Part shown: positions 1 to 64,000 of the stretch, in pieces
Position numbering within the stretch: the stretch's first letter is position 1
Layout of the letters: each line of letters starts with the position of its first letter
Sequence record: AP017925.1
DNA length: 64,000 nt
Strand: one strand, 5' to 3'
Notes under the pieces: model-generated
Database searches by the model: none
Told to the model about the DNA's origin: nothing
Seen by the model: only the letters and a program-made list of their open reading frames with translations
Program-made: the position numbers and the translations under genes

Positions 1-592
1 GAGTCGCGTGACTGTACTCGATGGTGATGCTGAGCACTTTCTTGCCACCGAGCACGAAAGCCACTTCCACGCCCACTTGAGTCGGCTTCAGCCTGATATG
101 CTTCGGCATCAAGGCATCGGTAGGTTTGACGGTTGCCGCCACTGCTTCGAAAGCAGCTATGGCCATACTACTGAAGCGAGGATTGGCCGAGAGTACATCC
201 TTGGCTTTATCCCAGCTGACGGATTTACCGAGGGAAGAGAGATCGCTCTTGGACGGAGCAACCTTCTCTACAATCACATCAGACAACACTGCCAAGCCAT
301 CCTTACGCACGAACAGCTTGAGCGTTTCCATTACTTCCGCTTTCTCTTTGGAATGCAGCGTAACGATCAGGATATGGCCGTGATTCGGATCGGCTTGCAG
401 GGCAGCGGTGAGATATACCTTGCTGCTGCTGTTGCCTTGTGACCAGACGAGATTGTGCTTCTCCCACATTGCGCGAAGAACAAGAGAGTTATCGAACTCG
501 TTGTCGAAACCTTCCTGAATTGCAGCGTGCATGAAATCCATCACACCGCCATCATAACGCTTACCGTCAAATGCTTTCAGTCGTTGGCTCAT
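1..592 (-). CDS. hypothetical protein, runs off the left end of the window
   Basis: Translated by hand from ATG at 592 (MSQRLKAFDGKRYDGG...). The frame stays open to position 2 with no stop. An AG-rich RBS (GGGAAAG) lies upstream. Absent from the ORF track because it has no stop. Confidence 0.7.
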   Translation of the reverse strand, partial: MSQRLKAFDGKRYDGGVMDFMHAAIQEGFDNEFDNSLVLRAMWEKHNLVWSQGNSSSKVYLTAALQADPNHGHILIVTLHSKEKAEVMETLKLFVRKDGLAVLSDVIVEKVAPSKSDLSSLGKSVSWDKAKDVLSANPRFSSMAIAAFEAVAATVKPTDALMPKHIRLKPTQVGVEVAFVLGGKKVLSITIEYSHAT

Positions 593-612
593 AGCTTTCC
601 CACTAAACTTCG

Positions 613-1248
613 TTAACCCCAAGGATGCCAGCTGTCATCCCGTTTCTTTTTCTCTTCAGAGACAAGCGCTCTGAGTTCTTCGTATTTCCATGGAAGGCCG
701 AAGTCGACATCCGGCTGGCGCTTCATAGCGTCCCAAGATTTTTCTTCCTCAGCACTGACTGCATGGTGATAAGGGTGTCGCGAATCGGTAACGTAACCGT
801 GATCAGTATCAAACACGAAGCCTTCGCCTTCGTGGAACGCATCATTCGAGAAGTAGATGACGGCTTCCCTGCTACCATCTTCGAAAATGCTGCGCAGAAG
901 AATGTCGCCTTCTTCCAGCACAAGATTCTCACGAATGCCGTTGAGCAACATGATAAAGAGCTTCTCACTCGGACGACTGGTGCTGGCGCGGCTTTCATAC
1001 AGCCAGAAATCACCTTTGTCTTCTTTGACGCGCCAGCGCCAAGTATCGAAGTAAGATGAGCAGCTCACTAGCATGGAGTGGATTGTACTGACTGCTTTGT
1101 TCAGATCCTCTTGCGCTTGGTTTCTCGGCGGCGGCGGATCAGTCAGCTCTTCCTTGATCCAGTAGAGATAGTCGAGAAAATCCAGCAAGTGCTGCGGTGC
1201 CGTCTTCTTGACTCGCAACTGGGTAGCGATTCCGGTATAGTCAGCCAT
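613..1248 (-). CDS. hypothetical protein (~211 aa)
   Basis: Track ORF 613..1356. Start moved to MADYTG (1248) because a promoter motif (1288..1314) and the RBS AAGGAAA lie just upstream of it. Confidence 0.7.
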   Translation of the reverse strand: MADYTGIATQLRVKKTAPQHLLDFLDYLYWIKEELTDPPPPRNQAQEDLNKAVSTIHSMLVSCSSYFDTWRWRVKEDKGDFWLYESRASTSRPSEKLFIMLLNGIRENLVLEEGDILLRSIFEDGSREAVIYFSNDAFHEGEGFVFDTDHGYVTDSRHPYHHAVSAEEEKSWDAMKRQPDVDFGLPWKYEELRALVSEEKKKRDDSWHPWG

Positions 1249-1287
1249 GATGTTTCCTTTAAGCAGTTCAGTGGTGTTTACAGCGTG

Positions 1288-1314
1288 GTAATATGTTCCC
1301 AGAGAAATCTTGAG
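1288..1314 (-). promoter_or_regulatory. putative phage early promoter (AAATT-N8-ACATATTAC type)
   Basis: Minus strand CTCAAGATTTC-TCTGGGA-ACATATTAC, same spacing as five other copies. TATTAC is the known phiKZ early-promoter core. Confidence 0.65.
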
Positions 1315-1360
1315 ATGGATTTCAATGGCATAAAGCGGAGAGCAAATGCCCTCCACCTTA

Positions 1361-1711
1361 TTACTGCTTTAGCTTGCGTTTCCAGCCGATACTCAGGACG
1401 TAACGCACGCCTTCTTCGACTTTTGTTACCGAGTGAGTTACCAGATCCGGACGGAAGTAGTTGATGCCTCTCCAACGAAAGAGGGACTTCTCACAAACCA
1501 ACTCTCCGCCTTTCTTCGGCGCCTTTAACTCGATGTTCAAACGGAAGTGACCGTAACCCTCGATTACGGGATCGACATGGGGAGGAATGGAACTCCCTAC
1601 GCCATATCTGATCAGATGGCAGTCCATGTTCAGAAGCTGGCTATTGAGCATCGTAAAGATGCGATAGCCTGTTCCCTGTCTGCCATCTTGCCAATGCCAC
1701 AGCTTTCTCAT
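1361..1711 (-). CDS. 2OG-Fe(II) oxygenase superfamily protein (minimal)
   Basis: IPPHVD (HxD), GGEL, distal H in VTHSVTKV, and R in GVRYVLSIGW: the typical facial triad plus 2OG-binding Arg. Confidence 0.75.
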   Translation of the reverse strand: MRKLWHWQDGRQGTGYRIFTMLNSQLLNMDCHLIRYGVGSSIPPHVDPVIEGYGHFRLNIELKAPKKGGELVCEKSLFRWRGINYFRPDLVTHSVTKVEEGVRYVLSIGWKRKLKQ

Positions 1712-1758
1712 GGTTATTCTCCTGTACTACAGAATCCCCATTAGAAGTAGAAAATGGA

Positions 1759-2394
1759 TCAGCCCTTGGACACCATCGTCAGTGTGATTGCACGACCATC
1801 CGGCAGAAACACGCTTTCACCGAACGTCGGGAACTTGGTTTCCGAGTTCAGGTTGAAGTCTTTGATATCCCGCACCATATACGCCATCACGATCTCGTTC
1901 GTGATATGGAACATACGATCACGCACGTCAGCATAAGGCACGCTGACGATAGTATCACCAAAGTCCTTTACCGTACCTTTGTGGAACGAGAACGACATCA
2001 TGCTGTTCGGCGTGTAGCTGTAGGTCTCACCTACTTCCAGTGCCTTGATCGCTTCGTCGTGGTTCCGGTCTTTAGGCGAGAACCCGCGATAAAGCGTTTC
2101 ACGTACCGGAGGCGGTTGAATGGCTTCGAACACACGCTTGGCTTCGCGCAGTTTCGGCAACAGCGAGTAGTCAGTGACGGTGATCCAGCGTTCCACAGCT
2201 TCGAGGAGTTCTTTGTGCTGAATCAGTTCTCGGACGATGCGTTCGTCCACGTCTTCCTTCTGGAAAGTGACTTGGGGATGGGACCACACCCGGTCTTCTA
2301 ATTTGTCCCACAGTTGTTTGGTCCAGTCGTACACTTCTTCTTGCTCCAGGCCAAGCCCGGGTTGCCCGTCGAGGGACAGAACTTTCAAGCCCAT
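1759..2394 (-). CDS. putative ADP-ribosyltransferase (R-S-E type)
   Basis: TLYRG ... MSFS ... FGESVFLP matches the order and spacing of the ART R-S-E catalytic motifs. Confidence 0.55.
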   Translation of the reverse strand: MGLKVLSLDGQPGLGLEQEEVYDWTKQLWDKLEDRVWSHPQVTFQKEDVDERIVRELIQHKELLEAVERWITVTDYSLLPKLREAKRVFEAIQPPPVRETLYRGFSPKDRNHDEAIKALEVGETYSYTPNSMMSFSFHKGTVKDFGDTIVSVPYADVRDRMFHITNEIVMAYMVRDIKDFNLNSETKFPTFGESVFLPDGRAITLTMVSKG

Positions 2395-2440
2395 GATGAA
2401 TACCTGTTGGTTAGATGATGGCTATAAAATAGTTCACAGC

Positions 2441-2478
2441 GGCATAAAAAGCGGGAGAGGGCACTCACGCCCTCTCCC
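2441..2478 (-). terminator. intrinsic terminator with TTTATGCC tail
   Basis: GGGAGAGGGC/GCCCTCTCCC stem followed on the minus strand by TTTTTATGCC. Confidence 0.8.
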
Positions 2479-2479
2479 T

Positions 2480-3240
2480 TAGTCCATTGTTTCCCCAAGA
2501 CGCTCCACCAAACGTCAAGAGAATTCAACCGCAAACCAAACATCAGCCGAACGAATACCACGCTTCTATAGTGAGTGTGGGGAGAGGATACGGGCCCATC
2601 TACCTATCTTACCTCTCCCCACTACCTCGCAGGCCACCATCAAGCCTTTTGAGTAAAGTGGTAACAACCCACTCACTACCGACACTGTTACCCGCCTCAG
2701 GACGTAACCTGTGCATTGGGTCAGCTCCCAACTCAATGTCGGAACTACGCTCGTTCTAACGTAGCTTTGCTTTTTACCGCTTACCGAGATAGCGGTGTTT
2801 ACCTCGCCTCATTTGCTCGGGTCTTTGAGGTTTCGCAATTCCATATCCTTTTTTGATAGGCTGGAGGTCTGCAAGAGGTAGAGTTTCATGCCCCGGCTTC
2901 AGCTGATGCACTTTTCCCTACTCGCTCCGCACCCACAGGCTATCCCTCTAAACTAAACACCGACTGTCGCATGGCTGCTACAGCTCCGTATCGCTTGACT
3001 TTAATTGTCGACTCTAAACCACTACTACCTATCAGATCTTTGCGAGGTATGTCGGTCTTACATTCTTGCGATGGGCTTAAGCTACTCTGGTGGAGAAACC
3101 TAATCAGCAAGCTGCCGGTGTAGAAACGATCTAGAGCCGCCTGTCACTCCGAGTGACGGACAGTGTCAATTTAAAAGGATAGTCCACGAGCAATCTGAAC
3201 AAAAACATTCAGAAATGGCTAATGGGACATAACATAGGGA
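2480..3240 (-). ncRNA. candidate large structured ncRNA (~750 nt; GOLLD/ROOL-class candidate)
   Basis: No credible ORF over ~800 bp, bounded by terminators at both ends. Many stems: GTGGGGAGAGG/CCTCTCCCCAC, GGTAAC/GTTACC, ACCGCT/AGCGGT, CTACG/CGTAG, GTCACT/AGTGAC, CTGAA/TTCAG, and GACGTTT/GAGCGTC with G-U pairs on the minus strand. Family identity not verified. Confidence 0.55.
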
Positions 3241-3281
3241 AATATGATAAGGTAACTAGGTATTTACCTACTTATGCAAAC

Positions 3282-3309
3282 AAAAAAATAAAGCGGCCGA
3301 AGCCGCTTC
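3282..3309 (-). terminator. intrinsic terminator
   Basis: AAGCGGC-cgaa-GCCGCTT (cUUCGg loop on minus strand) followed by TTTATTTTTTT. Confidence 0.8.
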
Positions 3310-3311
3310 AC

Positions 3312-3437
3312 TCACCAAGACCAGTGAGCAAGTCCAGCGAGGATCAGTAAGACCACCAACAACTTGATCTTAGTCTTCTGGACCTGTACGTAGAAGTCTT
3401 TGTCCTCTACGAGGCGATCGAACACGGAACGACTCAT
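3312..3437 (-). CDS. small membrane protein (41 aa)
   Basis: Hand translation MSRSVFDRLVEDKDFYVQVQKTKIKLLVVLLILAGLAHWSW*. ATGA overlap with the upstream gene. Below the track length cut-off. Confidence 0.65.
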   Translation of the reverse strand: MSRSVFDRLVEDKDFYVQVQKTKIKLLVVLLILAGLAHWSW

Positions 3438-3625
3438 CGACGTAGCTCCTGTGCTGCTACACGTGCTTCCAGATTCGAATCCTGCAACTCTTCAACCTGC
3501 TTGAGCAGGGCAGCCATCCGGAAACCAGCATCGCGACACTCAGCGCAGTCACTGGACTGCAGATGTTCAACGAGTTGTTCGTCAGTGAACTCTCCATCGA
3601 GTTCTTTCTGATGACAGATAGTCAT
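3434..3625 (-). CDS. small Cys/His-containing hypothetical protein (63 aa)
   Basis: Track ORF 3434..3712. Start moved to MTICHQ at the ATGA overlap (3622-3625). Contains C-H...H...CxxC. Confidence 0.6.
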   Translation of the reverse strand: MTICHQKELDGEFTDEQLVEHLQSSDCAECRDAGFRMAALLKQVEELQDSNLEARVAAQELRR

Positions 3626-3852
3626 TGCCCCTCCGGCCAGACAACAGCGTCCGCACGGCCAGTGAACACAGCCCACGCGGCACGGAAGCGAGCCTTGATG
3701 CCGCAAGCGCATTGCGGTCGAGCAGGAACCCAGCGCCCGTTGATCTGGGCTTGAGTGGTATTGATAGTCTCGCAGAGACTACGCAGTCCCCACATGGTAG
3801 GTTCGTGTTTGAATTCCGGCTTCAGTTTCTTGAACCATTGCAGCAACTTCAT
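3622..3852 (-). CDS. hypothetical protein (76 aa)
   Basis: ATGA-coupled on both sides. Confidence 0.7.
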   Translation of the reverse strand: MKLLQWFKKLKPEFKHEPTMWGLRSLCETINTTQAQINGRWVPARPQCACGIKARFRAAWAVFTGRADAVVWPEGQ

Positions 3853-4301
3853 TGTTTCTCTCCTGCGTTTGCCAGTATGGCGGCTGACTTGTTAAATACT
3901 TCTTTGATAACATCCGCGAGCGCCTTCAGGCCGTCGGGAGTATCGACGTGGTAGCTGCCGCAGGCGAAGCCTTTGAACCACTCGCGCGGGCTCGGGCAAC
4001 CACAGTGACCTGCAACGCGCACAACGCGACCGTGGGTAGCGTGCAAAGCTTCTGCGGTATCGACGTCGAGTCCGGGACCTTCAACCATCCAGTAATACCA
4101 GCCGCGAGTGAATTTCCAGCCATGCAGTACGCCCAGTACCGATGTCTTCACTTCACCGGATTGGCGGCGAAGCATATCAGCCAGCCATTCGGGTGGTTGA
4201 CCAGCATCTTCTTGCAGCGTCGGAATACCGGCTGCTTTGAGTTCGGCACGTAGAATATCATCGGTGTCTGCGTGATCACCGGCTCTGTTGGGGAAACCCA
4301 T
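3849..4301 (-). CDS. hypothetical protein (150 aa)
   Basis: RBS GGGAGTAG. Protein-like composition, with WYYW and HCGCP motifs. Confidence 0.75.
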   Translation of the reverse strand: MGFPNRAGDHADTDDILRAELKAAGIPTLQEDAGQPPEWLADMLRRQSGEVKTSVLGVLHGWKFTRGWYYWMVEGPGLDVDTAEALHATHGRVVRVAGHCGCPSPREWFKGFACGSYHVDTPDGLKALADVIKEVFNKSAAILANAGEKQ

Positions 4302-4339
4302 TTCTACTCCCTAAAGTAAGTTAACGGCATAAAAGGAAT

Positions 4340-4592
4340 GCAGGGGGTGGCGAAACCAAGGCTAACCCGTCCCTGATCCCGCCACCCTTCTCCCACACCG
4401 CCCTCACCGCGTGCTCGCGGCCAGAGGACTACATTGGGAAGGCTGCGTCGACAGACGCTCCGGCGGCTAGCGGGCCGCACCATGGCGTCAGCTGTCTTCC
4501 CTGCGTGGGGAGCTTTGCGGCCCGCGATCTCGCGAGGCGCGCTCCCCATCGTTCAGCGCGGGCGAGTCTCTCAATCCCGCCCGCGCCTGAAC
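4340..4592 (-). ncRNA. candidate GC-rich structured ncRNA (~250 nt) at the 3' end of the tRNA array
   Basis: Stems GTTCAG-CGCGGGCG/CGCCCGCG-CTGAAC, GGGGAGC/GCTCCCC, GGGAAG/CTTCCC, a 17-bp GGGTGGCGGGATCAGGG/CCTTGGTTTCGCCACCC hairpin with G-U pairs on the minus strand, and a possible long-range GCAGG/CCTGC pairing. Visibly more GC-rich than flanking DNA. Confidence 0.6.
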
Positions 4593-4610
4593 ACTTCACT
4601 ACAACAATAC

Positions 4611-4718
4611 TGATCCCTCGGGTTAGGATTCGAACCTACGACCTGCGTCTGGTATGGTAGGCCGGCCGCTGAGGACCCGCCTTGGTGACGCCGCTCTGCC
4701 GGACTGAGCTACCGAGAG
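4611..4718 (-). tRNA. tRNA-like RNA with a 37-nt insert in place of the anticodon loop (identity undetermined; ends UCA, not CCA)
   Basis: Acceptor CTCTCGG/CCGAGGG, TA, D-arm GCTC-AGTCCGGCA-GAGC, anticodon stem GCGTC/GACGC enclosing 37 nt (4650..4686), variable region AGGTC, T-arm GTAGG-TTCGAAT-CCTA(A)C. Confidence 0.7.
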
Positions 4719-4733
4719 TATGCTACGGAAAAC

Positions 4734-4809
4734 TGGCTCCAAGGGCTGGGTTCGAACCAGCGACCAACGGCTTAACAGGCCGCTGCTCTACCGACTGAGC
4801 TACCTCGGA
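4734..4809 (-). tRNA. trnN: tRNA-Asn (anticodon GTT)
   Basis: 76-nt canonical cloverleaf: TCCGAGG/CCTTGGA, D-arm GCTC/GAGC, anticodon loop CT-GTT-AA, T-loop TTCGAAC, encoded CCA. Confidence 0.97.
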
Positions 4810-4822
4810 ATACTACTAAACT

Positions 4823-4933
4823 TGGTGCAAAAGGTACGATTCGAACGTACGAAGTCTTTTCCCATCCTTAGATGAGTCACCTTGTGATGATACGGTTGTA
4901 TCTCACTGCCTTAAACCACTCAGCCACTTTCGC
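4823..4933 (-). tRNA. class II (Leu/Tyr/Ser-like) tRNA-like RNA with a 25-nt insert in place of the anticodon loop
   Basis: Acceptor GCGAAAG/CTTTTGC, discriminator A, CCA. Class II-style D-arm TGGCTGAGTGGTTTAAGGCA, T-arm GTACG-TTCGAAT-CGTAC. Stem GTGAG/CTCAT encloses 25 nt (4877..4901) and is followed by a long variable arm. Total 111 nt. Confidence 0.7.
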
Positions 4934-4949
4934 TTGGAAACTACACTCC

Positions 4950-5200
4950 TAGAGCCAGAAGCAAGGCAGCTAACGGCGTCTCCATGACGGTTCTGCTGCC
5001 GCTGCCGAGCTAGTGGCCTAAGGGCTATAGTCTCGCTGCTAACAAATCCATAACTTGAGAGTTGCGCTGATGAACGCTTCTCCCCTACACTTTAACGAGG
5101 ATCATCACTCCTCGCAACTAGAGGCCTTTCGGCGGTAATCCTAACGCTGCCATCCCGGTCAGGGGATGGCCAGCAAACTCGAAGAAAACTAGAGCAGCTA
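4950..5200 (-). ncRNA. candidate structured RNA or leader upstream of the tRNA array
   Basis: Stems GCTG-GCCATCCC/GGGATGGC-AGC, GCC-GAAA-GGC (GNRA loop), GAGGA/TCCTC, and GGCAGC/GCTGCC enclosing CGTC/GACG. No credible ORF. Confidence 0.35.
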
Positions 5201-5288
5201 CTCCAGAGAGTCCTCAAGTGATAGGATACAGATACAGTGTGAGTCTCTGCATGAAATAAAGACAACGTGTATTTTTTTACTCTACTTC

Positions 5289-6164
5289 TTAGTTTGCGCC
5301 AACGAGCCAATTAGCCAAACGCTTGATACCCGCGAGCAACTTGCCGAAGATACCTTGCGGTTTGGACGTAGTAGCAGCGCTAACGGCTTCAGGTTGAATT
5401 GCTGGCTCTGCAACCACTGCTTTCTCTTCAGAGGCAGGAACTTCCGGCTCCTGTTCTACAGGATCGCGAAGTACGATCCCGTCACCGAAGGCCGGGTACG
5501 GTGCTGCGTCGTAGTCTTCCTGATCCATCAGAAGCTCGTTAGTCCACTGGTACGTGGCGTGGAAGCCGCTGAGGATATCGAGCCACCAAACGCTACCAGT
5601 CGGAGACGGCGTGATGGCGATCTTGTGCTCAGTGCCTTCTTCGTCAGTGACGATCAGGCAAGGCATGGCCAGCCACTTGTACTGCTCCTTGATTGTGCGG
5701 CTCTTGAATGCAAACTCCACACGGATGTCGTGCGGCTTCAGGAAGGTGTTTTCGAACTGCTTGTTTACCTTAAGCGAGCGGAACACCGATTCGTATTCTT
5801 GCTTCGCCAGCGCCTCCTTGTTCTTCACGCAGGAGATGCCGAGGTTGCACACAGCATCGCAGAACACGAACCAGCGGTTGAAGCGCTCGGCGAATTCCTT
5901 TGGCGCGAGTTTTTCCTTCTTGATGGCGGACAGTTGGTCGGCCACGATGTGCGGCAAAGCAGCCACGAACTCGTCGCGGTCGAAGTAGTAACCGTCGGCT
6001 TGTGCACGCTCTTCATCGATGTTCTTCTGGACTTCTTCCAGCGTACCGAGGATGCGGTTGTAATTCGGATCGATGTGCTCGATCGCTGCAATTTCTTCAT
6101 TCACCGCAGCCACGCCTGCTGCAATGTCGTCTTGTACTTCCTTCGGGATATTGGAATCACTCAT
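5289..6164 (-). CDS. hypothetical protein (~291 aa)
   Basis: Start moved to MSDSNIP (6164) because the longer track ORF runs through a terminator. Codon usage matches other phage genes. Confidence 0.8.
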   Translation of the reverse strand: MSDSNIPKEVQDDIAAGVAAVNEEIAAIEHIDPNYNRILGTLEEVQKNIDEERAQADGYYFDRDEFVAALPHIVADQLSAIKKEKLAPKEFAERFNRWFVFCDAVCNLGISCVKNKEALAKQEYESVFRSLKVNKQFENTFLKPHDIRVEFAFKSRTIKEQYKWLAMPCLIVTDEEGTEHKIAITPSPTGSVWWLDILSGFHATYQWTNELLMDQEDYDAAPYPAFGDGIVLRDPVEQEPEVPASEEKAVVAEPAIQPEAVSAATTSKPQGIFGKLLAGIKRLANWLVGAN

Positions 6165-6239
6165 GATGGGTCTCTGGGTTAGGGTGCAGTGAGAAGTTGC
6201 ACCAAGATGATAAGGGCTACTGGTTAAAACTAGATTGAC

Positions 6240-6270
6240 GGCATAAAGGGGAGGCAAAACGCCTCCCCTC
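6240..6270 (-). terminator. intrinsic terminator with TTTATGCC tail
   Basis: AGGGGAGGC/GCCTCCCCT stem next to GGCATAAA on the plus strand. Confidence 0.8.
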
Positions 6271-6304
6271 TGGGTTAGTTATTCGCTTTCCCGTAAAACC
6301 TACT

Positions 6305-6655
6305 TCACGATACCGTGTCTTCAATCACGATATCGAAACTTGGTGCTCGAACCAACGCACACGCTCGAACATTCGGCGTCACGTGGTGAGTAACCAGCTC
6401 TAGTCCAGTCTGATGACAGAAAGTGATCAGCTGACTCAGTTTGACAGCTTTAGTTGCCGGTTCGATGAAGGTTTCCCTCATTTCGCCCAGCAGCTGACTT
6501 TTCTTCCGATTAAATTGAACGGATTGATGCCCATCCTTCGTTCGACTACGCGAGAGGACCAGCCTGTTTCCGTCCATTGCTACTGTTGCAGATTCACTGA
6601 CGAGAATGTCGACTTCATCAATCAGGTCAATGCAACGTTTAAAGGCAACGTCCAT
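6305..6655 (-). CDS. hypothetical protein (116 aa)
   Basis: RBS GGAG, lies between two terminators. Confidence 0.7.
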   Translation of the reverse strand: MDVAFKRCIDLIDEVDILVSESATVAMDGNRLVLSRSRTKDGHQSVQFNRKKSQLLGEMRETFIEPATKAVKLSQLITFCHQTGLELVTHHVTPNVRACALVRAPSFDIVIEDTVS

Positions 6656-6746
6656 TGTTTTTAACTCCTATGCAGTTGGTCTCTACTGCATAAGATAACT
6701 AGCCGGCACAAAAGACGGGGAATTTCCCCGTCTCTTATGTTGCTGT

Positions 6747-7349
6747 TTAAACGATCGGGTTCTGGGTGCCGATTTGCTTGTCGTACTTGCCGCCACGGTC
6801 TTTGTAGCTGACTTTGCACTCGGCATCAGTACGATTGAAGATCAGCTGTGCGATGCCTTGGTCGATGTAGACCTTGGCGTGCGCCGCCGTGCTATTGACA
6901 ATCTCGACCACGAGCTGACCTTCCCAGGTCGGTTCCAGCGGAGTCACCAGCGGGAAGATACCGACACGAGCGTAAGTGCTCTTGCCCAGACACGTCACCA
7001 GGATATCGCGCGGCACTTTGAAATACTCGGGAGTGTGGCCCAGCAGCATGCTGCCCGGCGGAATCACCACGTATTCCAGACCGTCTTCGTCCACACACAG
7101 TTTCGGCTCGGTGTAAACGTCAGCATGCAGGTTACGCGGATCGGCGAGCACGCCGTTCAGGTTGGTGAACAGCTTCAGCTCTTTCTTCGTAAGGCGAATG
7201 TCATAGCCGTAGGACGACACGCCATACGACAAGATCTTCTGGAGACCCTTGTCAGTTTCCATGGTCTTGACAGACTCGTTCACGAAGGGGGTGATCATCC
7301 CTTCTTTTTCACAACGTTCAATAATCTGCCAGTCTGCGAGAATGCTCAT
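6747..7349 (-). CDS. dcd: dCTP deaminase
   Basis: SYGVSSYGYDIRL, GKSTYARVG, PLEPTWEGQLVVEI, GIAQLIF and SYKDRGGKY motifs. Confidence 0.95.
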   Translation of the reverse strand: MSILADWQIIERCEKEGMITPFVNESVKTMETDKGLQKILSYGVSSYGYDIRLTKKELKLFTNLNGVLADPRNLHADVYTEPKLCVDEDGLEYVVIPPGSMLLGHTPEYFKVPRDILVTCLGKSTYARVGIFPLVTPLEPTWEGQLVVEIVNSTAAHAKVYIDQGIAQLIFNRTDAECKVSYKDRGGKYDKQIGTQNPIV

Positions 7350-7392
7350 GATGAATTTCTTTTCCCTGATGGTTGATGGTTAAGATTGTTGC

Positions 7393-7620
7393 TTAGGCGA
7401 TTTTTCTGCTCCAAACTACACGATAGAACTCGTAGTGATAACGAGTGCCATCACCGCGCTCGACGTAGAAACCACGATCGTCACGAAAGCCAACCAATCG
7501 CGTCGTGTAATCCGTCACCTTGAACATCCAGACACTGCGTCTCATTTGAATGTTCACTGCTGCGATTGGAGGAATGCGGTGAGCGGCTTTGGTCAGTCTT
7601 CGACGATGCATGCGTAACAT
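7393..7620 (-). CDS. hypothetical protein (~75 aa)
   Basis: Start moved to MLRMHRR (RBS GAGGT) because a promoter motif sits inside the longer track ORF. Confidence 0.6.
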   Translation of the reverse strand: MLRMHRRRLTKAAHRIPPIAAVNIQMRRSVWMFKVTDYTTRLVGFRDDRGFYVERGDGTRYHYEFYRVVWSRKIA

Positions 7621-7684
7621 GTGGCTTACCTCTAAAGCAAAAGAAGGATCTTTAACGAAAATCGAACGCTCGATATCTACGTAG

Positions 7685-7711
7685 GTAATATGTCGCCAAA
7701 GAATTCTAGAG
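7685..7711 (-). promoter_or_regulatory. putative phage early promoter
   Basis: CTCTAGAATTC-TTTGGCG-ACATATTAC on the minus strand. Confidence 0.65.
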
Positions 7712-7756
7712 TTGATTTCTATACATGCGATGAAATGCACCGGTATTTTTCTTAGC

Positions 7757-7792
7757 GACATAAGGCCAGGGATTTCTCCCTGGCCGCTATGC
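7757..7792. terminator. symmetric terminator (CATAA...TATG flanks)
   Basis: GACATAA-GGCCAGGG-atttct-CCCTGGCC-GCTATGC. Confidence 0.75.
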
Positions 7793-7794
7793 TG

Positions 7795-9597
7795 TTACGT
7801 CAACTTCGTGATCGCGCCGTTGGTTTCCAGCCGATAGGTTCCGCCCACCGTACTGGTCACCACACGAGGCGAGCCAAAGAAGTCATGCGGCTTTAGTCCG
7901 ACGATCTCTTGGATCGATCCGGACTTGTACGCATAGACTTTGCTGGTTTGCGCGTCGATGAGTACCGTCCCGGGATTAGCAGCCGCTGCAGCTACTGCTG
8001 TTGCACAAGCAGTGCTAGTTGCATAGATAGCCGCAGTCAAACTATCCGACGTCTGGAGCTTGCCCTGCATCAGATTCTCGAAGTAAGCCACCTGCATCGA
8101 TACTGACTTCAATTGCTGCTGAGCCGATGGCGCTACATAACCTTTCATGGTGTTGAAAACCATGGTCAGGCCATTTCGCAGAGGCAAATCACCGATCATG
8201 TCGCGATAGCTCTTATACTTCGAGGAAAGACTGACGTGACCGGACTCCGCATCGAACTCAGGTCGAACAATGGTCAACGACTTAGTATAACTGAACGGAA
8301 TCGCGATTGCCTGTTGGACCGTATCATTCTTCCGCATCGGAGTGCGGTTCGCAGCGCCTGCATACCAGTAGGTGTACGATTGTCCGCCGGAATAGTAAAC
8401 CTCACCAATCCGTTTTCCATTCAGCAGGATCTCGCCCCACACCGTCCCAAGATTCGAACCATCCAGACTCATGGAGAGATCAACTTTCCCACCCCAGTCA
8501 GCCCAAGCCTTCCCACCATTAGTCTCTAGCAAACCGGAGGATGGGTTGGTCGACTTCGCAAAGACGAATTCCGTACCTTGGATGTTGTACACGAACTTGT
8601 CTGAGTACATCGAGCCATCGCTCGTCAAAGCCAGCACATTGATCGTGTTCAGGCCGTTAGCAGAGACATTTTGCGAAGGAACTGAACCAGGAGCGTAAGT
8701 AGTAGCTGACGGCGCAACTACGCGAGACTCCGAAGCACCTGCTGCTACGTAATCCGTATCAGCCATCCCTGCGTACAGTGGGTGATCACCATAAGTCGTC
8801 CGCAGGAAGCCCACCTGCACTGGTGTACGGTCGTAATTACCAGTGAAATACGTACCGAACTTCGAAACGATTGCATTAGCTGTTTTGAAGAAGGCGGGAT
8901 CAGCCGTACTAATGTCAGCGATCGTATTGAGGTTATAACCGTGGTCAGTGATCACCACCACGCCATTACCATTTTGACGATATGTCGCAACGTCAGTACA
9001 GGCTTGCGCTGTGATCTTCGAAACAGTTGACCAGCTCGAACTGATGAACACTACGCAAGCATATTGCTCCATTTCGGATAGCGTAGGGTTAAGCGTTCCA
9101 CCATAATCATTGCTATCTTTAATAGTTGGTGTGAAACCCGCCACTGAGCAAATCGCATTGATCGTGTTGTAGAAGCCAGAAGAACCTGTGCTCTTGATGG
9201 GATAGTTACCAGTAACAATGTCGTCACCGAGAAACAGTACCTTCTTGTTACCCGCTGCAACTTTAGTGGGATTGGCTACCCAGTTCAGTGCGTTGTACAA
9301 ATACTTCCCAGCCGGAGTCAGTGCGGAGAAGCTTGCGGGACTAGCGGGATTGGCACTGTTGTAGAATTTCGGGAACCCGCCGTCATACACTACGCGACCG
9401 TTACCGTCTTCCGTCACTGCGATAAACGGATTAGGTGGTGTCAGCGTGTCATACGCGATGTATTTGGAAATGCTGGGAGGAGCGCCGTTCAGCGTAATTG
9501 CTACTTGCGTAACGTCTGCTCGAAAAGTAAATGAAACGTTCTGGGCGCTACCATACGCCCCCGGGGTAATGCTAGGAGTAGTCGCTGGCAACGTCAT
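7795..9597 (-). CDS. putative virion structural protein (600 aa)
   Basis: Ser/Thr/Gly/Ala-rich, beta-rich composition, with a central alpha/beta segment (KKVLFLGD...YACVVFIS...NGNGVVVITDHG). Located next to the fibre genes. Confidence 0.6.
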   Translation of the reverse strand: MTLPATTPSITPGAYGSAQNVSFTFRADVTQVAITLNGAPPSISKYIAYDTLTPPNPFIAVTEDGNGRVVYDGGFPKFYNSANPASPASFSALTPAGKYLYNALNWVANPTKVAAGNKKVLFLGDDIVTGNYPIKSTGSSGFYNTINAICSVAGFTPTIKDSNDYGGTLNPTLSEMEQYACVVFISSSWSTVSKITAQACTDVATYRQNGNGVVVITDHGYNLNTIADISTADPAFFKTANAIVSKFGTYFTGNYDRTPVQVGFLRTTYGDHPLYAGMADTDYVAAGASESRVVAPSATTYAPGSVPSQNVSANGLNTINVLALTSDGSMYSDKFVYNIQGTEFVFAKSTNPSSGLLETNGGKAWADWGGKVDLSMSLDGSNLGTVWGEILLNGKRIGEVYYSGGQSYTYWYAGAANRTPMRKNDTVQQAIAIPFSYTKSLTIVRPEFDAESGHVSLSSKYKSYRDMIGDLPLRNGLTMVFNTMKGYVAPSAQQQLKSVSMQVAYFENLMQGKLQTSDSLTAAIYATSTACATAVAAAAANPGTVLIDAQTSKVYAYKSGSIQEIVGLKPHDFFGSPRVVTSTVGGTYRLETNGAITKLT

Positions 9598-9607
9598 TGC
9601 TTACTCC

Positions 9608-9964
9608 TTATACTTCAGCCAACACCGCGAAGACGCGGATAATGAACGACAACGTGCTGGCGTGTTGGTTGACGACGCGCACTTGGCCGGTTTCTTTGTA
9701 GCCGATAGCGGCAACACCAAGGGCCGAAACGTAAAAGCCATTGGTTGGAGAGGCAGCATCGTTATCCAGTACGAATACTTGGATTTCGGTGCGAGTTAAA
9801 TCGTATTTGGATGCATCAGCGCCAAGTGCGGCCGCCATATCGTAATCCCAAGTTTGATTTGTATTCAGATCAACGTGGGCAACAGTTTGATAAGCGTGAC
9901 GACCATACAGAGTGCCTTTCGTTACGAGAATCGCACCGTTCAGGTTCGGGAAAGGAGTGGCCAT
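9608..9964 (-). CDS. putative small virion structural protein (118 aa)
   Basis: RBS AAGGAG at the junction to the 600-aa gene, co-oriented with it. Confidence 0.6.
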   Translation of the reverse strand: MATPFPNLNGAILVTKGTLYGRHAYQTVAHVDLNTNQTWDYDMAAALGADASKYDLTRTEIQVFVLDNDAASPTNGFYVSALGVAAIGYKETGQVRVVNQHASTLSFIIRVFAVLAEV

Positions 9965-10035
9965 ATCTTTTTTCTTCCAACAAGAGGGAACAACAGCCTG
10001 CTTTATTGCAGGCTATACTCATAGTAATCGAGGCA

Positions 10036-10070
10036 GCATAAAGCCCGGGTTTCCCCGGGCCCATATGCCG
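10036..10070. terminator. symmetric terminator closing the U32/permease operon
   Basis: GCATAAA-GCCCGGG-tttc-CCCGGGC-CCATATGCC. Confidence 0.8.
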
Positions 10071-10082
10071 TTGAAGTTAGGA

Positions 10083-11123
10083 TTACATGGCTTGGAAGAG
10101 GCCCACGAACACCATCAGTCCTGCGAGCCCGCCAACGTAACGATAGAAGTCAGCGGGACGGGTCTTGAAGTAACTGGCCGAGATAGCACCGCACTTGTGA
10201 ACCGGGGACAACAGATAACCGGCGTATTCTGCCATCAGGATGATCGGGAAATACTGGATACCGAATAGCAACGTCATTGCCACACAGATACCAGCGTACT
10301 TACCGCTCGAACCCAGCGCAAACGATGCTGCGAAGCCGCCAGCAACAGCCACACCGATCAGGCCAGGAGTCAGTGTGCCCATGTGTGCGATTTTGAAGAA
10401 GTTCTGGATGGCATCCGAGTTCATCTTCAGGTAGTTCGACAACACGATCACCCCAGCAACCAACAGCAAGGTATCCCACTTGATGAAGGAGAGCAGTTCT
10501 TCAGCTCGCACTCGGTTAGTGATAACGTAGAACAATGCCACCACTGGGAAGATGAAATACGGTTCGCAGAAGATGCTTGCCGCCAGACCAGCCAAGAATG
10601 GCACGATTTGCAGCACTTCCAAAGCCGAATACGACTTGCGCACCGTTGACAGCTCGATGTCATCTTCCTGCACGTAGTTGAACACCACGAACACGAGGTA
10701 AGCCACGTAGGCGAGCAGCGGCCAAACGGTGTAGGCCAACAGTTGCGAGTACGTAAGGCTCAAACCAGCCATCATGATCAGCACGGACTTCTCCAGCGGC
10801 GACCACAAGTAGTAGTGATGTGTTGCCACGAAATCGAGCACACCCATCTTGCCACGCGAAGCATGCGCCGAGCAACAACTGTCACGCGGTGTCTTGACGA
10901 GCGAGTCGAGGATCGGCGCTGAGACACTGACACGCCCTTCCACCGGCAGCACACCGGAGATCAGGGAGATGCCGAGCAGTGCGAGTCGTTTCGACCGCAC
11001 TTTGTCAACAAACGCGACAAAGGCCGGGATGAACAACCCTCGCGTCTTGAAGATGCCTCCGATGATAAAGGCGCTCAGCAGCACGAGCAGGGCCTCCTGG
11101 CCCGAGAAGAGAAGTTTAAGCAT
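10083..11123 (-). CDS. multi-pass membrane permease, ion-transporter (IT) superfamily / DUF401-like
   Basis: About 9-10 hydrophobic segments. GVLPVEGRVSVSAPIL and HHYYLWSPLEK motifs. Start moved to MLKLLF (8-nt overlap with the upstream stop). Confidence 0.7.
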   Translation of the reverse strand: MLKLLFSGQEALLVLLSAFIIGGIFKTRGLFIPAFVAFVDKVRSKRLALLGISLISGVLPVEGRVSVSAPILDSLVKTPRDSCCSAHASRGKMGVLDFVATHHYYLWSPLEKSVLIMMAGLSLTYSQLLAYTVWPLLAYVAYLVFVVFNYVQEDDIELSTVRKSYSALEVLQIVPFLAGLAASIFCEPYFIFPVVALFYVITNRVRAEELLSFIKWDTLLLVAGVIVLSNYLKMNSDAIQNFFKIAHMGTLTPGLIGVAVAGGFAASFALGSSGKYAGICVAMTLLFGIQYFPIILMAEYAGYLLSPVHKCGAISASYFKTRPADFYRYVGGLAGLMVFVGLFQAM

Positions 11124-12156
11124 GTTGTTGATTTTCCTTGATTTTAGCGACCGTGTCTTCACACACAGTGCACTTCCAGCAATTGAACCGACAGGTTCGG
11201 ATGGTTTTCAACCAGATCTTGCGATCCAGCTCCGGCAGCACTGACAAGGCTTGACGGTAAGGATCATCGATCATTTCCCGTCGCACGAACTGCCGAACGA
11301 TTTTCAGCGTCTGGTAGAACGTGTGCTTACTCTCTCGCCCATGCATCTTGAAGACATCGACGTAGTTCGAGAGATTATCGAGCGTGCTATAGAAAGAGGG
11401 GATACTGGCAGCTTTCAGCGCCCAGAGAATGGAGTTCTCGTCCTTGATCTTGCAGGGCGAGATATCAAACATCTCCGAAGCGAAATAGGCCTTGTCTTTC
11501 TCAGCACGACGAAGGTTGTAAGTGTAATGGTCCTGATGTACCGGACAGTTCCCTTCACACATTTCGTTATACAGCAACGAGATGTAGAGCTTTCTTCCCA
11601 GCTTCCTTTCCATCGCTAATTTAGCAGCGTGGACTTCTTTCAGCGTGCGCTCGTCACGCATCAGAGTCCGGTCGAGGTTGATATAATCGAACCCATCTTG
11701 GAAAAGCACTGCAACTTCCGAAGCTGTCTGTACACGGTTGAGAATCGTGTTCTTGACAAACAGTTCCGGAAACTCCTGCTTCAGTCCAAACCGCAACCAT
11801 GCCGTATTCGGAATGGTGACGATTCGGATACCTTCGTCATAAAGCGGACGAAAGTGCTTCACGAACGTTTGATAGTTCGCAAAGCTGGGTGAAACGGTGA
11901 TGTTGTTGAAAGTAGGAGAGGCATGCAGTCCAAAGCGGTCAGCAACGATCATCGCATTACGCGTAACTGTTGCGACTTCTTCAGGGACAATCACACCGCC
12001 CATGGCATCGTTTTGGAACGGGGGTAGCCGGCAGGTGAAGTACAAGTCCGAGATAACGTCCTTGCACTCCTCCAGAAACGGATACACATCCCGCTCGATC
12101 TCCTCTGGACTCAAACCGGGCCACAGAGGGATCGAGAACTGGATGTCTTTCAGCAT
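11116..12156 (-). CDS. U32-family-like Cys-rich TIM-barrel protein (putative Fe-S enzyme)
   Basis: DYINLDRTLMRD, LLYNEMCEGNCPVHQDHY, SPC, FKMHGRE (cf. U32 KIEGR) and a C-terminal CRFNCWKCTVC. Confidence 0.65.
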   Translation of the reverse strand: MLKDIQFSIPLWPGLSPEEIERDVYPFLEECKDVISDLYFTCRLPPFQNDAMGGVIVPEEVATVTRNAMIVADRFGLHASPTFNNITVSPSFANYQTFVKHFRPLYDEGIRIVTIPNTAWLRFGLKQEFPELFVKNTILNRVQTASEVAVLFQDGFDYINLDRTLMRDERTLKEVHAAKLAMERKLGRKLYISLLYNEMCEGNCPVHQDHYTYNLRRAEKDKAYFASEMFDISPCKIKDENSILWALKAASIPSFYSTLDNLSNYVDVFKMHGRESKHTFYQTLKIVRQFVRREMIDDPYRQALSVLPELDRKIWLKTIRTCRFNCWKCTVCEDTVAKIKENQQHA

Positions 12157-12804
12157 TTAGCGATCCTGTAAGGCCAGTTGCTGATCGCGAACATCGCGCA
12201 GAGCATTCTGCGTGACGATAGCTTGACCTTGCGCCAGCGACAGAATGCTCTGCTGCTGTTCCAGCGGCAGGTTCAGGATAGCTTCCAGAGTGCCTTTGTT
12301 GATGGTGCCGAAGTTGATCAGGTCAGAATGCACGCCACGCGCCAACTTGTGCGTCCAGAAGTGCGCTTCGTTGACTGCGTGGAAGTTCGGATCTTGCAGC
12401 TCCTTGAGCAGCTTTTCTTTGCCGCCGAAATGCTCATCGGCAAGCTTGATCAACTGATCATTGAAGAACTGGACTTCAGCGTTCTGCTGACTCAAGATGG
12501 ACTGCTTGCGATTCAGCTCGAACTCGTACCGGCGGATCTGTACATCTTGCAGCTGGCTTTCGAGTTTGTTGAACGAGCCTACTTTTTCTTTCGCTTGCTC
12601 GGCCTGCTGTTTCTTGATCTGCAACTCCTCGATATCGAAACCGATCGAGGTGATGTTTTCAAGACGTGCGCGCGTCTCGACGATAATCTGCCGCAGCTTG
12701 CGATACGGCGTGATCTGATCCTTGATCACGAAATTATCCATCTGGAATACCGACATGCCATTCGACATATGCGGTTCGAGACTGAGGTAAAGGCTGATGT
12801 CCAT
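12157..12804 (-). CDS. coiled-coil protein (215 aa)
   Basis: Heptad-rich Q/E/K/L core between FVIKDQITPYRKLRQ and FWTHKLAR. Abuts the U32 gene with zero gap. Confidence 0.75.
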   Translation of the reverse strand: MDISLYLSLEPHMSNGMSVFQMDNFVIKDQITPYRKLRQIIVETRARLENITSIGFDIEELQIKKQQAEQAKEKVGSFNKLESQLQDVQIRRYEFELNRKQSILSQQNAEVQFFNDQLIKLADEHFGGKEKLLKELQDPNFHAVNEAHFWTHKLARGVHSDLINFGTINKGTLEAILNLPLEQQQSILSLAQGQAIVTQNALRDVRDQQLALQDR

Positions 12805-12818
12805 CTTGGTTACCAGGG

Positions 12819-13295
12819 TTAGAGGTTATAGTGGAGATTCTTGCGGATGTAGGTACGTGCGTCCTCGGCAGTCGTCAGTGCATTCACGGCATCGACGTAC
12901 GTTTGCACGATGTCGTCAGCAATGTCATACATCCGTTTCTTGTCAGGAATCCAGACGTTGAGCATCAGCCATTTCATGTAATCGAGCTGGATGGTCAACT
13001 GGTCTTCGCTATAAATAATAGCCCGCCTGTTTTTATTATCCACCTCAGTGCCAAACGCTACTTCCCCGTTGAAAGGGTCATACCAAAGCTTACGCCCTTG
13101 CGGGTGCTGGTAGAAGATGTGTTTGGCGTACTGCTCGTCCGGATAGTCGACAACGAACTCCGCATTCGGGGTAGTCGGACACACGACGATGAACAGGCGG
13201 TTTTCCAGTGCGCCGCCGCCTACGATTTCAAAACCATCCGGTTGCTGACTGTGATCAAACGTACCGGACTGATTCTTAACAATGAAGAATGCCAT
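12819..13295 (-). CDS. hypothetical protein (158 aa)
   Basis: Abuts the Kelch-like gene with zero gap. Confidence 0.75.
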   Translation of the reverse strand: MAFFIVKNQSGTFDHSQQPDGFEIVGGGALENRLFIVVCPTTPNAEFVVDYPDEQYAKHIFYQHPQGRKLWYDPFNGEVAFGTEVDNKNRRAIIYSEDQLTIQLDYMKWLMLNVWIPDKKRMYDIADDIVQTYVDAVNALTTAEDARTYIRKNLHYNL

Positions 13296-14222
13296 TTAGA
13301 ACCCCTGCATCATCTGGCCAGATGACTGGGCAAGCACCAGATCCGGCAAAGTGGCGATAGCTTCGGTGGCAAGCGAGATGCGCTGGCACAGACCGTGCTG
13401 CGTATTGCCGTAACGACCCGTGGTGTCGGAGTAACCAGCCATCATAAAGCCATAACTGCTGTTCGCCAGAGCATGACTCTCACCGAAGTTGTACGAGTAG
13501 GATGAAGCTACTGTGAAGGCTTGAATCGTTGAACCGCTGACATCAAGACGGACGTTGCGACCAAGCATACCAACGAAGTAGCCGCGAGTGTTATTCACGC
13601 TCATGCCGCACGGAATCTGGATATTGCTGTCCAATGCTGATGGGCCACCAATGCCGGACGCTACCGCCTTCGTCGTGAAGTTGAGCGTAGTAACGGATTG
13701 GTTAGCCGGCGTCAGGAAGAAACCAGCCGAGCCCGTACCGATAGCTTGTCGAGTGCTACCGTAAGGTGCACTGGAAAGCAAACCTTGGCTTGTCGGCGTA
13801 TCGGTCGTCAAATCAACCTTATACCAGTCACCATCGATACTAGCTTGGATCGACGGATTGACTGTAGCCAAAATCCAAGCCTGCGAATAGACGTTCAAGT
13901 CGGACACTGACACACTCGGATCGCGCGCAGTAGTGAACGATGCAGATGCGCTGGCGGTGATGTAGTTGAACTTGTTGTATGCTGTCGTATCACTGATCGA
14001 GAAGTAACCATTGTACGCCCCAGAAATACCAGGGCGGTAATTACGCTGGTAACCAGTGTCATACACGAGCTGCCCTACTTGCGTAGTCGTGTTGAACAGC
14101 TGCACTTTGGAGTGCACAGTAGAGTCTTTGTAGCCACCTTGCAGGTAGCCAATCGAGCGTTGTACCGGTCCCAAGTTCCCCGGGACCGTACGATTTCTCG
14201 TGAGTGCTTTTAAGAGACCCAT
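13296..14222 (-). CDS. Kelch-like beta-propeller protein (~308 aa)
   Basis: Repeats of the type GYLQGGY...VQLFN, GYFVG and GFMMAGY...QRIS. Start moved to MGLLKAL (RBS GAGGG). Confidence 0.6.
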   Translation of the reverse strand: MGLLKALTRNRTVPGNLGPVQRSIGYLQGGYKDSTVHSKVQLFNTTTQVGQLVYDTGYQRNYRPGISGAYNGYFSISDTTAYNKFNYITASASASFTTARDPSVSVSDLNVYSQAWILATVNPSIQASIDGDWYKVDLTTDTPTSQGLLSSAPYGSTRQAIGTGSAGFFLTPANQSVTTLNFTTKAVASGIGGPSALDSNIQIPCGMSVNNTRGYFVGMLGRNVRLDVSGSTIQAFTVASSYSYNFGESHALANSSYGFMMAGYSDTTGRYGNTQHGLCQRISLATEAIATLPDLVLAQSSGQMMQGF

Positions 14223-14233
14223 GTTTCCCTCAA

Positions 14234-14746
14234 TTAGGCAGTATTGGCCAGGATAGCGATCGTCAGATCGGTAAGCGTGGCATCTTGCGTAGATGGCAGG
14301 CACTTCATGGCAAATTGGTCGCCCGGGTTGAGTAACAGGTCAGTTGCCAGAGTAAACGTGCCGTTGGTCGCATTCGCAGCAAAGTTCAGCGTACCAACCT
14401 GTACACCGTTCTTCATAATCGCAATGTCGAACGAAGCAGAGGCTGCAATACTACAGAAAGCAAAGCTACCCGGACAGCCAGCCAGAATCTTGACTGTGCG
14501 AACAGAAATCGCACGCATCAAGATTTCCTGTACGAGCGGCTTGCCGTTGATGAAGTTGTGAAAGTCATAGGTAGACGGACCAGCAGGTCCTTGAATACCC
14601 TGGGAGCCCGTCGCTCCGGTAGCACCCTGCACACCTTGCGGGCCCGCAGGCCCGGCAGGCCCTTGGGGTCCCGCAGGAATAGCGGCTACCTTGCCATCGA
14701 CATAGCCTTGCGATGCGAGCGCTTTGCCATTAACAGGAAAAGTCAT
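14234..14746 (-). CDS. short collagen-repeat structural protein (170 aa)
   Basis: About 11 GXY triplets (GPQGPAGPAGPQGVQGATGATGSQGIQGPAGP) followed by a beta-rich C-terminal domain. Confidence 0.75.
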   Translation of the reverse strand: MTFPVNGKALASQGYVDGKVAAIPAGPQGPAGPAGPQGVQGATGATGSQGIQGPAGPSTYDFHNFINGKPLVQEILMRAISVRTVKILAGCPGSFAFCSIAASASFDIAIMKNGVQVGTLNFAANATNGTFTLATDLLLNPGDQFAMKCLPSTQDATLTDLTIAILANTA

Positions 14747-14827
14747 TTTTATTCCGCCACGAATATGAGTTAAAAGATACTCGACCCCTTATAAGGGTCG
14801 TAAGCTCATAGTAATCTCAGTCGCAAC

Positions 14828-14860
14828 GGCATAAACGGCGGTGGGGGAAACCCACCGCCT
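14828..14860 (-). terminator. intrinsic terminator with TTTATGCC tail
   Basis: GGCATAAA-C-GGCGGTGGG-ggaaa-CCCACCGCC. Confidence 0.8.
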
Positions 14861-14894
14861 TGGGTGCTCCTTAGCCCCTAAGTGCAGCCAGTGT

Positions 14895-15512
14895 TTAAGC
14901 CAGCCACGGTAAAGCAGCAGTGTCTAGGAAATTCATGCTCTTGGCGAAGAAACTAGCGCTGACGAACATGAGAAATCCGTGATACTGTTGAACGAACTTC
15001 GAACTACTTTGTACTAACCCCCTGAAGCCATCACGAACGATGGCCATGCTGCCAAAATTGCTGTCACTGCCACCAGTTAACACATTCTCACTCTCGTGGA
15101 ACACCGGCTCAATGTACGTCTGCCAATAATCCACCGCATTGCCTTCATGCGGCTTGAAAGTGCTTCCATCCCATACAAGCAAGAACGCTTGCCCGCGAAC
15201 CAGAGCTTGATCCGGATCACGCAACAATACTACACGCTCTTTACCTGCAGCGACCAAATAGCGGCTTTCCAGGATACTGTTGCCATCCAATCCGATGCGT
15301 TCACGACAGATATACTGCATCGGTTGACGGCGGTATCGCTGAGGATAGTGCGCACTATCCTCATGTTGACTTGTTAGAAAGTCAAATGGAAGTACCTCAG
15401 TTTGTCGACATAAACGATTGCGCACATTCCGATACAGCATTTGATACGACTGGAACTTCAAACGTTCCTGCATCGGAATTTCACTGCACGCGTCTTCGCA
15501 CATATCTAGCAC
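14895..15512 (-). CDS. hypothetical protein, start uncertain (may begin at 15320)
   Basis: The C-terminal 140 aa look protein-like. The N-terminal part crosses a perfect 24-bp palindrome. Confidence 0.45.
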   Translation of the reverse strand: MLDMCEDACSEIPMQERLKFQSYQMLYRNVRNRLCRQTEVLPFDFLTSQHEDSAHYPQRYRRQPMQYICRERIGLDGNSILESRYLVAAGKERVVLLRDPDQALVRGQAFLLVWDGSTFKPHEGNAVDYWQTYIEPVFHESENVLTGGSDSNFGSMAIVRDGFRGLVQSSSKFVQQYHGFLMFVSASFFAKSMNFLDTAALPWLA

Positions 15513-15819
15513 TTTACCTTTCTTTGAGGTTGTTGGATAGAAAGGATTTATCGAGTTTGGCCTTCTCCTCGCGTTGGCTTTTATTCGCTCTCTGATTCTT
15601 TTTTCTTTATGGCCAGTATTATTGTTGTCAGGAAAAACCCTTCCACCAAGATAGACCTATTGGTAAAAATTACATTTTACTCATCAGACATAGGGAGTGG
15701 CAATTAAGCCACTCCCTGATAACTTAAAAACAGATGCACTCTACGTCCCAGTACCCGCAGTTGGGGCAAGTGAGATCATACGAGCTTACCTTAACTTTTC
15801 GGTATTTCATACCCACCTC

Positions 15820-16167
15820 CTAGCGAGCAATGACAATGCCCTTGACCCGTGTCTTCTTGAGCGGTTTAGCGTATTGCAGTCGCTTAGCTTCAGAGCGCTT
15901 GTGGCGCTCCTTGCGACTCTGCTGCAAGCTCGCTTCCTTAGCCAGCGAGTTCTGCCAACCAGCACGTGACAAGAGTCGCTTGTGCTCTGCAAAGCTCAGA
16001 TCTCGTACAAGGTACTCCAGATTGTGGAGATACGTACCGGGGAACTGTTCCAGCTGATGCATCGAGAGCAGATTAGTTTGTGCAGACCTTCTCAGGCCCT
16101 CGATCAAGGCTCTAGACATAGCCGAACTAGCACCAGAACCACCTATCACTACGACTCTTCGTTCCAT
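15820..16167 (-). CDS. hypothetical basic protein (115 aa)
   Basis: RBS AAGGAAG, K/R-rich C-terminus. Confidence 0.6.
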   Translation of the reverse strand: MERRVVVIGGSGASSAMSRALIEGLRRSAQTNLLSMHQLEQFPGTYLHNLEYLVRDLSFAEHKRLLSRAGWQNSLAKEASLQQSRKERHKRSEAKRLQYAKPLKKTRVKGIVIAR

Positions 16168-16178
16168 TATTCTTCCTT

Positions 16179-16367
16179 CTACTCTTTGGGATGGAAATGC
16201 AGAATAGCCAGCAACTCTTGGCGAGTGTAGTTACCGTTCAGATTCACGTAAGGTACGGAATTACAACGGTCTCCCCAAAACAACTCGGTTAGGTTCAATC
16301 CACTTTTAGTACCCGTACCGCCAAGGATTTTATCAGCTTGTTCATCTGTCATCAGTGACATGATCAC
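16179..16367 (-). CDS. hypothetical protein (62 aa)
   Basis: RBS AAGGAG. Confidence 0.6.
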   Translation of the reverse strand: MIMSLMTDEQADKILGGTGTKSGLNLTELFWGDRCNSVPYVNLNGNYTRQELLAILHFHPKE

Positions 16368-16639
16368 TCCTTTAGTGTCTTCCTTATAATGCTCTATAAC
16401 AGGTTTATTCTCTACTTATAGTCAGAGCTTCGCTAGGTTAGCTAGAGGAGCGCTATGACGCTCCTAGGTACTCTAGAAGGGAAGATAAAGGATGGTCGTG
16501 CCATAGCACGACAAATGTTTACTAGCAAAACGACCCCATTGGGCATCACTCGGTGTCTCTACAACCCGAAGGTCGTAGGGACGCGTCTCAGAGCAGTAGC
16601 AAGCTGCTCCATGGGATAAGGAAGGGGTGTAAAAAAGCA

Positions 16640-16667
16640 GCATAAAGAGAGGGCCGAAGCCCTCTCC
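16640..16667 (-). terminator. intrinsic terminator with TTTATGC tail
   Basis: GCATAAA-GAGAGGGC-cgaa-GCCCTCTC. Confidence 0.8.
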
Positions 16668-16673
16668 TCATTT

Positions 16674-16997
16674 TTAACGCCAGTGGAAACCACCACCGCT
16701 ACCAGTCTTCGGAGGCGGAGGAGTAACACCAGTTGGGTTGACGATGACGTGAACAGACGCACGCGTCATGGCGGGGGTAGCAGGACTCAGTTGTGTTGCT
16801 TTGTTGACGTGAGTCTTACCGGTTGCCTTGAGCGAGTAAATGTTCGACTTGACCTTGGCCGCGTAAAACACGACTCCATGTTTGACAGTTGCAGCAGGAC
16901 TGGGGTACGTCGAGCTGATGCTCCCGTACTGGCCGCCCCAACGGACAGGAGGACCAAGCCCAGTCATGCAACTGACCTTAGCGATCACTCCTGCCAT
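16674..16997 (-). CDS. small fibre-associated protein with C-terminal GGFHWR (copy 3)
   Basis: Ends ...TGSGGGFHWR*. Abuts the upstream 561-aa gene. Confidence 0.7.
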   Translation of the reverse strand: MAGVIAKVSCMTGLGPPVRWGGQYGSISSTYPSPAATVKHGVVFYAAKVKSNIYSLKATGKTHVNKATQLSPATPAMTRASVHVIVNPTGVTPPPPKTGSGGGFHWR

Positions 16998-18683
16998 TTA
17001 GGTCGATGCCTCCACAACAACGTCGCCGATGCCATTGATACTGATCGGAACGAGCGTATCGCCAGTCGTGCTGGTCGTTACCGAAGTGGTCGTTGCGCCA
17101 CCCGCGAAGGTAGCGTTACCACTGGTGATGGCCAGATTCAGGTTCTGAGCGATGCGCACGCCGGACGAGTTCCAGATGTTCACGTGAGCGTTCGTATTGA
17201 TCGCAGCACCACTAAAGGTGTAGATCGAATTGTCGAACGTCACAGATACACTGTTCGGCAGGTTTTCCGGGTTGATGTAATACAGCACTGCACCATTACC
17301 AGACTGGTTACCGCTACTGCCTTCGATCATCCAGATCCGTTCTTGCGAGTCAACGCCAATCGCAATGAACTGACCAGCATACTCGCTCACCTTTTGGAAG
17401 AGCGTGGCATCATTGAACTTGTAGATCGCGATACGGTCAGCCTGACGCACCACCAGACGATCGTGCGCGTCAGACGTGAACATGGTGTGGTAAGCACGAG
17501 CATTATCAGCAATGCTGAATTTCTGAACGAATTTCAGCGTGCTCTTGCTGGTGATTTCGAACAGAACGCCGACGTGGGAAGCCTGGGCTTCCAGGGTACT
17601 GGCTGGCGCTTCCGTGATCGTCACAAGCAGATAAACCTTGCCTGTAGTCGAAGTACGATCGATGATGGATGCGCGGATCTTGCGTGCGCTCGGCTGAGCG
17701 CGACTCAGTGCTGGGAATGCGGACACGCCACCATTGCCAGTCCAGTCGTAAGTGCAGGCCGCCAGCGTAGCGGTCGGCGTGGTCGGTATGGTATCGACAG
17801 TAATGGTCGACACCGAAATATTGTCAGAACCAGCAGTCGACTCAGCTACGAAGAAATAACCGCGCGCCGAAGTCTCGTTGATGATGTGCGACGGAACCGC
17901 ACCGCAGTGGTCAACGCTCGCAGCGCCGGTGATAGCAGCACTCAGAGTCGTCAGCGTTTTTGCTTGACGGTTAATCACGGCAACAGTAGCGGCGTCAGTA
18001 GCTGTTTGCCACTGTTTGTTACTGTAAAGAACAGCGAAGCTGCCCAGAATACCAGTGATTGTCCGACCGTGGGACTGCCCGGAGAACGAACCCATCAGTG
18101 GAGAGTTTGCTGTATTGAAGTCAGCAGCTGCATTCGTAACTTGGCTCGAACCAAAACCCATCGCTTGCAGGATGTTGATGTAAGAGCCGGAGACTGCTGG
18201 CAGCCAAGATGAGATCGCGTTGTACTGATCCAGGGAGCCAGTCCAGCTAGCATAAGAAGCCAGCGCATCCATGGTAGCGCGATCGCGCTTGAACATGCCG
18301 TTACGCGCACCCAACCCGCCACCACCAGCCACCACAACGAAATTCTCGCCGGGTTGCGGCGGGACGTAATTGGGAGTGCCGTTGGCCAGCAGGCCAGCAT
18401 TCATGTAATCGGAGCAACCGCCGCCAGCATCGCTAGCCGCAGCTATAAACATGGCGTTCGGTGTAGCCGAATAGATGACGCGAGGAAGCGCCATGTACCA
18501 GCCTGGACCACCGTCAGGAGTAGTGCCAGAATAAGGTAATGGCGCGCTCGGACCTTGGCGATAGTTGTCGCCAAGCGGAGCCAGCGTGGTGGGGTTATAC
18601 GGGGAACCGTCGATATAGAGAGTGCCGTCAATGTCGACGACGTTCATCCCCAAACCACGACGCAGGGTTTTGAACTTAATCAT
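16998..18683 (-). CDS. putative tail fibre / receptor-binding protein, paralogue C (561 aa)
   Basis: N-terminus MIKFKTLRRGLGMNVVDIDGTLYIDGSPY and an Ig-like C-terminus shared with 19005..20702. S/T/A/G-rich. Confidence 0.65.
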   Translation of the reverse strand: MIKFKTLRRGLGMNVVDIDGTLYIDGSPYNPTTLAPLGDNYRQGPSAPLPYSGTTPDGGPGWYMALPRVIYSATPNAMFIAAASDAGGGCSDYMNAGLLANGTPNYVPPQPGENFVVVAGGGGLGARNGMFKRDRATMDALASYASWTGSLDQYNAISSWLPAVSGSYINILQAMGFGSSQVTNAAADFNTANSPLMGSFSGQSHGRTITGILGSFAVLYSNKQWQTATDAATVAVINRQAKTLTTLSAAITGAASVDHCGAVPSHIINETSARGYFFVAESTAGSDNISVSTITVDTIPTTPTATLAACTYDWTGNGGVSAFPALSRAQPSARKIRASIIDRTSTTGKVYLLVTITEAPASTLEAQASHVGVLFEITSKSTLKFVQKFSIADNARAYHTMFTSDAHDRLVVRQADRIAIYKFNDATLFQKVSEYAGQFIAIGVDSQERIWMIEGSSGNQSGNGAVLYYINPENLPNSVSVTFDNSIYTFSGAAINTNAHVNIWNSSGVRIAQNLNLAITSGNATFAGGATTTSVTTSTTGDTLVPISINGIGDVVVEAST

Positions 18684-18700
18684 GAAGCATCCTTAAAAGG

Positions 18701-19003
18701 TTATCTCCAATGGAAGCCACCGGCTTTTCCAGTTGGGTAGATGGGGTTAGCGGGTCCGGAAACGTTGGTGGTGGAAATCGCTTTTGCTACGGCGCGCTTT
18801 TGGTTGACCGGTGACGTCAGAGAAACCTTATAGCAGTGAGCACTCGCCTTAGCACGAATTCTGTCATTCAGCGATTTCGAGTCCATTACTTTTGCCGATG
18901 CTAGAACGTAAGCAGTCGGTTGGCGAGAACGAGCTGTCGTTCTCGCCTTCAAAGCAGGACCTTTACCATCCAACACGAGAGTGTGAAGGATGATGCCTGG
19001 CAT
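18701..19003 (-). CDS. small fibre-associated protein with C-terminal GGFHWR (copy 2)
   Basis: Start moved to MPGIILH (1 nt after the upstream stop). Ends ...TGKAGGFHWR*. Confidence 0.7.
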   Translation of the reverse strand: MPGIILHTLVLDGKGPALKARTTARSRQPTAYVLASAKVMDSKSLNDRIRAKASAHCYKVSLTSPVNQKRAVAKAISTTNVSGPANPIYPTGKAGGFHWR

Positions 19004-19004
19004 A

Positions 19005-20702
19005 TTAAGTCGTAGCCTCGATAACCACGTCACCAATGCCGATGATGTTCACCGGAACTTGCAGCGTAGCTGTAGTCAATGTGGTTACGGTCGTTTGCGT
19101 CGTACCATCTTGGAACTTCGCATTGCCACTCGTGATCGTGATCGTCACGTTGCCGGCTTTGCGTACACCAGCGGCCGTGCGGAGATCCACGTTCAGGTTC
19201 GCAGCTACCGGAGTGCCTGCGAATTGATACGTACCGCTATCGAATGAAACCGACAGGCTATTTGGAATACTTTCCGGATTCACGTAGTAGAGCGACGGAC
19301 CTTGTGCAGACAGGTTACCGGCCGTTACATCAATCATCCAGATGCGTTCGGTGCTATCCACACCCACGCCGCCCCAAACACCGCTGTACTCAGCCAATTT
19401 GGCGAAGTAAGTACCGTCGGTAAACTTATAGACAGCGATACGGTCAACTTGCTTCACGATCAGACGATCGTGGGTATCGCTGGTCCACAACGTACCGTTA
19501 GCGCGCGCGTTGTCAGCCAAACTGATTGACTGTACGAACTTCAGACTGGTGGGTGTGGTGATCTCGAACAGCAGACCCTTCATAGCTGCTTGAGCTTCGA
19601 AGGATGACGAAGTCGGTTCAGTCACCATTACGAAGAGATAGCGTTTACCTGCTGTAGCTGTGCGGTCAATGATGGATGCGCGGATCTTGCGCGCGCTGGA
19701 CGTGTTGCGACTCAGCGCGGTAAAGGCAGTCACACCGCCATTGTTGGTCCAATCAATGGTTGCCACTTGATTGGAGGCAGTCGGAGTACCAGTACAATCC
19801 ACCGACACTACGTTAATAGCGACGTTATCGCCACCGGCAATCGACTCCGGCGCGTAGAAATAACCCGTGCTGGCGCCAGTATAGGTCATTTCCGAAGCAA
19901 CGCTGCCGGCGCGATCCTGCGACGCCGCGCCAGTAACTGCTGTGCTTACCGCAGTAGCTACTCTGGTTTGGCGATTTACTACGTGCAAAGTATTCGCGGC
20001 AGTGGCCGGAGAAGCATTGGCTAGCGAACTGAAGAATACTGCGTAACTACCAAGAATACCTACACACTGACGGATCTTGAAGTCATTACCGATGGAAGTA
20101 CCGAAATACACTGATGGGGCGGTTGTGAAGTCAGCCGGTATGTTTTCGACGATATTCGAATAAGCATCTGCGCGTTGCGCCCACATCAGGTAGCTACCGC
20201 TGACGTTGGGTAGCCACATGGACATATGCATGTACCAGCCCGATTGGTTGGCGTAAGAACCACTACCTACACCAGGCATGGCAGCGAGCGCATCCATCGT
20301 AGCGCGATCGCGCTTGAACATGCCGCCGGTATAGCCCAAGCCAGCACCGCCCGCCACGACGAGGAAGTTTTCACCGGACTGCAGCGGCACATATCCAGCA
20401 GTACCATTAGCAGTCAAACCAGCGTTCATGTAGTCGCTGTTATTAGCGCCACAATCAGAAGTCATATTGGCGACTACACCGTTAGCAGGACACCAGATGG
20501 TGGCGCGCTGTAGTGCCATGAACGGTGGGAATGCCCAATCCGTACCAAGAGCGTCGAGCTGTCTGGCCGGGCCTTGTTTGTAGTTGTCGCCAAGCGGAGC
20601 GAGTGTTTGAAGGTTGTAAGGAGAGCCATCGATGTACAGAATGCCATCGATTTCTACAACGTTCATGCCGAGCCCTCGGCGGCAATTCTTGAACTTGATC
20701 AT
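19005..20702 (-). CDS. putative tail fibre / receptor-binding protein, paralogue B (565 aa)
   Basis: Long identical blocks shared with paralogue C (GMFKRDRATMDALA, SARKIRASIIDRT, QERIWMI/TERIWMI). Confidence 0.65.
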   Translation of the reverse strand: MIKFKNCRRGLGMNVVEIDGILYIDGSPYNLQTLAPLGDNYKQGPARQLDALGTDWAFPPFMALQRATIWCPANGVVANMTSDCGANNSDYMNAGLTANGTAGYVPLQSGENFLVVAGGAGLGYTGGMFKRDRATMDALAAMPGVGSGSYANQSGWYMHMSMWLPNVSGSYLMWAQRADAYSNIVENIPADFTTAPSVYFGTSIGNDFKIRQCVGILGSYAVFFSSLANASPATAANTLHVVNRQTRVATAVSTAVTGAASQDRAGSVASEMTYTGASTGYFYAPESIAGGDNVAINVVSVDCTGTPTASNQVATIDWTNNGGVTAFTALSRNTSSARKIRASIIDRTATAGKRYLFVMVTEPTSSSFEAQAAMKGLLFEITTPTSLKFVQSISLADNARANGTLWTSDTHDRLIVKQVDRIAVYKFTDGTYFAKLAEYSGVWGGVGVDSTERIWMIDVTAGNLSAQGPSLYYVNPESIPNSLSVSFDSGTYQFAGTPVAANLNVDLRTAAGVRKAGNVTITITSGNAKFQDGTTQTTVTTLTTATLQVPVNIIGIGDVVIEATT

Positions 20703-20726
20703 GCCTTTACCCTTTACGAGTGAAAC

Positions 20727-20757
20727 AGGCCACGCTATAAAGCGTGGCCTTTATGCC
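20727..20757 (+). terminator. hairpin with plus-oriented TTTATGCC tail
   Basis: AGGCCACGCT-ataa-AGCGTGGCCT-TTATGCC between two minus-strand genes. Confidence 0.6.
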
Positions 20758-20764
20758 GCTACTC

Positions 20765-21181
20765 TTACGGCTGTTCTTGTTCAGTCACCGGAGCAGACAA
20801 GATGGCGGTCACGCGATCTTCAGTCAGCAGATTTTGGGTCACGTAGAACTCCATTCCAGCCTTGACATCCGGATCTTCCAGATCAATGAACTTAGCCAGC
20901 ATCAGTCGATCATAGATCGCACGCACAGTCGGAACCGTCTGGGCAGCAGCCAGAATGCCGGCGTGCTCAGCCAGAGTGAAGCGACGTACCAGCGCCAGCG
21001 TAGTGATCTTGCGCGACAGAGTGCCTTGCATATTCTTGATCTCCGAAGTAGCCCAGGCTTCCGCAGTTGCTGCGTCAGCCCATGGTTGTTGAGTGTTGGG
21101 GTCAAACGGCTGCACCACGGTGTCAACACCATTGCATTGGATGGTCAGCACGCCATTGACGTAAGTAAACGTGTAATTCAT
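20765..21181 (-). CDS. putative fibre assembly/chaperone-like protein (138 aa)
   Basis: QPFDPNTQQPWADAATAEAWA and RKITTLALVRRFT...FIDLEDP, embedded in the fibre cluster. Confidence 0.5.
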   Translation of the reverse strand: MNYTFTYVNGVLTIQCNGVDTVVQPFDPNTQQPWADAATAEAWATSEIKNMQGTLSRKITTLALVRRFTLAEHAGILAAAQTVPTVRAIYDRLMLAKFIDLEDPDVKAGMEFYVTQNLLTEDRVTAILSAPVTEQEQP

Positions 21182-21235
21182 TTTCCTATCCTTTTACTGG
21201 ATGAAAGGGGAACCCGAAAGCTCCCCTTGTATCGA

Positions 21236-21517
21236 TTACCGCCAGTGGAACCCACCGCCTTTGCCGCCGCCATTCGACATTTTGACAAAATTGCAGCGAG
21301 AAGCAATCGTTGCAGCCACAGGCACAATCCCAGGCGCAACCAGTTTAACACTGGCCTTGACGCGTTGAGTCAAGAGCGGTTTCCCGCTCACGACTTTTGC
21401 TTTCACGCGCTTAAATGCCAGTTGGTTGACGGTGGCCTGGCCATGCACGCTAACCACTTGGTTCTTTACAGTCCCAGGGTCAAACGTGACGCGAGACGTT
21501 ACCGTTGCTCTGGTCAT
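21236..21517 (-). CDS. small fibre-associated protein with C-terminal GGFHWR (copy 1)
   Basis: ATGA overlap with the 552-aa gene. Ends ...GGGKGGGFHWR*. Confidence 0.7.
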   Translation of the reverse strand: MTRATVTSRVTFDPGTVKNQVVSVHGQATVNQLAFKRVKAKVVSGKPLLTQRVKASVKLVAPGIVPVAATIASRCNFVKMSNGGGKGGGFHWR

Positions 21518-23172
21518 GATGTAGCCGCATCGATCGAAATATCACCAGGAGCGGTGATAGTGAATGGAACCAGCGTCGGGCCAGTAGCAGACGTGGTGAA
21601 CGTCGTCTGAGACAGCGTCACGTTCGTCGACGGCGTCAGCGTCACGTTTGCAGCAACATAGTTACCATTCGCATCCGTTACGGAGACCGTCAGTGTACCG
21701 CTAGCCGGCGCGCCGCTGTACGAGTAGCTGCCGCTATCAAACGACAGGTTGATCGTGTTAGCGGTGCCAGTCGGGTTGATGTACCACAGCTCCCATTCAC
21801 ACATCGTTGCGGGCGTAGCCGAAATCGGGTTGATGTACCAGAAGCGACCAGCGGAGTCAAAGCCATGCGACCAAGCACCGTAATACTGAGTAGCGCTGAC
21901 ACGACCCAGTGTAACAGTGTTGGTCTTATTCAGGACACCACCAGTACCGACCGACCAGAACTCGTAGCGGTCATCGTAGGCAACCACAAAGTTCATGCCA
22001 TTGTCGTCTGCCGTGGTCATCGAGCGCGGGCTCGGTGCCAAGTTATACGTGCCCACGTAAGTGGCTGTATTTTTGTCGGTCAGCTTGTACACGTACATTT
22101 TCTGCAATGCCGTCGTCGGAGTGGCAGCACTGTTTTCGAAGCCGATCACCAGTAGATATTTGTTACCATCCGTGTGGTTGATCAGTTGTACACGCATCAC
22201 ACCGACTTGCGTCAGTGTCATTGGGTTTTGATCCAAGGTCACCAAGTTATTGGTGATCGCTGGTGTTGCGTCCAGGCTACTCATAGCTACGCGATGGATT
22301 TCCATCGCAGTAGCGGAGCGCCAGATCACGTAGGAACTTTTCTCGTTAGAGAGAGTATCCCAAGCAAAGGACGGAGCAGATTGCGCATAACCCATGCCGG
22401 TGCTAATGGTAGAGGCTCCCGCCGGTGCACCCAGCGAGGTCGAGTAGGCAATTGCTGCCAGCGTTGCTTTAGCAACGGCTCGAACCTCCATTGTAGCCTG
22501 AATCGCGCTGGCGCCAACATACGTGTCGACAAAATACCAACGATTGGTGTCTTCGCCGACACGATGCGCGGCGAACATGGGTCCCAGAGCCCTAGAGCCA
22601 AACAAAAGCGTTGTTTGGCCAGCAGTGGTAGTGCCAACAGGAAAGCTTTCAACGCTCGCAGACAGATACGAGTTGCTGTAGTGCCGAGTCATAGCAAGCC
22701 GGCCAGCATTCACCGATGGTAACCAAACAGCTTCATGGTTCCACAGAGAAGTCGTATAGGTACTCGCACTAGCCGGATTACTGACGTTGCCGGTATTCGG
22801 GTCCCAGTCGTAAACCATAGCCAAACCAGCGTCGGAGAAGTTCCGGATATTGCCATTCGGCAACGTCTGATGGCAAATCTCCACGCCGTTCCAGCGACCG
22901 CAAAGCACCATATCGAAATCGCTTGCGATCTGGCCCGGCGAACCTCCAGCAACGTTTGGTGTCATTGGCTGATAACCGCGCATCATTCGAATAGTCCATG
23001 CGTTGTTATACGCCACCGGTGACATGCTCGATGTCATCGGAGCCGCAGGAGCGCCGATGACTTCACTCAGGTCACTTACCCGGTACACTTTGTTATCGAT
23101 GTGCAGGTTATTACCCAACTGAACAGCGAGGCGGTTGGGGAACATGCCCCGATAAGTCTTAAGTTTAGGCAT
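21514..23172 (-). CDS. putative tail fibre / receptor-binding protein, paralogue A (552 aa, divergent)
   Basis: Similar N-terminus (LHIDNKVY vs LYIDGSPY) and C-terminus (WYINP...INLSFDSGSYSYSGAP...GDISIDAA). TAATG-coupled to the collagen fibre gene. Confidence 0.65.
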   Translation of the reverse strand: MPKLKTYRGMFPNRLAVQLGNNLHIDNKVYRVSDLSEVIGAPAAPMTSSMSPVAYNNAWTIRMMRGYQPMTPNVAGGSPGQIASDFDMVLCGRWNGVEICHQTLPNGNIRNFSDAGLAMVYDWDPNTGNVSNPASASTYTTSLWNHEAVWLPSVNAGRLAMTRHYSNSYLSASVESFPVGTTTAGQTTLLFGSRALGPMFAAHRVGEDTNRWYFVDTYVGASAIQATMEVRAVAKATLAAIAYSTSLGAPAGASTISTGMGYAQSAPSFAWDTLSNEKSSYVIWRSATAMEIHRVAMSSLDATPAITNNLVTLDQNPMTLTQVGVMRVQLINHTDGNKYLLVIGFENSAATPTTALQKMYVYKLTDKNTATYVGTYNLAPSPRSMTTADDNGMNFVVAYDDRYEFWSVGTGGVLNKTNTVTLGRVSATQYYGAWSHGFDSAGRFWYINPISATPATMCEWELWYINPTGTANTINLSFDSGSYSYSGAPASGTLTVSVTDANGNYVAANVTLTPSTNVTLSQTTFTTSATGPTLVPFTITAPGDISIDAATS

Positions 23173-26100
23173 TAGTTGTACTCCAAAGTAATCAACATGT
23201 CGGAACCGCTGCTACCCACTACTTGGAGGGAAACATTGCTTCCGGCAGGGAGACTGTTAGTTTCAGCCACATACATGTTGGTTTGACCGGCTGCCAGTGT
23301 GAGCGAGATATTATCGCTCGTACCGTCGGCATGATGGACAACGGCATTCACCACGAGGTCAGTGGTAGCTACCGTACCCAGCTGCAGCCGGATACCAGCC
23401 AAGGCATGGGCATCTGCAGGCGGATACCAATTCATCGGAATCGAAGTGGTCTGAGTGATCGGACCATCGAAGGCAGCGGTCTTCTGACGGGTGAGCGTCA
23501 GCGCAGACCAAGCACCATTCTGACGAACGTAAACACCGTTGTCCTTCGGTGCCTCCAGAACATCTACCGGAATCCAGTTACCATCCTTGCGAGCGTAGAG
23601 CACGTCGTCAAAGTTGGCATCGTAGACGTTACCACCACCAAGGTAACCCAACGCGCTCCAGGCCACCGTAGAGGTTTTCTGGAAGAACTGCAGCGATGCC
23701 GAGTTGAGGAAGTAATCCCCTACAGTGCCGTCGGCAGCCGATGGGTTGCGGGACAGTACGATCCAGCGAGTGCCCGGATCACCCTTGACACCTTGTACGC
23801 CCTGAATACCCTGAGCGCCTTGAATACCTTGAATACCCTGCAAGCCACGCACACCCTGCGGGCCTTGGATCGGACCAACATCGATGAATGCTGTACCTGT
23901 CCATGCCCAACCATGCAGAGTGTCCTGAGCAATGTACATATCGCCAGGATTGGTGGAGGTAGCAGGCAGGTTAGCACTGGTATTAACCGTACCCAAGATT
24001 TTTACACCAGGACCCATCGGACCTTGGTCACCTTGCGGACCCTGAGCACCAGCTGCGCCAGGATCGCCTTGTGGTCCCTGAGCACCAGTATCGCCCTTTA
24101 CGCCCTGCAGGCCTTGGATACCTTGGTCACCCTTGTCACCCTTCCACTGCCCGGCATCAAGCCAGCTGACACCGTTCCACACGAAGAGATGATCGCCTAC
24201 GCGATAAGCATCGCCGATGTTGTTGGTGCCGCTGACAGGCAGGGAATTTTGGTCAGGCAGAATACCAAGCACCTTGATGCTGTTACCGGTATCGCCCTTA
24301 TCACCTTTGTCACCTTTATCGCCCTTCAGGCCCTGGATACCCTGAATACCTTGGATACCTTGTAGACCTTGTGCACCAGTGTCGCCTTTATCGCCTTTGA
24401 CACCCTGTAAACCCTGAGGACCTACCGGACCTTGAATGACACCCATGTCCGTGTACTGTGTACCATCCCAGCCCCAGAAGTGGCCGCCAATCAAATAACC
24501 CTCACCCAGCGTACCGGTAGCCGGCAGTTGCGAGGTATCTGTGAGTGTGCCAACGATACTGATGCCGGGACCCATCGGACCCTGCACACCCTGCGGACCC
24601 TGGATACCTTGGTCCCCTTGAATACCCTGGATACCCTGATCGCCTTTGTCACCTTTAATACCCTGGATACCTTGAATACCCTGGATACCTTGGTCCCCTT
24701 GAGCACCACGGAACGGACCAGCGTTCGTCCAATCAGTGCCGAGGAAGATATAAAGGTCGGTGCCTACAATGTAAGCGTCTTCCTGCGCGGGATTGGCAGG
24801 TAGTGACGGAACGTCCGCCACGACACCTTTGATCGCCAAACCACGCCCCATCGGACCCTGAGGACCGATATCGCCCTTAGCACCGACCAGCGAATTCAGC
24901 CAAGAATTCAGGTCACCTACGTAGCCATTTTCAACAGCCACTTGGTAAGCCGTAAGGCCAGCCGTGCCTTGCAGCGAAGCGATCCACTGGTCAATAGTAC
25001 CAGTGAAACCACCAGCGACGGCAATATCAAAGGCAGAAGCACCGGTGGTGCCGGTATCGCCTTTCAAGCCCTGCAGACCCTGCAGACCTTGAGGTCCAGT
25101 ATCACCTTTCGGACCTTGTACCAAACCGCAATCAACGAAGGCGGTGCCGGTCCACGCCCAGCCGTGCAGTGTATCGAGGGCGATATACATATCGCCCGGA
25201 TCAGTGGAGGTTGCCGGGAGATCCGTGCTGCTCGGAACCGTGCCAAGAATCTTGACGCCCGGACCCATATCGCCCTTGTCGCCTTTCAGGCCTTGGGGAC
25301 CAACGGGACCAATCGGTCCAATCAGAGTAGCAAGCCAGTCGGTCTGCGAGCCGGTAAAGCCATTGGCGACTGCCACATCAAAAGCAGACTTACCAACCAG
25401 CGAAGCCAACCACGCAGTCTGACCGCCTACGAAACCATTCGCTTGCGCAATCTGGTACGAAGACTTACCTTGCAGCGAAGCGATCCACTGCGACAACGTC
25501 ATCGATTGCGGGATCAGGCCAGCATCCTTGGCCAGTTGGTAAGCAGACTTACCTGCCGGACCCACCTGACCCACCGGAACCCAGTTCGTAGCGTCCCACA
25601 CCCACATCACCGAGTCGATGATATACGCGTCGCCCGGAGAGTTGTTCTGCGCCGGAAGATCGCTGGTGGATTGGAACGAACCCTGAACTTTCAGGCCGAT
25701 ACCATCTGCGCCATGCAGAGAAGCCAGCCAATCGGCTTCCGTACCGCCAAAACCAGCCAATTGTGCCAGTTCATAGGCACTCTTGCCTTCGGGACCTTGC
25801 AGGTTGCCGAGATTCACCCACTGACCGCCCGTCACAGCCCAGAATTGCGGCCCGATCAGATAGCAATCGCCTTCTTGCGACGTAGTAACGTCAGGCAATT
25901 GAGATTGATCGGCCACAGCACCAAGCAAACGAGCACCGTTACCGATCGGACCTTGTGCTCCGGTGTCGCCTTTGTCACCTTTCGGGCCTTTGAGCGACGC
26001 CGACCACTCAGCTTCAGTACCCGTAAAGCCACCGGCAACAGCGATATCGTAAGCCGATGGGCCAGTATCGCCTTTGACACCTTGGATACCCTGATCACCC

Positions 26101-26444
26101 GGGATACCTTGGATACCTTGGTCACCTTTATCGCCCTTGTCGCCCTTCAGGCTGGCGACCCAGTCTGCTTCAGTACCGACAAAGCCGAGAGCGACAGCAG
26201 CGTCGTAAGCGCTCTTGCCATCCAAAGAAGCCAGCCATTCAGCTTCGGTGCCTACGTAGCCGGCTTCAACAGCGACCTGATAGGCGCTCTTACCAGCTAC
26301 GAACAGTTGATCCAGAGTGAACTTGACGTTCTTACCATCCTGGACTGCCTCCACCACTTCTGCACCAGTGATCGGTGCAGCAGGCGGCAGGTCGGTAATC
26401 CGATAATACAAGGAGGGATCGAGAGAATTGGGATCGCTCATCAT
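23172..26444 (-). CDS. collagen-like tail fibre protein (1090 aa)
   Basis: Many GXY runs, GKSAY(Q/E/D)xA...G(F/Y)xG...WLASL repeats, and about 6 globular G-x-LP-GD-Y-W modules. Confidence 0.85.
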   Translation of the reverse strand: MMSDPNSLDPSLYYRITDLPPAAPITGAEVVEAVQDGKNVKFTLDQLFVAGKSAYQVAVEAGYVGTEAEWLASLDGKSAYDAAVALGFVGTEADWVASLKGDKGDKGDQGIQGIPGDQGIQGVKGDTGPSAYDIAVAGGFTGTEAEWSASLKGPKGDKGDTGAQGPIGNGARLLGAVADQSQLPDVTTSQEGDCYLIGPQFWAVTGGQWVNLGNLQGPEGKSAYELAQLAGFGGTEADWLASLHGADGIGLKVQGSFQSTSDLPAQNNSPGDAYIIDSVMWVWDATNWVPVGQVGPAGKSAYQLAKDAGLIPQSMTLSQWIASLQGKSSYQIAQANGFVGGQTAWLASLVGKSAFDVAVANGFTGSQTDWLATLIGPIGPVGPQGLKGDKGDMGPGVKILGTVPSSTDLPATSTDPGDMYIALDTLHGWAWTGTAFVDCGLVQGPKGDTGPQGLQGLQGLKGDTGTTGASAFDIAVAGGFTGTIDQWIASLQGTAGLTAYQVAVENGYVGDLNSWLNSLVGAKGDIGPQGPMGRGLAIKGVVADVPSLPANPAQEDAYIVGTDLYIFLGTDWTNAGPFRGAQGDQGIQGIQGIQGIKGDKGDQGIQGIQGDQGIQGPQGVQGPMGPGISIVGTLTDTSQLPATGTLGEGYLIGGHFWGWDGTQYTDMGVIQGPVGPQGLQGVKGDKGDTGAQGLQGIQGIQGIQGLKGDKGDKGDKGDTGNSIKVLGILPDQNSLPVSGTNNIGDAYRVGDHLFVWNGVSWLDAGQWKGDKGDQGIQGLQGVKGDTGAQGPQGDPGAAGAQGPQGDQGPMGPGVKILGTVNTSANLPATSTNPGDMYIAQDTLHGWAWTGTAFIDVGPIQGPQGVRGLQGIQGIQGAQGIQGVQGVKGDPGTRWIVLSRNPSAADGTVGDYFLNSASLQFFQKTSTVAWSALGYLGGGNVYDANFDDVLYARKDGNWIPVDVLEAPKDNGVYVRQNGAWSALTLTRQKTAAFDGPITQTTSIPMNWYPPADAHALAGIRLQLGTVATTDLVVNAVVHHADGTSDNISLTLAAGQTNMYVAETNSLPAGSNVSLQVVGSSGSDMLITLEYN
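23770..26300 (-). repeat. coding repeats: collagen GXY (9-bp periodic GGATACCTT-type), GKSAY repeats and globular modules
   Basis: Visible as repeated ccctggataccttg / tcgcctttgtcacc at DNA level. All in frame within the fibre gene. Confidence 0.85.
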
Positions 26445-26454
26445 TTATCCTTTA

Positions 26455-27003
26455 TTAAGAAATTGTGTTTTCGAGCACGCGAATGCGGAGATTCTGATCC
26501 GTCGGAATCTGACCATTTTCTCCACGTGCAGCCGGTAAAGGAGCATTCGGAGTGTAGGGGAAGAAGTAATCCCCCGGTAGCCATGCAAGCGACGTATCGG
26601 TAATCGTTACGGTAATGCCGTTGATCGGCAGAGTGTCGAGCGGAGTGTCTTCTACCTCGGAGGTCACCAGATCCAGGCCGAGGCCGGCGTTGATCTGGGG
26701 CAGGATAGCGTGCACGGTTGTTGGGAAGGTGATGGGATCAAACGGAACCAACTCCCCCGGGGGAAGACGTTTCAATGCATCGAAGCTCAGTCGCTTGTAA
26801 TTGATGGCCAACGGTTCATCCTGGCGCGTCGTCGTGTATGCTTCGGCCTGCACCGTGGTAGAACCTTCAACGGGTGCAGAACCGAGTTCCGGCGCACCAA
26901 AATTGAAATTCACGGCGCTGGGAAGAACCGGCTGTTGCGCACTACGGATCAACTGTGACAGTCGCGCCTGGCTCGTGCCAGCATAGGGCTTGATACGAGA
27001 CAT
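26455..27003 (-). CDS. putative virion structural protein (~182 aa)
   Basis: Start moved to MSRIKPY. Contains INYKRLSF and ends with a motif (RGENGQIPTDQNLRIRVLE) typical of fibre-adjacent proteins. Confidence 0.55.
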   Translation of the reverse strand: MSRIKPYAGTSQARLSQLIRSAQQPVLPSAVNFNFGAPELGSAPVEGSTTVQAEAYTTTRQDEPLAINYKRLSFDALKRLPPGELVPFDPITFPTTVHAILPQINAGLGLDLVTSEVEDTPLDTLPINGITVTITDTSLAWLPGDYFFPYTPNAPLPAARGENGQIPTDQNLRIRVLENTIS

Positions 27004-27107
27004 TATTCGACCTTGTCTAACTGGTTGAAGAAATAAGCGTAGCACGAGATACGTAAATACCTCGCGCCCATAAAATTGGGAAGCTAAAAAAATACAGGAG
27101 AAACGAC

Positions 27108-27143
27108 GGCATAAAGGCCCGGGGAAAACCCGGGCCTGTTATG
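27108..27143. terminator. symmetric terminator after nrdB
   Basis: GGCATAAA-GGCCCGGG-gaaaa-CCCGGGCC-TGTTATG. Confidence 0.8.
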
Positions 27144-27158
27144 TTGCTGCGTTATTGC

Positions 27159-28361
27159 TTAGAAGCCGAGGTCGATATCCCCACCGATGACTTCTTTCGA
27201 CACGTTCTCAGTGGAGACCGTGTTGATAAGGTACTGGTTGTTGTCCTGTTCTTGCGGAGACGACTGTTTCTCGTTGATGTCGATCCAGTCGCGCATGTAG
27301 TTAAGCGGCAGTTGTTGCGGCATTTGCACGCCCAGTTCCATTTCCACTTCAGCCAGCACACCGAAAGTCACACAAACGTGGCGACCGTTGAACAACGACC
27401 AGTCCTTCAGCTTTTGCGGAGTCACACCCGGCAGTTCATCGCCATCGCTGTGCAAATAGTCAACCCAGGACATTTCATTACGCAGCAGTTCGATCAACGC
27501 GCGAATGATGATCGGACGAACAGCCTGGAATGCAGCGCGACCCCATTCGGTAGCCAACAGGTTACGAAGAACTTCTTCGCCATACGGCACATGGTTGTTG
27601 TACTCGTCGCGTGCGATCAACTGGATAGCCGAGCCAATCGGTTCGAACAGGCCCAGTTCGCAGATACCGAAGGTCACCGCGAAGGAGGCCATGAACTGGA
27701 TACGTTCCAGCATGTACACTGCCGCCACCAACAGCACCACGGCTTGTTCCATTTCCTTGGTGCGCTTGCGGGTGAGTTGCCATTCGAGGCAGGCGGCAGA
27801 AGCTTTCGCGAAGATTTCGCCGACCACCGCCATGCGGCCATGCGCTTCCCGCACCGACAGAATCTCGTTCAGTATTGCCGACGGATCTTCGAACGAACCA
27901 CGCACGATCTCGGAGTAGGTCAGGGCATGCAGGTTTTCGTTATCTGCGATACGGACATAGCCGCAACGGATTTCGGTGGCGGTACAGAACGGCACCATCA
28001 CTTCCGCCAGACCACGAGCAGCAACCGAGTCACCCTCCCACTGCCATGCCAGCGTGCGGATCATCATCCGGTAGATCGATGGCGAGCAGGTCTTGAATTC
28101 CGGCATGCAACGCGAGTAATCAAACTCGTTATGCTTCCAGTCCATCGACTTCAGTTCTTCATAGAGACGGAAGATGTCCGGATACGGACGATGGATGGTA
28201 TCGAGCAGGCCGCCGGGTTGGCCCAAGAACAGCTCGGGCTTTTCGTAGTCGGTCTTGTGAAGGTTGAAGATCGCCGGGTTCAGTGTTTCCCCGCGCTGAG
28301 CCAGCGAGAGGTTAATGTAGTCGACGGTTTCAAAGTTATGCGCTTGTACGAGTTCAGTCAT
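27159..28361 (-). CDS. nrdB: ribonucleotide reductase class Ia beta subunit
   Basis: Di-iron ligands in WEGDS, NENLHALTY (E-x2-H-x3-Y radical Tyr), LERIQFMASF and ARDEYNNH. Confidence 0.93.
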   Translation of the reverse strand: MTELVQAHNFETVDYINLSLAQRGETLNPAIFNLHKTDYEKPELFLGQPGGLLDTIHRPYPDIFRLYEELKSMDWKHNEFDYSRCMPEFKTCSPSIYRMMIRTLAWQWEGDSVAARGLAEVMVPFCTATEIRCGYVRIADNENLHALTYSEIVRGSFEDPSAILNEILSVREAHGRMAVVGEIFAKASAACLEWQLTRKRTKEMEQAVVLLVAAVYMLERIQFMASFAVTFGICELGLFEPIGSAIQLIARDEYNNHVPYGEEVLRNLLATEWGRAAFQAVRPIIIRALIELLRNEMSWVDYLHSDGDELPGVTPQKLKDWSLFNGRHVCVTFGVLAEVEMELGVQMPQQLPLNYMRDWIDINEKQSSPQEQDNNQYLINTVSTENVSKEVIGGDIDLGF

Positions 28362-28445
28362 TTTTGTTCACTAACGAGAGATGGAAAGAGGGGTGGATTC
28401 ATTCAATACCAATGCCCGGTATTTTCTCATCTAAAGGAATTGGGA

Positions 28446-28478
28446 GCATAAACAGAGAGGAGGAAACCTCCTCTCTGC
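28446..28478 (-). terminator. intrinsic terminator between nrdA and nrdB
   Basis: GCATAAA-CAGAGAGGAGG-aaa-CCTCCTCTCTG. Confidence 0.75.
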
Positions 28479-28498
28479 CTACACTTCTGTCTTACTGC

Positions 28499-31159
28499 TT
28501 ACAGCTTGCAGGCGCCACCGCCACAAGCGTCTTCCTGCTCAGACTCGACGTACTCGACAGACGGCATCGTGTACAGCTTGATCCAGCTTTCACTGTTCCA
28601 AACGTACCAGGACTCACCGATCAAGTAGCTGTCACCGAAACGATCGCTTCCCTTCGGCAACATGCCTTCCTCTTTCACAGTGCCGCAGCAATGTACCAGG
28701 AACGTATCACCGAACAGTTCACGAGCTTTCACGAAGATCTCGTATGCTTCATCGCCCTCAGTACGGACGTAACCGCCGCTCTCATCCGTGCCGATAGCGG
28801 TCGGAATATTGAGAGCCGCAGTTTGCAGTCGACTGATCACCGCTTTAGTCTCGGTGTTCGCTTCGGCTTCCGTTGCAACGGCAGCTTCTGCTGCACCAGG
28901 AATGCTGGCCACCAGCGACACGGTCGCTTCCATCGACTTGACCTTCGGACGGAGTGAGTTGGTGTAATAACGACTCTTCATGCCCGATGCGATCATGTAA
29001 AGGAAACGTTCCACCACTTCCTTTTCCGTCACGGTCGTTTCGCCGGGAGCGAACTTCCGGTACTCGTCAGCCGAAATACCTTGGTCAGTCCATTTCTGGC
29101 CGAGCGCGTAGAGGTCGATCAGATCCTTGTAGTGCAGATCCCAGACGGACTGGTAGGCGTCACCCAGCAGGTCACCATCCACAGCGGCCCAACGCAGGAT
29201 GTTGTTTTCCCCGTCAGTCTTGGTGATCACCACCGAACGGATCGGATAGATCGAGTTGGTGGAGCCAAGAGCCTTCGACGACGATTCACCCGGCATCATG
29301 GCCGACAACACGCTGTGAGCGATACCACCGTTCGCGATCAGCTCTTGCGACAGAGCATCCCAGTCATAGACGTTCTCGAACTTGCCGATCTTGTCCACAT
29401 TACGGTTGTAAGTCTGCAGCGGAGTCCAACCTTCCGGCCACTTGGTCTTGTGAATCCACGGAGCCAGACCACGTTCCTTCGAGATCTTGATCGAAGCCTT
29501 GATCAGGAAGTACATGTGACGTTCGAAGATGCGGTGGATCTCAGCCTTGCCTTCCAGCGTATCGTAGCGCAGACCCTTACGAGCCATCCAGGTAGCCAGA
29601 CCCATGATGCCCACGCCGGCATTCATGCGCTTGTGCGCGGTGAACTTGAGGTGCGGGAACGGGTACTCGCCGTTGAGGATCGTGTAGTCGATCATCTTCA
29701 GCGCGTAGTAGCAGGCGTCGAGGTACTCGTCGTCATCTTCACCGATGTTCTCGATCGGAATCGCAGCCAGGTTACACATCGCGATTTCGCCGCGACCGTG
29801 ATCTTCCTCGGTGTACAGATCGCGCATGTCGAAGTACGGTGCCTGGATTTCAGCGATTTCCTGGCACAGGTTCATCGAGTGGATGCGGTGATCCGGCGAG
29901 ATCTTGAACGGCGTATGACGGTTGATCTCGTGGATGTTCTGCACGTAGGCCGTGCCGGTATCGAACGCTTCAGCGTACGAGTGCAGCACCAGCTTACGCG
30001 CATTTACGTACTTCTTCGGGAACAGCGGGTTGTCTTCGTACTGCTTGTACAGTTCGACGAAACGCTTGATGTCCGGCGAGAAGAATGCATCGAACAGATC
30101 CGGTGCCGAAAACTCCGTGAAGGTGAAGATGTCTTCGCCTTTCTGGACTTTGGCAGCGAACCACGGGTTTACCAGCATCGAGAAGTGCAGGTCACGCAGC
30201 TGCTTGTCTTCCGGCTGCATCGGGTTGCGATACTGCACGATGTCGATCGCTTCCGGGTCGAAACCACTGAAGCTGGTCGTACCAGCGCCAGCGCGGGCCG
30301 CTTGCTTGTTCGCGATGGTCGCTGCCGCGTTGGCCTTCAGGTAGCGATACTTACCACCGTGCATCACACGACCGCCAGCAATCGGATCACCCACGGTACG
30401 AGTCGAGATGAACGAGCCCAGACCAGCCGAGTTCACGGTCATCATGTACGCAATGTGGTCACCGATGGCCAGCGAGTTGGCATCGTCAGCCGCCGTGAAG
30501 ATGCAGCACGATGCCCAGCCGTTGTGCGGCGTGCCCAGGTACAGGTAGTTCGGAGTCGGCGCCGACAGCTTCTTGCCGGAGAACTTGTCGTAGAACTTGC
30601 GCAACACCTGCATACGGACGGATGGGTCTTCATTTTCCGCCAGCGTCATTGCCATGCGCATATACAGGTGCTGCGGCGTCTCGAAGACCTCGCCAGTCAC
30701 GTGGTTGCGGATCGCGTACTTGTCACGGATCTGCTTGAGTGCAAATTCCGGATAGAAGAAATCCTTGTTGTGATCGATGAGGGATTCGATCTCGGCGTAT
30801 TCCTCTTTGGAATACTGGAGCGGACGCATCAGCGTCAGCCCTTCCAGCTTTTTGTGCTGGTCAAACACCGACGGCGGGTTAATACTGCCGTAAATGTCCT
30901 TGCGATACACAGTCGCAAACAGGCGCCCGGCCATCAGGTAGGCCGGCCAGGTCCGAATTGCCAACAGTTCTTCGATCAGGACGAGCATCAGCTCGCGAGT
31001 GGTGGCCTTTTCAGGCAGTTTTGCAACAGCAGCGAGAGCAGCTTGAGACCAGTCCACACGACCTTGGAGGTGATTGGCGGCCCATTCTCCCCAGCCATTG
31101 AGTTTTGCAGGGATCAGGGGCTCTTCGGAGCCATTCCGTTTGATGAGAGTTTGCAACAT
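28499..31159 (-). CDS. nrdA: ribonucleotide reductase class Ia alpha subunit with a C-terminal insertion
   Basis: ATP-cone-like start (LIKRNG), LSAPTP, WASCC, MNLCQEI (N-C-E), MCNLAA, AMMPGESSS, SRYY and terminal CGGGACKL. Confidence 0.95.
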   Translation of the reverse strand: MLQTLIKRNGSEEPLIPAKLNGWGEWAANHLQGRVDWSQAALAAVAKLPEKATTRELMLVLIEELLAIRTWPAYLMAGRLFATVYRKDIYGSINPPSVFDQHKKLEGLTLMRPLQYSKEEYAEIESLIDHNKDFFYPEFALKQIRDKYAIRNHVTGEVFETPQHLYMRMAMTLAENEDPSVRMQVLRKFYDKFSGKKLSAPTPNYLYLGTPHNGWASCCIFTAADDANSLAIGDHIAYMMTVNSAGLGSFISTRTVGDPIAGGRVMHGGKYRYLKANAAATIANKQAARAGAGTTSFSGFDPEAIDIVQYRNPMQPEDKQLRDLHFSMLVNPWFAAKVQKGEDIFTFTEFSAPDLFDAFFSPDIKRFVELYKQYEDNPLFPKKYVNARKLVLHSYAEAFDTGTAYVQNIHEINRHTPFKISPDHRIHSMNLCQEIAEIQAPYFDMRDLYTEEDHGRGEIAMCNLAAIPIENIGEDDDEYLDACYYALKMIDYTILNGEYPFPHLKFTAHKRMNAGVGIMGLATWMARKGLRYDTLEGKAEIHRIFERHMYFLIKASIKISKERGLAPWIHKTKWPEGWTPLQTYNRNVDKIGKFENVYDWDALSQELIANGGIAHSVLSAMMPGESSSKALGSTNSIYPIRSVVITKTDGENNILRWAAVDGDLLGDAYQSVWDLHYKDLIDLYALGQKWTDQGISADEYRKFAPGETTVTEKEVVERFLYMIASGMKSRYYTNSLRPKVKSMEATVSLVASIPGAAEAAVATEAEANTETKAVISRLQTAALNIPTAIGTDESGGYVRTEGDEAYEIFVKARELFGDTFLVHCCGTVKEEGMLPKGSDRFGDSYLIGESWYVWNSESWIKLYTMPSVEYVESEQEDACGGGACKL

Positions 31160-31405
31160 GTTTGTTGGTCTTTAGAGAGAAAGTTGGCAAAAGTAGCTAC
31201 GTAGAACGGAATGATGGTTCATTCAACATAGCATCCGATGGACGTGTTAAAAATTCACGAGCGAAATACAGTCCCCGTCCGACACGAGCATGCTATTTGG
31301 GGTAGCGCTCGTGTCTTTGAGAGTGGCTGTAACACCTCCTCTCTAGGGCAGGCATAACATTGGAGTAACCCTCTAAGCCTCTCGAAACCAAAAAATAAAT
31401 AGCGA

Positions 31406-31441
31406 GCATAAACTCCCGTAGACCACGAGGGTCTACGGGAG
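31406..31441 (-). terminator. intrinsic terminator
   Basis: GCATAAA-CTCCCGTAGACC-acga-GGGTCTACGGGAG. Confidence 0.8.
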
Positions 31442-31448
31442 CGATGCA

Positions 31449-31904
31449 TCAGGAGAGTGCGATAACGGACTCAGGAACCACTGCGTCGGCTGACAATTCC
31501 AGCACCAGAGGTTCGAATTGCAGCGATTCCGAGCGCTTGGCCTTGTGCTTTTCGATGACTTGGCCCGGAATGATCTTCATCACAGACGGAATCACCGAAA
31601 TAGTCCGCTTCTCAGCGTCAACTCGGTAGTTGTACATGACGTAATGGATGTCATCCCACGACAAAGCCGTTGTATCGCAAGTGGCTGCCTCGGGAATCTC
31701 ACCGGTGAGTTCGATATTGCAGATGTCACCATAGAGAGCGCCAGCCGTAGCAGCAGCGTGCACTGCCTGTTGCTCGGTGACACCGCAACACTGTTGCAAT
31801 ACAGCTGCAGTGTTCTTGCACCATTCCAGCAACTGTTGGAGACGCGGTTCATTACGCTTCATCACTTCAGCAGCCAGTTGTTCCAGAAAAGTCACTTCAT
31901 TCAT
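31449..31904 (-). CDS. hypothetical protein (151 aa)
   Basis: ATGA-coupled to the upstream gene. Confidence 0.7.
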   Translation of the reverse strand: MNEVTFLEQLAAEVMKRNEPRLQQLLEWCKNTAAVLQQCCGVTEQQAVHAAATAGALYGDICNIELTGEIPEAATCDTTALSWDDIHYVMYNYRVDAEKRTISVIPSVMKIIPGQVIEKHKAKRSESLQFEPLVLELSADAVVPESVIALS

Positions 31905-32482
31905 CTAAATTTCCCCGATTGACAGTCTTCACTCTCCAGATAGTAGAATATCTGGGATGGATTCATCATTCTAAAATACACGTTACCAAAATCATCGATG
32001 TGGTCGAGCCGATAGATGCAGCCATAGTCTTGGATAGCTGGAGCACCAGTGCGCGACAGAACTCCGATTATCGAATTCAAGAAAGTCTGCAGTGCGGTAG
32101 TTAGCATCGCCATCGAGTCTTGCAGCGCTGTTTCTGCTGTCACGGCACAGCCGAGATTACGGATGAGTCCCACACGAGCCTCTTCAATGATCGCTTCGTT
32201 AAGGAACTCATCCGTAATGGCCACCACACTATCCCAGTCGCAGTAGTAGAAGCAGGCGAGATCAATCGCCTCTTCAATCTCGACTTCGAACTGCTGAGGC
32301 ATCGACGTGAGGAACGTGTCCATTTCTCCGAGCATGTTGATCGAGAACAGCTGTGGATAAGACAGTTGTATCAGCGGCCAGCGTAGCTCGTACTCGTCGT
32401 CACTATAGACAGGTATCTCAGACAGGAGAAGATTGTCGACACCCTGCATGAAGTAACGATCGTCTCCGATAGGTACGTTCAT
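31901..32482 (-). CDS. acidic hypothetical protein (~193 aa)
   Basis: Start at the TAATG overlap (MNVPIG). Confidence 0.7.
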   Translation of the reverse strand: MNVPIGDDRYFMQGVDNLLLSEIPVYSDDEYELRWPLIQLSYPQLFSINMLGEMDTFLTSMPQQFEVEIEEAIDLACFYYCDWDSVVAITDEFLNEAIIEEARVGLIRNLGCAVTAETALQDSMAMLTTALQTFLNSIIGVLSRTGAPAIQDYGCIYRLDHIDDFGNVYFRMMNPSQIFYYLESEDCQSGKFR

Positions 32483-33132
32483 TATTCCCCCACGTATGCA
32501 ATCACGAACTCCTCCCAAGTCCGCAATCTCAATACCAGCAAACCTTTCTCGAATTTCTCAGCCGTGTAGACCGATTCCGTCTCGACGAGTGGGAAGCGCG
32601 CATTGACCAGATAGTTCTGGACCATTGTTGCGACTTCGTACATAGTGCCAACAGCATCGTTGAAAGGCTCGCCCATTAAGCAGGCAGCTTCATCTTCCGC
32701 ACCGAGCCTCGCTTGGATTTCAGATGAGATCTCTTCCTCGAAAGAATTCCACAGCACGTCGCCAATGTTAGAGTCTTCACCGAGGAAATCGCAAGCCACG
32801 TCTGCAACCGTCTTGACGTCGATCACGCTGTAGCCCGGATTATCGCCGACACGCAGGAACTGTAGAATGTCGTGCATGTCGATGAATACGTAGAGTGAGA
32901 GTCCCTCCGTATATTGCAGGTAGTCTTCTTTCCCATCGAAGGAATCGAATGGCCGACGAACCAGACTGGCGTATTCTCCGGGAGTGATGGGCTTCCGGAA
33001 GAACTTGTCATTGGAGCCGTACAACTCGATCCCCCGCTCTTTGTTTTCCGGCGAATCCGGATCAAAGTCGCCTATATTCCTCATAACTGGTTCTATCGCC
33101 TCCTCGAAATCCCATTCGTTGTTGAGCCGCAT
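32482..33132 (-). CDS. acidic hypothetical protein (216 aa)
   Basis: Coupled operon member. Confidence 0.75.
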   Translation of the reverse strand: MRLNNEWDFEEAIEPVMRNIGDFDPDSPENKERGIELYGSNDKFFRKPITPGEYASLVRRPFDSFDGKEDYLQYTEGLSLYVFIDMHDILQFLRVGDNPGYSVIDVKTVADVACDFLGEDSNIGDVLWNSFEEEISSEIQARLGAEDEAACLMGEPFNDAVGTMYEVATMVQNYLVNARFPLVETESVYTAEKFEKGLLVLRLRTWEEFVIAYVGE

Positions 33133-33140
33133 TCTTGCCG

Positions 33141-33587
33141 CTAAAGCCTCTTTAATACGTATTCGACCAACTGCATGTTGTCAAGTTTTTCGAATACCAT
33201 CAGTTTTTGGTTAGTTCTTGCGATTTTGTAAGGGAACAAATTCCGGAAATCATTCGTTACCCTCGCCAGTAGTTCATCGTACTTGGCCAAGAAGGCCGCA
33301 TCCAGCACTTCGTCAACCATAGCGGACATACCGGCGCTATGAGACGTCACTATCTGGCGCCGACGCCAGTCGTTTGCATTGGTGAGCTGCAAAGCATCTT
33401 GCAGATCGATGATTCGTTCTGACCAGATATCAGCAGGCACCATTACATACGCTTGCTGCATTACCTTGTGATTCTGCGTGACGAGATGCTTCGGATACGG
33501 TTTGACGGTATCGAAGTAATACTTCATCGTCACGTGATCCGTCAGCCCTAGTCCCAGCTGTCGAATCTCATTAGAGAGCTGATTCAT
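33141..33587 (-). CDS. hypothetical protein (~148 aa)
   Basis: Start moved to MNQLSN (RBS GAGGAT). Confidence 0.65.
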   Translation of the reverse strand: MNQLSNEIRQLGLGLTDHVTMKYYFDTVKPYPKHLVTQNHKVMQQAYVMVPADIWSERIIDLQDALQLTNANDWRRRQIVTSHSAGMSAMVDEVLDAAFLAKYDELLARVTNDFRNLFPYKIARTNQKLMVFEKLDNMQLVEYVLKRL

Positions 33588-33759
33588 AGTTCTGATCCTC
33601 GTAAGAAAGTCATCTATCAAATTCGTGCTCAGGGTAAAAAGCGCCGCGGCAGCATAAGAGCCAGCCCGAGAGCTGGCCAAATGAAAAAGACCTCGGGAGA
33701 GCGGGGCTTCAACCCTCCCGAGGCAAACTTCCTCCTATCTCGACAGGAAGAGGAAGACT

Positions 33760-35721
33760 TTAAGGCTCTCCAGTAATGAAGAGGCTGAGGAACACGCGGT
33801 AATCTATAATTTCGATACCGAGCAAGTTGGCTTTGCGGGCATTGCTGCCAGGGCGTTCACCGACCACAACGTAATCGGTTTTAGCACTGACACTACCGGA
33901 CACGAGACCACCAGCTGCCAATACCTTGTTTTCCATGGTATCCCGCGATTCCGGGAACTTACCAGTGAAGACAAAAGTCTTGCCAGCCACACCTTCGATG
34001 GTTTGGATCTCTCCCATTTCAGGAATATGCAGTCGTGCATGGAGATCCATTGCATCCTGCTTCTTCTGCGGGTTCGAGAAGTAGGCAGCGATGTTAGCGG
34101 CCGTACTTGGTCCGACATCTGGTACTTTCAATTCGAGCACCTTGTCTGGCGTGTCGAGTTCGAAGAGTGCCTGGTGCTTAAGAATCCGCTGAGCGAGCTT
34201 TCGCGCAGTTGACTTCCCAACCTCTAGGATGCCCAAGGACATGATGAAGCGATCCATAGTGGTGTCTCGCGAATTCCAGATGGCTCGGTGCAGCTTGGCA
34301 GCCGAATACTCGGTATAACCCTCCAGTTTGGCGATTTCTGCGACTTCTAGCTTATAGAGGTCAGCTGCACATTTCACGATCCCGGCTTTGAGCATGAGAT
34401 CGATCGTCTGCTCAGCCAAACCATCTACGTCCAGTACATCACGCGACACGGCATACGCAATGCTAGCCACTGCCTGTGCTTCGCAGTGCGGGTTCTCGCA
34501 GTAGTAAGCTGCACCGCGCTTCACGATCGGAGTCTGGCAACACGGGCAGTTGGTCGGGAACACTACGGGCCGGGCATCCGGCACAGCCTTGATGAGTTTG
34601 CCAAAGTGAGGAATTACGTCACCCGAGCGATACACCTCGTAGCTATTACCAATCGCGATCTGACGCTCGCGCATGCGGTCTTCGTTGTGCAGTGATACCG
34701 ATGTTACCACCACCCCCATAAGCGGCGTCGCTGTGATCTTCGCAACCGGCGCAATTTCACCAGTACGACCCACCTGGAACACCACATCAACAACCGTACA
34801 TTCACCTTTCGTCGGCGGGAACTTATAGGCGAAGGCCCAACGCGGAGAATGAGACGTTTCACCCAACTCAGCCTGCTTGGCGGTATCATTAATCTTGAAG
34901 ACCATTCCGTCAATGTCAAACGGAATGTCTCCTCGCTCACGGATTTCCGTAATCGAGTCGAATACCTCCTGAATAGAGATGGGCGAAAGGAGGAAACAGC
35001 TAAGCATCGAGAACCCAAGATTCTTGAGCGTTTCGAGCTTGTCGGTGTACGCATTGAAGACAAAGTCAGCTCCTTCGATATCGTAAGGAACAAACGAGAT
35101 GCCGTGCGTAAAGTTGTTGGGCTGGTCGCGGTTGAGCATACCAGCTACCGCATTGCGGCAGTTGGCGTACTTATCCGGACCTGTGTTCATGAACTCCAGC
35201 CAGGCCTTCTTGATCAGCGCTTCCCCACGAACTTCCACCATACCCTTGGCGTCAATTCTATCACGCACAAACTGCGCGGCGTGTTTGGTTACGTCCTCGC
35301 CGTACTCGCCGTCGCCACGTGTCAGTGCACGGGAGAAGATGCCATCGATGTACAGCAGAGATAGCGCCATGCCGTCGTACTTGAATTCGCCGACGACCTT
35401 TACTTCTGGATCGAACTTCGTTGACCAAAGGTTGATCCAACTTTGCAGCTCGTCCTCGTCGAGCGCATTCTCCAGAGAGAGCATCGGGAATTCGTGACGC
35501 AGATGCTCGTTCTTGTTGCTGGCCTTGATAGCACCCACCTTGAACGTCGGAGAGAGTTCCAGCGTTTTGTCCGGATGCTTGGTTTCCCACGCGATCAGTT
35601 CCTTGCGAAGCTTATCGTATTCGTGGTCGGGAATGAGTTCAGTGCCGTCGATGTGGTAAGCACGATGGTATTCCGCCATCTTGCTCGCGAGACTGACGTA
35701 AGACAAGTAATCGTTTATCAT
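33760..35721 (-). CDS. ligA: NAD-dependent DNA ligase
   Basis: YDKL, HEFPMLSLEN, KYDG, TRGDG, EVRGE, RNAVAG, DGMVFK, AYKF, QVGRTG, Zn finger CPCC...C-x4-C, HhH region and BRCT (GKTFVFTG). Confidence 0.97.
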   Translation of the reverse strand: MINDYLSYVSLASKMAEYHRAYHIDGTELIPDHEYDKLRKELIAWETKHPDKTLELSPTFKVGAIKASNKNEHLRHEFPMLSLENALDEDELQSWINLWSTKFDPEVKVVGEFKYDGMALSLLYIDGIFSRALTRGDGEYGEDVTKHAAQFVRDRIDAKGMVEVRGEALIKKAWLEFMNTGPDKYANCRNAVAGMLNRDQPNNFTHGISFVPYDIEGADFVFNAYTDKLETLKNLGFSMLSCFLLSPISIQEVFDSITEIRERGDIPFDIDGMVFKINDTAKQAELGETSHSPRWAFAYKFPPTKGECTVVDVVFQVGRTGEIAPVAKITATPLMGVVVTSVSLHNEDRMRERQIAIGNSYEVYRSGDVIPHFGKLIKAVPDARPVVFPTNCPCCQTPIVKRGAAYYCENPHCEAQAVASIAYAVSRDVLDVDGLAEQTIDLMLKAGIVKCAADLYKLEVAEIAKLEGYTEYSAAKLHRAIWNSRDTTMDRFIMSLGILEVGKSTARKLAQRILKHQALFELDTPDKVLELKVPDVGPSTAANIAAYFSNPQKKQDAMDLHARLHIPEMGEIQTIEGVAGKTFVFTGKFPESRDTMENKVLAAGGLVSGSVSAKTDYVVVGERPGSNARKANLLGIEIIDYRVFLSLFITGEP

Positions 35722-36425
35722 GGTTTTATAGGCTCGTCAAATATGAAATGTGTCTCTGGAAAAGCATTCTCGCTGTCAGGATGTTCGTCGGTCAGAACGA
35801 ATCCATGAGCCGGGATAGCGTAATCCTTTTCCTCTCTAATCATCGTTTTTATCCATTCTTCAGCGAACTCGTCATTTACGAGCATCAGATCGTACGTTGG
35901 TGTGAGTTTTTCATCAACGAAGTCATAGGCACGATCATGGTTTACATATTTGCCATCAACGTACAATCGATTAATGCGGCAAGCGATCGGATGACCGTCA
36001 ACCGTAGTCTCTTTGGCACGTAGTGCTTTGCGGATGAGCTTTGGCACCTCTTGCGCTTTAAAACTAGGATTGAGTACCCTAGGGTCGTATTTCACCGACA
36101 GCAGCGCATGAAGCGTTATATCGCCTTTATGCGATGACTCCTCAGGGAACAATAGCAACGCGACTTCATCGTTGATCCGCTCACCCTCGACTCCGGAGCC
36201 TTTCAGAATCAGTGATTGAAATTTACCATCTTTGTAATTGACGCTGGCCTCTAGGCCGTAGTTGTCGTAAGAAAGTCGGAACTCGCGCGACGGATGCGTC
36301 GCAAGGCACTCCATTACTTTCGCCGTAATATTTTTTCGTGCTATCCGTACACTGCGATGTTTCGGGAATTCCACGGGATGCATTACAATCGATCTTGTCG
36401 AAGGCGTCTTCTTGGGTTTATCCAT
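35718..36425 (-). CDS. degenerate NAD-ligase adenylation-domain paralogue (~235 aa)
   Basis: [33 protein letters not shown] aligns with LigA [33 protein letters not shown], and [10 protein letters not shown] with IPFDIDGMVF. ATGA overlap with ligA. Confidence 0.6.
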   Translation of the reverse strand: [235 protein letters not shown]

Positions 36426-36471
36426 GGTCTCATCTTTCCTCTGTACATATTTTAACCGTCGTAGTAAAAAC

Positions 36472-36512
36472 GGCATAAAACCCACTAAGAAGCCGAAGCC
36501 TCCTAGTGGGTT
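36472..36512 (-). terminator. intrinsic terminator with TTTTATGCC tail
   Basis: GGCATAAAA-CCCACTA...TAGTGGG. Lies inside the N-terminal extension of the track ORF, supporting the later start. Confidence 0.7.
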
Positions 36513-36517
36513 TGTGT

Positions 36518-36793
36518 TTAATGCAGGTGTTTGGTCGGTTCGAAAGGAGTCCACGCAAAAACCTGTCCCGGCGTGAAGACGCTCACAATTTCGTCATCGG
36601 TATCGATGAACACTGGTTCAACCGTGCACGACTCGCCATCGAGGTCGAACGAAATGGTGCCAACGACGGCGCGCAGTTCCTCACCATCACGTAACTGGAT
36701 AATGACGACTTGCCCCTGTTCCGGCCAGTAAGCAGCGGGATGAGGCTCTAGTGATGTTGCATTTTTCCACAACTGGATCATTAACTCAGACAC
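36518..36793 (-). CDS. hypothetical protein (91 aa)
   Basis: RBS AGGAGG. Confidence 0.7.
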   Translation of the reverse strand: MSELMIQLWKNATSLEPHPAAYWPEQGQVVIIQLRDGEELRAVVGTISFDLDGESCTVEPVFIDTDDEIVSVFTPGQVFAWTPFEPTKHLH

Positions 36794-36845
36794 ACTGCAC
36801 CTCCTATCAAGAAGCTCTATAGGATTTAGCAGAGCTTGTTACGTG

Positions 36846-37364
36846 TTACTGAACTGCTGTTTCTTTCGCATCAACGGACTTCTCGTCTTTCTGTTCGGTA
36901 ATACTGTTTTGATTGTTGCGATCTGCATACGAAACATGTGCAGGCAACGCCGCCGGGAGTTTCGGGCGAGAAGCAGCCAAGCTTTGCGGTACAACTGCAT
37001 GATACGGATCATCGCCAGAATACAACTTCGGCTTGGTAGTGGGAGGCATGCGTTGAATTTTCACCGAACGCAAAGGTGCTTCGGTATGGGATGCGGAGGC
37101 AGTACCGAAACGCGGAATATTTACAGTACGGGCTGGCGGTTCAATGTGTGTCGTAGGAGCAGAACCGAAGCGTTGGATGTTTACCTGGCGTGCTGGTGCT
37201 TCGACGTGTGAACTGGATGCAGAGCCAAAGCGCTGGATGCTTACAGCGCGAGCGGGTGCCTCGATATGCGGCGCCGGCACTTGAGACGGAGCAATGATAC
37301 TGACTTTGCCGGCTTGGACTTGACTGGCTGCAAACAGAAGGAAACCTGCGAGGAACATTTTCAT
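36846..37364 (-). CDS. secreted protein with four 20-aa tandem repeats (172 aa)
   Basis: Signal peptide MKMFLAGFLLFAASQVQA followed by HxEAPARxVxIQRFGxAxxx x4. Confidence 0.75.
   Translation of the reverse strand: MKMFLAGFLLFAASQVQAGKVSIIAPSQVPAPHIEAPARAVSIQRFGSASSSHVEAPARQVNIQRFGSAPTTHIEPPARTVNIPRFGTASASHTEAPLRSVKIQRMPPTTKPKLYSGDDPYHAVVPQSLAASRPKLPAALPAHVSYADRNNQNSITEQKDEKSVDAKETAVQ
37040..37268 (-). repeat. imperfect 60-bp coding tandem repeat (~4 copies)
   Basis: HIEAPARAVSIQRFGSASSS / HVEAPARQVNIQRFGSAPTT / HIEPPARTVNIPRFGTASAS / HTEAPLRSVKIQRM. Confidence 0.85.
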
Positions 37365-37390
37365 GATTCTGCCTTTCTTTCTAATAAGGG

Positions 37391-37427
37391 AATAAAGCCC
37401 GGGGATTTCTCCCCGGGCGTTTATGCC
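37391..37427. terminator. symmetric terminator
   Basis: AATAAA-GCCCGGGGA-tttc-TCCCCGGGC-GTTTATGCC. Confidence 0.8.
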
Positions 37428-37433
37428 GCTAGA

Positions 37434-39263
37434 TTAGCGGACGCTGGTGATCGTGATGCGTTCGAAGGTGCCGTTCTTCAGCTTGGCCAGCAGAACCGTG
37501 CCAACACGACAGAAGATACCACCAACACCCTTACCACCGGCAGACACATCCATTGGCATCTTCTTCGACAACTCGGTCAGAGCACGGGAGTGACCGAAGT
37601 GCTCGCTGCGAATCATCGTACCCAAGATGCAGCTGCCATACTGGCTCAGCGCGTTGTAGAAGTTGGGAGCGAAGCCTTCGATGTGAAGGATGTAGCCGCT
37701 GTCCTCTTGTTCAGGACGAGCAACACGGACCACGGCTGCAACATCGATCGATGCCGGCGGAGTAACAATCGAAGTTTCACCAGCCCACTCAGCGATCACG
37801 CTGTAGTGGTACGGTTGAGGAGTCGTCAACAGCAGAGAGGTATCGTGGATACCGTCAACGAAGTTCAGCAGCTGAGCGTGATCACCTTCTTCAGCGGCAG
37901 CGGTAACGAATACCGGCAACATGGAAGTCGATTCATGGGTAATTTCCAGCGACTGATATTCCGACAGACCGCGGATGAACTCGATGAGCGACATGGTCTT
38001 GCGTACTTCGACGTCACCGAGGATCTCATCCATCTTTGCGTTGGCCTTCAGATCCGGGTTCTTCTGCTGCTTCAGTTCACCGAAAGCAGCGTCGAGAGCG
38101 GAACCAACCGGGCCGGCTTCAACTTGCTCTGCAGCAGCCCCTTTCCAGACGACTTGCTTGGCTTCGTCGAGCGGCAACAGGCGACGCGACAGCGAGCCAC
38201 GCAGGTTGTTCTCGGTCAGGAACTTGAACGTTTGTTCGAGCGAAGCTTCGGAGGCTTCGGCCGTCTTCTGTTTGTAGTTCTCGCCGGCAGTGGCTTGCTT
38301 CAACAGGGCCTTAACACGGGTCAGGGCGGCGGCCATGTCGTCGCTGTCTTTCAGCTCAATGGTAACGTCGAGCACGATGCCCAGCAGCGAACCGTTGATG
38401 TGTCGCATCCAGGAGTTGTCGTTCACTTGCAGCAGCGACCACAGGTACAACGGGCCATTGCGCGACTCGGTCTGCACGCGACGCACGCTGCGGATCAGTT
38501 CGACCAGCGCGTCACCGCGACCCAGCGCAGTGTGGTCTTGATCGCCGATGTTGGCTTTGACGTACACGAGTACCTTGGCCAGCAGGTCGACATTCAGCCC
38601 GTGCCAGATGATCTGCTGGAACAGGCGATCCACGTACTGGAAGTCAGCGAACGAAGTACGCTTGCGGTTGTACTCACGCACCAGGTTAACGTCTTCGACG
38701 CCGTAGAAGTGCTGGAAGCCGCCAACAACGCGCTCGGTCAGCAGCTTTTCCGACAGACGTGCCAGCGGCATGTAACCAGGCCGGCTACGCTCGCCGTTGG
38801 ACAGTTCTTCCATGACCTTGGCGATGATCTCATCGGAGTCAGCGATGCTACGAGCTGCTTCGAGAACCGGATAAGACAGCTGACCGTTTTCGTCCATGGC
38901 GGCGATGCCAGCCATTTCAGCCCAAACGCTGCGACAGTAGTCGCAGTTGAAGTGTTGATGCATGCTGGCCGGCAGGGCATTACGCCAATGGAAGAAGTTC
39001 AGCGGACCGTAGCTGGCGAGGTATTCACCCGGACGAGTGCCGTAGGTGGCCTTCTCTTGCACCAGAACTTTGCCGCTTTGCAGAGCTGCGGTAATGTGCG
39101 CGCCGATGGCGCGGCGGAAAGCGTCGTAGGAGCGATCAGCTACGTCTTGATCCGGATGGATGTCGTCGCGACCACCTTCCTTACTTGCTACCGCAGCATC
39201 GACAGCCTCAACGATTTTGGGGGTATTGCTTTGTTCATCCATTACGCTTACTTCGATGTTCAT
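37434..39263 (-). CDS. large hypothetical protein (609 aa) with HFNCDYC motif
   Basis: Strong phage-type codon bias. No family recognised. Confidence 0.8.
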   Translation of the reverse strand: MNIEVSVMDEQSNTPKIVEAVDAAVASKEGGRDDIHPDQDVADRSYDAFRRAIGAHITAALQSGKVLVQEKATYGTRPGEYLASYGPLNFFHWRNALPASMHQHFNCDYCRSVWAEMAGIAAMDENGQLSYPVLEAARSIADSDEIIAKVMEELSNGERSRPGYMPLARLSEKLLTERVVGGFQHFYGVEDVNLVREYNRKRTSFADFQYVDRLFQQIIWHGLNVDLLAKVLVYVKANIGDQDHTALGRGDALVELIRSVRRVQTESRNGPLYLWSLLQVNDNSWMRHINGSLLGIVLDVTIELKDSDDMAAALTRVKALLKQATAGENYKQKTAEASEASLEQTFKFLTENNLRGSLSRRLLPLDEAKQVVWKGAAAEQVEAGPVGSALDAAFGELKQQKNPDLKANAKMDEILGDVEVRKTMSLIEFIRGLSEYQSLEITHESTSMLPVFVTAAAEEGDHAQLLNFVDGIHDTSLLLTTPQPYHYSVIAEWAGETSIVTPPASIDVAAVVRVARPEQEDSGYILHIEGFAPNFYNALSQYGSCILGTMIRSEHFGHSRALTELSKKMPMDVSAGGKGVGGIFCRVGTVLLAKLKNGTFERITITSVR

Positions 39264-39432
39264 GTTTCAACTCTTTCAGATGGTTGTCTCAACTACGATG
39301 GGATTGGCGCTACATATTCTTCAAGCGCCAGGTTAAAAAAGCCACAGCGTCATAAAAGCCCCCGCAACCACATGGCTGCGGAGGCCCTGTTTCTACAGTT
39401 GTGAGAGAGAACTAGGGTGAAGCCAAGGTGAT

Positions 39433-40092
39433 TCAGTAAGTGTTGCGGGCAACGAGCATAGCTGTTGCGACCGGAGGCTCTTTGGCGGCGGCGAAAGTGG
39501 CAGCACTTGCTGAAACAGGATAGTATCCCTTAGGATTTTCGAAACGAGAGGCTACGGTAATGGGAAGCTCATTCTCGAATCGGTACTGAATTTCGGCCTT
39601 CCGGGCCTCGTTGTGACCAGCTTTAAGCTTGGCGTAATAGTTTTTGGCGTTACTGGAGTAACACCGTTGAAGGGCGCGTTTCAAATTGCCGCGGTTGCTA
39701 TCGATACAATCGGAGAGAATCTGAGTTCCCACTTCGATATTCGTTTCGATGTTTGTCGGACTTCGTCCTCGCAGTTTATCACGGTGGAAGCGTGGGACGA
39801 CTTGCATGAGGCCCTGTGCCCCATAGCTACTTCGAGCAGTGGTTCGGAACCGACTTTCGGTTTTGATAAGGGAAATGATCAGAAGCGGGTCCAGCCCTTG
39901 TTTTTTGGCATTGGAGAAAACCGCGTTCACAATACGAACAGCTTCAGCCTTGTGGACTTTGTTGTTCGACTGATCCATAACGACGTTCACCATCGCAGCT
40001 TTGGAGTGAACGATTTCATCGGCGAATGCAGGAAGTGCAATCGTCATCAGCATTGCGATCGCCACAATCGCTCGCTTGATTAGTGCAGTCAT
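39433..40092 (-). CDS. lytic transglycosylase (SLT domain) with signal peptide
   Basis: LIKTESRF (catalytic Glu), GAQGLMQV, NIEVGTQIL. Start moved to MTALIKR. Confidence 0.9.
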   Translation of the reverse strand: MTALIKRAIVAIAMLMTIALPAFADEIVHSKAAMVNVVMDQSNNKVHKAEAVRIVNAVFSNAKKQGLDPLLIISLIKTESRFRTTARSSYGAQGLMQVVPRFHRDKLRGRSPTNIETNIEVGTQILSDCIDSNRGNLKRALQRCYSSNAKNYYAKLKAGHNEARKAEIQYRFENELPITVASRFENPKGYYPVSASAATFAAAKEPPVATAMLVARNTY

Positions 40093-40252
40093 GAGTAACC
40101 TCCATGAGATAGTTGAACCACACACCACTGGTTAGAGTAGTGAGTGATTGAAATAGCCTGATTTCTCTAGGCTATGGCGCGCGCATAGGATATAGGTCAA
40201 GAAAAGGATAAGCGGGCCAGCCGAAGCCAGCCCGCTCCCTTAAGAGTGTGGA

Positions 40253-40636
40253 TTACTTAGAACGCCAGCCGTGATGCACTGCCTCGGAATAGTAACCGCT
40301 CGACGTCCCTAACCAGCGAACATCGACGTAACCCTTCAGAGTTGCGAACTTGTAGAACGTCCAGGTAGACGACTCACCCCATCTCGTATCCTCTTCACTC
40401 TCATGTTCAATCTCTTCAGCCATCAGCAGGGGTGAACCCACTAAGTCTTGAAGATCGCCCACGATAGATTCGATGTTTACGGATTCGCAGCAGTCTTGGT
40501 AATGACAAAACACATACTTCCGCCCATCTTGCAGCGTAAATACGAGTTCATCTTCACCATCTACCTCGATGTGTTCAACATTCACCATCACCTGACCCAG
40601 CAAATCATCCAGCACATTCACGTTAATAGCATTCAT
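40253..40636 (-). CDS. hypothetical protein (127 aa)
   Basis: HYQDCCESV, STWTFYKFAT and GYYSE motifs. RBS GGAG. Confidence 0.75.
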   Translation of the reverse strand: MNAINVNVLDDLLGQVMVNVEHIEVDGEDELVFTLQDGRKYVFCHYQDCCESVNIESIVGDLQDLVGSPLLMAEEIEHESEEDTRWGESSTWTFYKFATLKGYVDVRWLGTSSGYYSEAVHHGWRSK

Positions 40637-40762
40637 TTGTATTCTCCGATTTTGGAAAGCGATCCGCTTCTCGGAAAAACACTAAGTCTGCTATTGGGTC
40701 AGGCTCACTCTTTACTTCAACTGTGATTAATGCGTTACATCTGCATAACTAATGCCATAACG

Positions 40763-40789
40763 GTAATATATTGCCAGCGAATTTTACAG
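40763..40789 (-). promoter_or_regulatory. putative phage early promoter
   Basis: CTGTAAAATTC-GCTGGCA-ATATATTAC on the minus strand. Confidence 0.65.
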
Positions 40790-40845
40790 ACCAAAAATAA
40801 AATGACGACATAAAGGCAGGGCTTTCGCCCTGCCGCTGTGCCGGA

Positions 40846-41856
40846 TTAAATCCAGCGCCGTTCAAACAGTGCCTGGATCATCTCCAGACCCTCGCTTAAG
40901 GGCATGATGAAGCTTGCTGCACACTTATGCCCACCGCCGCCGAAGCGCTCTGCTACTTGCTTAGCGAAGCCCTTCTCTTCGTCGGTAGAGCGTACGTTGA
41001 ATACCACGACATTGCGCTTCACTCGGAAACCGATCGAAACATCCACTTCGAACTTCTTGCAGATGAAACCACCCAGTTGGGAATGAATGATGCCCAAGCC
41101 ATTGTGAACAGCATAGCGCGCGATCTTCACCTTTGTCTTTGGTGGAGTCCACGATCCCTCCGCTACAGGCTGACTCGGGACGTCATCGGGAGGCAGTCCT
41201 ACTTGCTCTTTGGTAACGTTGCAAGGATTGTCCACCCACTCCACGAAATCACCGAAGCCCATATTGCTGCCAACGCTAGTGATGCTGTGCATCACGCTCT
41301 CGTTGTACTGCTCGATGGTCTTGCCGGTCTTGATAGCGTGTTCCATCGCTTCCGGAACAGTGCAGAGCAGATCCCACTTCGCCCAGTTCTGACGAACACG
41401 ATCGAAATGCAACCAGGACTCGAAAGCACCAGTGTCAGGGTACTTCCATGCCCACATGTCGAAGTCATCAACCAGCAAGCAAGCCAGCGGCGCCGAACTA
41501 TCGGGGAAGAAGTATTCCCATGCCAACAGAGCACCAGACTTGGTCTTATCGAAGAAGGCGTACGGCGCGGCCTTCAATTGCTCTTCAGCAGTAGCGTGGT
41601 GATCGAGTACCTTCAGCAGGCCGACTTTCTCGTAGACCTTGTCGAGAGTCTGACGATCGTACGAGAAGTCCAGAATGTAGACCTGGTCTTCTTTGGTGAA
41701 GGAATCGATGTCGTACGGAAAGGGTTGCTTGTATTGAACTTCCCGGAACTGGATGGTGCTAACATCGATCCCGATGTTATCCTTGAAATGGCGCCAAGCA
41801 GCGTACGCGGCGAATCTGCCATCCGAATCCGCGTGATGTAAAACGTAAATGGTCAT
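40846..41856 (-). CDS. DHH/DHHA1 phosphoesterase
   Basis: HHADSDG, LDFS, LDHH, DDFDMW and GGGGHKCAASF. Start moved to MTIYVLH because a terminator occupies 41910..41940. Confidence 0.9.
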   Translation of the reverse strand: MTIYVLHHADSDGRFAAYAAWRHFKDNIGIDVSTIQFREVQYKQPFPYDIDSFTKEDQVYILDFSYDRQTLDKVYEKVGLLKVLDHHATAEEQLKAAPYAFFDKTKSGALLAWEYFFPDSSAPLACLLVDDFDMWAWKYPDTGAFESWLHFDRVRQNWAKWDLLCTVPEAMEHAIKTGKTIEQYNESVMHSITSVGSNMGFGDFVEWVDNPCNVTKEQVGLPPDDVPSQPVAEGSWTPPKTKVKIARYAVHNGLGIIHSQLGGFICKKFEVDVSIGFRVKRNVVVFNVRSTDEEKGFAKQVAERFGGGGHKCAASFIMPLSEGLEMIQALFERRWI

Positions 41857-41945
41857 GGTAGGGTCTTTTCGAAAGGGATGCCATACAAAACCCAACTCGT
41901 GTAATAAACGGCATAAAGCGAGTGGGTTTCCCCACTCGCCCACAC

Positions 41946-44201
41946 TTACCAGCTAAGCTTCGTTGGTGCTGCGATGATAACCGTCTCCGATTCTGCCCCT
42001 ACCGACAGCGATACGCTGCGATGAGTTCTAACGTGAGGACCGCCGTGTACCCATTCCGCGCCATCGGAGAAGTAATGGAACGGATCGAGGCTTTCTTCAC
42101 CAGATACCAGGGATGGCTCACTCCGCGATGCGCTCACTGAGTGCTGAGTCAGCTCACTGAGTTCATTATCGATAAAACCAAAGAACTCATGACCGTCAAC
42201 CAGCTCCTCCAGACCCACTGACGAACCAGCCGTACCCAGCATCGCTTCGACTTGAGACTTGGACCATGCCATGATGTCCAGAGAACGAGTGGAGATGTTA
42301 GGCTCCTTGCCCGTATCCAGATACACGTCCCAGATTTGCACGACTTCAGTCTGACCCAGACGATCCACACGCGAGCAAGCCTGTTCGTATTCGTGATCCC
42401 GGAACGGAGCATTCAGGAACACGACAGAGTTGGCCATGATCAGCGGTACTGCAGTGGACAGAGACTGCAGCGTAGCGATCAGCGGATTGCTGCGCTTGTC
42501 CTTATCGAACTGCGAAACAATCTGCGGAAGTTCACCGTTTGTCTGTCCGTAGACTTTCAGCGGGAAACCACCCTCGTCACGAATGATCTCTGCGCAGCGA
42601 TCGACCACTTCGACGTAACTCGTGAATACCACCGTCTTCTTGATGGAGTTCTCGATGATGTCAACCAGTGTAGTGTCGAACTTCTCACCCGTCTGCATAT
42701 CGGTGACTTTGTACGAGTCCCAGGCAGATAGCATGTCCACGTTACACTGTGTCCGCTTCTTGCCGAGGATACGACCCAAAGCCTCGCCTTGCACTTTGAG
42801 CTTCACGTACTTGTAAACCGAACGAGAGTCTTTGAACGACTCTTTCAGTTCCTTCGGTAGAGCCGGGAGGATAAATTTCTTCTCATAGGCGTTACAGAAG
42901 ATCGGTTCGGTCTTGTGCACCATCGGATCGTACGAGGTATGCAGCAGCTTCGCAGTGCGTACGTATTCATCGAAGGCCTTGACTTCCGCAGAGGTCTTCA
43001 GGGTACGTTCGTAGAAGCGCAGACCAGCTTGGTAGTTCTCGATGTACGTCTTCATGTTCGCCCGGTAGTAATCCAGACGTTCCTTGACGAACTTCGTCAT
43101 TTCCTTGCTGATGTTCGCCAGCGTGTAGTCGTCGCCATTCTTCAGCGTGACATCCACTCGGTACTTCTCCACCGTGTTGCCAACGATCTGCTGTTTGTCG
43201 ATCTTGAAGGTCATGTACCCCAAGCGGTGAGCAAGGATGTCCAGACCACGAGCCGAGGAGAGGCCGAAGATGGCGCGGAAGCGCTCTTCTGCTTCCTGAT
43301 CGAAGAACGGGTCGATCGAACGCAGGATCGGAATCACTTCCGAACCCATGGCCTTGATCGGAGTACCGGACGTCCAGAGAACGTCTTGGCAGTCAACGAT
43401 CTTGCAGAGCTGCAAGAACAGCTCGGTACGCATCGACTTCAGTTCGTTCAGGTTGTGCGACTCATCCAGAACGATGTTGATCTTCTTGCCTTTGAAGGCC
43501 GGATCTTTGAAGAACTCGACCATTCGGTCAAGTTGCTCGTAGTGAGCTACGTAGTAGCGGTAGCCTTTCTTCAGCTCGTCACCCGAAGTCGAGTACCAGT
43601 ACGGCTGCTTCTCTTTGAAGATCCACGACAGAGTGTCGTGCCAAACGCGCTCCACCGCATTCTTCGGCACGATACAGATCGTGATATCCGTTTCCAGACA
43701 TTCCGAGACAGCAATAGCTGCGATCGTCTTACCCGAACCCGGAGCCGCACCAAGGATGGCACCTTTCAACTGCCAGCGAGATACTGACTCGTTGTAATAC
43801 GCCAAGAACTGATTCTGATGCGGAAGCATGTCCTTGGTCAGGCGATTCAGGGCTTTGAGATTCAGGCGCGGGGTGAACGTCTCGGCAAAGGCCGTCTTCA
43901 TCCAGGTGTTGGTTTGCAGCTGGTCAATTACTTCTTGCAATGCGTTACGATTCACACGAGCGCGACGCTCACCCATCAGGCGCTTACAGACGTAGTAGAA
44001 GTCAGGAGCGAAGAAGGGATGGAAGTCCAGCTGGCGGCTTTTAACCTTACGGAATAGGTTGCCGGAGATCTTGCTCGTCTTCCAGAGCTTATCGATCTCG
44101 TAAAGGAAAGGTGGCATTTTCATGCCAAGGACGCGGATGGTTCTCAGATCAATCTGATTGACCTCCGTGCCCGTAAAAAATGACAGAGCTGATTCGAACA
44201 T
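41946..44201 (-). CDS. SF2 helicase (SNF2-like)
   Basis: GAAPGSGKT (motif I), LDESHN (II), SGTP (III), QACSRVDRLGQ (VI). Start MFESAL assumed. Confidence 0.88.
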   Translation of the reverse strand: MFESALSFFTGTEVNQIDLRTIRVLGMKMPPFLYEIDKLWKTSKISGNLFRKVKSRQLDFHPFFAPDFYYVCKRLMGERRARVNRNALQEVIDQLQTNTWMKTAFAETFTPRLNLKALNRLTKDMLPHQNQFLAYYNESVSRWQLKGAILGAAPGSGKTIAAIAVSECLETDITICIVPKNAVERVWHDTLSWIFKEKQPYWYSTSGDELKKGYRYYVAHYEQLDRMVEFFKDPAFKGKKINIVLDESHNLNELKSMRTELFLQLCKIVDCQDVLWTSGTPIKAMGSEVIPILRSIDPFFDQEAEERFRAIFGLSSARGLDILAHRLGYMTFKIDKQQIVGNTVEKYRVDVTLKNGDDYTLANISKEMTKFVKERLDYYRANMKTYIENYQAGLRFYERTLKTSAEVKAFDEYVRTAKLLHTSYDPMVHKTEPIFCNAYEKKFILPALPKELKESFKDSRSVYKYVKLKVQGEALGRILGKKRTQCNVDMLSAWDSYKVTDMQTGEKFDTTLVDIIENSIKKTVVFTSYVEVVDRCAEIIRDEGGFPLKVYGQTNGELPQIVSQFDKDKRSNPLIATLQSLSTAVPLIMANSVVFLNAPFRDHEYEQACSRVDRLGQTEVVQIWDVYLDTGKEPNISTRSLDIMAWSKSQVEAMLGTAGSSVGLEELVDGHEFFGFIDNELSELTQHSVSASRSEPSLVSGEESLDPFHYFSDGAEWVHGGPHVRTHRSVSLSVGAESETVIIAAPTKLSW

Positions 44202-44278
44202 GATCTTTGGCTTCTGGGGAAAAATAGGGCTCAAAAGATTGGTCGTATCAGCCGTGTGAAAACAAAAAATAAAGAGTA

Positions 44279-44310
44279 GACATAAAAGGGAGAGGCCGAA
44301 GCCCCTCCCT
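44279..44310 (-). terminator. intrinsic terminator
   Basis: GACATAAAA-GGGAGAGGC-cgaa-GCCCCTCCC. Confidence 0.75.
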
Positions 44311-44329
44311 CTGAATTCAACTGCCTTTC

Positions 44330-44869
44330 TTATTCAGCAGGGAAGACTGCCTGTACCAACTTGGTGAAGGAAGTCAATGGCATGCTTTCATCTTCAATAG
44401 CCGCAAGCATGCCATGAATTACCGTCTCACGCATGCCGGGGCCATAGTAGATGCTCACGAACTTGCGGATGCGTGCTTCCACTTCATCGGGAGAGATGCA
44501 ACAGCGCTCTACCAGTTCCTTGAATGTCACGAAGTAGACATTGGACATCGGTTCATCTGCGCGGCCACAGGCAGCCGCGATCGTTTTGTGCATGGCCAGA
44601 GACGCAGTAGCCATAGCTGTAGCTATAACGTCATCGTGCACCTGCATCTGTTCAGCCACGTCTTCTACCGATTGCTTCATTTCGAAAGGAACGATCGGCA
44701 GAATAGGTGCACCAGGCGGAGTGTCGAGTTCGCGCTGCATTTGCGCCATGTCGTTACGCAGCTTGATAATGCGTTCACGCAACTCACCGCAGTACATTGA
44801 ATCGTAAAGCGGATTTTCGAGATAACGGTCGACACCATCAACAGCTTCGAATAGTACATCAGAAATCAT
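44330..44869 (-). CDS. paralogue family X member (179 aa; extra N-terminal domain)
   Basis: C-terminal VYFVTFKELVERCCISPDE...FTKLVQAVFPAE. Confidence 0.75.
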   Translation of the reverse strand: MISDVLFEAVDGVDRYLENPLYDSMYCGELRERIIKLRNDMAQMQRELDTPPGAPILPIVPFEMKQSVEDVAEQMQVHDDVIATAMATASLAMHKTIAAACGRADEPMSNVYFVTFKELVERCCISPDEVEARIRKFVSIYYGPGMRETVIHGMLAAIEDESMPLTSFTKLVQAVFPAE

Positions 44870-44886
44870 AACACTCTCCTAATCTC

Positions 44887-45321
44887 CTAAAATGTAGGAG
44901 GATACTTGCCAGAATCGATATCCGCTTGTGTCACGACTTTATCCACCGGTAATCCAGATGAGCCAATTCGTCTCTCTTCAGGAAAGACTGCAGCTATCAG
45001 TTTAACGAAGGTAGGCAGCCCCATGTTTCGATCAATAGATGCCTTCAAGAGGTTGTTGACCAGCATCGGGGCGCTGGAAGCCGAGTATTGGGTATTTGCG
45101 AATTTGCGGACACGCCGTTCCAATTCTTCGGACGTAATCTCGCATTTCATCAGCAACTCATTGAACGCCACGAAGTAAACCGTAGTCAGTTCCGCATCGT
45201 GAAATTTTTTACGATATTGTTCCACGTCCTGTCCGCGCACTCGCGCACGCATAAGCGTTTGTTGCATGTGGTCAGAGACAGCTTGCATAGCGATGCTTAT
45301 GATGTCCTGTTCGTTTGCCAT
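44887..45321 (-). CDS. paralogue family X member (144 aa)
   Basis: VYFVAFNELLMKCEITSEE...FVKLIAAVFPEE. Confidence 0.75.
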   Translation of the reverse strand: MANEQDIISIAMQAVSDHMQQTLMRARVRGQDVEQYRKKFHDAELTTVYFVAFNELLMKCEITSEELERRVRKFANTQYSASSAPMLVNNLLKASIDRNMGLPTFVKLIAAVFPEERRIGSSGLPVDKVVTQADIDSGKYPPTF

Positions 45322-45357
45322 GGTACTTCCTTTCCTTTACAGTGGTGTGGTGCAGCC

Positions 45358-45738
45358 TTATTCATCCCAGTTAGGGCAGAGTTCTGCAGTCCAATCCCAG
45401 CAGCGCGCCATCACTTCACCGACACGCAAGAGACCCTCTCGGTCGCAGGAATGCATGTAGTTGTTCTGGAGTTCGTCCAGTATCCAGTCAGAACAACCAT
45501 CCCACTTTACGCTACCGTGTAGGAAGACTTCCGCATCTTCCAGTTTTTCGACAGGAGACGGAGAAGATGAAGCGTCCTTTTCATGCCAAAGCGGTGCGTC
45601 GTCTGGTCCGATGCCTTCGATATGGTAGACTGTGTATTCCACCCGGTATTCAGCCGGGACCGCTACCACGGTGAAGTTAAGATCCAGAAAATGTTTGATG
45701 TGCTTAACCGGTGCTTCCTGCTTAGTAGGCTGTGACAT
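45358..45738 (-). CDS. hypothetical protein (126 aa)
   Basis: GSVKWDGCSDW motif, RBS AAGGA. Confidence 0.7.
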   Translation of the reverse strand: MSQPTKQEAPVKHIKHFLDLNFTVVAVPAEYRVEYTVYHIEGIGPDDAPLWHEKDASSSPSPVEKLEDAEVFLHGSVKWDGCSDWILDELQNNYMHSCDREGLLRVGEVMARCWDWTAELCPNWDE

Positions 45739-45745
45739 TACTACA

Positions 45746-46096
45746 CTATCCTTTCTTCAGTATTTGCTGTGCTTGCTTTGTGCAGAATTGACGGAACTGC
45801 TGCTGCAGCGTTTCGCTAGTATAACGCCAGCCCCATGGGTATGCGCTGCACTTTTCCTTGGTCACATCAGTGCCTTCGTAAAGTTCACTCTCGAAAGCTA
45901 AGGCGCTTTCCGCCATGGATTTTTCCAATGGTGTTTTGGATTCATCCAGCATGGCTGTAAGCTGACCGATGGAGAGCGCTGCTTTGATGCAATCGCGGAT
46001 GCCTTGTTGTTCGCGCGGAAGCAGGCACGAGTAATCGCCTTGCCGAAGATACTTAGCGATCAACTCGTCAGTGATCTGATTAGGAGTCTTACTCAT
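45746..46096 (-). CDS. hypothetical protein (116 aa)
   Basis: ATGA-coupled. Confidence 0.7.
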   Translation of the reverse strand: MSKTPNQITDELIAKYLRQGDYSCLLPREQQGIRDCIKAALSIGQLTAMLDESKTPLEKSMAESALAFESELYEGTDVTKEKCSAYPWGWRYTSETLQQQFRQFCTKQAQQILKKG

Positions 46097-46329
46097 CGTT
46101 TCTTCTTTCTATTCATGAGGTGCTGGATGCAGAAACCGCCGAGAAACGTCACCGCCGGAGCTATCGGCCACAGAAGAACGGCTAATACAGCAGTAATGCC
46201 GGCTATCCATTTGTAATCTGTAGCACTGTAAAGCGTTAGAGAGATGGTGACCGACCCGACTCTGAATACGTAGATGAGAAGCCAACCTACAAAAGACCAA
46301 AGTAGGAAGGCGATCAGGTAGTCGCCCAT
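46093..46329 (-). CDS. small membrane protein (78 aa)
   Basis: Two hydrophobic segments and a basic C-terminus. Confidence 0.65.
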   Translation of the reverse strand: MGDYLIAFLLWSFVGWLLIYVFRVGSVTISLTLYSATDYKWIAGITAVLAVLLWPIAPAVTFLGGFCIQHLMNRKKKR

Positions 46330-46332
46330 ACC

Positions 46333-46653
46333 TTAGCCTTTAGCTGGAAAGACTGCAGCGATCAGCTTGGAGAAAGTGGACACCGACATATTCTTGTCGT
46401 CAGCCGCTTTCAGAAGGTTGCTGGTTACAGCTTGCTGGGAGCGCTTGGGATAATGCGTATCAGCAAACTCGCGAATACGTTGTTCCTTTTCTTCAGGAGT
46501 GATCTCGCACTTCTCCAGAAGCTCTTTGAACGTGATGTAGTAAATCGATGTAAGCACCGTACCGGCGCCGTGACGGGCAGCCATTACAGTTTGGTGCATG
46601 TGCTTAGCGGCAGTTTCCATAACAACACCAGCTACGTCTTGATGATTCGTCAT
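46333..46653 (-). CDS. paralogue family X member (~106 aa)
   Basis: IYYITFKELLEKCEITPEE...FSKLIAAVFPAKG. Confidence 0.75.
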   Translation of the reverse strand: MTNHQDVAGVVMETAAKHMHQTVMAARHGAGTVLTSIYYITFKELLEKCEITPEEKEQRIREFADTHYPKRSQQAVTSNLLKAADDKNMSVSTFSKLIAAVFPAKG

Positions 46654-46733
46654 TTGAATTTCTTTCACAATGGTTTACGGCATAAAGAGAGGTAGGATTC
46701 CCCGCCTCTTCTCTGGATCACTATTCCACATTA

Positions 46734-46760
46734 GTAATATGTCTCTCAGTAATTTTTAGA
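46734..46760 (-). promoter_or_regulatory. putative phage early promoter
   Basis: TCTAAAAATTA-CTGAGAG-ACATATTAC on the minus strand. Confidence 0.6.
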
Positions 46761-46836
46761 TCCAGAATCATGTGTACTAGGGTAACCTAGTCGTTTCACA
46801 CCTTCCACCCACTAACAAAAGGTGACAGAAATGGGG

Positions 46837-47280
46837 ATGAAAATTGCCTTTTGGAAAGGCACTGATCCTGGCTTCGGCGGGGTCTTGGACCGTTCTATCC
46901 GCTGGTGGACGAACGGCTCGTATTCGCATTGCGAACTTATCTTCTCCGACGGCTGGACGGGCTCTTGCTCGTGGTCGGAGGGCGGCGTTGTTCTTCTCCA
47001 GCGTAGTGCTAGCTACTATGATCCCAAGAACTGGGACATCGTAGAAATCGAAGGCGACGAAGCAGCAGCCCGTGCTTGGTTTAAGAAGAACCGTGGTACA
47101 CCGTATGACTTACTCGGTGACTTCGGTTTTGTTTGGCGTCCGATTCGTGGTGAGGATGGCGCATACTTCTGCTCAGAAGCTATTGCACTGTCGCTCGGCT
47201 GGCCGAATGCTTGGCGCTACGATCCGAACACCCAGGCAGATGTACTTCGTATTCCGAAGTATCGGCCTGCAGCAGTTTAA
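46837..47280 (+). CDS. permuted papain-like (YiiX/NlpC-P60-type) amidase/hydrolase
   Basis: YSHCELIF (His before Cys), YDLLG, YFCSE. One of the few real plus-strand genes, followed by a plus-oriented terminator. Confidence 0.75.
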   Translation: MKIAFWKGTDPGFGGVLDRSIRWWTNGSYSHCELIFSDGWTGSCSWSEGGVVLLQRSASYYDPKNWDIVEIEGDEAAARAWFKKNRGTPYDLLGDFGFVWRPIRGEDGAYFCSEAIALSLGWPNAWRYDPNTQADVLRIPKYRPAAV

Positions 47281-47306
47281 ACTGCAAAAAAAAAACGCAT
47301 AGTGCG

Positions 47307-47343
47307 AGAGAGTACGCCCGTACGGGCGTACTCTCTTTATGCC
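47307..47343. terminator. bidirectional terminator, perfect 30-bp palindrome
   Basis: AGAGAGTACGCCCGT|ACGGGCGTACTCTCT then TTATGCC, between convergent genes. Confidence 0.8.
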
Positions 47344-47344
47344 A

Positions 47345-47785
47345 TTACTTTCCAGATTCGAATATTAGACCAGAGATATTCATAACCGGATGGACGTCAG
47401 AACCTTCCGATGGAATGCCAGTGCTAAATAAGCCGGTGAAGATGACGGAGTGCCCTTCTTCTAGCACACGTTTCAACACCAACCCCATCGGAGTCCCGAG
47501 TACCTCGAAATGCACCGTGATTTTGGTAACCACATCGCTGTCGCCTGTAATTGCATATTCTGTTACCCGCGCCGCGGCGTCTTCGATCTTCAGGCCAGTT
47601 CTCCAGCCCGTCAGCGGATCAACAACAATGTAACCGAGCACTTGGCCGGAGTACACTCTTCCAGAGAAGAAATAGGCATCAGCGATGGCTTTATCCAAAC
47701 GCAGCTTTCTACCGCTATAAAGCACGTTGCTGTCGTAGATATCGGCACTGTAAATGCCTTCTTTTACCTTTGAAACTTGTCCCAT
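47345..47785 (-). CDS. hypothetical protein (146 aa)
   Basis: RBS AGGA, beta-rich composition. Confidence 0.7.
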   Translation of the reverse strand: MGQVSKVKEGIYSADIYDSNVLYSGRKLRLDKAIADAYFFSGRVYSGQVLGYIVVDPLTGWRTGLKIEDAAARVTEYAITGDSDVVTKITVHFEVLGTPMGLVLKRVLEEGHSVIFTGLFSTGIPSEGSDVHPVMNISGLIFESGK

Positions 47786-47861
47786 GTCAATTCCTAAAAA
47801 GAAAATATGTCTGGAAGAGAGAGGGAGTGCCTGCAGGCACTCCCTCTATTAGCGCTACCGG

Positions 47862-48338
47862 TTATTCCTTGAACTGGAAGATCACCAGTGCACCATCTTG
47901 GTAAACGTACAGAGCAATTGCTTGGTTGAACGGATTGGAATCAGCGCCGAAGCGAACGTCGTTACCAGTCCGTACCTCCAGGACACCAACGATGTGCTTC
48001 AGTGCCTCGTGGTACTTGAAGTCAAGACCGGAATGCTCCAGAGCTTCTTGCAGGCTGTTTTTGCCTTCGAAGGTCGGAGTATCGGACTTGAGCATTTCGA
48101 TGGCTTGGTCAACCAGCACACAACTGCCGTCTTCTGCGCGCAGTTGAATCGCACGCAGGTGGTAGCTCACGTTTTCGTGGTCAGCTACCACGAAGTGAGT
48201 AGGGCGCACCCTCATGGTGCGGCTCGGACCTTCCGAGAATTCGTATTCGCTTTTAGCTGGCGAATTGTAGCGAGTCACGACGCGAGCTTCAGCACCGAGG
48301 ATGGCTTGCAGTTCATTGATGACGTATACGTATTCCAT
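47862..48338 (-). CDS. hypothetical protein (158 aa)
   Basis: RBS AAGGAAAG. Confidence 0.75.
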   Translation of the reverse strand: MEYVYVINELQAILGAEARVVTRYNSPAKSEYEFSEGPSRTMRVRPTHFVVADHENVSYHLRAIQLRAEDGSCVLVDQAIEMLKSDTPTFEGKNSLQEALEHSGLDFKYHEALKHIVGVLEVRTGNDVRFGADSNPFNQAIALYVYQDGALVIFQFKE

Positions 48339-48381
48339 GATCTTTCCTTTTTAGAGTTTGGTGCGGTGGTAAAACGAGTGC

Positions 48382-48918
48382 TTAGTTCGAACCGAAGACT
48401 TTGCTGTGCTTGACGAAGAACGTACGGAAGGCAGTGCCATCGTCCAGCCCGTGCAGTTGCTCGCGGCTTACTTCTTTATCCGTGTCGACGTAAGTTACGG
48501 AAACGAAGTCATCTTCTTCAGTGGCTGCAGCGATGTTGAGGAAACGCCCGCCGAGGTCTTCATCCGGGCACTTCATGGTCGAGTAAGCGATGCGCTTGAC
48601 TTCAGGATAGGCTTCGATGAAAGCCTTGCCCCAATCGGTATCCAGAATACCAAAGTGATCGGTTTCACTTACCGATACTTCCAGCAACTTGGCGGCGCTA
48701 AACGAGTCTTTCGCCATGGTGGACATGGCGGTCAGGAAATACTCCACGAAAGCATCGCTACCGTTTTCGCCGTGGAAAGTCGTAACTGCAAATCCGAGCT
48801 TGTTGTTGTCGGAGAAGTAGTGCAGTGACTCGATACCATCGGCATCAGCGGGGAAGTGCTTACCCACTTTCAGGGATTGGGATTCCAGGTAGGCATTAAG
48901 AGCTTGGGAGGTTTGCAT
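48382..48918 (-). CDS. hypothetical protein (178 aa)
   Basis: RBS AAGGAAA. Confidence 0.75.
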   Translation of the reverse strand: MQTSQALNAYLESQSLKVGKHFPADADGIESLHYFSDNNKLGFAVTTFHGENGSDAFVEYFLTAMSTMAKDSFSAAKLLEVSVSETDHFGILDTDWGKAFIEAYPEVKRIAYSTMKCPDEDLGGRFLNIAAATEEDDFVSVTYVDTDKEVSREQLHGLDDGTAFRTFFVKHSKVFGSN

Positions 48919-49033
48919 GGAACATTTCCTTATCTAAAATTAGAATATTGAGTGCCTTTGCTTGGCATTACTCAAGTTAACTATATGTGGTTGAAACTTT
49001 TTCCATTTCAACCGAAGACAAAAAGAGAAAACA

Positions 49034-49070
49034 GCATAGAAGCGGAGAGGGGAATCCCCTCTCCTTATGC
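49034..49070. terminator. symmetric terminator
   Basis: GCATAGAAGC-GGAGAGGGG-aat-CCCCTCTCC-TTATGC. Confidence 0.75.
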
Positions 49071-49586
49071 TTAGTCGGCTCTGAAACGAGAGTGATAGAA
49101 GATCTTGTCGTAGCCTTTTTCTTTAGCATGCGCGACCCAGTCAGCAACCAGCAGGATATGCGGATCGAACATGCCATCCACCTGACCGTGCTCAACAATC
49201 CCTACAGCTTCAGAGATCGTTTTGCAGTCTTTCATCAAGTAGGTGAAAGCTTCGCCAGTGTCACGCGAGGCATGCAACAGCGAGAACTTCTTGCTGACCA
49301 CTGGTATCATGGAGATCGTGTTCTCTTCGCTATCGATCACCATCGTGAACACCTCGCCATCATTGCTGACATGTACAGCGTGAGCATGACAGGCGTCCTT
49401 CGGCAGTTCGTCCTTCATGCCGCGACGAATCCAGCGAATGAACTGGTAGGCTGACGCAGTGCTTGGGATGAACAGGCCGTATTCGGTGCCGAACATCTCG
49501 TACGGCTCGACATACGTAGTGCAAGGCTGGCTGCCTTCTTTTTGCGGGATAGCAACGGACTCACGGTTGTAGAGGATGTTGTACAT
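49071..49586 (-). CDS. hypothetical protein (~171 aa)
   Basis: Start at the TAATG overlap (MYNILYN). Confidence 0.7.
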   Translation of the reverse strand: MYNILYNRESVAIPQKEGSQPCTTYVEPYEMFGTEYGLFIPSTASAYQFIRWIRRGMKDELPKDACHAHAVHVSNDGEVFTMVIDSEENTISMIPVVSKKFSLLHASRDTGEAFTYLMKDCKTISEAVGIVEHGQVDGMFDPHILLVADWVAHAKEKGYDKIFYHSRFRAD

Positions 49587-50479
49587 TACTTGGCCTTCTC
49601 TTTCGGTTCTTCGTAGCCGGTGATTTCCACAGCAGCCTTCCACGCCTTGGTACGTTTCGCTTCAGGAGTAGAAAAGCCAAACATCGGATTGCGAGAGAAG
49701 GATACTTTGCCATCCTTCATCTTACCCATCGACAGGAACGCAGCAATCATCTCAGTGATCGATTTACGCACCATGTTGGCTTCTACTTCCGTACAAGCCC
49801 CATCCTTCAGCTCTTTCTTGATTTGTGCTTGAGCAAATATGTGCATCGCGTCCAAGAAAGTTTCATCACACACCGGCGGAAAGTCGTCCGTCAAATCATC
49901 CTTCACGGTGAACGTGTCGATTGTCGTGCCTGTAGGGCACCCGCTCAAACGTAGGGCGTAGTAGATTTCTTCGGTCGGTACACCGTGATCAAGCAAGATG
50001 GCTGCCATCTTCTTACCAGATCCCACGATCAGCGCTTCTTGATTGCTGTACTTGCTCCAGCCCTTGCCATCACCAACGAAGGTGTTTTCGTGTGTCATCA
50101 CAAGCAAACCAGAGCCATCTGCGTCCATATCTTTGGAAAGCCGATGCCCGATTAGATCGCGGATGCGACGGCACGTAAGACGAAACCTTGCGAAGGCACG
50201 AATGTCTTTGATTGTCTTGAACATGCGGTGCTTGGTGAAGCGGTCTTCCGTGAAGAAGTTCAGTGCGCAGATCACTGAAAGCTTTTGCTCGAAAGTCGTT
50301 TTAGCGTTTGCACCTACTTCATGCGGAGAGAACTCGAAGCCCGTCGTCCCATACAGACAGTAGGGTGTCTTGGTAATCTTGGGTTCGTCACGCAGTCCAA
50401 TCATGCCAACTTTAAAGTAGTTGACAACCTTACGGCGGTCTGCTACGAGCACGCCTTCCCTAGCGATAATTGTTGTCAC
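49586..50479 (-). CDS. Ntn-hydrolase / HslV-proteasome-beta-like protein
   Basis: Starts M-TTIIA...LVADRR (N-terminal Thr nucleophile pattern) and has IVGSG. Confidence 0.6.
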   Translation of the reverse strand: MTTIIAREGVLVADRRKVVNYFKVGMIGLRDEPKITKTPYCLYGTTGFEFSPHEVGANAKTTFEQKLSVICALNFFTEDRFTKHRMFKTIKDIRAFARFRLTCRRIRDLIGHRLSKDMDADGSGLLVMTHENTFVGDGKGWSKYSNQEALIVGSGKKMAAILLDHGVPTEEIYYALRLSGCPTGTTIDTFTVKDDLTDDFPPVCDETFLDAMHIFAQAQIKKELKDGACTEVEANMVRKSITEMIAAFLSMGKMKDGKVSFSRNPMFGFSTPEAKRTKAWKAAVEITGYEEPKEKAK

Positions 50480-50572
50480 GGGCCAGATTCCTTATTTTTG
50501 TACAAAAGACAAATGCGGCATAGCGACCCAGTGAAGCCGAAGCTTCACTGGGCGTGTCAGGTCAGGATGCGA

Positions 50573-50917
50573 TTAACGCAGCGGGCGCGACGGAGCGTCG
50601 AAGCGATCCGACGGGGATTGCTTGGCGCTGGTCTTGGTCGTCTTGCCTGCTGCGGCAGTGGCTTCCGGCAGTGCAGAACGGAACACCTGGTTGATCACGT
50701 AGGACACTTCGGCTTCTTCTTCGGCCGGGCTGGCGCCGCGCGCTTCTTCGACGGTCACGTCGTAGATGCCGGCAGGCTGGCGCACTTCATCGGTCTGGTC
50801 AAAGCTCAGTTGGGTGTTCTTGTCGGAGAAGGTCACCTTGACTTCGGTGTGGGTGGCGATGATGGTCTGGCCGATACCGAAGACAGCTACGAGCTTTTGA
50901 GCGATGCTGGAAGACAT
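50573..50917 (-). CDS. hypothetical protein (114 aa)
   Basis: High-GC3 codon usage, downstream of a promoter motif. Confidence 0.7.
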   Translation of the reverse strand: MSSSIAQKLVAVFGIGQTIIATHTEVKVTFSDKNTQLSFDQTDEVRQPAGIYDVTVEEARGASPAEEEAEVSYVINQVFRSALPEATAAAGKTTKTSAKQSPSDRFDAPSRPLR

Positions 50918-50982
50918 GTGATACCTTTCTACTGGTTGTTTGTGGAGAGAAACGGGATGCTATTGCAGCTATCCTCAAGATG

Positions 50983-51009
50983 GTGATATGTTGTTAAAAG
51001 TTATTTAGA
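50983..51009 (-). promoter_or_regulatory. putative phage early promoter (degenerate)
   Basis: TCTAAATAACT-TTTAACA-ACATATCAC on the minus strand. Confidence 0.45.
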
Positions 51010-51058
51010 TTAAGGCGACATAAAACGAGGAGAGGCGAACCTCTCCTCGCTATGCTGG

Positions 51059-51949
51059 TCAGAACTTAACGGTGTCCGGGGAAAAACGACGCATGCTGTT
51101 CAACATCTCTTGTTGTGCGGCGCGCGCGGAATCCGTCATCCTGATAACATCCGCTTTAGTAAACGAACCATCCCATTCGACCGGGGCCAAGCCAGCAACG
51201 ACGCGGAGAGTGTTGAGGTTGACCAGCGGGCCAAGATCACCTTCATCCTCGTCGGTAACGTGGAAGAACTCGTGCAGCGATCCGCCAATGTCCATCTCGC
51301 CGAAAGGATGCGTCCAGTGATGGCCGTTCTCCCTACACCACTCGATCTCGCTGAAGTCCTTGGTCTCCGCAACCATCGGGATGATCTTGAAACCAGGGAT
51401 ATAGACTGCACTGCCGTCCAGCATTGACAGGATGGAGAAGGCCAGTCCCGACAATGCATCAACTCGGTCATGACCAGGCTGGTTCGCCCAGTAATGACAA
51501 AGGTGCTTCACATGCGAAAGAACCACAGTGCGGATGGCATCTTTCGTATATGGCTTCGGCTTGAACTGCGGCTCTTCCAGCTTTTCATCCATGAGCGTGC
51601 TGAGCATCTCAACGATAAACGACATCGCTTTCTCGTTGAGTTCCATCACCTCATCGAATTGCTGTATTGGTGTCTCGCTCTTGAGCTTCTCCAGCGTAAT
51701 GGAAATTCCATCACACTGGTATTCGCCCTTGTCGAACTTGTCTGCCGTTTGGATGAGAAGTTCCTCTCGCTTTTCGGATCTCCAATCGAGCTTATCCAAA
51801 GCTTCGCTGAACCGATCGATCAGCAGCATGCGTGCGTGCGCGATGGTGATATGCATGCCGTCGTTGCTAGCCATATAGTGCGCTATGCCAACTTCGAAAC
51901 CATTCACCTCGACCGTGCCCGCTATTTTCAGAAGTGGCATTAGTGACAT
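51059..51949 (-). CDS. hypothetical protein (296 aa)
   Basis: Flanked by terminators at 51017..51055 and 51981..52023. Confidence 0.75.
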   Translation of the reverse strand: MSLMPLLKIAGTVEVNGFEVGIAHYMASNDGMHITIAHARMLLIDRFSEALDKLDWRSEKREELLIQTADKFDKGEYQCDGISITLEKLKSETPIQQFDEVMELNEKAMSFIVEMLSTLMDEKLEEPQFKPKPYTKDAIRTVVLSHVKHLCHYWANQPGHDRVDALSGLAFSILSMLDGSAVYIPGFKIIPMVAETKDFSEIEWCRENGHHWTHPFGEMDIGGSLHEFFHVTDEDEGDLGPLVNLNTLRVVAGLAPVEWDGSFTKADVIRMTDSARAAQQEMLNSMRRFSPDTVKF

Positions 51950-51980
51950 TTCGTTATTCTCTCTGAGTAATGTAGATCCA

Positions 51981-52023
51981 ACATAAAAAGAAGCGGGGTA
52001 AAAAACCCCGCTCCCATTATGCC
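51981..52023. terminator. symmetric terminator
   Basis: ACATAAAAAGAA-GCGGGGT-aaaaa-ACCCCGC-TCCCATTATGCC. Confidence 0.75.
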
Positions 52024-52038
52024 GTACTTACTCGACGT

Positions 52039-52362
52039 TTAGTCTTCCAGCGGATCGCGATCGTCCGGCTCGGATTCGTCGTCCGGGTCCGGGAACTCAT
52101 CTTCGCCCGGTTGATCGGCGCCAGCCAAAGCTGGCTCGTTATCGAACAGGCTGACGTCGATCGATACTTCGTACTGGAAGAGGCTGGGGTTGAGATTGTG
52201 CATGGCTTCCACAACTTCTTCTTCCTGGTCGTTGTGGGTCGGGCAAGCGACGTTGGTCACGTCGTCAAAGCCATGGGCATTGAGGTTTGCGGTGATCAGA
52301 CGGGAAACGAGTTCGCCATCACTCTGATCGTCGGCCATTACTTCTACGGAGATGCGAGGCAT
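52039..52362 (-). CDS. acidic hypothetical protein (107 aa)
   Basis: D/E-rich C-terminus, RBS GAGGA. Confidence 0.7.
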   Translation of the reverse strand: MPRISVEVMADDQSDGELVSRLITANLNAHGFDDVTNVACPTHNDQEEEVVEAMHNLNPSLFQYEVSIDVSLFDNEPALAGADQPGEDEFPDPDDESEPDDRDPLED

Positions 52363-52444
52363 GTTGAGTTCCTCTAAGTGGTTAGTAAGACAGGGTTAGA
52401 TCGCCTACTTCATGGAGCGGCGTAATTGAAAACTAGGTCTATGC

Positions 52445-52969
52445 CTAGCGACTAGGGAAGAAACGAACCATCTCCATCACCACGGATGGATGGGTATCGT
52501 CCCCACCGAAGAGTTCGGTGCGTTCTTCGATCTCGTAGAACGGCCAGTCCGGCGCCATGACACACGTTTCGTCGAGAGGAGTCCTCACACCAATACGTGA
52601 CACATAGGCAAGGTCTGTGTGCGCTTCAGCTGCCTTAAACAGCTCTTTGCCACCGATTACGAAGGTCGAGCGCAAGCGGCTCTTATCTACGCAGTCAGCC
52701 AACGCTGCTTCCAGCGTCGGGAAGACCAATGCACCCGGTGCTTCGTAATCCGGGTTTCTGCTGATCACGTAGTTATTGCGATTCGGCAGCGGTTTCTTGG
52801 GTAGTGACTCCCAAGTCTTACGACCCATGATCACATTGCCGCCTTCAGTCAGGGACTTGAAGAACTTGAAGTCGTGCGGACTGTGCCATGGGATGGTGTT
52901 GTTCTTGCCAATGATGCCGTTCTCGTCTTGAGCGAAAACAAGGGCAAGTGGCGGTACGGTTATTGACAT
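52445..52969 (-). CDS. folA: dihydrofolate reductase
   Basis: GIIGKNNTIPW, DFKFFK, VIMGRKTWESL, PLPNRNN, FVIGG. Start moved to MSITVPP. Confidence 0.95.
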   Translation of the reverse strand: MSITVPPLALVFAQDENGIIGKNNTIPWHSPHDFKFFKSLTEGGNVIMGRKTWESLPKKPLPNRNNYVISRNPDYEAPGALVFPTLEAALADCVDKSRLRSTFVIGGKELFKAAEAHTDLAYVSRIGVRTPLDETCVMAPDWPFYEIEERTELFGGDDTHPSVVMEMVRFFPSR

Positions 52970-53011
52970 GTTGCTCCTTTCTTCCAATAGTTTACTGTTC
53001 GGTGTTAAAAA

Positions 53012-53641
53012 TTAGCGAGCATCTTCAACATCTGCATCGGCACATACGACGTTATCATTTTCTAATAACATCCGAGCCGCTTGTGATCCCCTGCTTGCAT
53101 GGAGCTTCAACATGCGTTCACGCAGTTCATTACGTCTTTGCTCCGGCAGTTCCTTCTTCCGTATAATGACTTTGTTCCCCAAGCACCACTGCTGAGTAGC
53201 TCTAAAGTAACCATAGTCAACCATCACTACCCTGCCATCCGGACGAATACCGATATTGCTCGGCTTCAGGTCAGTGAGAAAATCAAGGTTCTTATAACGA
53301 TTCTCGATGATCTCTGCGCAGCGTAAGTATTCCGGATCAGAGCACCGCTCGTACTCTTTCTCCAGATGCTCTAGCGTATCAACACGCTCCATCACTACGC
53401 ACAAACCGAAACGATCCGCCCAGTAGATCTGCGCTAAGTGATTGGTGCTGCGATATTCGTCATACCACAGATCAGGGTCTTGGACGGTACTATCAGCACA
53501 CCACCAAGAGCGTTCGTGTAGGTTTTCCATCACGCCCAGTATGAAGCTCAACCAAGAGGTAAACTTCGGGATCTTGATCACTCGCTTCTTAAAGACGAAT
53601 ACGAAACGGCGACTGCCGGACTTGATCTGAAACCATGCCAT
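53012..53641 (-). CDS. protein-kinase-like fold protein (209 aa)
   Basis: SGSRRFVF...VIKIP (Gly loop and beta3 Lys), ENLHE (alphaC Glu), VVMERV, TDLKPSNIG (catalytic loop), VDYG (DFG-like). Confidence 0.7.
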   Translation of the reverse strand: MAWFQIKSGSRRFVFVFKKRVIKIPKFTSWLSFILGVMENLHERSWWCADSTVQDPDLWYDEYRSTNHLAQIYWADRFGLCVVMERVDTLEHLEKEYERCSDPEYLRCAEIIENRYKNLDFLTDLKPSNIGIRPDGRVVMVDYGYFRATQQWCLGNKVIIRKKELPEQRRNELRERMLKLHASRGSQAARMLLENDNVVCADADVEDAR

Positions 53642-54348
53642 TAAGCGGTTCTTCCTGTAGTGTCGAGAATGAAATTGCGAATGGCTTGCAGGTTCAGCTG
53701 GGTTACGCGTGACGTAAACTCGTTGTGCTTGACATTCGCAAACTGATTCGTACGGATCACCTGGGCCGTAGTCTCGAAGGGGTTGGTTTTGTTGCTGAAC
53801 AGAGTGCGCAGCGCAATGCGCATGGTATCTCGTTCATGCTTGTTCTGCTTCGCTGGAGAGCCGAGCCAACGGAGCATACTCTCGTTAGCCTTCTTGATTA
53901 CCACATCCTTAGGCGTATCGCCGGGCGCGCACACGAAGCGCGTGACCTTGTTGAATGGCGAGTAGACTTGGAAGAGGACGTGTATTTGCTCCGCCGCATC
54001 ACCACGCATCGTTGCCACGCGTTTCTTGCCTTGGAGAGCCATCCACTGTTCAACAGTGGGGCGACCATGGATCGGCAGAACGAAGAACTGGAACTCGGTG
54101 TTGTGCTCCAGCATTTGGTGCACTGTCAGCGCCACCTTATCCCATTTCGGCCCGAATCGGGTACGCAGCGTGCTGTAGTAGGCCAACGGATTCTTAGCCC
54201 ACGTAGCGTAATACTGACCGGTGGAGGGATGGTAAACCATGATCCCCTTCCAGAAAGGGATATCGCCCTTTTGGGTTGTAGGGGTCACTTCGCGCAACAA
54301 CACGCGGATATCGTCGGTAATGACCAGTTTCGAATGAGAGATTTTCAT
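53641..54348 (-). CDS. hypothetical protein (235 aa), faint GIY-YIG-like N-terminus
   Basis: KGIMVYHPSTGQYYAT loosely resembles GIY-x-YIG. TAATG-coupled to the kinase-like gene. Confidence 0.6.
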   Translation of the reverse strand: MKISHSKLVITDDIRVLLREVTPTTQKGDIPFWKGIMVYHPSTGQYYATWAKNPLAYYSTLRTRFGPKWDKVALTVHQMLEHNTEFQFFVLPIHGRPTVEQWMALQGKKRVATMRGDAAEQIHVLFQVYSPFNKVTRFVCAPGDTPKDVVIKKANESMLRWLGSPAKQNKHERDTMRIALRTLFSNKTNPFETTAQVIRTNQFANVKHNEFTSRVTQLNLQAIRNFILDTTGRTA

Positions 54349-54407
54349 AGCCGGTTTCGTAGTTACGGCATAGCCGGAGGGACAAGCCCTCCGACCATTT
54401 GCCTGGT

Positions 54408-55790
54408 TTAGAACGGCGGTTCTTCGAGGATGCGCTTCATGGAAGACTTCAGCACCGCAGCGATATCAAGCCCCAGCGAGTCGTACACCGAGACCATAAA
54501 GCGAGCAGTTTTGACCTTGTTGTTCAGGTCATTATCCAGCATCGTCTGAAAATCAAACAATGCGGTGAAGAAGGCCTCGAACGTACCATGCCCACGCGAG
54601 ATCGCGATAAACGCTTTACGTAGGTACTTGGATGGATTGAGAAGACGACTGTTGATAGCCGTCACGTTCAGCGTCACATTGTGTTCAGCCAGTAACACTG
54701 TTTCTACCGAACCCTGTACTTTAGCCGGCAGTGCTGCGTTGAGCGCACGGATCAATTGCAGGATGAGGTAGTAGTTCTTCGGCCGAATAGTTCGCGCAAC
54801 TTGTGCATATTCCACACGCACCGGGTAGTCGCCGAACTTACTGAGCGGGATTTCCGTCAGTTCGTAGACAGACTTGGTGTCGAAGTCCTTGTTGACCTTG
54901 TCGTAACCCTTCAGCGACACACGAGCATGATCGCGCGCGTCCATGTACATCAGCACGAGATCGCGCAGCAGATCTTGCGATTCCGGACTGACTTGACTGA
55001 ACTGGTCCGTCGACACAAACACGCCATAGTTGGTGGCGAGGTCGCTGCCGAGTACCGCATTGACGAAGTTGAACAGCAGCTCTTCCCGCGCCAATGTTTC
55101 CATATTGCGAACTTCGACGTCCACCCGGCGCAGCAGTCTCTCGATAGTGTCTTTATCGATCACACCGTGATAGCCGCGGTGTTTGCTGAACACGTTTTCA
55201 TTACCGACGAATCGGTAATGCCCTTCCCGCACCAGCGCACGGTAGGCGTTGTTTGCCTCCAGTGGCTTCTTCGGATGGAAGAGCATGACGATCTTGTTCT
55301 TCTCGGCATTGAGGTTCATCGTCAGATCGACGTTTTCCGTCTCACTGTAGTTCTTGATGGCCTCGGCCACCGAATCCGTCACGGCCGGTACAAACTCGTC
55401 CGGGTCGATAGAGGCTTCGATGTCTTCACCGCGCATCTCTGCCACCCACATCTTACCGATCGCTTTGGAGAACTTCTCGATGTCTTCCGGTGTCAAGTTC
55501 TCCTCATCTCCTTCCAGAACTTTCCCCATGCTTACGAGGTCTGCGGTCGTGAACTTATCCGGAGTTGGCTGACTATTATCAGCTTTCGGATTTTCGGCGG
55601 GCTTGTCTTTTCCGAGCATCCAGCCGAAAGCATTAGACAACCTCTCAACATCCTCAGGAGAAATGCTTTCGGGGTTATCCAGATTGATTGTTCGGGAGAT
55701 GCCGTTTTCCATTAAAACGGCGACGTTCTCCGGAGGAGGAGATTCCCCGGCATTAGTTTCGCCGGTAGAAGGTTTCTGTCTCTTTGTCAC
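54408..55790 (-). CDS. hypothetical protein (460 aa)
   Basis: Long ORF with an acidic low-complexity N-terminus. Confidence 0.8.
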   Translation of the reverse strand: MTKRQKPSTGETNAGESPPPENVAVLMENGISRTINLDNPESISPEDVERLSNAFGWMLGKDKPAENPKADNSQPTPDKFTTADLVSMGKVLEGDEENLTPEDIEKFSKAIGKMWVAEMRGEDIEASIDPDEFVPAVTDSVAEAIKNYSETENVDLTMNLNAEKNKIVMLFHPKKPLEANNAYRALVREGHYRFVGNENVFSKHRGYHGVIDKDTIERLLRRVDVEVRNMETLAREELLFNFVNAVLGSDLATNYGVFVSTDQFSQVSPESQDLLRDLVLMYMDARDHARVSLKGYDKVNKDFDTKSVYELTEIPLSKFGDYPVRVEYAQVARTIRPKNYYLILQLIRALNAALPAKVQGSVETVLLAEHNVTLNVTAINSRLLNPSKYLRKAFIAISRGHGTFEAFFTALFDFQTMLDNDLNNKVKTARFMVSVYDSLGLDIAAVLKSSMKRILEEPPF

Positions 55791-55844
55791 GATGTGCTCT
55801 CCTTTAATAAGGCCGGTGGTTAGCCGGCCTTTGTTGCGACAACC

Positions 55845-56927
55845 TTAAAAGGGAAGACCTTCGTCGCTGATACGCTGACTGGATTCTCTCACCAGCGTTT
55901 CGAACGGCATGTCGATGCGAGCCAAGTAGCCGAAGTAGCAATCCAGCTCGTAGGTGATTGCGATGAAGTGTTCCTTCAGTGCTTCGGACAACTCGACGAT
56001 CTGGTCCAGCAATTCCGACAACGGCTTCCGGTTCTGGATGAAGTCGGAAGTGATGTCCCGCAGGCGCGCCGATTTCGCCTGCAGCCTGGCGATCGTCTGG
56101 TGCGTGGTATTGGGGTAGCGCATGGCCGGAATGTGGTCCTGGATCACCGTGGTCGGAATCACGCGGTTGAAGAAGGAGGCCAAGTCACGAATACGATGGA
56201 GCAATACACGTGGCTGAGTTTCGCGGAACTTGGGTTGCAGCTCGTCGAGGATTGGCATCAGCAGACTTTCCTGCGTGTAGCGGTAGTCCCACTGTTTCCA
56301 GGTGGTAAGCGCTTCTCGCATCCGAGGGATGAAGTTGATGGTCATCTCCAGCAACTGCATCTCTTCATCCGTGAGAATGCCATTCACCACAGCAGGTCGA
56401 GCCGGATGCCTGAGGCCGACGTGATTCGATGTCCAGGCTTCCTGTACACCAAAGCTACCGGTCGGCAGCAACGCGGTATTCACGATGTACTCGCGATCGC
56501 CGTCGGCCAGCAAGTCTTCGAGGTCGTACTTGCGTTCCAGGTTCTTCAGCTTCTTGATGGCCTCACGCACCTTTTGCATCTGCATCCACCAGTCGGTGTT
56601 GCCGGTATACGGGATCGTGAAGATGCGAGCAATCTCGTTGTCCACCAGCGCCTTACTGAAGAACTGGCTGTTTTTCTGAGTCTCTTCCGAGAGATTGAGG
56701 ACCGGGGAGAAAGACAGCGGTTCGCGCGCCTTGTTGTAGCTCTTCTGATCACCCCAGATATCGGAAGCGAGCTTGTTGGATTTCTCCGTCAAGGTTTTGG
56801 AGTATTCCGTGTCCCAGGGCGCGGTGTCGCTGTACGGCGCGAACGGAATGATCGGTGCTTGATCGGGCGCCGCTACGGCTACCGGCTTTTCCTGCTGTAC
56901 TGCAGGTTTTTCATTCTTCGGTTTCAT
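55845..56927 (-). CDS. hypothetical helical protein (360 aa)
   Basis: Long ORF with high-GC3 codon usage. Confidence 0.8.
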   Translation of the reverse strand: MKPKNEKPAVQQEKPVAVAAPDQAPIIPFAPYSDTAPWDTEYSKTLTEKSNKLASDIWGDQKSYNKAREPLSFSPVLNLSEETQKNSQFFSKALVDNEIARIFTIPYTGNTDWWMQMQKVREAIKKLKNLERKYDLEDLLADGDREYIVNTALLPTGSFGVQEAWTSNHVGLRHPARPAVVNGILTDEEMQLLEMTINFIPRMREALTTWKQWDYRYTQESLLMPILDELQPKFRETQPRVLLHRIRDLASFFNRVIPTTVIQDHIPAMRYPNTTHQTIARLQAKSARLRDITSDFIQNRKPLSELLDQIVELSEALKEHFIAITYELDCYFGYLARIDMPFETLVRESSQRISDEGLPF

Positions 56928-56992
56928 TGGCTTCTCTTTCGAAGGAGCGAGGGGTTAAAGAGGATATCTACAATTAACTCGCTACGGGTAAA

Positions 56993-57526
56993 TTAGGACT
57001 CTACTGCAGCGCATTCGATGCCGGCGAGTTCGAATACCGACTTGGGATCGTATCCGTCGCAGTAGATCATTTCGAAAGCCGTCTCAACATCGATCATTCG
57101 CATGTCTTTGTTGGGTAGGCCTTCTTTACGTACCAGCATGTGCCAAATTGCAGCACTCCAGGGACGTCTTGCCGACAAGATATCCGTCATGAACTCTGAC
57201 GCCATCTTGTTGAACTTTTGGTCTTTCGAATGATGGAAGTTATACGACGCAGTTTCGGCATTCGTGTCATCCACGAGAAAGCGAGCGATCTCGTAGATTT
57301 CTGCCAAGTCCTCTTTGGAGCCAGAGAACACCATATCGTCCACCGCACCGAAGCAGCCGCTTTTGGTACGTACTTCATCTTCAGACACAAACACCATCTT
57401 GCTACCGTAGTAGACTTCAGCACGCACGAAATACTTGAGCGCTGCTTGCGGTGTCATTTGACGATCCTCGCAGACCATAACACCCCGCGCATCGTCGAAC
57501 GTGCGAGTGTAATAATGCTTGATCAT
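56993..57526 (-). CDS. hypothetical protein (~177 aa)
   Basis: Start moved to MIKHYY (RBS AAGGAAG) downstream of the promoter at 57568..57594. Confidence 0.7.
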   Translation of the reverse strand: MIKHYYTRTFDDARGVMVCEDRQMTPQAALKYFVRAEVYYGSKMVFVSEDEVRTKSGCFGAVDDMVFSGSKEDLAEIYEIARFLVDDTNAETASYNFHHSKDQKFNKMASEFMTDILSARRPWSAAIWHMLVRKEGLPNKDMRMIDVETAFEMIYCDGYDPKSVFELAGIECAAVES

Positions 57527-57567
57527 TCTTCTTCCTTTCGTTGTCACTACCAGATGTATTCCCAGTA

Positions 57568-57594
57568 GTAATATGTTGCCAGCGAATTTTTGAG
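57568..57594 (-). promoter_or_regulatory. putative phage early promoter
   Basis: CTCAAAAATTC-GCTGGCA-ACATATTAC on the minus strand, nearly identical to the copy at 40763. Confidence 0.7.
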
Positions 57595-57609
57595 AAAAAG
57601 AAACCACCA

Positions 57610-57653
57610 ACATAAAAGCGAGGAGACCCGAAGGTCTCCTCGCTCGTTATGCC
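57610..57653. terminator. symmetric terminator after the permease gene
   Basis: ACATAAAA-GCGAGGAGACC-cgaa-GGTCTCCTCGC-TCGTTATGCC. Confidence 0.85.
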
Positions 57654-58384
57654 GTGCGTTGTTTCTCAATGACTGTCGCTGTCACGTACAAGACGAAGGA
57701 TAACAACAGGAGGTATGTGGAGAGTGCCATGGCGTTGTCGAACTCAAACAAGTGAAACCGCTCAAAGATTTCAGTCGTCATGACTTTAGGCCAATACGCA
57801 AACACCACGATCACTCCAAACATCGATAGACCAAACGACGTACAGGTCACGAAAATCCGCACCAAACCCCTCAGATTGCTCCGAATGTAGATTTGGACTG
57901 CAACTGTACGTCGCGATGCTCCGAGCGCGTAGGCGGCCTCTAGAATGTCTCTATTGGTGCCTCTGAATACTTGAGCCACCAACACAATGCAGTAAGGAGT
58001 CAGGCAGTACAGCTGCGCCACCAATAGCCCTAACCACGTATTGACGAAGATGTCGCCAAACAGCATTCCAAAGATGCCGCTCTTGCCGTAGAGCATTAAC
58101 AAAGCCACGCCAAGCACGATGTCCGGTACTGCGAGCAACAGCCCACTGACCAAAGACATCACCGTCCCAGCGCGACTTGGTACAGCCATCGCGAATGCAA
58201 CAGGAAACGCCAGCACGAGCGCTCCTAGAGAAGCTAGAGCGCTTAGGAGTAGCGATGTACCGAGTGCAGGCAGACACTCGACAAGCACCGCTACATTGAA
58301 CGAGAACTGACTCAGTACGTACAGAACAGGCGCCATCAGCCACAGACAAATGACGCCGTTCGTGACTGATAGTGCGCGACCCAT
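57647..58384 (-). CDS. ABC transporter permease, ModB/CysT-like
   Basis: About 5-6 TM segments, VPDIVLGVALL, and the EAA loop ILEAAYALGAS. Confidence 0.8.
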   Translation of the reverse strand: MGRALSVTNGVICLWLMAPVLYVLSQFSFNVAVLVECLPALGTSLLLSALASLGALVLAFPVAFAMAVPSRAGTVMSLVSGLLLAVPDIVLGVALLMLYGKSGIFGMLFGDIFVNTWLGLLVAQLYCLTPYCIVLVAQVFRGTNRDILEAAYALGASRRTVAVQIYIRSNLRGLVRIFVTCTSFGLSMFGVIVVFAYWPKVMTTEIFERFHLFEFDNAMALSTYLLLLSFVLYVTATVIEKQRTA

Positions 58385-59172
58385 TACTGGATCAGACCCA
58401 GGCTCTTGAAGGACTGGATGTTCTTCGGATCAGCCAGGAACTTCACGAAGGCAGCCGTTTCCGGACGGTTGTTCATGATGCCCACACCGAACGAGGACAC
58501 GTGACCCGGCACCTTTTCACCGTTCTTCAGCGTGTACGACACTTGACTGTAGTCATAGTTCGGATTATCCAGACCGTACGGCGCCGGCAGTTCGAAGAAC
58601 TTCTGCTTCGAGCCGACCGCGAACGACTTGTAGGTGAAGATCACGTCGAGGTTGCCGGCCTTCATCAGGTTGAACAGATCCGTGGTCTCGTTACGGTCGT
58701 ACTTCGACACCGCCTGGAACTTGGTGCCGTGTGCTTGGTTGTACAGACCGAAGATGAAGTGTGCGTAGTAGCCCAGCGGGTCAGCATTCGGGTTCGAGAA
58801 ACCGTAGTTCAGCTTGGACAGCTTTTGCATCCAGTTGTCCTTGGTGAAACCCGGGTCCTTGAGGTAGACCAGCACGATCGGATCGATGGCGATCTGTTGG
58901 GCACGCACGTCTTTGAAGCGCGAGAGAAGCCAGGTGTCTTCGGTGAAGAACAGATCCGGCTTGTAGCCTTGCTTGAGGTAGTTCGCCAGGCCGGTCACGG
59001 ACTCGGTTTCGCGCAGCTTGGTGGTGTGACCGGTAGCCTTGTCGAAGGCCGGAGCCAGTTGTTTCACCAACGGGAACGGGCTGTCTTCGGAGTACACCGA
59101 CAGGTTGCTGGCGAAGACCGCGAACGAGATGAATGCCGTGGCAATGGCGGCAAAGAAGTGCTTGAGTTTCAT
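58384..59172 (-). CDS. oxyanion (molybdate/tungstate/sulfate) binding protein, ModA/WtpA-like
   Basis: Signal peptide, PDLFFTED, FSNPNADPLGY, GNLDVIFTYKSFA, and the C-terminal AAFVKFL. TAATG-coupled to the permease. Confidence 0.75.
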   Translation of the reverse strand: MKLKHFFAAIATAFISFAVFASNLSVYSEDSPFPLVKQLAPAFDKATGHTTKLRETESVTGLANYLKQGYKPDLFFTEDTWLLSRFKDVRAQQIAIDPIVLVYLKDPGFTKDNWMQKLSKLNYGFSNPNADPLGYYAHFIFGLYNQAHGTKFQAVSKYDRNETTDLFNLMKAGNLDVIFTYKSFAVGSKQKFFELPAPYGLDNPNYDYSQVSYTLKNGEKVPGHVSSFGVGIMNNRPETAAFVKFLADPKNIQSFKSLGLIQ

Positions 59173-59201
59173 GTTGATCTCAGGTTTGGAGGGGATTTAA
59201 A

Positions 59202-59225
59202 GCGAAACGGCCGAAACCGTTTCGC
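59202..59225 (-). terminator. hairpin between the TAXI and ModA-like genes
   Basis: GCGAAACGG-ccgaaa-CCGTTTCGC followed by TTTAAA on the minus strand. Confidence 0.6.
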
Positions 59226-59243
59226 CCCTTTGGTTGCTCTTGA

Positions 59244-60164
59244 TTACAGGTCGTACCACGGCCAGCCGCCATGGTTGTTCGCATCCACTTCTTGCCACTT
59301 CGGATGCGTGCCGGTCTTGTCCTGGATGTCACCCAGCTTGGCGTTGAAGCAAGCGCGCATGGACTTCAGCTTGTCTTGCATGCCAGCCGAACGATACACA
59401 CGGGACACGAGCAGCGCTTGGGTAGCCACCGATTGCACGCCTGCGGCGTTCAGGTTGGCGTAGGACAGCTTGGCCGGGAAGTACAGCTTCGAAGCTGCCA
59501 GCTTGCTCACGAGGTCAGCGGGAATCGGCAGGATCTTGAACGAAGCCGGCAGAGTCTTCACCATCGGGTGCGGTGCGCCGCCAACGACCAGGATCGCATC
59601 CAGTTCACCCGACAGCAGTTTGGCTTTCAGCTGGTCATTGTTTGCCACCGGCAGCACTTTGAAGCCTAGACCGGAGTTGGCAGCCACGACGGAAGCGGAA
59701 GCGATCGAACCACCCACGGCGCCGACGTTGCGACCGCGCAGGTCCGACAGTGTCTTGAACTGAACGTCCTTGGCACCCAGGGAAGTACCGAAGTAGCCAC
59801 CTTCTTTCTTCACATCAGCACGTGCGATGAAGTGCAGCTCTTCGGGATGCAGAGCTAGCAGGGTCTTGATATTCGCGACCTTGGAGGCATCGGTACGGCG
59901 CTCGAATTCGAGCATGTCGGCCTGGACGATGGCTGCGTTGACTTGGTTGCCGATCAGCAGGTTCTTGTTGTCGATACCGCCGGTGGTGGTCTGTTCTTGC
60001 CAGTTGCCGTTGCCGCAGACGGCGGCCAGCTCGTTGAACATGATGCTGTAGGTCGAGCCGCCCTTGCGGTCGCCGGTAGCGACGATGATCTTTTCTTGCG
60101 CGAATGCTTGCGCGGTAAACGCGAACGCCAGCAGCGCTGCGATCGAGGCGATGAACTTCTTCAT
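59244..60164 (-). CDS. TAXI-family TRAP solute receptor-like periplasmic protein (~306 aa)
   Basis: Signal peptide MKKFIAS...AFA, IIVATG...GSTY, TTGGIDN, AIVQAD, LHPEELHFIAR, LSDLRGRNV. Confidence 0.75.
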   Translation of the reverse strand: MKKFIASIAALLAFAFTAQAFAQEKIIVATGDRKGGSTYSIMFNELAAVCGNGNWQEQTTTGGIDNKNLLIGNQVNAAIVQADMLEFERRTDASKVANIKTLLALHPEELHFIARADVKKEGGYFGTSLGAKDVQFKTLSDLRGRNVGAVGGSIASASVVAANSGLGFKVLPVANNDQLKAKLLSGELDAILVVGGAPHPMVKTLPASFKILPIPADLVSKLAASKLYFPAKLSYANLNAAGVQSVATQALLVSRVYRSAGMQDKLKSMRACFNAKLGDIQDKTGTHPKWQEVDANNHGGWPWYDL

Positions 60165-60198
60165 TTCAGTTTCTTCCTTGCTTCTTGGTTGAGAGAGA

Positions 60199-60342
60199 TT
60201 ACAGCTTGTAACCGGAGTCTTGAGCAGCAGGCTCGGCGGCTGCAGGAGCAGCTTCAACCGGGGCTTGCGACTGGTTCGTGGCGAAGTACAGACCGCCGAG
60301 GATGGCGAGCATCAGTACGCCGCCGATGATACTGGCTTTCAT
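60199..60342 (-). CDS. small single-TM protein (47 aa)
   Basis: Hand translation MKASIIGGVLMLAILGGLYFATNQSQAPVEAAPAAAEPAAQDSGYKL*. ATGA overlap with the upstream gene. Confidence 0.7.
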   Translation of the reverse strand: MKASIIGGVLMLAILGGLYFATNQSQAPVEAAPAAAEPAAQDSGYKL

Positions 60343-61094
60343 GCGATCACCTTGACGTTTTCGATGGGTTTCAGAATGTTGCCCAGGATCACGCCGCCTT
60401 CAGCCGTATAGTTGATGGCGCGCACTTCTTGACCCTTGATCTGGTCACGGACGTAGTTGTCGTCGGCGAGAGCCATGCGCAGCTGAGCGATGGCTTTGGC
60501 GTTGGTGTTGTCGACTTCGTCGAACGCAACCTCTTCCTTGAACTTCGACATGAAGTCCTCGCCAGCATTCATAGCCGCACCGGTCTCGACCGCGGCCAGC
60601 GACATCTCGTACAGATCCTTGGCTTTCACGACGTTGCGCTTGAACACTTCCAGCGACGTCTTGGCATCCTTGAACTGGTCAACGCGGTAAGCCAGCAACC
60701 GCTCGAAGTCGCTAAGCTGATCCTGATAGGTTCTGGCTTCTTCCGGATAATCCTGCACCAGCTTGGCAACCTTTTTGCGGAACTTCTCCAGACTGGTTGC
60801 CTGGCCTTCGAGCTTTACCCGAGCCGTTTCCAGCTCTTGCGTACGCTCTTGTTGACGCGTGTAAAGCGTTTCGATCGGATTGGCCTGTACGACAGCGGTG
60901 ACGGCTTTGAACTTCATGTTCGTGAGCCAGGTGGTAACGGCCGGTTGCAGAGCCAGTACAGCACCACCGACAACGGCAGCAATAGCGAGGCCGACGATGC
61001 CCTTGATGATCAGGAAGATTGCAGGCGCCACAGCGAGTGCTACCCCTCCCACGATCCCAAGCTGCAGGAGCCGCTTGTATTTTTGTTTGTCCAT
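60339..61094 (-). CDS. membrane-anchored coiled-coil protein, PspA/IM30-like (~251 aa)
   Basis: Two N-terminal TM segments then NPIETL and a long helical coiled coil. Start moved to MDKQKY. Confidence 0.6.
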   Translation of the reverse strand: MDKQKYKRLLQLGIVGGVALAVAPAIFLIIKGIVGLAIAAVVGGAVLALQPAVTTWLTNMKFKAVTAVVQANPIETLYTRQQERTQELETARVKLEGQATSLEKFRKKVAKLVQDYPEEARTYQDQLSDFERLLAYRVDQFKDAKTSLEVFKRNVVKAKDLYEMSLAAVETGAAMNAGEDFMSKFKEEVAFDEVDNTNAKAIAQLRMALADDNYVRDQIKGQEVRAINYTAEGGVILGNILKPIENVKVIA

Positions 61095-61247
61095 GATGTT
61101 CTTCGGGTTAAGTTGATCGAGAGCTAACATTTGCTCAAATCATCCCATGGCTCTGTTATTTTCTACCAACTTGAGATGACAAAAAAAGAGAGAGGCAGGC
61201 CCCTGCCTGGGCCAAGTTCCCCCGAGCCTCTCTCCAAAAAGTAATCG

Positions 61248-61730
61248 TTACGTGATCAAGGCCGGTTCTGTCTCGATCTTGGCGAAGTAATGCTTCTTGC
61301 CGTCACGCACACTGAACAGCCTTCCTTGGAAGTCAGCTTCCATCAACGCATCGTTGATGGCTTCGAACTCGCGCAGGTCTACTCGTACCATATTCAGGCG
61401 CTTCTGATAACGCTCGGCGGCTGCTTTCGTGGTGAAGAAGCCAGCACCGCGCCCTTTGTTGCTAAAGGGCGGAATGCTTATCCCGTAATAGTTGGCCGGG
61501 ACGATGTGGCGCATGCGAGTGATACAAAGGTGGCTGGAAAGGAAAGCCATACGGTGAGAGTTTTGGTCCTTATGGAACCAAGGCTTCTCTGTCCAAGGCT
61601 TCTCAGTGAAGAAGACTTTAATGGGTACTAACGTATGAAGCTTACCGTCATAGGTGAGAGTTTGTACCCACCAGCCGGTTTTGCCATTACGGATATCCTT
61701 GTACTTCAACTGACCAGCTTTGGTAGCCAT
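61248..61730 (-). CDS. hypothetical protein (160 aa)
   Basis: RBS AAGGAAAAG. Confidence 0.7.
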   Translation of the reverse strand: MATKAGQLKYKDIRNGKTGWWVQTLTYDGKLHTLVPIKVFFTEKPWTEKPWFHKDQNSHRMAFLSSHLCITRMRHIVPANYYGISIPPFSNKGRGAGFFTTKAAAERYQKRLNMVRVDLREFEAINDALMEADFQGRLFSVRDGKKHYFAKIETEPALIT

Positions 61731-61741
61731 GTCTTTTCCTT

Positions 61742-62098
61742 TTAGATCTTGTTGGCGGCAGCCAGCTCAAGCATGATTTTGACGCTAGGCATGCTTAGGG
61801 CTTCTTCCACTGATGTGTCAGGCCCAATCACACCAGCTTTACGAAGGTGCTCCATCAGTGGCTCGTAGTCGATCTCTTCCCACTTTTTGGGTGTCACGAC
61901 AACTTTTACTTTGGAAGTGAAAGCAATGCGCTCATTGCACTGCTCGCAATATACCTTACGCTCGTGACTGCAGAGCACTTTCAGGATATCGTCGGGAGCG
62001 GTTTCCAGCGTATAGTTCGCATAGTTACCGTTACCGATTTGTTCACTGGTAGTTTTGCTGCAGCACGGGCAGGTAAAAACTACGGTGTCATAGGACAC
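61742..62098 (-). CDS. Zn-ribbon protein (118 aa)
   Basis: CPCC...CEQC. Confidence 0.7.
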   Translation of the reverse strand: MSYDTVVFTCPCCSKTTSEQIGNGNYANYTLETAPDDILKVLCSHERKVYCEQCNERIAFTSKVKVVVTPKKWEEIDYEPLMEHLRKAGVIGPDTSVEEALSMPSVKIMLELAAANKI

Positions 62099-62109
62099 GT
62101 TATTCCTTT

Positions 62110-62466
62110 CTAATCTTCGCGATGATAATCAGCAAGCGATTTACGACACTTGCTGCAGAGATAGTACACAGGACCAGCCATTCCTTCGTCGGGATCACGA
62201 GTCGGCAGACACTGCTCACCCACAGGGCCGCAGTGATCGCAATCCGTATCGGTCGGATTATCCTTCTGATCCGCCACATGCTTCTCGTGCTTGTCCAAGC
62301 ACTCCTGACACATGTCAATGAGTTCGGCTCCCCAACTGTCCGTCTCACCTTGTATCCGAGCAACGGCTGGACGATCGGAATGGTCGTCGCAAGTCATACC
62401 CGCAGGCACGGGGTGACGGTGTCCGGGAAGAGTGCTAATCGGTCCAGTAACATCAGCCATTATCAT
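62110..62466 (-). CDS. Cys-rich putative Zn-binding protein (~118 aa)
   Basis: CDDH, CQEC, CDHC and CSKC. Confidence 0.75.
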   Translation of the reverse strand: MIMADVTGPISTLPGHRHPVPAGMTCDDHSDRPAVARIQGETDSWGAELIDMCQECLDKHEKHVADQKDNPTDTDCDHCGPVGEQCLPTRDPDEGMAGPVYYLCSKCRKSLADYHRED

Positions 62467-62698
62467 CTACTCCTAAGAGTTTGAAATCGGTATTAATAAG
62501 GAATCGCTCCTTATCAACTTGTTCAGTTCTGCTCTTGGCCCTAACAACAACCAGCTCGCGAACCGGATAGATGCCTGGGAACGTAGGACTGAGGAGTTCA
62601 ATTGGAGGATGCTTAGGCATAACCGCCGGAATCACTACGTTGACGTGCGGGCCATTATCACGCGTCCATTGCCTCAACTCGTCCCAAAGCTTTTTCAT
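62453..62698 (-). CDS. hypothetical protein (~81 aa)
   Basis: Start moved to MKKLWDEL. Confidence 0.55.
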   Translation of the reverse strand: MKKLWDELRQWTRDNGPHVNVVIPAVMPKHPPIELLSPTFPGIYPVRELVVVRAKSRTEQVDKERFLINTDFKLLGVDDNG

Positions 62699-62762
62699 AT
62701 CAGACACAATGCTCTCCTTTAAACACAATTCTATGCAGTACAACTTTAAGACAGGAGTCTTT

Positions 62763-63017
62763 ATGAATCTCGAACTCGAACTGATCGATGGCTGGAAAAA
62801 GTTCTATGCCATGTACTCGATCTGGTTTTTCGCCATCCTTGGCCTGCTGCCGGACCTGTTCAACCTCGCCATCCAGAATGGTGTGATCACCAGCGCCAGC
62901 GCACCCGAACTGCTCACCCGCGCGATCAACGTCATCGCTTTCGTGGGCGCTGCTTCCCGTCTGGTGAAGCAGAAGGTTCTTGCGAGCGAACCGGCTGCGC
63001 AGAACCCTGCCAGCTAA
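62763..63017 (+). CDS. putative holin (84 aa)
   Basis: RBS AGGAG. MNLELELIDGWKKFYAMYSIW followed by two TM segments ending RLVKQ. Plus-oriented terminator at 63035..63063. Confidence 0.75.
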   Translation: MNLELELIDGWKKFYAMYSIWFFAILGLLPDLFNLAIQNGVITSASAPELLTRAINVIAFVGAASRLVKQKVLASEPAAQNPAS

Positions 63018-63034
63018 AGCTGTTTAGAGCTTGG

Positions 63035-63063
63035 AGCGCTGGGGAAACCCGGCGCTTTATGCT
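63035..63063 (+). terminator. terminator with TTTATGC tail after the holin
   Basis: AGCGCTGGG-gaaa-CCCGGCGCT-TTATGC. Confidence 0.75.
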
Positions 63064-63512
63064 GTCGAATGCAATTCCTTCGTAGAGAAGGACAGCGGCA
63101 TCAGCATAATCAGAGAGACGGGGTCAGATAAAGGCTGAACTGCATGAACGTCCGGAAGCTTCATCGCGCTAGGTTCGATACGACGAAGTATCAGGTCACT
63201 GACAGCAGGCGGCTTAGGTGGACCTTCAAGCTCAACGAACTTAACGACAACCGTTTCGCGCGGGATGCGCAGGTCGTCCAAGATCTCAGCAAGCGGCTTA
63301 GACATGCTCAGCACGCAGGTGACGATATTGTTCAGCGTCTCCGCCGTATAGGTATCAGAGTGCCAAGCAAGATGAGCCTCCAACTCACTCCGCGACATGC
63401 GTTGTGCAATCTCCAGCCGTTCCTTCAACGAGAGGACTTTTGTTATCGGTTGGGTATAGCCTGGGTAACGCTGGCCGCCTGGAATCCAGCTAAATTCTTT
63501 AAACATTTGCAT
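63057..63512 (-). CDS. hypothetical protein (151 aa)
   Basis: RBS GAGGG. Confidence 0.6.
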   Translation of the reverse strand: MQMFKEFSWIPGGQRYPGYTQPITKVLSLKERLEIAQRMSRSELEAHLAWHSDTYTAETLNNIVTCVLSMSKPLAEILDDLRIPRETVVVKFVELEGPPKPPAVSDLILRRIEPSAMKLPDVHAVQPLSDPVSLIMLMPLSFSTKELHSTA

Positions 63513-63518
63513 CGCCCT

Positions 63519-63803
63519 CTAGTCTTTATAAGGAGTCTCTTCACGGAACCATAAGTTACCAGATCGTAGTAGAATTACTCGAAAGAAGAGAGAATCTGGA
63601 GTAGAGCCATCACGACGCCGAGGCTGACGCAACATCCAACCAGTACCATTTGGTCGTTTGAGAACTTCTACTGCGTTAAACTCCTTGCATTCGCGCAGAC
63701 CATGTTTGAGTTCGAGCAGTTCGACATCATCGGCCGGAACCATCATTTTCCTAGGGATGTATGCATCAAACACGAACTCTTTCTTCATGGTTAATTCAGC
63801 CAT
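63519..63803 (-). CDS. hypothetical protein (~94 aa)
   Basis: Track ORF 63519..63815, start uncertain. Confidence 0.55.
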   Translation of the reverse strand: MAELTMKKEFVFDAYIPRKMMVPADDVELLELKHGLRECKEFNAVEVLKRPNGTGWMLRQPRRRDGSTPDSLFFRVILLRSGNLWFREETPYKD

Positions 63804-63906
63804 ATTTCTCACCATTTTTTACCCATTGAAAGCATGATTTTGAGGAGCGCCAATCGTATGGAGCCCTCGCTCCTAAACAACTTTTTCCATGTGGAGTAGT
63901 AAACAA

Positions 63907-64000
63907 ATGGACGCAAATACGCCTCAAGACGCACAGCCGGTAGCCGACACTGCGCCGGTGGTTGATACCACCGTAGCCGTCGATACCAGCGCCGCCGCTC
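63907..64000 (+). CDS. N-terminus of a gene running off the right end
   Basis: RBS GGAG, MDANTPQDAQPVADTAPVVDTTVAVDTSAAA..., with no stop before the window end. Confidence 0.55.
   Translation, partial: MDANTPQDAQPVADTAPVVDTTVAVDTSAAA

What the first reader, a model, noticed from the sequence alone, without database searches (positions are those of the whole stretch)
4611..4718. tRNA-shaped RNA with a 37-nt insert in the anticodon loop
Seen: a perfect 5-bp anticodon stem (GCGTC/GACGC) encloses ACCAAGGCGGGTCCTCAGCGGCCGGCCTACCATACCA instead of 7 nt. The insert can form its own hairpin (AGGC-GG...CC-G-GCCT) with CUCAG near the tip and is bracketed by ACCA on both sides. The 3' end is A-UCA rather than CCA, and the T-stem has one bulged nucleotide. 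Removing 30 nt does not obviously give a canonical Y-U-N-N-N-R loop, so a standard position-37/38 intron is not evident.
Basis: seen in the sequence. Interest (0 to 1): 0.75.

Follow-up and report, generated by a model that had tools for sequence, protein, structure and literature searches.

The report
Anticodon-less tRNA mimic in jumbo phage
A giant phage of the plant pathogen Ralstonia carries, inside its small tRNA gene cluster, a conserved tRNA-shaped RNA gene whose anticodon loop is replaced by a hairpin, so it probably cannot read codons and more likely acts as a tRNA look-alike with an unknown job.

Summary
The window is Ralstonia jumbo phage RP12 (RP31 is identical here). On the minus strand, 4718..4611 holds a full tRNA body. 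Its 5-bp anticodon stem encloses 37 nt, an internal loop plus a capped hairpin, instead of a 7-nt loop. Only tRNA-Asn is annotated in this cluster.

Homologues in phages FLC1-1B and FLC4-3B carry a 42-nt insert at the same place. Three stem pairs changed on both sides and still pair. The hairpin base and a following NCCA are conserved, and the hairpin tip is rebuilt from different sequence. It is therefore neither chance nor a fresh random insertion.

Splicing is poorly supported:
- No excision gives a U33/R37 loop in any homologue.
- ARAGORN names three different amino acids for the three copies.
- There is no bulge-helix-bulge motif, no ribozyme or group I match, and no splicing endonuclease domain.
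- RP12 has RtcB, but the FLC phages do not.

A second RP12 gene (4933..4826) also closes its anticodon arm into a rod.

Best reading (about 0.5): a processed, non-decoding tRNA mimic, possibly a decoy in tRNA-targeted phage-host conflict. Rivals are a decaying pseudogene (0.2) and a spliced tRNA (0.1). No expression data exist.

The parts
4611..4718 (-). Element A: the whole tRNA-shaped gene (108 nt)
   Evidence: Unannotated in GenBank AP017924/NC_041911.
4712..4718 (-). Acceptor stem, 5' strand CTCTCGG (C1 start)
   Evidence: Pairs with 4615-4621. Pair 7-66 changes on both sides between FLC4-3B (A-T) and FLC1-1B/RP12 (G-C).
4693..4709 (-). D arm GCTC-AGTCCGGCA-GAGC, with A14, G15 and G18G19
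   Evidence: The stem is identical in all three homologues.
4687..4691 (-). Anticodon stem, 5' strand GCGTC
   Evidence: Pair 27-43 is G-C in RP12 and A-T in the FLC phages (compensatory).
4683..4686 (-). 5' strand of the internal loop (ACCA). It is variable: ATCATC in FLC4-3B and ATTACCT in FLC1-1B.
4659..4682 (-). Insert hairpin AGGC.G.GGTC[CTCAGC]GGCC.G.GCCT. The base AGGC/GCCT is conserved. The FLC tips differ in sequence but still pair and end in GNRA tetraloops.
4650..4658 (-). 3' strand of the internal loop, ACCATACCA. NCCA directly after the hairpin is conserved (ACCA, ACCA, TCCA).
4645..4649 (-). Anticodon stem, 3' strand GACGC
4622..4644 (-). Variable loop AGGTC and T arm GTAGG-TTCGAAT-CCTA(A)C, with one bulged A in RP12
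   Evidence: Pair 50-64 is T-A in RP12 and G-C in the FLC phages (compensatory). The FLC copies have no bulge.
4611..4621 (-). Acceptor stem 3' strand CCGAGGG, discriminator A, then TCA (the FLC copies have CCA)
4734..4809 (-). Normal tRNA-Asn(GTT), 15 nt upstream of A in the same array
   Evidence: 70.9 bits
4826..4933 (-). Element B: a class II tRNA body (long variable arm, A73, CCA at 4823-4825). In its minimum-free-energy fold the anticodon arm is a 9-bp rod capped by AACC. Found only in RP12/RP31.
   Evidence: (35.8 bits)

Best explanation
Element A is a functional, non-decoding tRNA mimic. It is transcribed as the last member of the phage tRNA array (B, Asn, A). Its intact acceptor, D, variable and T parts should fold into the tRNA L-shape, so it should be cut out by RNase P and the 3'-end enzymes like its neighbours. 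Where the anticodon loop should be it carries an internal loop and a capped hairpin of 8-11 bp, so it should not be able to read a codon.

The most likely use (inference, about 0.3 on its own) is as a 'disarmed' tRNA decoy or competitor. It would offer the tRNA body to a host or phage factor that recognises tRNAs, such as a tRNA-targeting defence nuclease. It would stay uncleavable at the anticodon loop and stay out of translation.

Shown here: the anatomy, the conservation with compensatory changes, the lack of any consistent anticodon, and the presence of a second rod-type mimic. Inferred: transcription, processing, and the decoy role.
For: 1. Complete tRNA body with the tertiary-contact bases (U8, A14, G15-C48, G18G19, TTCGAAT).
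2. Homologues in FLC1-1B and FLC4-3B, whose genomes align with RP12 over only 35% at 77% identity (PMC11530567). They keep an insert at the same site. Three pairs changed on both sides (7-66, 27-43, 50-64). The hairpin base and NCCA are conserved, and the tip is rebuilt from other sequence.
3. No excision gives a U33/R37 loop in any copy. ARAGORN calls the three copies Gly(ACC), Met(CAT) and Val(TAC).
4. The insert is unique in the genome, so it is not a repeat element.
5. Element B in the same array also closes its anticodon arm into a rod in its minimum-free-energy fold.
6. A lies in register in the array, and no terminator-like site was found between 5189 and 3313 on this strand.
7. Between FLC1-1B and FLC4-3B the flanks differ by 0.6-1% and Tyr and Asp by 0%. 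A differs by 9.8%, Asn by 29% and Gln by 23%. Most of the differences in A lie in the internal loop and hairpin. This local fast change resembles what is reported for phage tRNAs under attack by tRNA nucleases (PMC10264068).
8. tRNA mimics with the anticodon arm turned into a long stem are known (YrlA, PMC4201824). They sit in phage tRNA arrays and beside rtcB.
Against: - No expression data exist.
- Only two independent lineages are known. None was found in IMG/VR, JGI metagenomes or 201 Burkholderiaceae genomes.
- The acceptor/T region is imperfect in both lineages: a bulged A and a UCA tail in RP12, and tandem G.A and C.A mismatches in the FLC copies. This could also mean decay.
- Folding energy is not better than shuffles for RP12.
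- Rfam's tRNA model does not report the RP12 copy.
- No partner protein was identified, and the neighbouring genes have no known function.
Confidence: 0.5

Rival explanations
1. Decaying tRNA pseudogene. An ancestral tRNA (the body resembles initiator-Met or Pro tRNAs of the host family) took a junk insertion in its anticodon loop and is slowly eroding.
For: RP12 has a UCA tail and a T-stem bulge. The FLC copies have two adjacent acceptor mismatches. The 5' loop strand is not conserved. The folding z-score is weak. The closest host-family tRNA matches are tRNA-fMet and tRNA-Pro T arms.
Against: Three double compensatory substitutions and a re-paired hairpin tip are not expected under neutrality. 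The element survives in phages that share only 35% alignable DNA. Its D arm, T loop and variable loop are as conserved as those of the working tRNA-Asn.
Confidence: 0.2
2. Intron-containing tRNA. The insert is cut out by an unknown endonuclease and the halves are joined by a phage RNA ligase to give a working tRNA.
For: RP12 encodes RtcB (427 bits) and an ATP-dependent RNA ligase. The FLC phages encode the same type of ATP-dependent RNA ligase. 'Enigmatic introns' are reported in Lak megaphage tRNAs (PMC6784885).
Against: No excision yields a U33/R37 loop in any of the three copies, and the predicted identity differs in each. There is no two-bulge BHB arrangement (by inspection of the folds). 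No tRNA_int_endo domain was found in RP12. Rfam shows no ribozyme or group I match. The FLC phages carry A but lack RtcB. Other RtcB-bearing jumbo phages have only normal-length tRNAs.
Confidence: 0.1
3. Y-RNA-like adaptor. The rod binds a Ro60/Rsr-type or other RNA-quality-control protein, and the tRNA-like part tethers a nuclease or repair enzyme, as YrlA does.
For: The architecture matches processed M. smegmatis YrlA: a tRNA-like module with an open acceptor stem plus a long stem in place of the anticodon arm (PMC4201824). YrlA arrays sit next to the closest bacterial relatives of RP12's RtcB and at the head of a metagenomic tRNA array.
Against: The only RF02553 match in the window scores 29.8 bits against a gathering score of 69. 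It spans the T arm of tRNA-Asn and the D arm of A, so it is not a real unit. No TROVE domain was found in RP12, and only 2 of 301 sampled host-family genomes gave weak matches. The topology is not permuted, and no conserved YrlA loop sequences are present.
Confidence: 0.07
4. Processing punctuation only. The tRNA shape serves as an RNase P/RNase Z cutting signal that releases the GC-rich structured RNA lying just downstream, as mascRNA does for MALAT1.
For: A is always the last array member in RP12 and the FLC phages. It is followed by a conserved spacer and a conserved hairpin RNA region at 4304-4600. No terminator-like site lies between them.
Against: Any tRNA would serve as punctuation. This does not explain the conserved insert or the rapidly changing internal loop.
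Confidence: 0.08

Closest known systems
YrlA-type bacterial and phage Y RNAs (Rfam RF02553; PMC4201824)
   Same: tRNA-like acceptor, D and T module. The anticodon arm is replaced by a long stem with internal loops. They occur in phages and in tRNA arrays. M. smegmatis YrlA is cut by RNase P and receives CCA.
   Different: YrlA is circularly permuted: its ends lie in the long stem and its acceptor is closed. It has conserved loop sequences and a Ro60/Rsr partner. Element A has tRNA topology with a closed rod, no RF02553 match, and no Ro in the phage. Ro is rare in the host family.
Intron-containing pre-tRNAs (archaeal/eukaryal BHB type) and the 'enigmatic introns' of Lak megaphage tRNAs (PMC6784885)
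   Same: An extra hairpin-forming segment sits inside the anticodon loop of an otherwise normal tRNA gene. There is a precedent in huge phages.
   Different: There is no BHB motif, no endonuclease and no canonical loop after excision. The three homologues imply different anticodons.
Phage T4 RNAC and RNAD (species 1 and 2 RNAs)
   Same: Small stable RNAs of still unknown function (PMC9697503). From my own knowledge, they are encoded in the T4 tRNA gene cluster.
   Different: No sequence comparison was made here, and their shapes are not known to me to match this one.
Phage tRNAs that evade tRNA-targeting defences (PMC10264068; PMC11555353)
   Same: They lie in a phage tRNA array. Change is fast and local, centred on the anticodon arm.
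   Different: Those are working tRNAs with normal 7-nt loops. This one has no usable anticodon.
tRNA-like genes directly downstream of bacterial rtcB (seen here in L042, L067, L072, L073, L083, L090, L094)
   Same: tRNA bodies with odd anticodon loops (6-nt loops, no U33, one 20-nt loop). They are found in genomes whose RtcB is 57-66% identical to RP12's.
   Different: They sit adjacent to rtcB and mostly have near-normal loop lengths. In RP12, A lies 70 kb from rtcB, and the FLC phages have A without rtcB.

Membership tests
Canonical decoding tRNA (Rfam RF00005) | Cloverleaf with a 7-nt anticodon loop (U33, purine 37) | tested here: not met
   The loop is 37 nt in RP12 and 42 nt in the FLC copies.
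Canonical decoding tRNA (Rfam RF00005) | Score above the Rfam gathering threshold (29 bits) | tested here: inconclusive
   The RP12 copy is not reported even at E<=10. The FLC1-1B homologue scores 44.4 bits, and the FLC4-3B copy is not listed.
Canonical decoding tRNA (Rfam RF00005) | Acceptor, D and T stems plus tertiary-contact nucleotides | tested here: met
   Exceptions are a bulged A in the RP12 T stem and two acceptor mismatches in the FLC copies.
Canonical decoding tRNA (Rfam RF00005) | Encoded 3' CCA, as in the neighbouring phage tRNAs | tested here: inconclusive
   RP12 has A-TCA and the FLC copies have A-CCA.
Protein-spliced (BHB) intron tRNA | Bulge-helix-bulge motif at the exon-intron borders | tested here: not met
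   The two single-stranded segments face each other as one internal loop. The 4 nt after a 3-nt 5' bulge cannot pair with the 4 nt before the 3' stem strand (inspection of the folds).
Protein-spliced (BHB) intron tRNA | Excision restores a canonical anticodon loop with the same identity in homologues | tested here: not met
Protein-spliced (BHB) intron tRNA | Splicing endonuclease available | tested here: not met
   PF01974 is absent from RP12. Bacterial hosts are not known to have one (my own knowledge).
Protein-spliced (BHB) intron tRNA | RNA ligase available | tested here: met
   RP12 has RtcB and an Rnl-type ligase. The FLC phages have only the Rnl-type ligase.
Self-splicing or self-cleaving insert (group I intron, small ribozymes) | Match to a ribozyme or intron covariance model | tested here: not met
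   Rfam at E<=10 over 3500-6500 gives none. At 37 nt the insert is too short for a group I intron.
YrlA / Y RNA (RF02553) | Score of at least 69 bits on RF02553 | tested here: not met
   The only hit scores 29.8 bits and spans parts of two different genes.
YrlA / Y RNA (RF02553) | Ro60/Rsr (TROVE) partner in the same genome or host | tested here: not met
YrlA / Y RNA (RF02553) | tRNA-like D/T/acceptor module joined to a long stem at the anticodon-arm position | tested here: met
tmRNA | tRNA-like domain plus tag reading frame | tested here: not met
   ARAGORN -m finds none.

The most novel reading that the evidence does not exclude
A and B may be a set of deliberately 'disarmed' tRNAs with an active role.

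B has a class II body with A73, and that type of tRNA is charged without reading the anticodon. If A or B is still aminoacylated, it could serve as an amino-acid donor or as a sponge for a synthetase or EF-Tu.

Separately, A's embedded 'helix + NCCA' is a built-in copy of a tRNA acceptor end (a minihelix). It could bait enzymes that act on tRNA 3' tails, such as RNase P, the CCA-adding enzyme, or CCA-tail-cutting immune nucleases.
Probability: 0.12. Interest if true: 0.8.

Novelty: new variant of a known kind. Interest (0 to 1): 0.55.

Why it matters
Phage tRNA genes are now seen as weapons against host defences that destroy tRNAs. A conserved tRNA look-alike that cannot decode would add a different tool, an RNA decoy or adaptor, to that conflict. 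Here it sits beside a second such mimic and other unassigned structured RNAs in one 'RNA-only' stretch of a nucleus-forming jumbo phage. It would also warn annotators that 'introns' called in phage tRNAs by eukaryote-mode tRNA finders need not be introns. The phage infects a major crop pathogen and is studied for biocontrol, so host-range determinants of this kind have practical interest.

Tried and rejected
- **Splicing.** I enumerated every 7-nt loop for the three homologues and none is canonical. ARAGORN in intron mode gives Gly, Met and Val for the three copies. The EndA domain and archease are absent.
- **RtcB link.** RtcB is present in RP12 but absent in the FLC phages, which carry A. 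Three other RtcB-bearing jumbo phages have only normal-length tRNAs.
- **Y RNA.** The RF02553 hit is an artefact of two adjacent tRNA-like genes. There is no TROVE domain in the phage, and it is rare in the host family.
- **Mobile repeat.** The insert is unique in the genome.
- **More homologues.**
  - Two IMG/VR pattern scans found none.
  - The five IMG/VR loci with ORF131 relatives have no tRNAs.
  - ORF132 has no relatives.
  - The metagenome pattern scan gave nine chance hits plus L015, which is a tandem YrlA-like array and not a homologue.
  - BLAST of 201 Burkholderiaceae genomes matched only T arms.
- **Expression.** No RNA run holds the locus. Laying four metagenome runs showed only bacterial tRNA-Asn look-alikes and one 65-nt match at 4340-4404.
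- **Neighbouring proteins.** No informative Pfam or PHROG family.
- **Not done.** I did not build a covariance model, because MAFFT misaligned the insert and the 3' end. I counted pairs by hand in a script instead.

Full report
**Where the window comes from.** Window 4300-5100 is 100% identical to Ralstonia jumbo phages RP12 and RP31. The window is genome positions 127255-191254 of RP12. RP12 is a phiKZ-related phage for which only one tRNA, Asn(GTT), was reported with tRNAscan-SE in bacterial mode (PMC5468394). GenBank annotates nothing at the finding.

**Checking the observation.** The element lies on the minus strand, 4718 down to 4611. A script confirmed the parse against the sequence:
- acceptor CTCTCGG/CCGAGGG
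- TA
- D arm GCTC-AGTCCGGCA-GAGC
- G26
- anticodon stem GCGTC/GACGC
- a 37-nt insert
- variable loop AGGTC
- T arm GTAGG-TTCGAAT-CCTA(A)C, with one bulged A
- discriminator A followed by TCA

The insert is a 4-nt strand (ACCA), a hairpin AGGC.G.GGTC[CTCAGC]GGCC.G.GCCT at -13.7 kcal/mol, and a 9-nt strand (ACCATACCA).

ARAGORN with introns allowed finds just three genes in the whole 280-kb genome: this one, tRNA-Asn and a neighbour. All three lie in this cluster, so the tRNA likeness is not a chance call. Two cautions apply. Rfam's tRNA model does not report the RP12 copy. Its folding energy is no better than that of shuffles (z = -0.5).

**Relatives.** A sensitive BLAST of 50,697 phage records finds the element only in RP12, RP31 and the two Japanese Ralstonia phages FLC1-1B and FLC4-3B. 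Those phages share only 35% alignable DNA with RP12, at 77% identity (PMC11530567). In both FLC phages it is the last gene of the array Gln-Asp-Asn-Tyr-A. In RP12 the array is B-Asn-A.

Both FLC copies carry a 42-nt insert at the same place, with the same plan: a 6-7-nt strand, a hairpin of about 11 bp, then a 7-nt strand. Rfam scores the FLC1-1B copy at 44.4 bits.

Comparing the three copies:
- Pairs 7-66, 27-43 and 50-64 changed on both sides and still pair.
- The D stem, T loop and variable loop are identical.
- The hairpin base AGGC/GCCT and the NCCA just after it are conserved.
- The hairpin tip is built from different letters and is capped by GTAA or GAAA in the FLC copies.

The structure is not perfect. 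The FLC copies have two adjacent acceptor mismatches (G4.A69, C5.A68). RP12 has the T-stem bulge and the UCA tail.

No further relatives turned up in IMG/VR, near ORF131 homologues, in JGI metagenomes or in 201 host-family genomes.

**Is it an intron?** I listed every way of leaving a 7-nt loop. None gives U33 with a purine at 37 in any of the three copies. ARAGORN's best guesses are Gly(ACC) with a 32-nt intron for RP12, Met(CAT) for FLC4-3B and Val(TAC) for FLC1-1B. That is three identities for one gene.

The two single-stranded segments face each other as one internal loop, so there is no bulge-helix-bulge arrangement. Rfam finds no ribozyme or group I intron. RP12 has no splicing-endonuclease domain and no archease.

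RP12 does encode RtcB and an ATP-dependent RNA ligase, both outside the window. But the FLC phages, which carry A, have no RtcB and only the ATP-dependent ligase. Three other RtcB-bearing jumbo phages have only normal-length tRNAs. 'Enigmatic introns' have been reported in Lak megaphage tRNAs (PMC6784885). That is a precedent for the appearance but not for a mechanism. I put splicing at about 0.1.

**Is it junk?** The insert is unique in the genome, so it is not a repeat element. The compensatory changes and the re-paired hairpin argue against neutral decay. The acceptor and T-stem defects and the non-conserved 5' strand argue for some relaxation. I put a pseudogene at about 0.2.

**A second mimic.** 4933..4826 (element B) has a class II tRNA body with a long variable arm, A73 and CCA. 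It scores 35.8 bits on Rfam tRNA with 25 nt in the loop. Its minimum-free-energy fold turns the anticodon arm into a 9-bp rod, GUGAGAUAC/GUAUC(A)UCAC, capped by AACC. B has no relative outside RP12/RP31. One three-gene array thus holds two different tRNA bodies that both appear to lack a usable anticodon loop, which makes accident less likely.

**Known look-alikes.** The metagenome scan pulled out L015, a tRNA array that opens with tandem YrlA-like units (40-42 bits). YrlA is a Y RNA whose tRNA-like module is joined to a long stem where the anticodon arm would be. The M. smegmatis form is cut by RNase P and receives CCA (PMC4201824).

The closest bacterial relatives of RP12's RtcB are flanked by YrlA arrays above the Rfam threshold, or by pairs of tRNA-like genes with odd anticodon loops. 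So 'tRNA body plus altered anticodon arm' is a recurring kind of non-coding RNA.

Element A is not a YrlA:
- The only RF02553 hit in the window scores 29.8 bits and spans two genes.
- The topology is not permuted.
- There is no Ro60 (TROVE) domain in the phage.
- Only 2 weak matches were found in 301 host-family genomes.

**A hint about function.** FLC1-1B and FLC4-3B are 99% identical overall. In this locus the flanks differ by 0.6-1.0% and tRNA-Tyr and tRNA-Asp by 0%. A differs by 9.8%, tRNA-Asn by 29% and tRNA-Gln by 23%. In A, 9 of the 11 differences lie in the insert (internal loop and hairpin), and the other two form the compensated 7-66 pair. Fast local change of this kind has been described for phage tRNAs that escape tRNA-cutting host defences (PMC10264068). 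That A shares the pattern suggests it takes part in the same conflict. This is an inference, not a demonstration.

**Verdict.** The best-supported reading (about 0.5) is a processed, non-decoding tRNA mimic. A decoy or competitor role in tRNA-targeted conflict is the most likely mechanism (about 0.3 on its own). It is a new variant of a known kind: tRNA-like non-coding RNAs such as YrlA, and small phage RNAs of unknown function such as T4 RNAC and RNAD (PMC9697503). Expression, end mapping and charging tests would settle it.

Earlier notes of this scan had independently flagged B, the downstream GC-rich RNA and the operon as a whole. I reached the same reading of B from my own folds.

Noticed in passing
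window 4826-4933 (minus), CCA at 4823-4825: Element B is a class II tRNA body (long variable arm, A73, CCA). Its anticodon arm folds into a 9-bp rod with an AACC tetraloop. It is unannotated, has lower GC (45%) than its neighbours, and has no relative outside RP12/RP31.
   Followed up: partly
window 4304-4600 (minus), hairpin about 4552-4591: A GC-rich unannotated stretch lies right after A and is partly conserved in the FLC phages. It includes a hairpin whose stem differs between phages but still pairs, with a conserved loop GGGAWTGAGAGACTCG. An unannotated 81-aa ORF (4304-4549) lies in it and looks spurious.
   Followed up: partly
window 4719-4733, 4810-4822, 4600-4610 and L002 1660-2060 (minus): Each tRNA or tRNA-like gene in RP12 and the FLC phages is followed by a similar spacer, roughly (A/G)GTTT...GTAG. 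The same spacer follows A, as if a further processed RNA came next.
   Followed up: no
L002 and L003 1776-1851 and 1960-2037: Between the 99%-identical phages FLC1-1B and FLC4-3B, tRNA-Asn and tRNA-Gln differ by 29% and 23%, and ARAGORN still folds both versions of each into a normal cloverleaf. The neighbouring tRNA-Tyr and tRNA-Asp are identical. This points to allele swapping or very fast evolution of single tRNA genes.
   Followed up: partly
RP12 genome about 249000-249330 (minus), outside the window: A non-coding stretch contains a perfect T arm, GGAGG-TTCGAAT-CCTCC, preceded by small hairpins. No full cloverleaf is evident. It may be another tRNA-derived RNA.
   Followed up: no
L042, L067, L072, L073, L083, L090, L094 (about 5300-5850 in each): Bacterial rtcB genes 57-62% identical to RP12's are directly followed by one or two tRNA-like genes with abnormal anticodon loops (6-nt loops, no U33, one 20-nt loop). 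In Lysobacter-type genomes, tandem YrlA units lie just upstream of rtcB instead.
   Followed up: partly
L015 180-470: A metagenomic tRNA array opens with two tandem YrlA-like units. Tandem units of this kind are read by ARAGORN's intron mode as 'tRNAs with 40-76-nt introns', which is a trap for annotation.
   Followed up: yes
RP12 genome 196759-198051 (ORF209): The whole-genome scan for PF09414 missed this RNA ligase. A direct scan of the protein scores 54 bits. Negative results from the genome-scan tool should be read with care.
   Followed up: yes
window 4340-4404: Two rhizosphere metagenome runs each hold a 28-kb contig that matches this 65-nt stretch with 5 mismatches and 1 gap. This may mean an uncultured relative of RP12 in soil.
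   Followed up: no
FLC4-3B 122501-122562 and FLC1-1B 120759-120826 (minus): These are weak tRNA-like matches (27-29 bits, just under the Rfam threshold) away from the main array. They may be the 'fifth tRNA' mentioned in the FLC genome paper.
   Followed up: no

What the first reader, a model, noticed from the sequence alone, without database searches (positions are those of the whole stretch)
4823..4933. Class II (Leu-like) tRNA body with the anticodon loop replaced by two mini-hairpins
Seen: intact GCGAAAG/CTTTTGC acceptor, A73-CCA, class II D-arm and perfect T-arm. The GTGAG/CTCAT stem encloses ATAC-AACC-GTAT-CA-TCAC-AAG-GTGA (two hairpins). An alternative fold is one 9-bp GTGA-GATAC/GTATC-A-TCAC arm with a 4-nt loop, and neither fold gives a 7-nt anticodon loop. 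Established: LeuRS and SerRS largely ignore the anticodon, so such an RNA could still be charged. Inference: an aminoacyl donor for non-ribosomal transfer (e.g. L/F-transferase, cell-wall or lipid aminoacylation) or a synthetase/nuclease decoy.
Basis: partly seen in the sequence, partly recalled or inferred. Interest (0 to 1): 0.78.

Follow-up and report, generated by a model that had tools for sequence, protein, structure and literature searches.

The report
Anticodon-less tRNA-shaped gene in jumbo phage
Next to its single normal tRNA gene, a jumbo phage of Ralstonia carries a gene with a complete tRNA body but a sealed anticodon arm, so it cannot read codons; the gene is real, but it has no relatives, so whether it is a working tRNA mimic or a disabled tRNA cassette stays open.

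Summary
The window is Ralstonia jumbo phage RP12. Window 4823-4933 (minus strand) encodes a 111-nt tRNA-shaped RNA. It has a 7-bp acceptor stem, an encoded ACCA end, a D-arm with G18G19 and a perfect T-arm. It scores 35.8 bits on Rfam tRNA (cut-off 29) and has no 5-bp/7-nt anticodon hairpin in any register.

A 9-bp arm capped by AACC sits in the anticodon-arm slot. A two-tier extra arm capped by UAAG follows, then C48 and the T-arm.

"Leu-like" is not supported. The D-loop is of the Ser/Tyr/Gln type, and only A73 fits Leu.

The gene is one cassette of a fast-changing tRNA array inserted into a conserved non-coding RNA gene. Sister lineages carry none, Asp-Asn, Gln, or Gln-Asp-Asn-Tyr at the same site. 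None has this cassette. RP31 is 100% identical here, so there is no comparative evidence.

Three things argue for a retained non-decoding tRNA mimic:
- A second insert-bearing tRNA-like gene in the same array is conserved with compensatory pairs.
- Similar oversized tRNA-shaped genes sit in other phages' tRNA arrays.
- RP12 encodes RtcB and an RNA ligase.

A freshly disabled cassette remains a serious rival. Expression, charging and function are untested.

The parts
4823..4933 (-). tRNA-shaped gene X, 111 nt including the encoded ACCA. The 5' G is at 4933 and the 3' A at 4823.
   Evidence: Rfam RF00005 gives 35.8 bits. ARAGORN -i calls it. Sequence read directly.
4927..4933 (-). Acceptor 5' strand GCGAAAG. 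It pairs with 4827-4833 (CTTTTGC). ACCA lies at 4823-4826.
   Evidence: pairing probability 0.97-1.0.
4908..4924 (-). D-arm with a 3-bp stem and the loop AGUGGUUUAA, including G18G19.
4884..4906 (-). Arm 1 in the anticodon-arm slot: GUGA-GAUAC / GUAUC-A-UCAC. It has 9 bp, one bulged A and an AACC tetraloop. It has no anticodon.
   Evidence: pairing probability 0.95-1.0.
4852..4882 (-). Two-tier extra arm. The outer tier is AGGU/ACUU (probability about 0.5). The inner tier is CUCAUC-UAAG-GAUGGG (4861-4876, probability 0.95 or more). C at 4851 (X position 83) follows as the C48-like partner of G15.
4834..4850 (-). T-arm GUACG-UUCGAAU-CGUAC.
4734..4809 (-). The neighbouring normal tRNA-Asn(GTT), 13 nt downstream of X.
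4614..4718 (-). Second tRNA-like gene (TL2). It carries a 32-nt GC-rich insert in the anticodon loop and is conserved in the FLC phages.
4941..5250 (-). Conserved 5' part of the non-coding RNA gene into which the tRNA array is inserted. It ends in GGAGTGTAG.
4563..4610 (-). Start of the conserved 3' part of the same non-coding RNA (GTATTGTTGTAG ... GAGAGACTCG).

Best explanation
X is a tRNA-derived gene cassette.

Transcription and processing (inferred). It is transcribed with the surrounding non-coding RNA and tRNA-Asn. RNase P and 3' trimming then cut it out like a tRNA, because it keeps the acceptor/T minihelix, the D/T elbow nucleotides and an encoded ACCA end.

Structure (shown by sequence and folding). 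The mature RNA of about 111 nt is an L-shaped class-II-like body. Its anticodon arm is sealed as a 9-bp hairpin with a 4-nt loop, and it carries a long two-tier extra arm. It therefore cannot read codons and offers no anticodon loop to anticodon nucleases.

Function (inferred). Most likely the phage keeps it as a non-decoding tRNA mimic. It would be a body-and-CCA-end look-alike that occupies host factors recognising tRNA shape rather than the anticodon. Candidates are tRNA-directed toxins or defence nucleases, or modifying and charging enzymes. It would act alongside the phage's swappable tRNA cassettes and its RtcB and RNA-ligase repair enzymes.
For: - The body is intact: all 7 acceptor pairs, 5 T-stem pairs, 3 D-stem pairs, and the conserved U8, A14, G15, G18G19, A21, T-loop and C48. 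Only the anticodon region is aberrant.
- The 57-nt centre is not decayed. It is unusually well folded: z=-2.97, and 0.85% of 2000 dinucleotide shuffles fold as well.
- The spacer and CCA pattern matches that of the real tRNAs in the array, and no promoter or terminator lies inside it.
- TL2, in the same array, is also tRNA-shaped with a blocked anticodon loop. It is kept in two diverged lineages, with compensatory changes in the anticodon stem, T-stem and acceptor stem.
- Cassettes, TL2 included, are swapped or hypervariable between two phages that are 99% identical overall. The leader is 323/323 identical, but Asn is 54/76, Gln 62/79 and TL2 108/119. That is the pattern expected for a module under conflict-driven selection.
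- Analogous oversized class-II-like tRNA-shaped genes, some with a short-loop hairpin in the anticodon-arm slot, sit inside tRNA arrays of unrelated uncultivated phages and in one groundwater contig.
- RP12 encodes RtcB (E=9e-129) and an RNA ligase.
Against: - X is an orphan. It is found only in RP12 and RP31, which are 100% identical over 11.1 kb, so there is no covariation or selection evidence for X itself.
- It is absent from every sister lineage: FLC4-3B, FLC1-1B, an IMG/VR relative and the metagenomic relatives.
- It is absent from a rhizosphere relative that has the Asn gene.
- The array turns over quickly, so a recently broken cassette is plausible.
- No RNA-seq of RP12 infection was found, so transcription, processing, stability and charging are all unshown.
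- No target protein is identified.
- Many known anticodon nucleases recognise the anticodon stem-loop, which X lacks (established knowledge).
Confidence: 0.42

Rival explanations
1. X is a dead cassette. It was a class-II-type tRNA gene whose anticodon region was recently wrecked by a short insertion or duplication. It is still transcribed and perhaps processed, but has no function and awaits deletion.
For: - It occurs in a single lineage and is absent from all relatives.
- The array gains and loses cassettes rapidly.
- The centre contains an imperfect 14-15-nt direct repeat (UCAUCACAAGGUGA / UCAUCUAAGGAUGG). Arm 1 is a near-inverted copy of the 5' anticodon-stem strand. Both are typical products of replication slippage or template switching (reading).
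- Pseudo-tRNAs are common in phage arrays (established knowledge).
Against: - The body shows no damage at all.
- Removing the 18 nt that ARAGORN proposes does not restore a good tRNA. The anticodon would be ACU with G37, the extra-arm stem is poor, and the cloverleaf anticodon stem still loses to the CUCAUC/GAUGGG hairpin.
- The centre is more structured than chance.
- The sister element TL2 is under selection.
Confidence: 0.33
2. X is an aminoacyl carrier. Host SerRS or LeuRS, which ignore the anticodon, would charge X. It would then donate the amino acid to a non-ribosomal acceptor.
For: - The ACCA end, acceptor and long extra arm are intact.
- The D-loop is Ser-type with C11-G24.
- SerRS and LeuRS are anticodon-independent (established knowledge).
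Against: - The identity signals are mixed: A73 rather than G73 for Ser, C2-G71, and a non-Leu D-loop.
- No FemAB, L/F-transferase or MprF-C domain was found in RP12 (weak negatives).
Confidence: 0.07
3. X is a pre-tRNA whose insert is removed at the RNA level. Two endonuclease cuts would be sealed by the phage RtcB or RNA ligase, giving a decoding tRNA.
For: - ARAGORN can model an 18-nt 'intron' that yields tRNA-Ser(ACU).
- RP12 has RtcB, the ligase of archaeal and eukaryal tRNA splicing, and an RNA ligase.
Against: - No bulge-helix-bulge motif can be drawn at the proposed sites (reading).
- No splicing-endonuclease domain was found in RP12 (a weak negative).
- The insert is far too short for a group I intron.
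- The spliced product has an atypical loop (A34, G37) and does not fold as a cloverleaf.
Confidence: 0.05
4. X is pure processing punctuation. It would be kept only as an RNase P/RNase Z cleavage signal that separates the 5' half of the surrounding non-coding RNA from the tRNA array.
For: - The array sits inside a conserved non-coding RNA, directly after GGAGTGTAG.
- X is the first cassette after that RNA.
- tRNA-like processing signals are known elsewhere, for example mascRNA (established knowledge).
Against: - Lineages with an empty site keep the non-coding RNA continuous.
- In other lineages an ordinary tRNA (Gln or Asp) is the first cassette.
- tRNA-Asn lies only 13 nt away and would give the same cut.
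- So nothing requires X specifically.
Confidence: 0.08

Closest known systems
Phage T4 species 1 and species 2 stable RNAs (rnaC, rnaD)
   Same: They are small stable RNAs of unknown function, encoded directly behind a tRNA in the phage tRNA cluster on the same strand. rnaC ends in a T-arm (CCGGG-UUCGAAU-CCCGG) plus an acceptor-like helix.
   Different: There is no sequence similarity to X. Neither T4 RNA reaches the tRNA model: the best hit is 17.5 bits to tRNA-Sec, below the cut-off. X is a complete tRNA body scoring 35.8 bits and has an encoded CCA.
Pseudo-tRNA genes in phage tRNA arrays
   Same: X is a tRNA-derived sequence in an array that standard finders miss or flag, and it is non-decoding.
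   Different: Typical pseudogenes show scattered stem mismatches. X has a flawless body and a centre that folds better than chance.
TL2, the neighbouring tRNA-like gene of RP12 and the FLC phages
   Same: It lies in the same array. It has a tRNA body, the anticodon loop is blocked by an insert that forms a hairpin, and the FLC copies encode CCA.
   Different: TL2 has a class-I body. It keeps the 5-bp anticodon stem with a 32-41-nt loop insert. It is conserved across two lineages, whereas X is not.
Bacterial and phage YrlA (Y RNA-like tRNA mimics)
   Same: These are non-decoding RNAs that mimic the tRNA D/T/acceptor module. They are genomically linked to RtcB in some bacteria (established knowledge).
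   Different: YrlA is permuted: its acceptor is closed and its ends lie in a Ro-binding stem. It also needs Ro60. RP12 showed no TROVE domain. The Rfam YrlA hit (29.8 bits, cut-off 69) is an artefact spanning the Asn T-arm and the TL2 D-arm.
tmRNA tRNA-like domain; mascRNA; plant-virus tRNA-like structures
   Same: These are tRNA mimics without a decoding anticodon that are processed or charged by tRNA enzymes (established knowledge).
   Different: X has no tag reading frame, and ARAGORN finds no tmRNA. X is a free-standing gene with a full D-arm, which tmRNA and mascRNA lack.
Allo-tRNAs: Ser-type class II bodies with unusual arms (Mukai et al. 2017, from memory)
   Same: They have a Ser-type D-arm and very long extra arms. 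Examples turned up here in MAGs L073-L075.
   Different: Allo-tRNAs keep a canonical 7-nt anticodon loop and decode. X does not.

Membership tests
tRNA (Rfam RF00005) | Covariance-model score at or above the gathering score | tested here: met
   35.8 bits against 29.
tRNA (Rfam RF00005) | 7-bp acceptor stem, discriminator base and CCA; T-arm with a TTCRANY loop; D-loop with G18G19 | tested here: met
tRNA (decoding) | 5-bp anticodon stem closing a 7-nt loop with U33 and a purine at position 37 | tested here: not met
   The Rfam alignment puts 25 nt where 7 are expected. An exhaustive scan finds no stem of 5 bp or more with a 7-nt loop. The only in-register candidate, GUGAG-AUACAAC-CGUAU, has one mismatch and two G-U pairs and loses to arm 1.
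Class II tRNA, Leu isoacceptor type | A73 plus a Leu-type D-loop (A15, the G18G19 position) and an extra arm (E. coli identity rules, established knowledge) | tested here: inconclusive
   A73 is present. The D-loop AGUGGUUUAA is Ser/Tyr-like and close to the D-loops of the tRNA-Gln genes in the sister phages. Charging cannot be tested with these tools.
Class II tRNA, Ser isoacceptor type | Long base-paired extra arm, Ser-type D-loop with 20a/20b, C11-G24, G73 | tested here: inconclusive
   The D-loop type and C11-G24 are met. The extra arm is present but two-tiered with internal loops. The discriminator is A, not G.
Intron-containing tRNA (archaeal/eukaryal type) | Bulge-helix-bulge at the splice sites, and a splicing endonuclease available | tested here: not met
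   No 3-4-3 motif can be drawn around ARAGORN's 18-nt insert. PF01974 is absent from RP12 (a weak negative). The host was not examined.
tRNA with a group I intron | Self-splicing intron of about 200 nt or more in the anticodon loop | tested here: not met
   The insert is 18 nt, and there is no intron family hit in Rfam.
tmRNA | tRNA-like domain plus a tag reading frame | tested here: not met
   ARAGORN -m finds none in the genome.
YrlA / Y RNA | Ro-binding stem, permuted tRNA-like module and a Ro60 partner | tested here: not met
   The Rfam hit is 29.8 bits against a cut-off of 69 and lies on neighbouring genes. No TROVE domain was found.
Phage tRNA-cluster stable RNAs (T4 rnaC/rnaD kind) | A non-decoding small RNA gene inside a phage tRNA cluster with partial tRNA-like ends | tested here: met
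   The position and tRNA-like ends are met. There is no homology, and stability of the RNA is not testable here.

The most novel reading that the evidence does not exclude
X, TL2 and the oversized class-II-like tRNA-shaped genes found inside other phages' tRNA arrays may form an unrecognised functional class. These would be phage-encoded, anticodon-less tRNA body mimics with CCA ends. They would act as decoys or sinks for host tRNA-directed defence toxins that read tRNA shape or the acceptor end, or as chargeable carriers. They would complement nuclease-resistant tRNA cassettes and RtcB/ligase repair.
Probability: 0.2. Interest if true: 0.8.

Novelty: new variant of a known kind. Interest (0 to 1): 0.45.

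Why it matters
Phage tRNA genes are increasingly seen as counter-measures to defence systems that cut tRNAs. If this is a real mimic, an RNA that keeps everything a tRNA-binding protein sees except the anticodon would be an RNA-based anti-defence or regulatory device of a new design. It would also be easy to test: delete it and plate the phage on strains with different defences.

This work also shows that standard annotation misses such genes. RP12 is published with one tRNA. Yet similar genes are scattered through tRNA arrays of uncultivated phages.

If X is only a broken cassette, the value is smaller. It would document how fast the tRNA cassette array, nested inside a conserved non-coding RNA, turns over in Ralstonia jumbo phages.

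Tried and rejected
**Homologues of X**
- Distant-mode blastn against 50,697 phage records found only RP12 and RP31. Against plasmids it found nothing.
- Sampled 31-mers across public runs recovered only the tRNA-Asn part.
- IUPAC scans of IMG/VR, JGI metagenomes and GTDB genomes found no clear homologue. They gave one architectural analogue, L069, and many unrelated oversized tRNA-like genes.
- RP31 cannot serve as an independent copy, because it is 100% identical over 11.1 kb.

**Synteny route.** Homologues of ORF132 led to 11 metagenomic loci. Only L024 has a tRNA there, and it is Gln.

**Chimera of Gln and Asp.** MAFFT aligned X's two halves to those two genes. I rejected this reading because the acceptor strands pair perfectly and are unlike either gene.

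**tmRNA, YrlA, group I intron and bulge-helix-bulge intron.** All rejected; see the membership table.

**Repeats of the centre elsewhere in RP12.** None found.

**Phage-encoded users of a charged tRNA, CCA-adding enzyme and Ro60.** None found. The same search type missed the RNA ligase that hmmscan detects, so these negatives are weak.

**Promoter and terminator scan.** It found nothing useful inside the array.

**L069's neighbours.** They have no Pfam match, so its origin is unknown.

Full report
**What and where**

The window is Ralstonia phage RP12, a phiKZ-related jumbo phage of 279,845 bp. The window covers genome positions 127,255-191,254. The published annotation and paper report a single tRNA, Asn(GTT). 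The finding lies in a gene-free stretch of about 990 nt between ORF131 and ORF132, on the minus strand.

**Checking the observation**

Read on the minus strand, 4933-4823 runs as follows:
- acceptor GCGAAAG, then U8 and G9;
- a 3-bp D-stem with the loop AGUGGUUUAA;
- A26, then a 57-nt centre;
- the T-arm GUACG-UUCGAAU-CGUAC;
- acceptor CUUUUGC, then ACCA.

Rfam's tRNA model scores it at 35.8 bits against a cut-off of 29. The alignment places 25 nt where the 7-nt anticodon loop belongs. It is one of two tRNA hits in the genome.

Default ARAGORN misses it. With introns allowed, ARAGORN calls it 'tRNA-Ser(ACU) with an 18-nt intron'. Over the whole 280-kb genome that permissive mode calls only three genes, all contiguous: X, tRNA-Asn and a second insert-bearing tRNA-like gene, TL2. 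The feature is real and not a chance match.

**Which fold**

- In the ensemble, GUGAG/CUCAU has probability 0.00 and the two hairpins 0.95 or more.

In the favoured fold the layout is that of a class II tRNA:
- A26;
- a 9-bp arm with one bulged A and an AACC tetraloop in the anticodon-arm slot;
- one A;
- a two-tier extra arm, with AGGU/ACUU outside and CUCAUC-UAAG-GAUGGG inside;
- a C placed to pair with G15 as C48 does;
- the T-arm.

The centre alone folds better than 99% of dinucleotide shuffles (z=-2.97). No stem of 5 bp or more closing a 7-nt loop exists in any register. The RNA cannot present an anticodon.

**Isotype**

'Leu-like' rests on A73 and the first acceptor bases. The D-loop has the Ser/Tyr pattern and also resembles the tRNA-Gln of sister phages. 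I consider the isotype unassignable.

ARAGORN's spliced product would carry anticodon ACU with G37 and a poor extra-arm stem. It still does not fold into a cloverleaf. I treat that call as an artefact of the free intron placement.

**Context**

Aligning RP12 with its only cultured relatives, FLC4-3B and FLC1-1B, shows a conserved RNA-only locus. The same holds for an IMG/VR genome and for metagenomic contigs reached through ORF132 homologues.

A conserved leader ends in GGAGTRTAG, and a conserved downstream part begins near GTATTGTTGTAG ... GAGAGACYCG. In L019, L021 and L023 these two parts are only about 40-60 nt apart, with no tRNA between them. The tRNA array is therefore an insertion inside one conserved non-coding RNA gene.

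The inserted cassettes differ by lineage:

| Lineage | Cassettes at the site |
|---|---|
| L019, L021, L023 | none |
| IMG/VR genome | Asp-Asn |
| L024 | Gln first (contig ends there) |
| FLC phages | Gln-Asp-Asn-Tyr-TL2 |
| RP12 | X-Asn-TL2 |

Every cassette ends in an encoded CCA followed by a short spacer, most of which contain GTAG or TAGTAG.

FLC4-3B and FLC1-1B are 99% identical genome-wide. Across this locus they compare as follows:

| Segment | Identical positions |
|---|---|
| Leader | 323/323 |
| Asp | 77/77 |
| Tyr | 88/88 |
| Gln | 62/79 |
| Asn | 54/76 |
| TL2 | 108/119 |

Individual cassettes are therefore being exchanged or are evolving very fast.

**X has no relatives**

- RP31 is 100% identical to RP12 over at least 11.1 kb around X, so it adds nothing.
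- No other phage, plasmid, IMG/VR, JGI or GTDB sequence holds a recognisable homologue.
- A rhizosphere relative that carries the Asn gene shows no X-like sequence in that position.
- No RNA-seq of RP12 infection was found.

Neither covariation nor expression can be assessed for X itself.

**Indirect evidence for function**

1. TL2 is a tRNA-shaped gene with a GC-rich hairpin inserted in its anticodon loop. It is kept in both RP12 and the FLC phages, with compensatory changes in the anticodon stem, T-stem and acceptor stem. This clade does maintain a non-decoding tRNA-like RNA.
2. An IUPAC scan asked for the same D-arm type and a T-loop spaced too far apart for a normal class II tRNA.
   - It returned 36 IMG/VR loci (about 28 distinct sequences) with perfect acceptor and T stems and aberrant centres. 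Default ARAGORN recognises 2 of the 36.
   - Several sit inside dense same-strand tRNA arrays.
   - L053/L062/L067 and L049 have the X-like layout: a hairpin with a 4-nt loop in the anticodon-arm slot, then a two-tier arm, then C48. The groundwater contig L069 is similar but with a 6-nt loop.
   - The set is heterogeneous. It may include intron-bearing tRNAs of archaeal or eukaryotic viruses, so I use it only as a sign that such genes recur.
3. RP12 encodes RtcB (E=9e-129) and an RNA ligase (PF09414, E=3e-14). This is the enzyme kit associated with repair of cut tRNAs.

**Weighing**

The intact body, the over-structured centre, TL2 and the recurrence in other arrays favour a retained non-decoding mimic. 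I put that at 0.42. The single-lineage distribution, the rapid cassette turnover and the repeat-like make-up of the centre favour a recently disabled cassette, at 0.33. The repeat-like features are an imperfect 14-15-nt direct repeat, and an arm 1 that is nearly an inverted copy of the 5' anticodon-stem strand.

Three other readings are less likely:
- Charged carrier (0.07). No phage-encoded user was found, but those negatives are weak (against 48/103).
- RNA-level excision (0.05). There is no bulge-helix-bulge motif, no endonuclease, and the product would be poor.
- Processing punctuation alone (0.08). An ordinary tRNA does that job in sister lineages, and tRNA-Asn lies 13 nt away.

**Comparison with known systems**

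The nearest described analogues are the T4 stable RNAs species 1 and 2. They lie directly behind tRNA-Arg in the T4 tRNA cluster, and rnaC ends in a T-arm and an acceptor-like helix. They share position and partial mimicry with X but no homology. X is much more tRNA-like than either. X is not a YrlA, tmRNA or intron-bearing tRNA by the tests in the membership table.

**Verdict**

This is a real, unannotated, non-decoding tRNA-shaped gene. It is best classed as a new variant of the phage tRNA-cluster stable-RNA / pseudo-tRNA kind. Its function is open and easy to test.

Noticed in passing
window 4614-4718 (-); L002 3062-3172 (-); L005 3062-3172 (-): TL2 is a second tRNA-shaped gene with a 32-41-nt GC-rich hairpin insert in the anticodon loop. 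It is conserved between RP12 and the FLC phages, with compensatory pairs in the anticodon stem, T-stem and acceptor stem. The FLC copies encode ACCA; the RP12 copy has AUCA instead.
   Followed up: partly
window 4563-4610 and 4941-5250 (-); L019 about 5470-5600; L021 about 5205-5330; L023 about 5055-5180: The tRNA array is an insertion inside one conserved non-coding RNA gene. In tRNA-less relatives GGAGTRTAG and GAGAGACYCG lie about 40-60 nt apart. In RP12 they are 377 nt apart, with X, Asn and TL2 between them.
   Followed up: partly
L002 and L005, 3060-3550: FLC4-3B and FLC1-1B are 99% identical overall. In this locus the leader and the Asp and Tyr cassettes are identical, but Gln (62/79), Asn (54/76) and TL2 (108/119) differ. 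This looks like cassette-level swapping or hypervariation.
   Followed up: partly
L033-L068 (IMG/VR), e.g. L053 1873-1951, L067 1202-1280, L035 1629-1711, L049 5086-5177: There are dozens of oversized class-II-like tRNA-shaped genes with perfect acceptor and T stems but aberrant centres. Many lie inside phage tRNA arrays and ARAGORN misses them. L053/L062/L067 combine a tetraloop hairpin in the anticodon-arm slot with a canonical ACGGA-UUGGAAA-UCCGU hairpin further 3'.
   Followed up: partly
L034, L040, L050, L058, L036, L066: This is a conserved family sharing the acceptor GGAAGGA/TCCTTCC-A. Five of its six members share a 58-70-nt centre with conserved blocks (GGAATA, GCTGAAA, ATAGGCGG, GAAGAAAGCGTAGGACATC); L066 has a different 53-nt centre. 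Its nature is unknown.
   Followed up: partly
L073 6824-6903, L074 3654-3730, L075 4910-4991 (alphaproteobacterial MAGs): These have Ser-type class II bodies with very long extra arms and canonical anticodon loops reading GTT, CAA and TAT. They resemble allo-tRNAs.
   Followed up: no
RP12 genome 196759-203231 (outside the window; L031, L086): This cluster holds an RNA ligase (PF09414 plus a PHA02142 OB fold), NAPRTase, PRPP synthetase and RtcB. The whole-genome family search for PF09414 returned nothing, but hmmscan of the protein finds it. Negative 'own' searches should therefore be treated with caution.
   Followed up: partly
window about 5246-5290 (-): A conserved A/T-rich stretch (AAAAAATACA...) followed by ATGCRRAGACTCACAC marks the start of the RNA locus in RP12, L024 and the IMG/VR relative. 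It is probably a phage promoter and transcript start, but the sigma-70 scan does not match it.
   Followed up: no

Follow-up and report, generated by a model that had tools for sequence, protein, structure and literature searches.

A conserved gene pair encoding a helical-looking protein and a predicted divergent U32-like enzyme in the tail-fibre locus of Ralstonia jumbo phage RP31

The U32 family (Pfam: PF01136) includes TrhP, RlhA, and UbiU/UbiV, Fe-S proteins needed for O2-independent, prephenate-dependent hydroxylation of ring carbons. TrhP acts on U34 of tRNA and RlhA on C2501 of rRNA, whereas UbiU/UbiV act on a quinone precursor; thus, two of the three characterized subfamilies act on RNA (PMC6599085; PMC10990095). 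Direct hydroxylase activity has not yet been shown in vitro even for the characterized U32 proteins (PMC10990095). In Bacillus subtilis, the trmR-trhP1-trhP2 operon for mo5U34 synthesis joins U32 enzymes to a class I methyltransferase. In cyanomyoviruses, two gene clusters of hypothetical proteins, T4-GC_353 and T4-GC_354, lie at the end of the tail-fibre cluster. Other described proteins relevant here are collagen-like phage fibre proteins and BclA-type proteins with a collagen part and a globular head, the Kelch β-propellers of Keap1, KLHL12, and KLHL17, and the DUF401/TIGR00529 (AF0261) and CitMHS carriers.

The analyzed window is a stretch of 64,000 nucleotides from the genome of RP31 (AP017925.1). 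The original prediction described a coupled six-gene module in a fibre locus, flanked by terminators and encoding a collagen-domain protein, a Kelch-like protein, an unknown protein, a coiled-coil protein, a U32-like Fe-S enzyme, and a permease. This observation was confirmed. The genes are herein referred to as g1-g6, and the following features were found:
14828..14867, minus strand: stable hairpin upstream of the unit, terminator-like for the preceding gene ORF141
14805..14816, minus strand: exact 12-nt motif GATTACTATGAG between the two upstream hairpins, a candidate phage promoter or processing signal
14782..14800, minus strand: second, smaller hairpin in the leader of g1
14234..14746, minus strand: g1 (ORF140, 170 aa), short collagen-like fibre protein
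13296..14222, minus strand: g2 (ORF139, 308 aa), predicted six-bladed Kelch-type β-propeller
12819..13295, minus strand: g3 (ORF138, 158 aa), acidic protein without a recognized family
12157..12804, minus strand: g4 (ORF137, 215 aa), soluble, helical-looking partner protein (phrog_1409; T4-GC_353)
11116..12156, minus strand: g5 (ORF136, 346 aa), predicted divergent U32-superfamily TIM-barrel enzyme (phrog_1458; T4-GC_354)
10083..11123, minus strand: g6 (ORF135, 346 aa), polytopic membrane permease of the DUF401/TIGR00529 type
10034..10070, minus strand: stable hairpin directly after the g6 stop, terminator-like end of the unit
9993..10029, minus strand: second copy of GATTACTATGAG (10018-10029) and a following hairpin (9993-10016), ahead of the next gene ORF134

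All six genes have ATG starts and TAA stops and are separated by gaps of 11, 0, 14, 0, and -8 nt. The stop codon of g4 abuts the start of g5, and the start of g6 overlaps the end of g5 by 8 nt. The 308-aa start of g2 (14222) is supported by homologs covering 100% of it, although GenBank gives 292 aa, and the 215-aa start of g4 is supported by conserved N-termini in homologs. Both flanking hairpins are stable, with free energies of -22.9 kcal/mol (z -3.1) at about 14829-14867 and -27.8 kcal/mol (z -5.1) at 10034-10070. However, their U-tracts are weak and the terminator scan called neither of them; therefore, their designation as terminators is an inference. The same scan found the smaller hairpin in the g1 leader (-12.2 kcal/mol, z -3.7). 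Only two copies of GATTACTATGAG occur in the window, one at each border of the unit, and the architecture ahead of ORF134 (hairpin of -14.5 kcal/mol, z -4.7) is the same as that upstream of g1. Placement in a fibre locus is reasonable, as a 1090-aa tail-fibre gene lies upstream and a virion structural gene downstream. ORF140 (g1), ORF133, and ORF150 were detected in RP31 virions, g1 by LC-MS/MS with 2 peptides (PMC5468394, Table S3), whereas g2 to g6 were not detected in virions.

The g1 protein contains 11 G-X-Y triplets at residues 26-58 and a C-terminal globular domain shared with phage tail-fibre families. The Pfam Collagen match (E 4.8e-6) scores 26.7 bits against a cutoff of 27.2, and PHROG tail-fibre families match both halves of the protein. 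Like the collagen-like fibre and BclA-type proteins, g1 has a G-X-Y run followed by a globular domain, but it is very short; in the relative L027, the same C-terminal domain ends a 588-aa fibre. For g2, the Kelch-like assignment was confirmed at the fold level. The AF2 model is all-beta (pLDDT 82.6), and the top Foldseek hits in the PDB are the Kelch domains of KLHL17, KLHL12, and Keap1 (E 2e-11, TM 0.70-0.77). In contrast to these proteins, g2 has no Pfam hit, including Kelch repeats, shares only 10-14% identity with them, has no BTB/BACK region, and is encoded in a phage fibre context. Its 95 homologs are all environmental. The g3 protein forms a singleton PHROG, and no match was found in Pfam, NCBIfam, or the PDB. 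It was found only in the RP31-like lineage, always directly after g2, with homologs in the same position in the loci L002/3, L025, and L027.

The g4 protein belongs to phrog_1409 (E 9e-69). It has no hydrophobic segment and a low-complexity, helical-looking sequence, on which alone the coiled-coil assignment rests. Residues V26, T32, P33, Q39, E43, E110, E146, W150, D161, and G171 are invariant. The g6 permease matches Pfam DUF401 (E 3.2e-10; 40.4 bits against a cutoff of 24), CitMHS below its cutoff (27 bits), and TIGR00529 (E 1.6e-11). The match is full-length, but the TIGR00529 score is far below the equivalog cutoff. About 8-10 hydrophobic segments were found in g6. Thus, the predicted assignment to the ion-transporter superfamily was supported, but nothing indicates that the permease imports a metal, as had been proposed.

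No direct hit to U32 was found for g5 in Pfam, NCBIfam, or PDB sequences, and its membership in this family is remote. Nevertheless, several lines of evidence tie g5 to U32. The AF2 model is a confident (β/α)8 barrel (pLDDT 92.9). In Foldseek, the U32 protein Mk0906 (5d88) has the best TM score (E 7e-6), although this E-value is no better than for other TIM barrels such as MTHFR. In BFVD, the first hit outside the family is a phage "Peptidase". The g5 profile reaches a relative, P0372, that passes the Pfam Peptidase_U32 cutoff. hhalign to E. coli TrhP gives 90% probability (E 1.5e-6), and a tblastn search with TrhP hit the g5 homolog in the locus L026. Confident homology covers only about 90 residues, over strands 4-6, and identity is about 15-18%.

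The K-M-H-G-R-E, C-x3-C, and terminal C-x3-C-x2-C-x2-C motifs noted in the original prediction are all present in g5 and conserved far beyond chance. In 80 sequences of 20-45% identity, C322, C326, C329, and C332 are invariant, while C200, C204, C235, K270, G273, and R274 are at least 90% conserved. Relaxed alignments, which are of low confidence, place C200, C204, and C235 on C170, C177, and C193 of TrhP and K-M-H-G-R on K-I-E-G-R; C170 and C177 are essential in TrhP (PMC6599085). Thus, g5 would keep a Cys pair after strand 7, a third Cys further on, and the Lys-x-x-Gly-Arg motif after strand 8. The canonical C-x6-C-x15-C-x3-C spacing is not kept: the first pair is C-x3-C, the fourth Cys is absent, and the Glu eight residues before the first Cys is missing. 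On the other hand, the four invariant C-terminal cysteines are not found in E. coli TrhP. The g5 protein also differs from TrhP, RlhA, and UbiU/UbiV in being phage-encoded and in being accompanied by a non-U32 helical-looking partner rather than by a U32 paralogue.

The recurrence of the block in other genomes, named beforehand as a test, was also analyzed. The block recurs as a unit in other phages, and its tight packing is conserved in relatives. In total, ten genomic contexts of g5 were examined. In all of them g4 and g5 lie in the same locus, adjacent in most, and g6 lies within two genes of g5 in seven. The g4-g5 pair was found in RP31-like phages, 118-123 marine cyanophage records, other phage contigs, and two bacterial MAGs. 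Homologs of g4 were found in 118 cyanophage records, directly upstream of the g5 homolog in most of those shown. The cyanophage proteins, encoded in the same order as in RP31, have 22-25% identity to g4 in the records shown and about 37-41% to g5. In all 123 cyanophage records, the g5 domain is followed by a C-terminal methyltransferase domain, which is a separate adjacent gene in L026 and is absent from RP31. The permease gene is missing in the close relative L025 and in most cyanophages, and the cyanophage loci examined (L004-6, L008, and L009) contain no homologs of g1-g3. A propeller, fibre, or lectin-type protein usually lies upstream of the pair. These proteins are non-homologous in different lineages, being Kelch propellers, LVIVD propellers, LamG proteins, S74 or collar fibres, or collagen fibres. 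Additionally, relatives and the permease are found next to genes for radical-SAM/SPASM proteins, HxsD, 2OG-oxygenases, a flavin halogenase, and S8-peptidases.

The original interpretation, a virion-protein or RNA modification system with its own importer or a host-envelope-remodelling complex, is thus only partly supported. Tight coupling of the genes, the U32-type barrel with conserved cysteine motifs, the permease group, and recurrence of the block hold. However, this is not one indivisible six-gene module: the conserved core is g4 and g5, g6 is frequent but dispensable, and g1-g3 are fibre-type neighbours varying by lineage. Hydroxylation of the collagen prolines of g1 is unlikely, as U32 enzymes, so far as characterized, act on sp2 ring carbons (PMC6599085; PMC10990095).

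We consider the unit most likely to be a late, co-transcribed operon of two sub-modules: fibre or receptor-binding type proteins (g1-g3) and a mobile enzyme cassette (g4-g6). The analysis itself establishes the gene packing between two stable hairpins, the kinship of g5 to U32, the conservation of its seven cysteines, the g4-g5 pairing, and the methyltransferase link in cyanophages, whereas Fe-S binding, catalysis, transport, and the target are inferred. In this tentative view, g4 and g5 together would carry out an O2-independent hydroxylation of an aromatic or heteroaromatic carbon, and the C-terminal cysteines could supply the missing fourth ligand, a second cluster, or both. In cyanophages, the new hydroxyl would then be methylated by the following domain. 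The g6 protein, taken as a translationally coupled anion-type permease, would move a carboxylate co-substrate or product. The target, the weakest step of this model, would be the co-encoded binding or fibre protein, or a peptide, rather than RNA. The recurrent upstream binding proteins and the neighbouring genes listed above support a protein or peptide target. On the other hand, no modified virion protein is known, tail-fibre regions are also hot spots for unrelated cargo genes, so that position alone is weak evidence, and a coupled permease fits a small-molecule substrate better than a protein one.

An unlikely alternative is an RNA-modifying enzyme. In this case, g5 would hydroxylate C5 of a pyrimidine in tRNA or rRNA, and the cyanophage protein with the methyltransferase domain would make a 5-methoxy base, copying the B. 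subtilis pathway and retuning decoding late in infection. The precedents of TrhP and RlhA and the hhalign link to TrhP agree with this reading, although TrhP was the only subfamily compared, so nothing shows that g5 is closer to the RNA-acting subfamilies than to the others. The best solved-structure match of the cyanophage methyltransferase domain is B. subtilis YrrM/TrmR, but this match is weak and not significant (E 0.025). Several of these proteins are named "O-methyltransferase YrrM" by JGI, whereas NCBIfam does not name the protein. Both RP31 and cyanophages carry tRNA genes. However, an RNA enzyme explains neither the coupled permease, nor the helical-looking partner, nor the constant placement among fibre and propeller genes, RP31 lacks the methyltransferase, and no RNA link has been shown.

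Equally doubtful is a small-molecule tailoring cassette, in which g5 with g4 would hydroxylate a quinone precursor, as UbiU/UbiV do, or another aromatic acid, g6 would import the substrate or export the product, and the cassette would be cargo merely located in the fibre region. This is supported by the g5-g6 overlap and by the recurrence of g6 near g5, including in a bacterial chromosome with no phage genes nearby. CitMHS-type carriers, and possibly DUF401 proteins, whose substrate is not known, move organic anions. The neighbouring halogenase, 2OG oxygenases, and methyltransferase are typical tailoring enzymes. However, g6 is not always present, no core biosynthetic genes accompany the cassette, a lytic phage would have no obvious benefit from such a product late in infection, and the upstream binding proteins are left unexplained.

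A non-catalytic role, with g4 and g5 as a chaperone or scaffold for the neighbouring fibre or propeller proteins, the cysteines binding structural zinc, and the U32 likeness as an evolutionary relic, could account for the constant placement among fibre genes and the absence of a direct family hit, and the C-terminal four-Cys motif could equally be a zinc knuckle, but this role is very unlikely, because the methyltransferase domain argues for chemistry, the cassette also occurs in a bacterial chromosome without fibres, and polar residues at the C-terminal face of the barrel (D37, N84, K135, T137, R167, E198, H210, D267, K270, and R274) are conserved at 90% or more over 20% sequence identity, as is typical of an active site.

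Six minus-strand ORFs, herein referred to as g1 to g6 (ORF140 to ORF135, in order of transcription), were analyzed in the genome of Ralstonia phage RP31 (AP017925.1). Bases 10000-14900 are 100% identical to RP31 and about 100% identical to RP12; both are phiKZ-related jumbo phages with genomes of about 277-280 kb. All six genes are annotated there as hypothetical proteins. The observation made in the original prediction, a tightly packed six-gene unit flanked by hairpins, was confirmed. All six ORFs have ATG starts and TAA stops at the predicted bounds, and the gaps between them are 11, 0, 14, 0, and -8 nt. No intergenic space inside the unit could hold a signal. The following features were found in or around this unit:

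14805-14816, minus strand: first copy of the 12-mer GATTACTATGAG, upstream of g1
10018-10029, minus strand: second copy of this 12-mer, upstream of ORF134
13296-14222, minus strand: g2 (ORF139)
12157-12804, minus strand: g4 (ORF137)
12178-12822 and 12831-13325, plus strand: long ORFs of 214 and 164 aa opposite g4 and g3
16998-18683, 19005-20702, and 21514-23172: three paralogous genes of about 555 aa
23172-26444: a tail fibre of 1090 aa with collagen repeats

Two of the GenBank start codons look too far downstream. RP31 ORF139 is annotated as 292 aa, but homologs cover the full 308 aa of g2. RP31 ORF137 is annotated as 203 aa, whereas RP12 and the homologs support 215 aa for g4. The long plus-strand ORFs opposite g4 and g3 are most likely antisense artefacts, because the family matches lie on the minus-strand genes.

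The hairpins flanking the unit fold at -22.9 kcal/mol (z -3.1) and -27.8 kcal/mol (z -5.1). Their U-tracts are weak, and both were missed by a generic terminator scan. Each hairpin is followed by the exact 12-mer GATTACTATGAG and then by a second, smaller hairpin, which points to a putative terminator-plus-start architecture at both borders. This 12-mer may be a phage promoter or an RNA-processing signal. However, it is not supported as a general promoter, since only two copies occur in the 64 kb, no more than expected by chance for the count alone. Scans for sigma-70 promoters and intrinsic terminators also gave counts no higher than in shuffled sequence.

The g1 protein is collagen-like, having 11 uninterrupted G-X-Y triplets at residues 26-58 and a C-terminal domain shared with tail-fibre PHROGs. 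Its Pfam Collagen score is 26.7 bits, just under the cutoff of 27.2, and collagen and BclA structures were found among its PDB hits. This protein is one of 32 proteins found by mass spectrometry in RP31 virions, whereas g2 to g6 were not found there. In the related metagenomic phage contig L027, the same C-terminal domain ends a collagen fibre of 588 aa. The g2 protein was modelled from 47 sequences with pLDDT 82.6, and the predicted structure, a six-bladed propeller, matches Kelch domains with TM 0.70-0.77 and E about 2e-11. No Kelch repeats were detected by Pfam, so that the Kelch-like call of the original prediction is correct at the fold level only. The g3 protein is confined to the RP31-like lineage, with no relatives outside it and no structural match.

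The g4 protein belongs to phrog_1409 and has ten invariant residues. A weak NCBIfam hit to hemerythrin (E 0.007) was rejected, because none of the histidines is conserved in the g4 alignment. A search of PDB sequences with the g4 profile returned only noise. Fusions of g4 and g5 were sought by comparing the N-terminal extensions of two longer g5 relatives, P0250 and P0318, with the g4 profile, and no similarity was found. The g6 protein has the hydrophobic stretches of a polytopic membrane permease of the DUF401/ion-transporter superfamily type and matches Pfam DUF401 at 40.4 bits (cutoff 24) over residues 18-339. It also touches TIGR00529 and CitMHS, the latter with 27.2 bits, below the cutoff of 31.9.

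Direct searches with g5, a protein of 346 aa, against Pfam, NCBIfam, and PDB (with phmmer and with a profile) returned nothing relevant. Ten g5 relatives of 400-580 aa also had no Pfam hit. The AF2 model, built with 43 homologs, is a (beta/alpha)8 barrel with pLDDT 92.9. Among PDB fold hits, the solved U32 protein Mk0906 (5d88) has the best TM score (TMq 0.48, TMt 0.64, E 7e-6), although other TIM barrels, such as MTHFR and aldolases, reach similar E-values. Among viral models in BFVD, the first hit outside the family is a phage protein named 'Peptidase' (TMt 0.71, E 6e-9).

A profile search of 1.84 billion representatives found 578 relatives of g5. One of them, P0372 (E 1.6e-19 to the g5 profile), scores 35.5 bits against Pfam Peptidase_U32 (PF01136), above the gathering score of 22.4. 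A profile of 80 sequences was aligned by hhalign to Escherichia coli TrhP, the only U32 protein used as a comparator, with 90% probability and E 1.5e-6, over 89 columns (g5 residues 88-179). TrhP also hits by tblastn the g5 homolog of contig L026. Hence, g5 is considered a divergent branch of the U32 superfamily, but not a member of the Pfam family as defined.

In TrhP, the motif binding the 4Fe-4S cluster is C-x6-C-x15-C-x3-C (C170, C177, C193, and C197, positions read from locus L015), and C170 and C177 are essential. In g5, C200, C204, and C235 align to the first three of these cysteines, but only in relaxed or global alignments; the spacing differs and the fourth cysteine is absent. Instead, four additional C-terminal cysteines, C322, C326, C329, and C332, are invariant in all 80 sequences and might compensate for this absence. 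A Lys-Ile-Glu-Gly-Arg-type motif after the last barrel strand is characteristic of U32. In the relaxed and global alignments, K270-M-H-G-R274 of g5 falls on K-I-E-G-R of TrhP, with the Glu replaced by His, and K270, G273, and R274 are at least 90% conserved.

The C-terminal C-x3-C-x2-C motif also suggested a radical SAM enzyme. This reading was rejected, since no Radical_SAM hit was found in g5 or in the Pfam families most often matched among 80 relatives, and no radical-SAM structure appears among the top 50 PDB fold hits. Additionally, the motif lies at the extreme C-terminus of g5 and not after strand 1 of a partial barrel.

Gene neighborhoods were analyzed in ten contexts, a sample rather than a statistical survey. 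The same six genes, in the same order and with equally tight spacing, occur in the related metagenomic phage contigs L002/L003 and L027, while five of the six occur in L025. In all ten contexts g4 and g5 are found together in the same locus, and in seven of them g6 lies within two genes of g5.

Table. Genes of the unit in the ten contexts examined (L numbers designate the loci and contigs compared).
RP31/RP12: g1-g6
L002/3: g1-g6
L027: g1-g6, with g1 as a long fibre after a tail-collar fibre
L025: g1-g5, no g6
L024: g2, g4, g5, a 75-aa gene, g6
L007: two g2 copies, g4, g5, and a g1-type protein beside an S74 fibre
L026: g4, then 2OG oxygenase, radical SAM, g5, a separate methyltransferase, one gene, g6
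Cyanophages S-H25 and metaG-MbCM1: g4, g5 with methyltransferase domain, one gene, g6, tail-fibre assembly gene
Most other cyanomyoviruses: g4 and g5 with methyltransferase domain; in the contigs examined (L004-6) followed by a flavin halogenase and 2OG oxygenases
Two bacterial MAGs, L018 and L019: g4, a 209-229-aa gene, g5, g6

Different, non-homologous binding proteins precede the cassette in different lineages. L019 is a chromosome contig of 6.4 Mb with ordinary cellular neighbors and a LamG-domain protein upstream. The Pseudomonadales MAG contig L018 (10-10357) carries, in order, an LVIVD beta-propeller protein, a g4-like gene, a gene of 209 aa, a g5-like gene, a g6-like gene, DUF6519, and a tail-sheath-like gene. 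The cassette therefore also occurs beside a contractile tail-like element. In two further bacterial MAG contigs (L017, 2309-6041; L020, 4962-6877), a DUF401 permease homolog without any g5 lies next to a radical-SAM/SPASM gene, which hints at a wider link between DUF401 carriers and Fe-S enzymes. The U32-positive relative P0372 lies in an HxsD/radical-SAM cluster with small ORFs.

The methyltransferase domain was found in exactly the 123 cyanophage records that carry g5 and is absent from the Ralstonia phages. NCBIfam and single-sequence PDB searches with this domain found nothing, and only a weak profile hit to YrrM was obtained. In L026 (5356-10635), g5 is preceded by 2OG-oxygenase and radical-SAM genes and followed by a separate Methyltransf_24 gene and, one gene later, by DUF401, which represents a split version of the cyanophage two-domain protein. 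A gene of the flavin-dependent Trp_halogenase family sits directly beside g5 relatives in marine cyanophage contigs (L004-L006, 9671-11194) and in two short metagenome contigs (L010/L011). This gene appears to resemble the published cyanophage halogenase VirX1, whose natural substrate is not known.

The interpretation given in the original prediction was supported only in part. The analysis itself demonstrates one tightly coupled late unit with two sub-modules, the kinship of g5 with U32, a g4 partner in every context examined, and a frequent, translationally coupled permease. Binding of an Fe-S cluster and a prephenate-dependent, O2-independent hydroxylation of a ring carbon, which in cyanophages would be followed by O-methylation, are only inferred from the family (PMC6599085, PMC10990095). 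The hydroxylation of prolines in the collagen repeats that was originally suggested does not fit known U32 chemistry, and nothing supports the suggestion that the permease imports a metal.

The target is the weak point of this interpretation. The recurring binding or fibre proteins, as well as the peptide-modifying neighbors, make a protein or peptide our tentative first choice. The TrhP and TrmR parallels keep RNA as a possible target, while the permease and the tailoring neighbors are compatible with a small molecule. In a more far-reaching reading, which is not excluded but is considered unlikely, g4-g5 could be the first U32-type Fe-S system that acts on a protein. In this view, aromatic side chains of the phage's own receptor-binding proteins would be hydroxylated without oxygen and, in cyanophages, then O-methylated, and the system would be spread between phages, tail-like particles, and bacteria, sometimes together with a dedicated carboxylate permease. 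C5-hydroxylation of pyrimidines in phage DNA is likewise not excluded, but it is not supported by the evidence.

U32 proteins are an emerging class of oxygen-independent hydroxylases, for which only three substrates are known (two RNA bases and ubiquinone precursors), and most subfamilies are uncharacterized. The branch described here is phage-borne and highly divergent, and has its own partner protein, an additional cysteine cluster motif, and often a permease. It is connected to an abundant pair of 'hypothetical' genes in marine cyanomyoviruses (T4-GC_353/354), where it is followed by the methyltransferase domain. Both core families are listed in PHROGs as having unknown function and in the RP12/RP31 paper as hypothetical, and full-text searches found no earlier report of a phage or cyanophage U32 protein. 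Although no product is known yet, the finding gives a concrete chemical hypothesis (hydroxylation followed by methylation) for genes present in over a hundred sequenced cyanophage genome records, and offers a tractable Ralstonia phage system in which to look for the product. It is of interest for studies of both U32 hydroxylases and cyanophage accessory genes.

The three paralogous genes of about 555 aa (phrog_20698 and phrog_38139, unknown function) are located between the analyzed unit and the collagen-repeat tail fibre of 1090 aa, and may encode alternative fibre or receptor-binding proteins.
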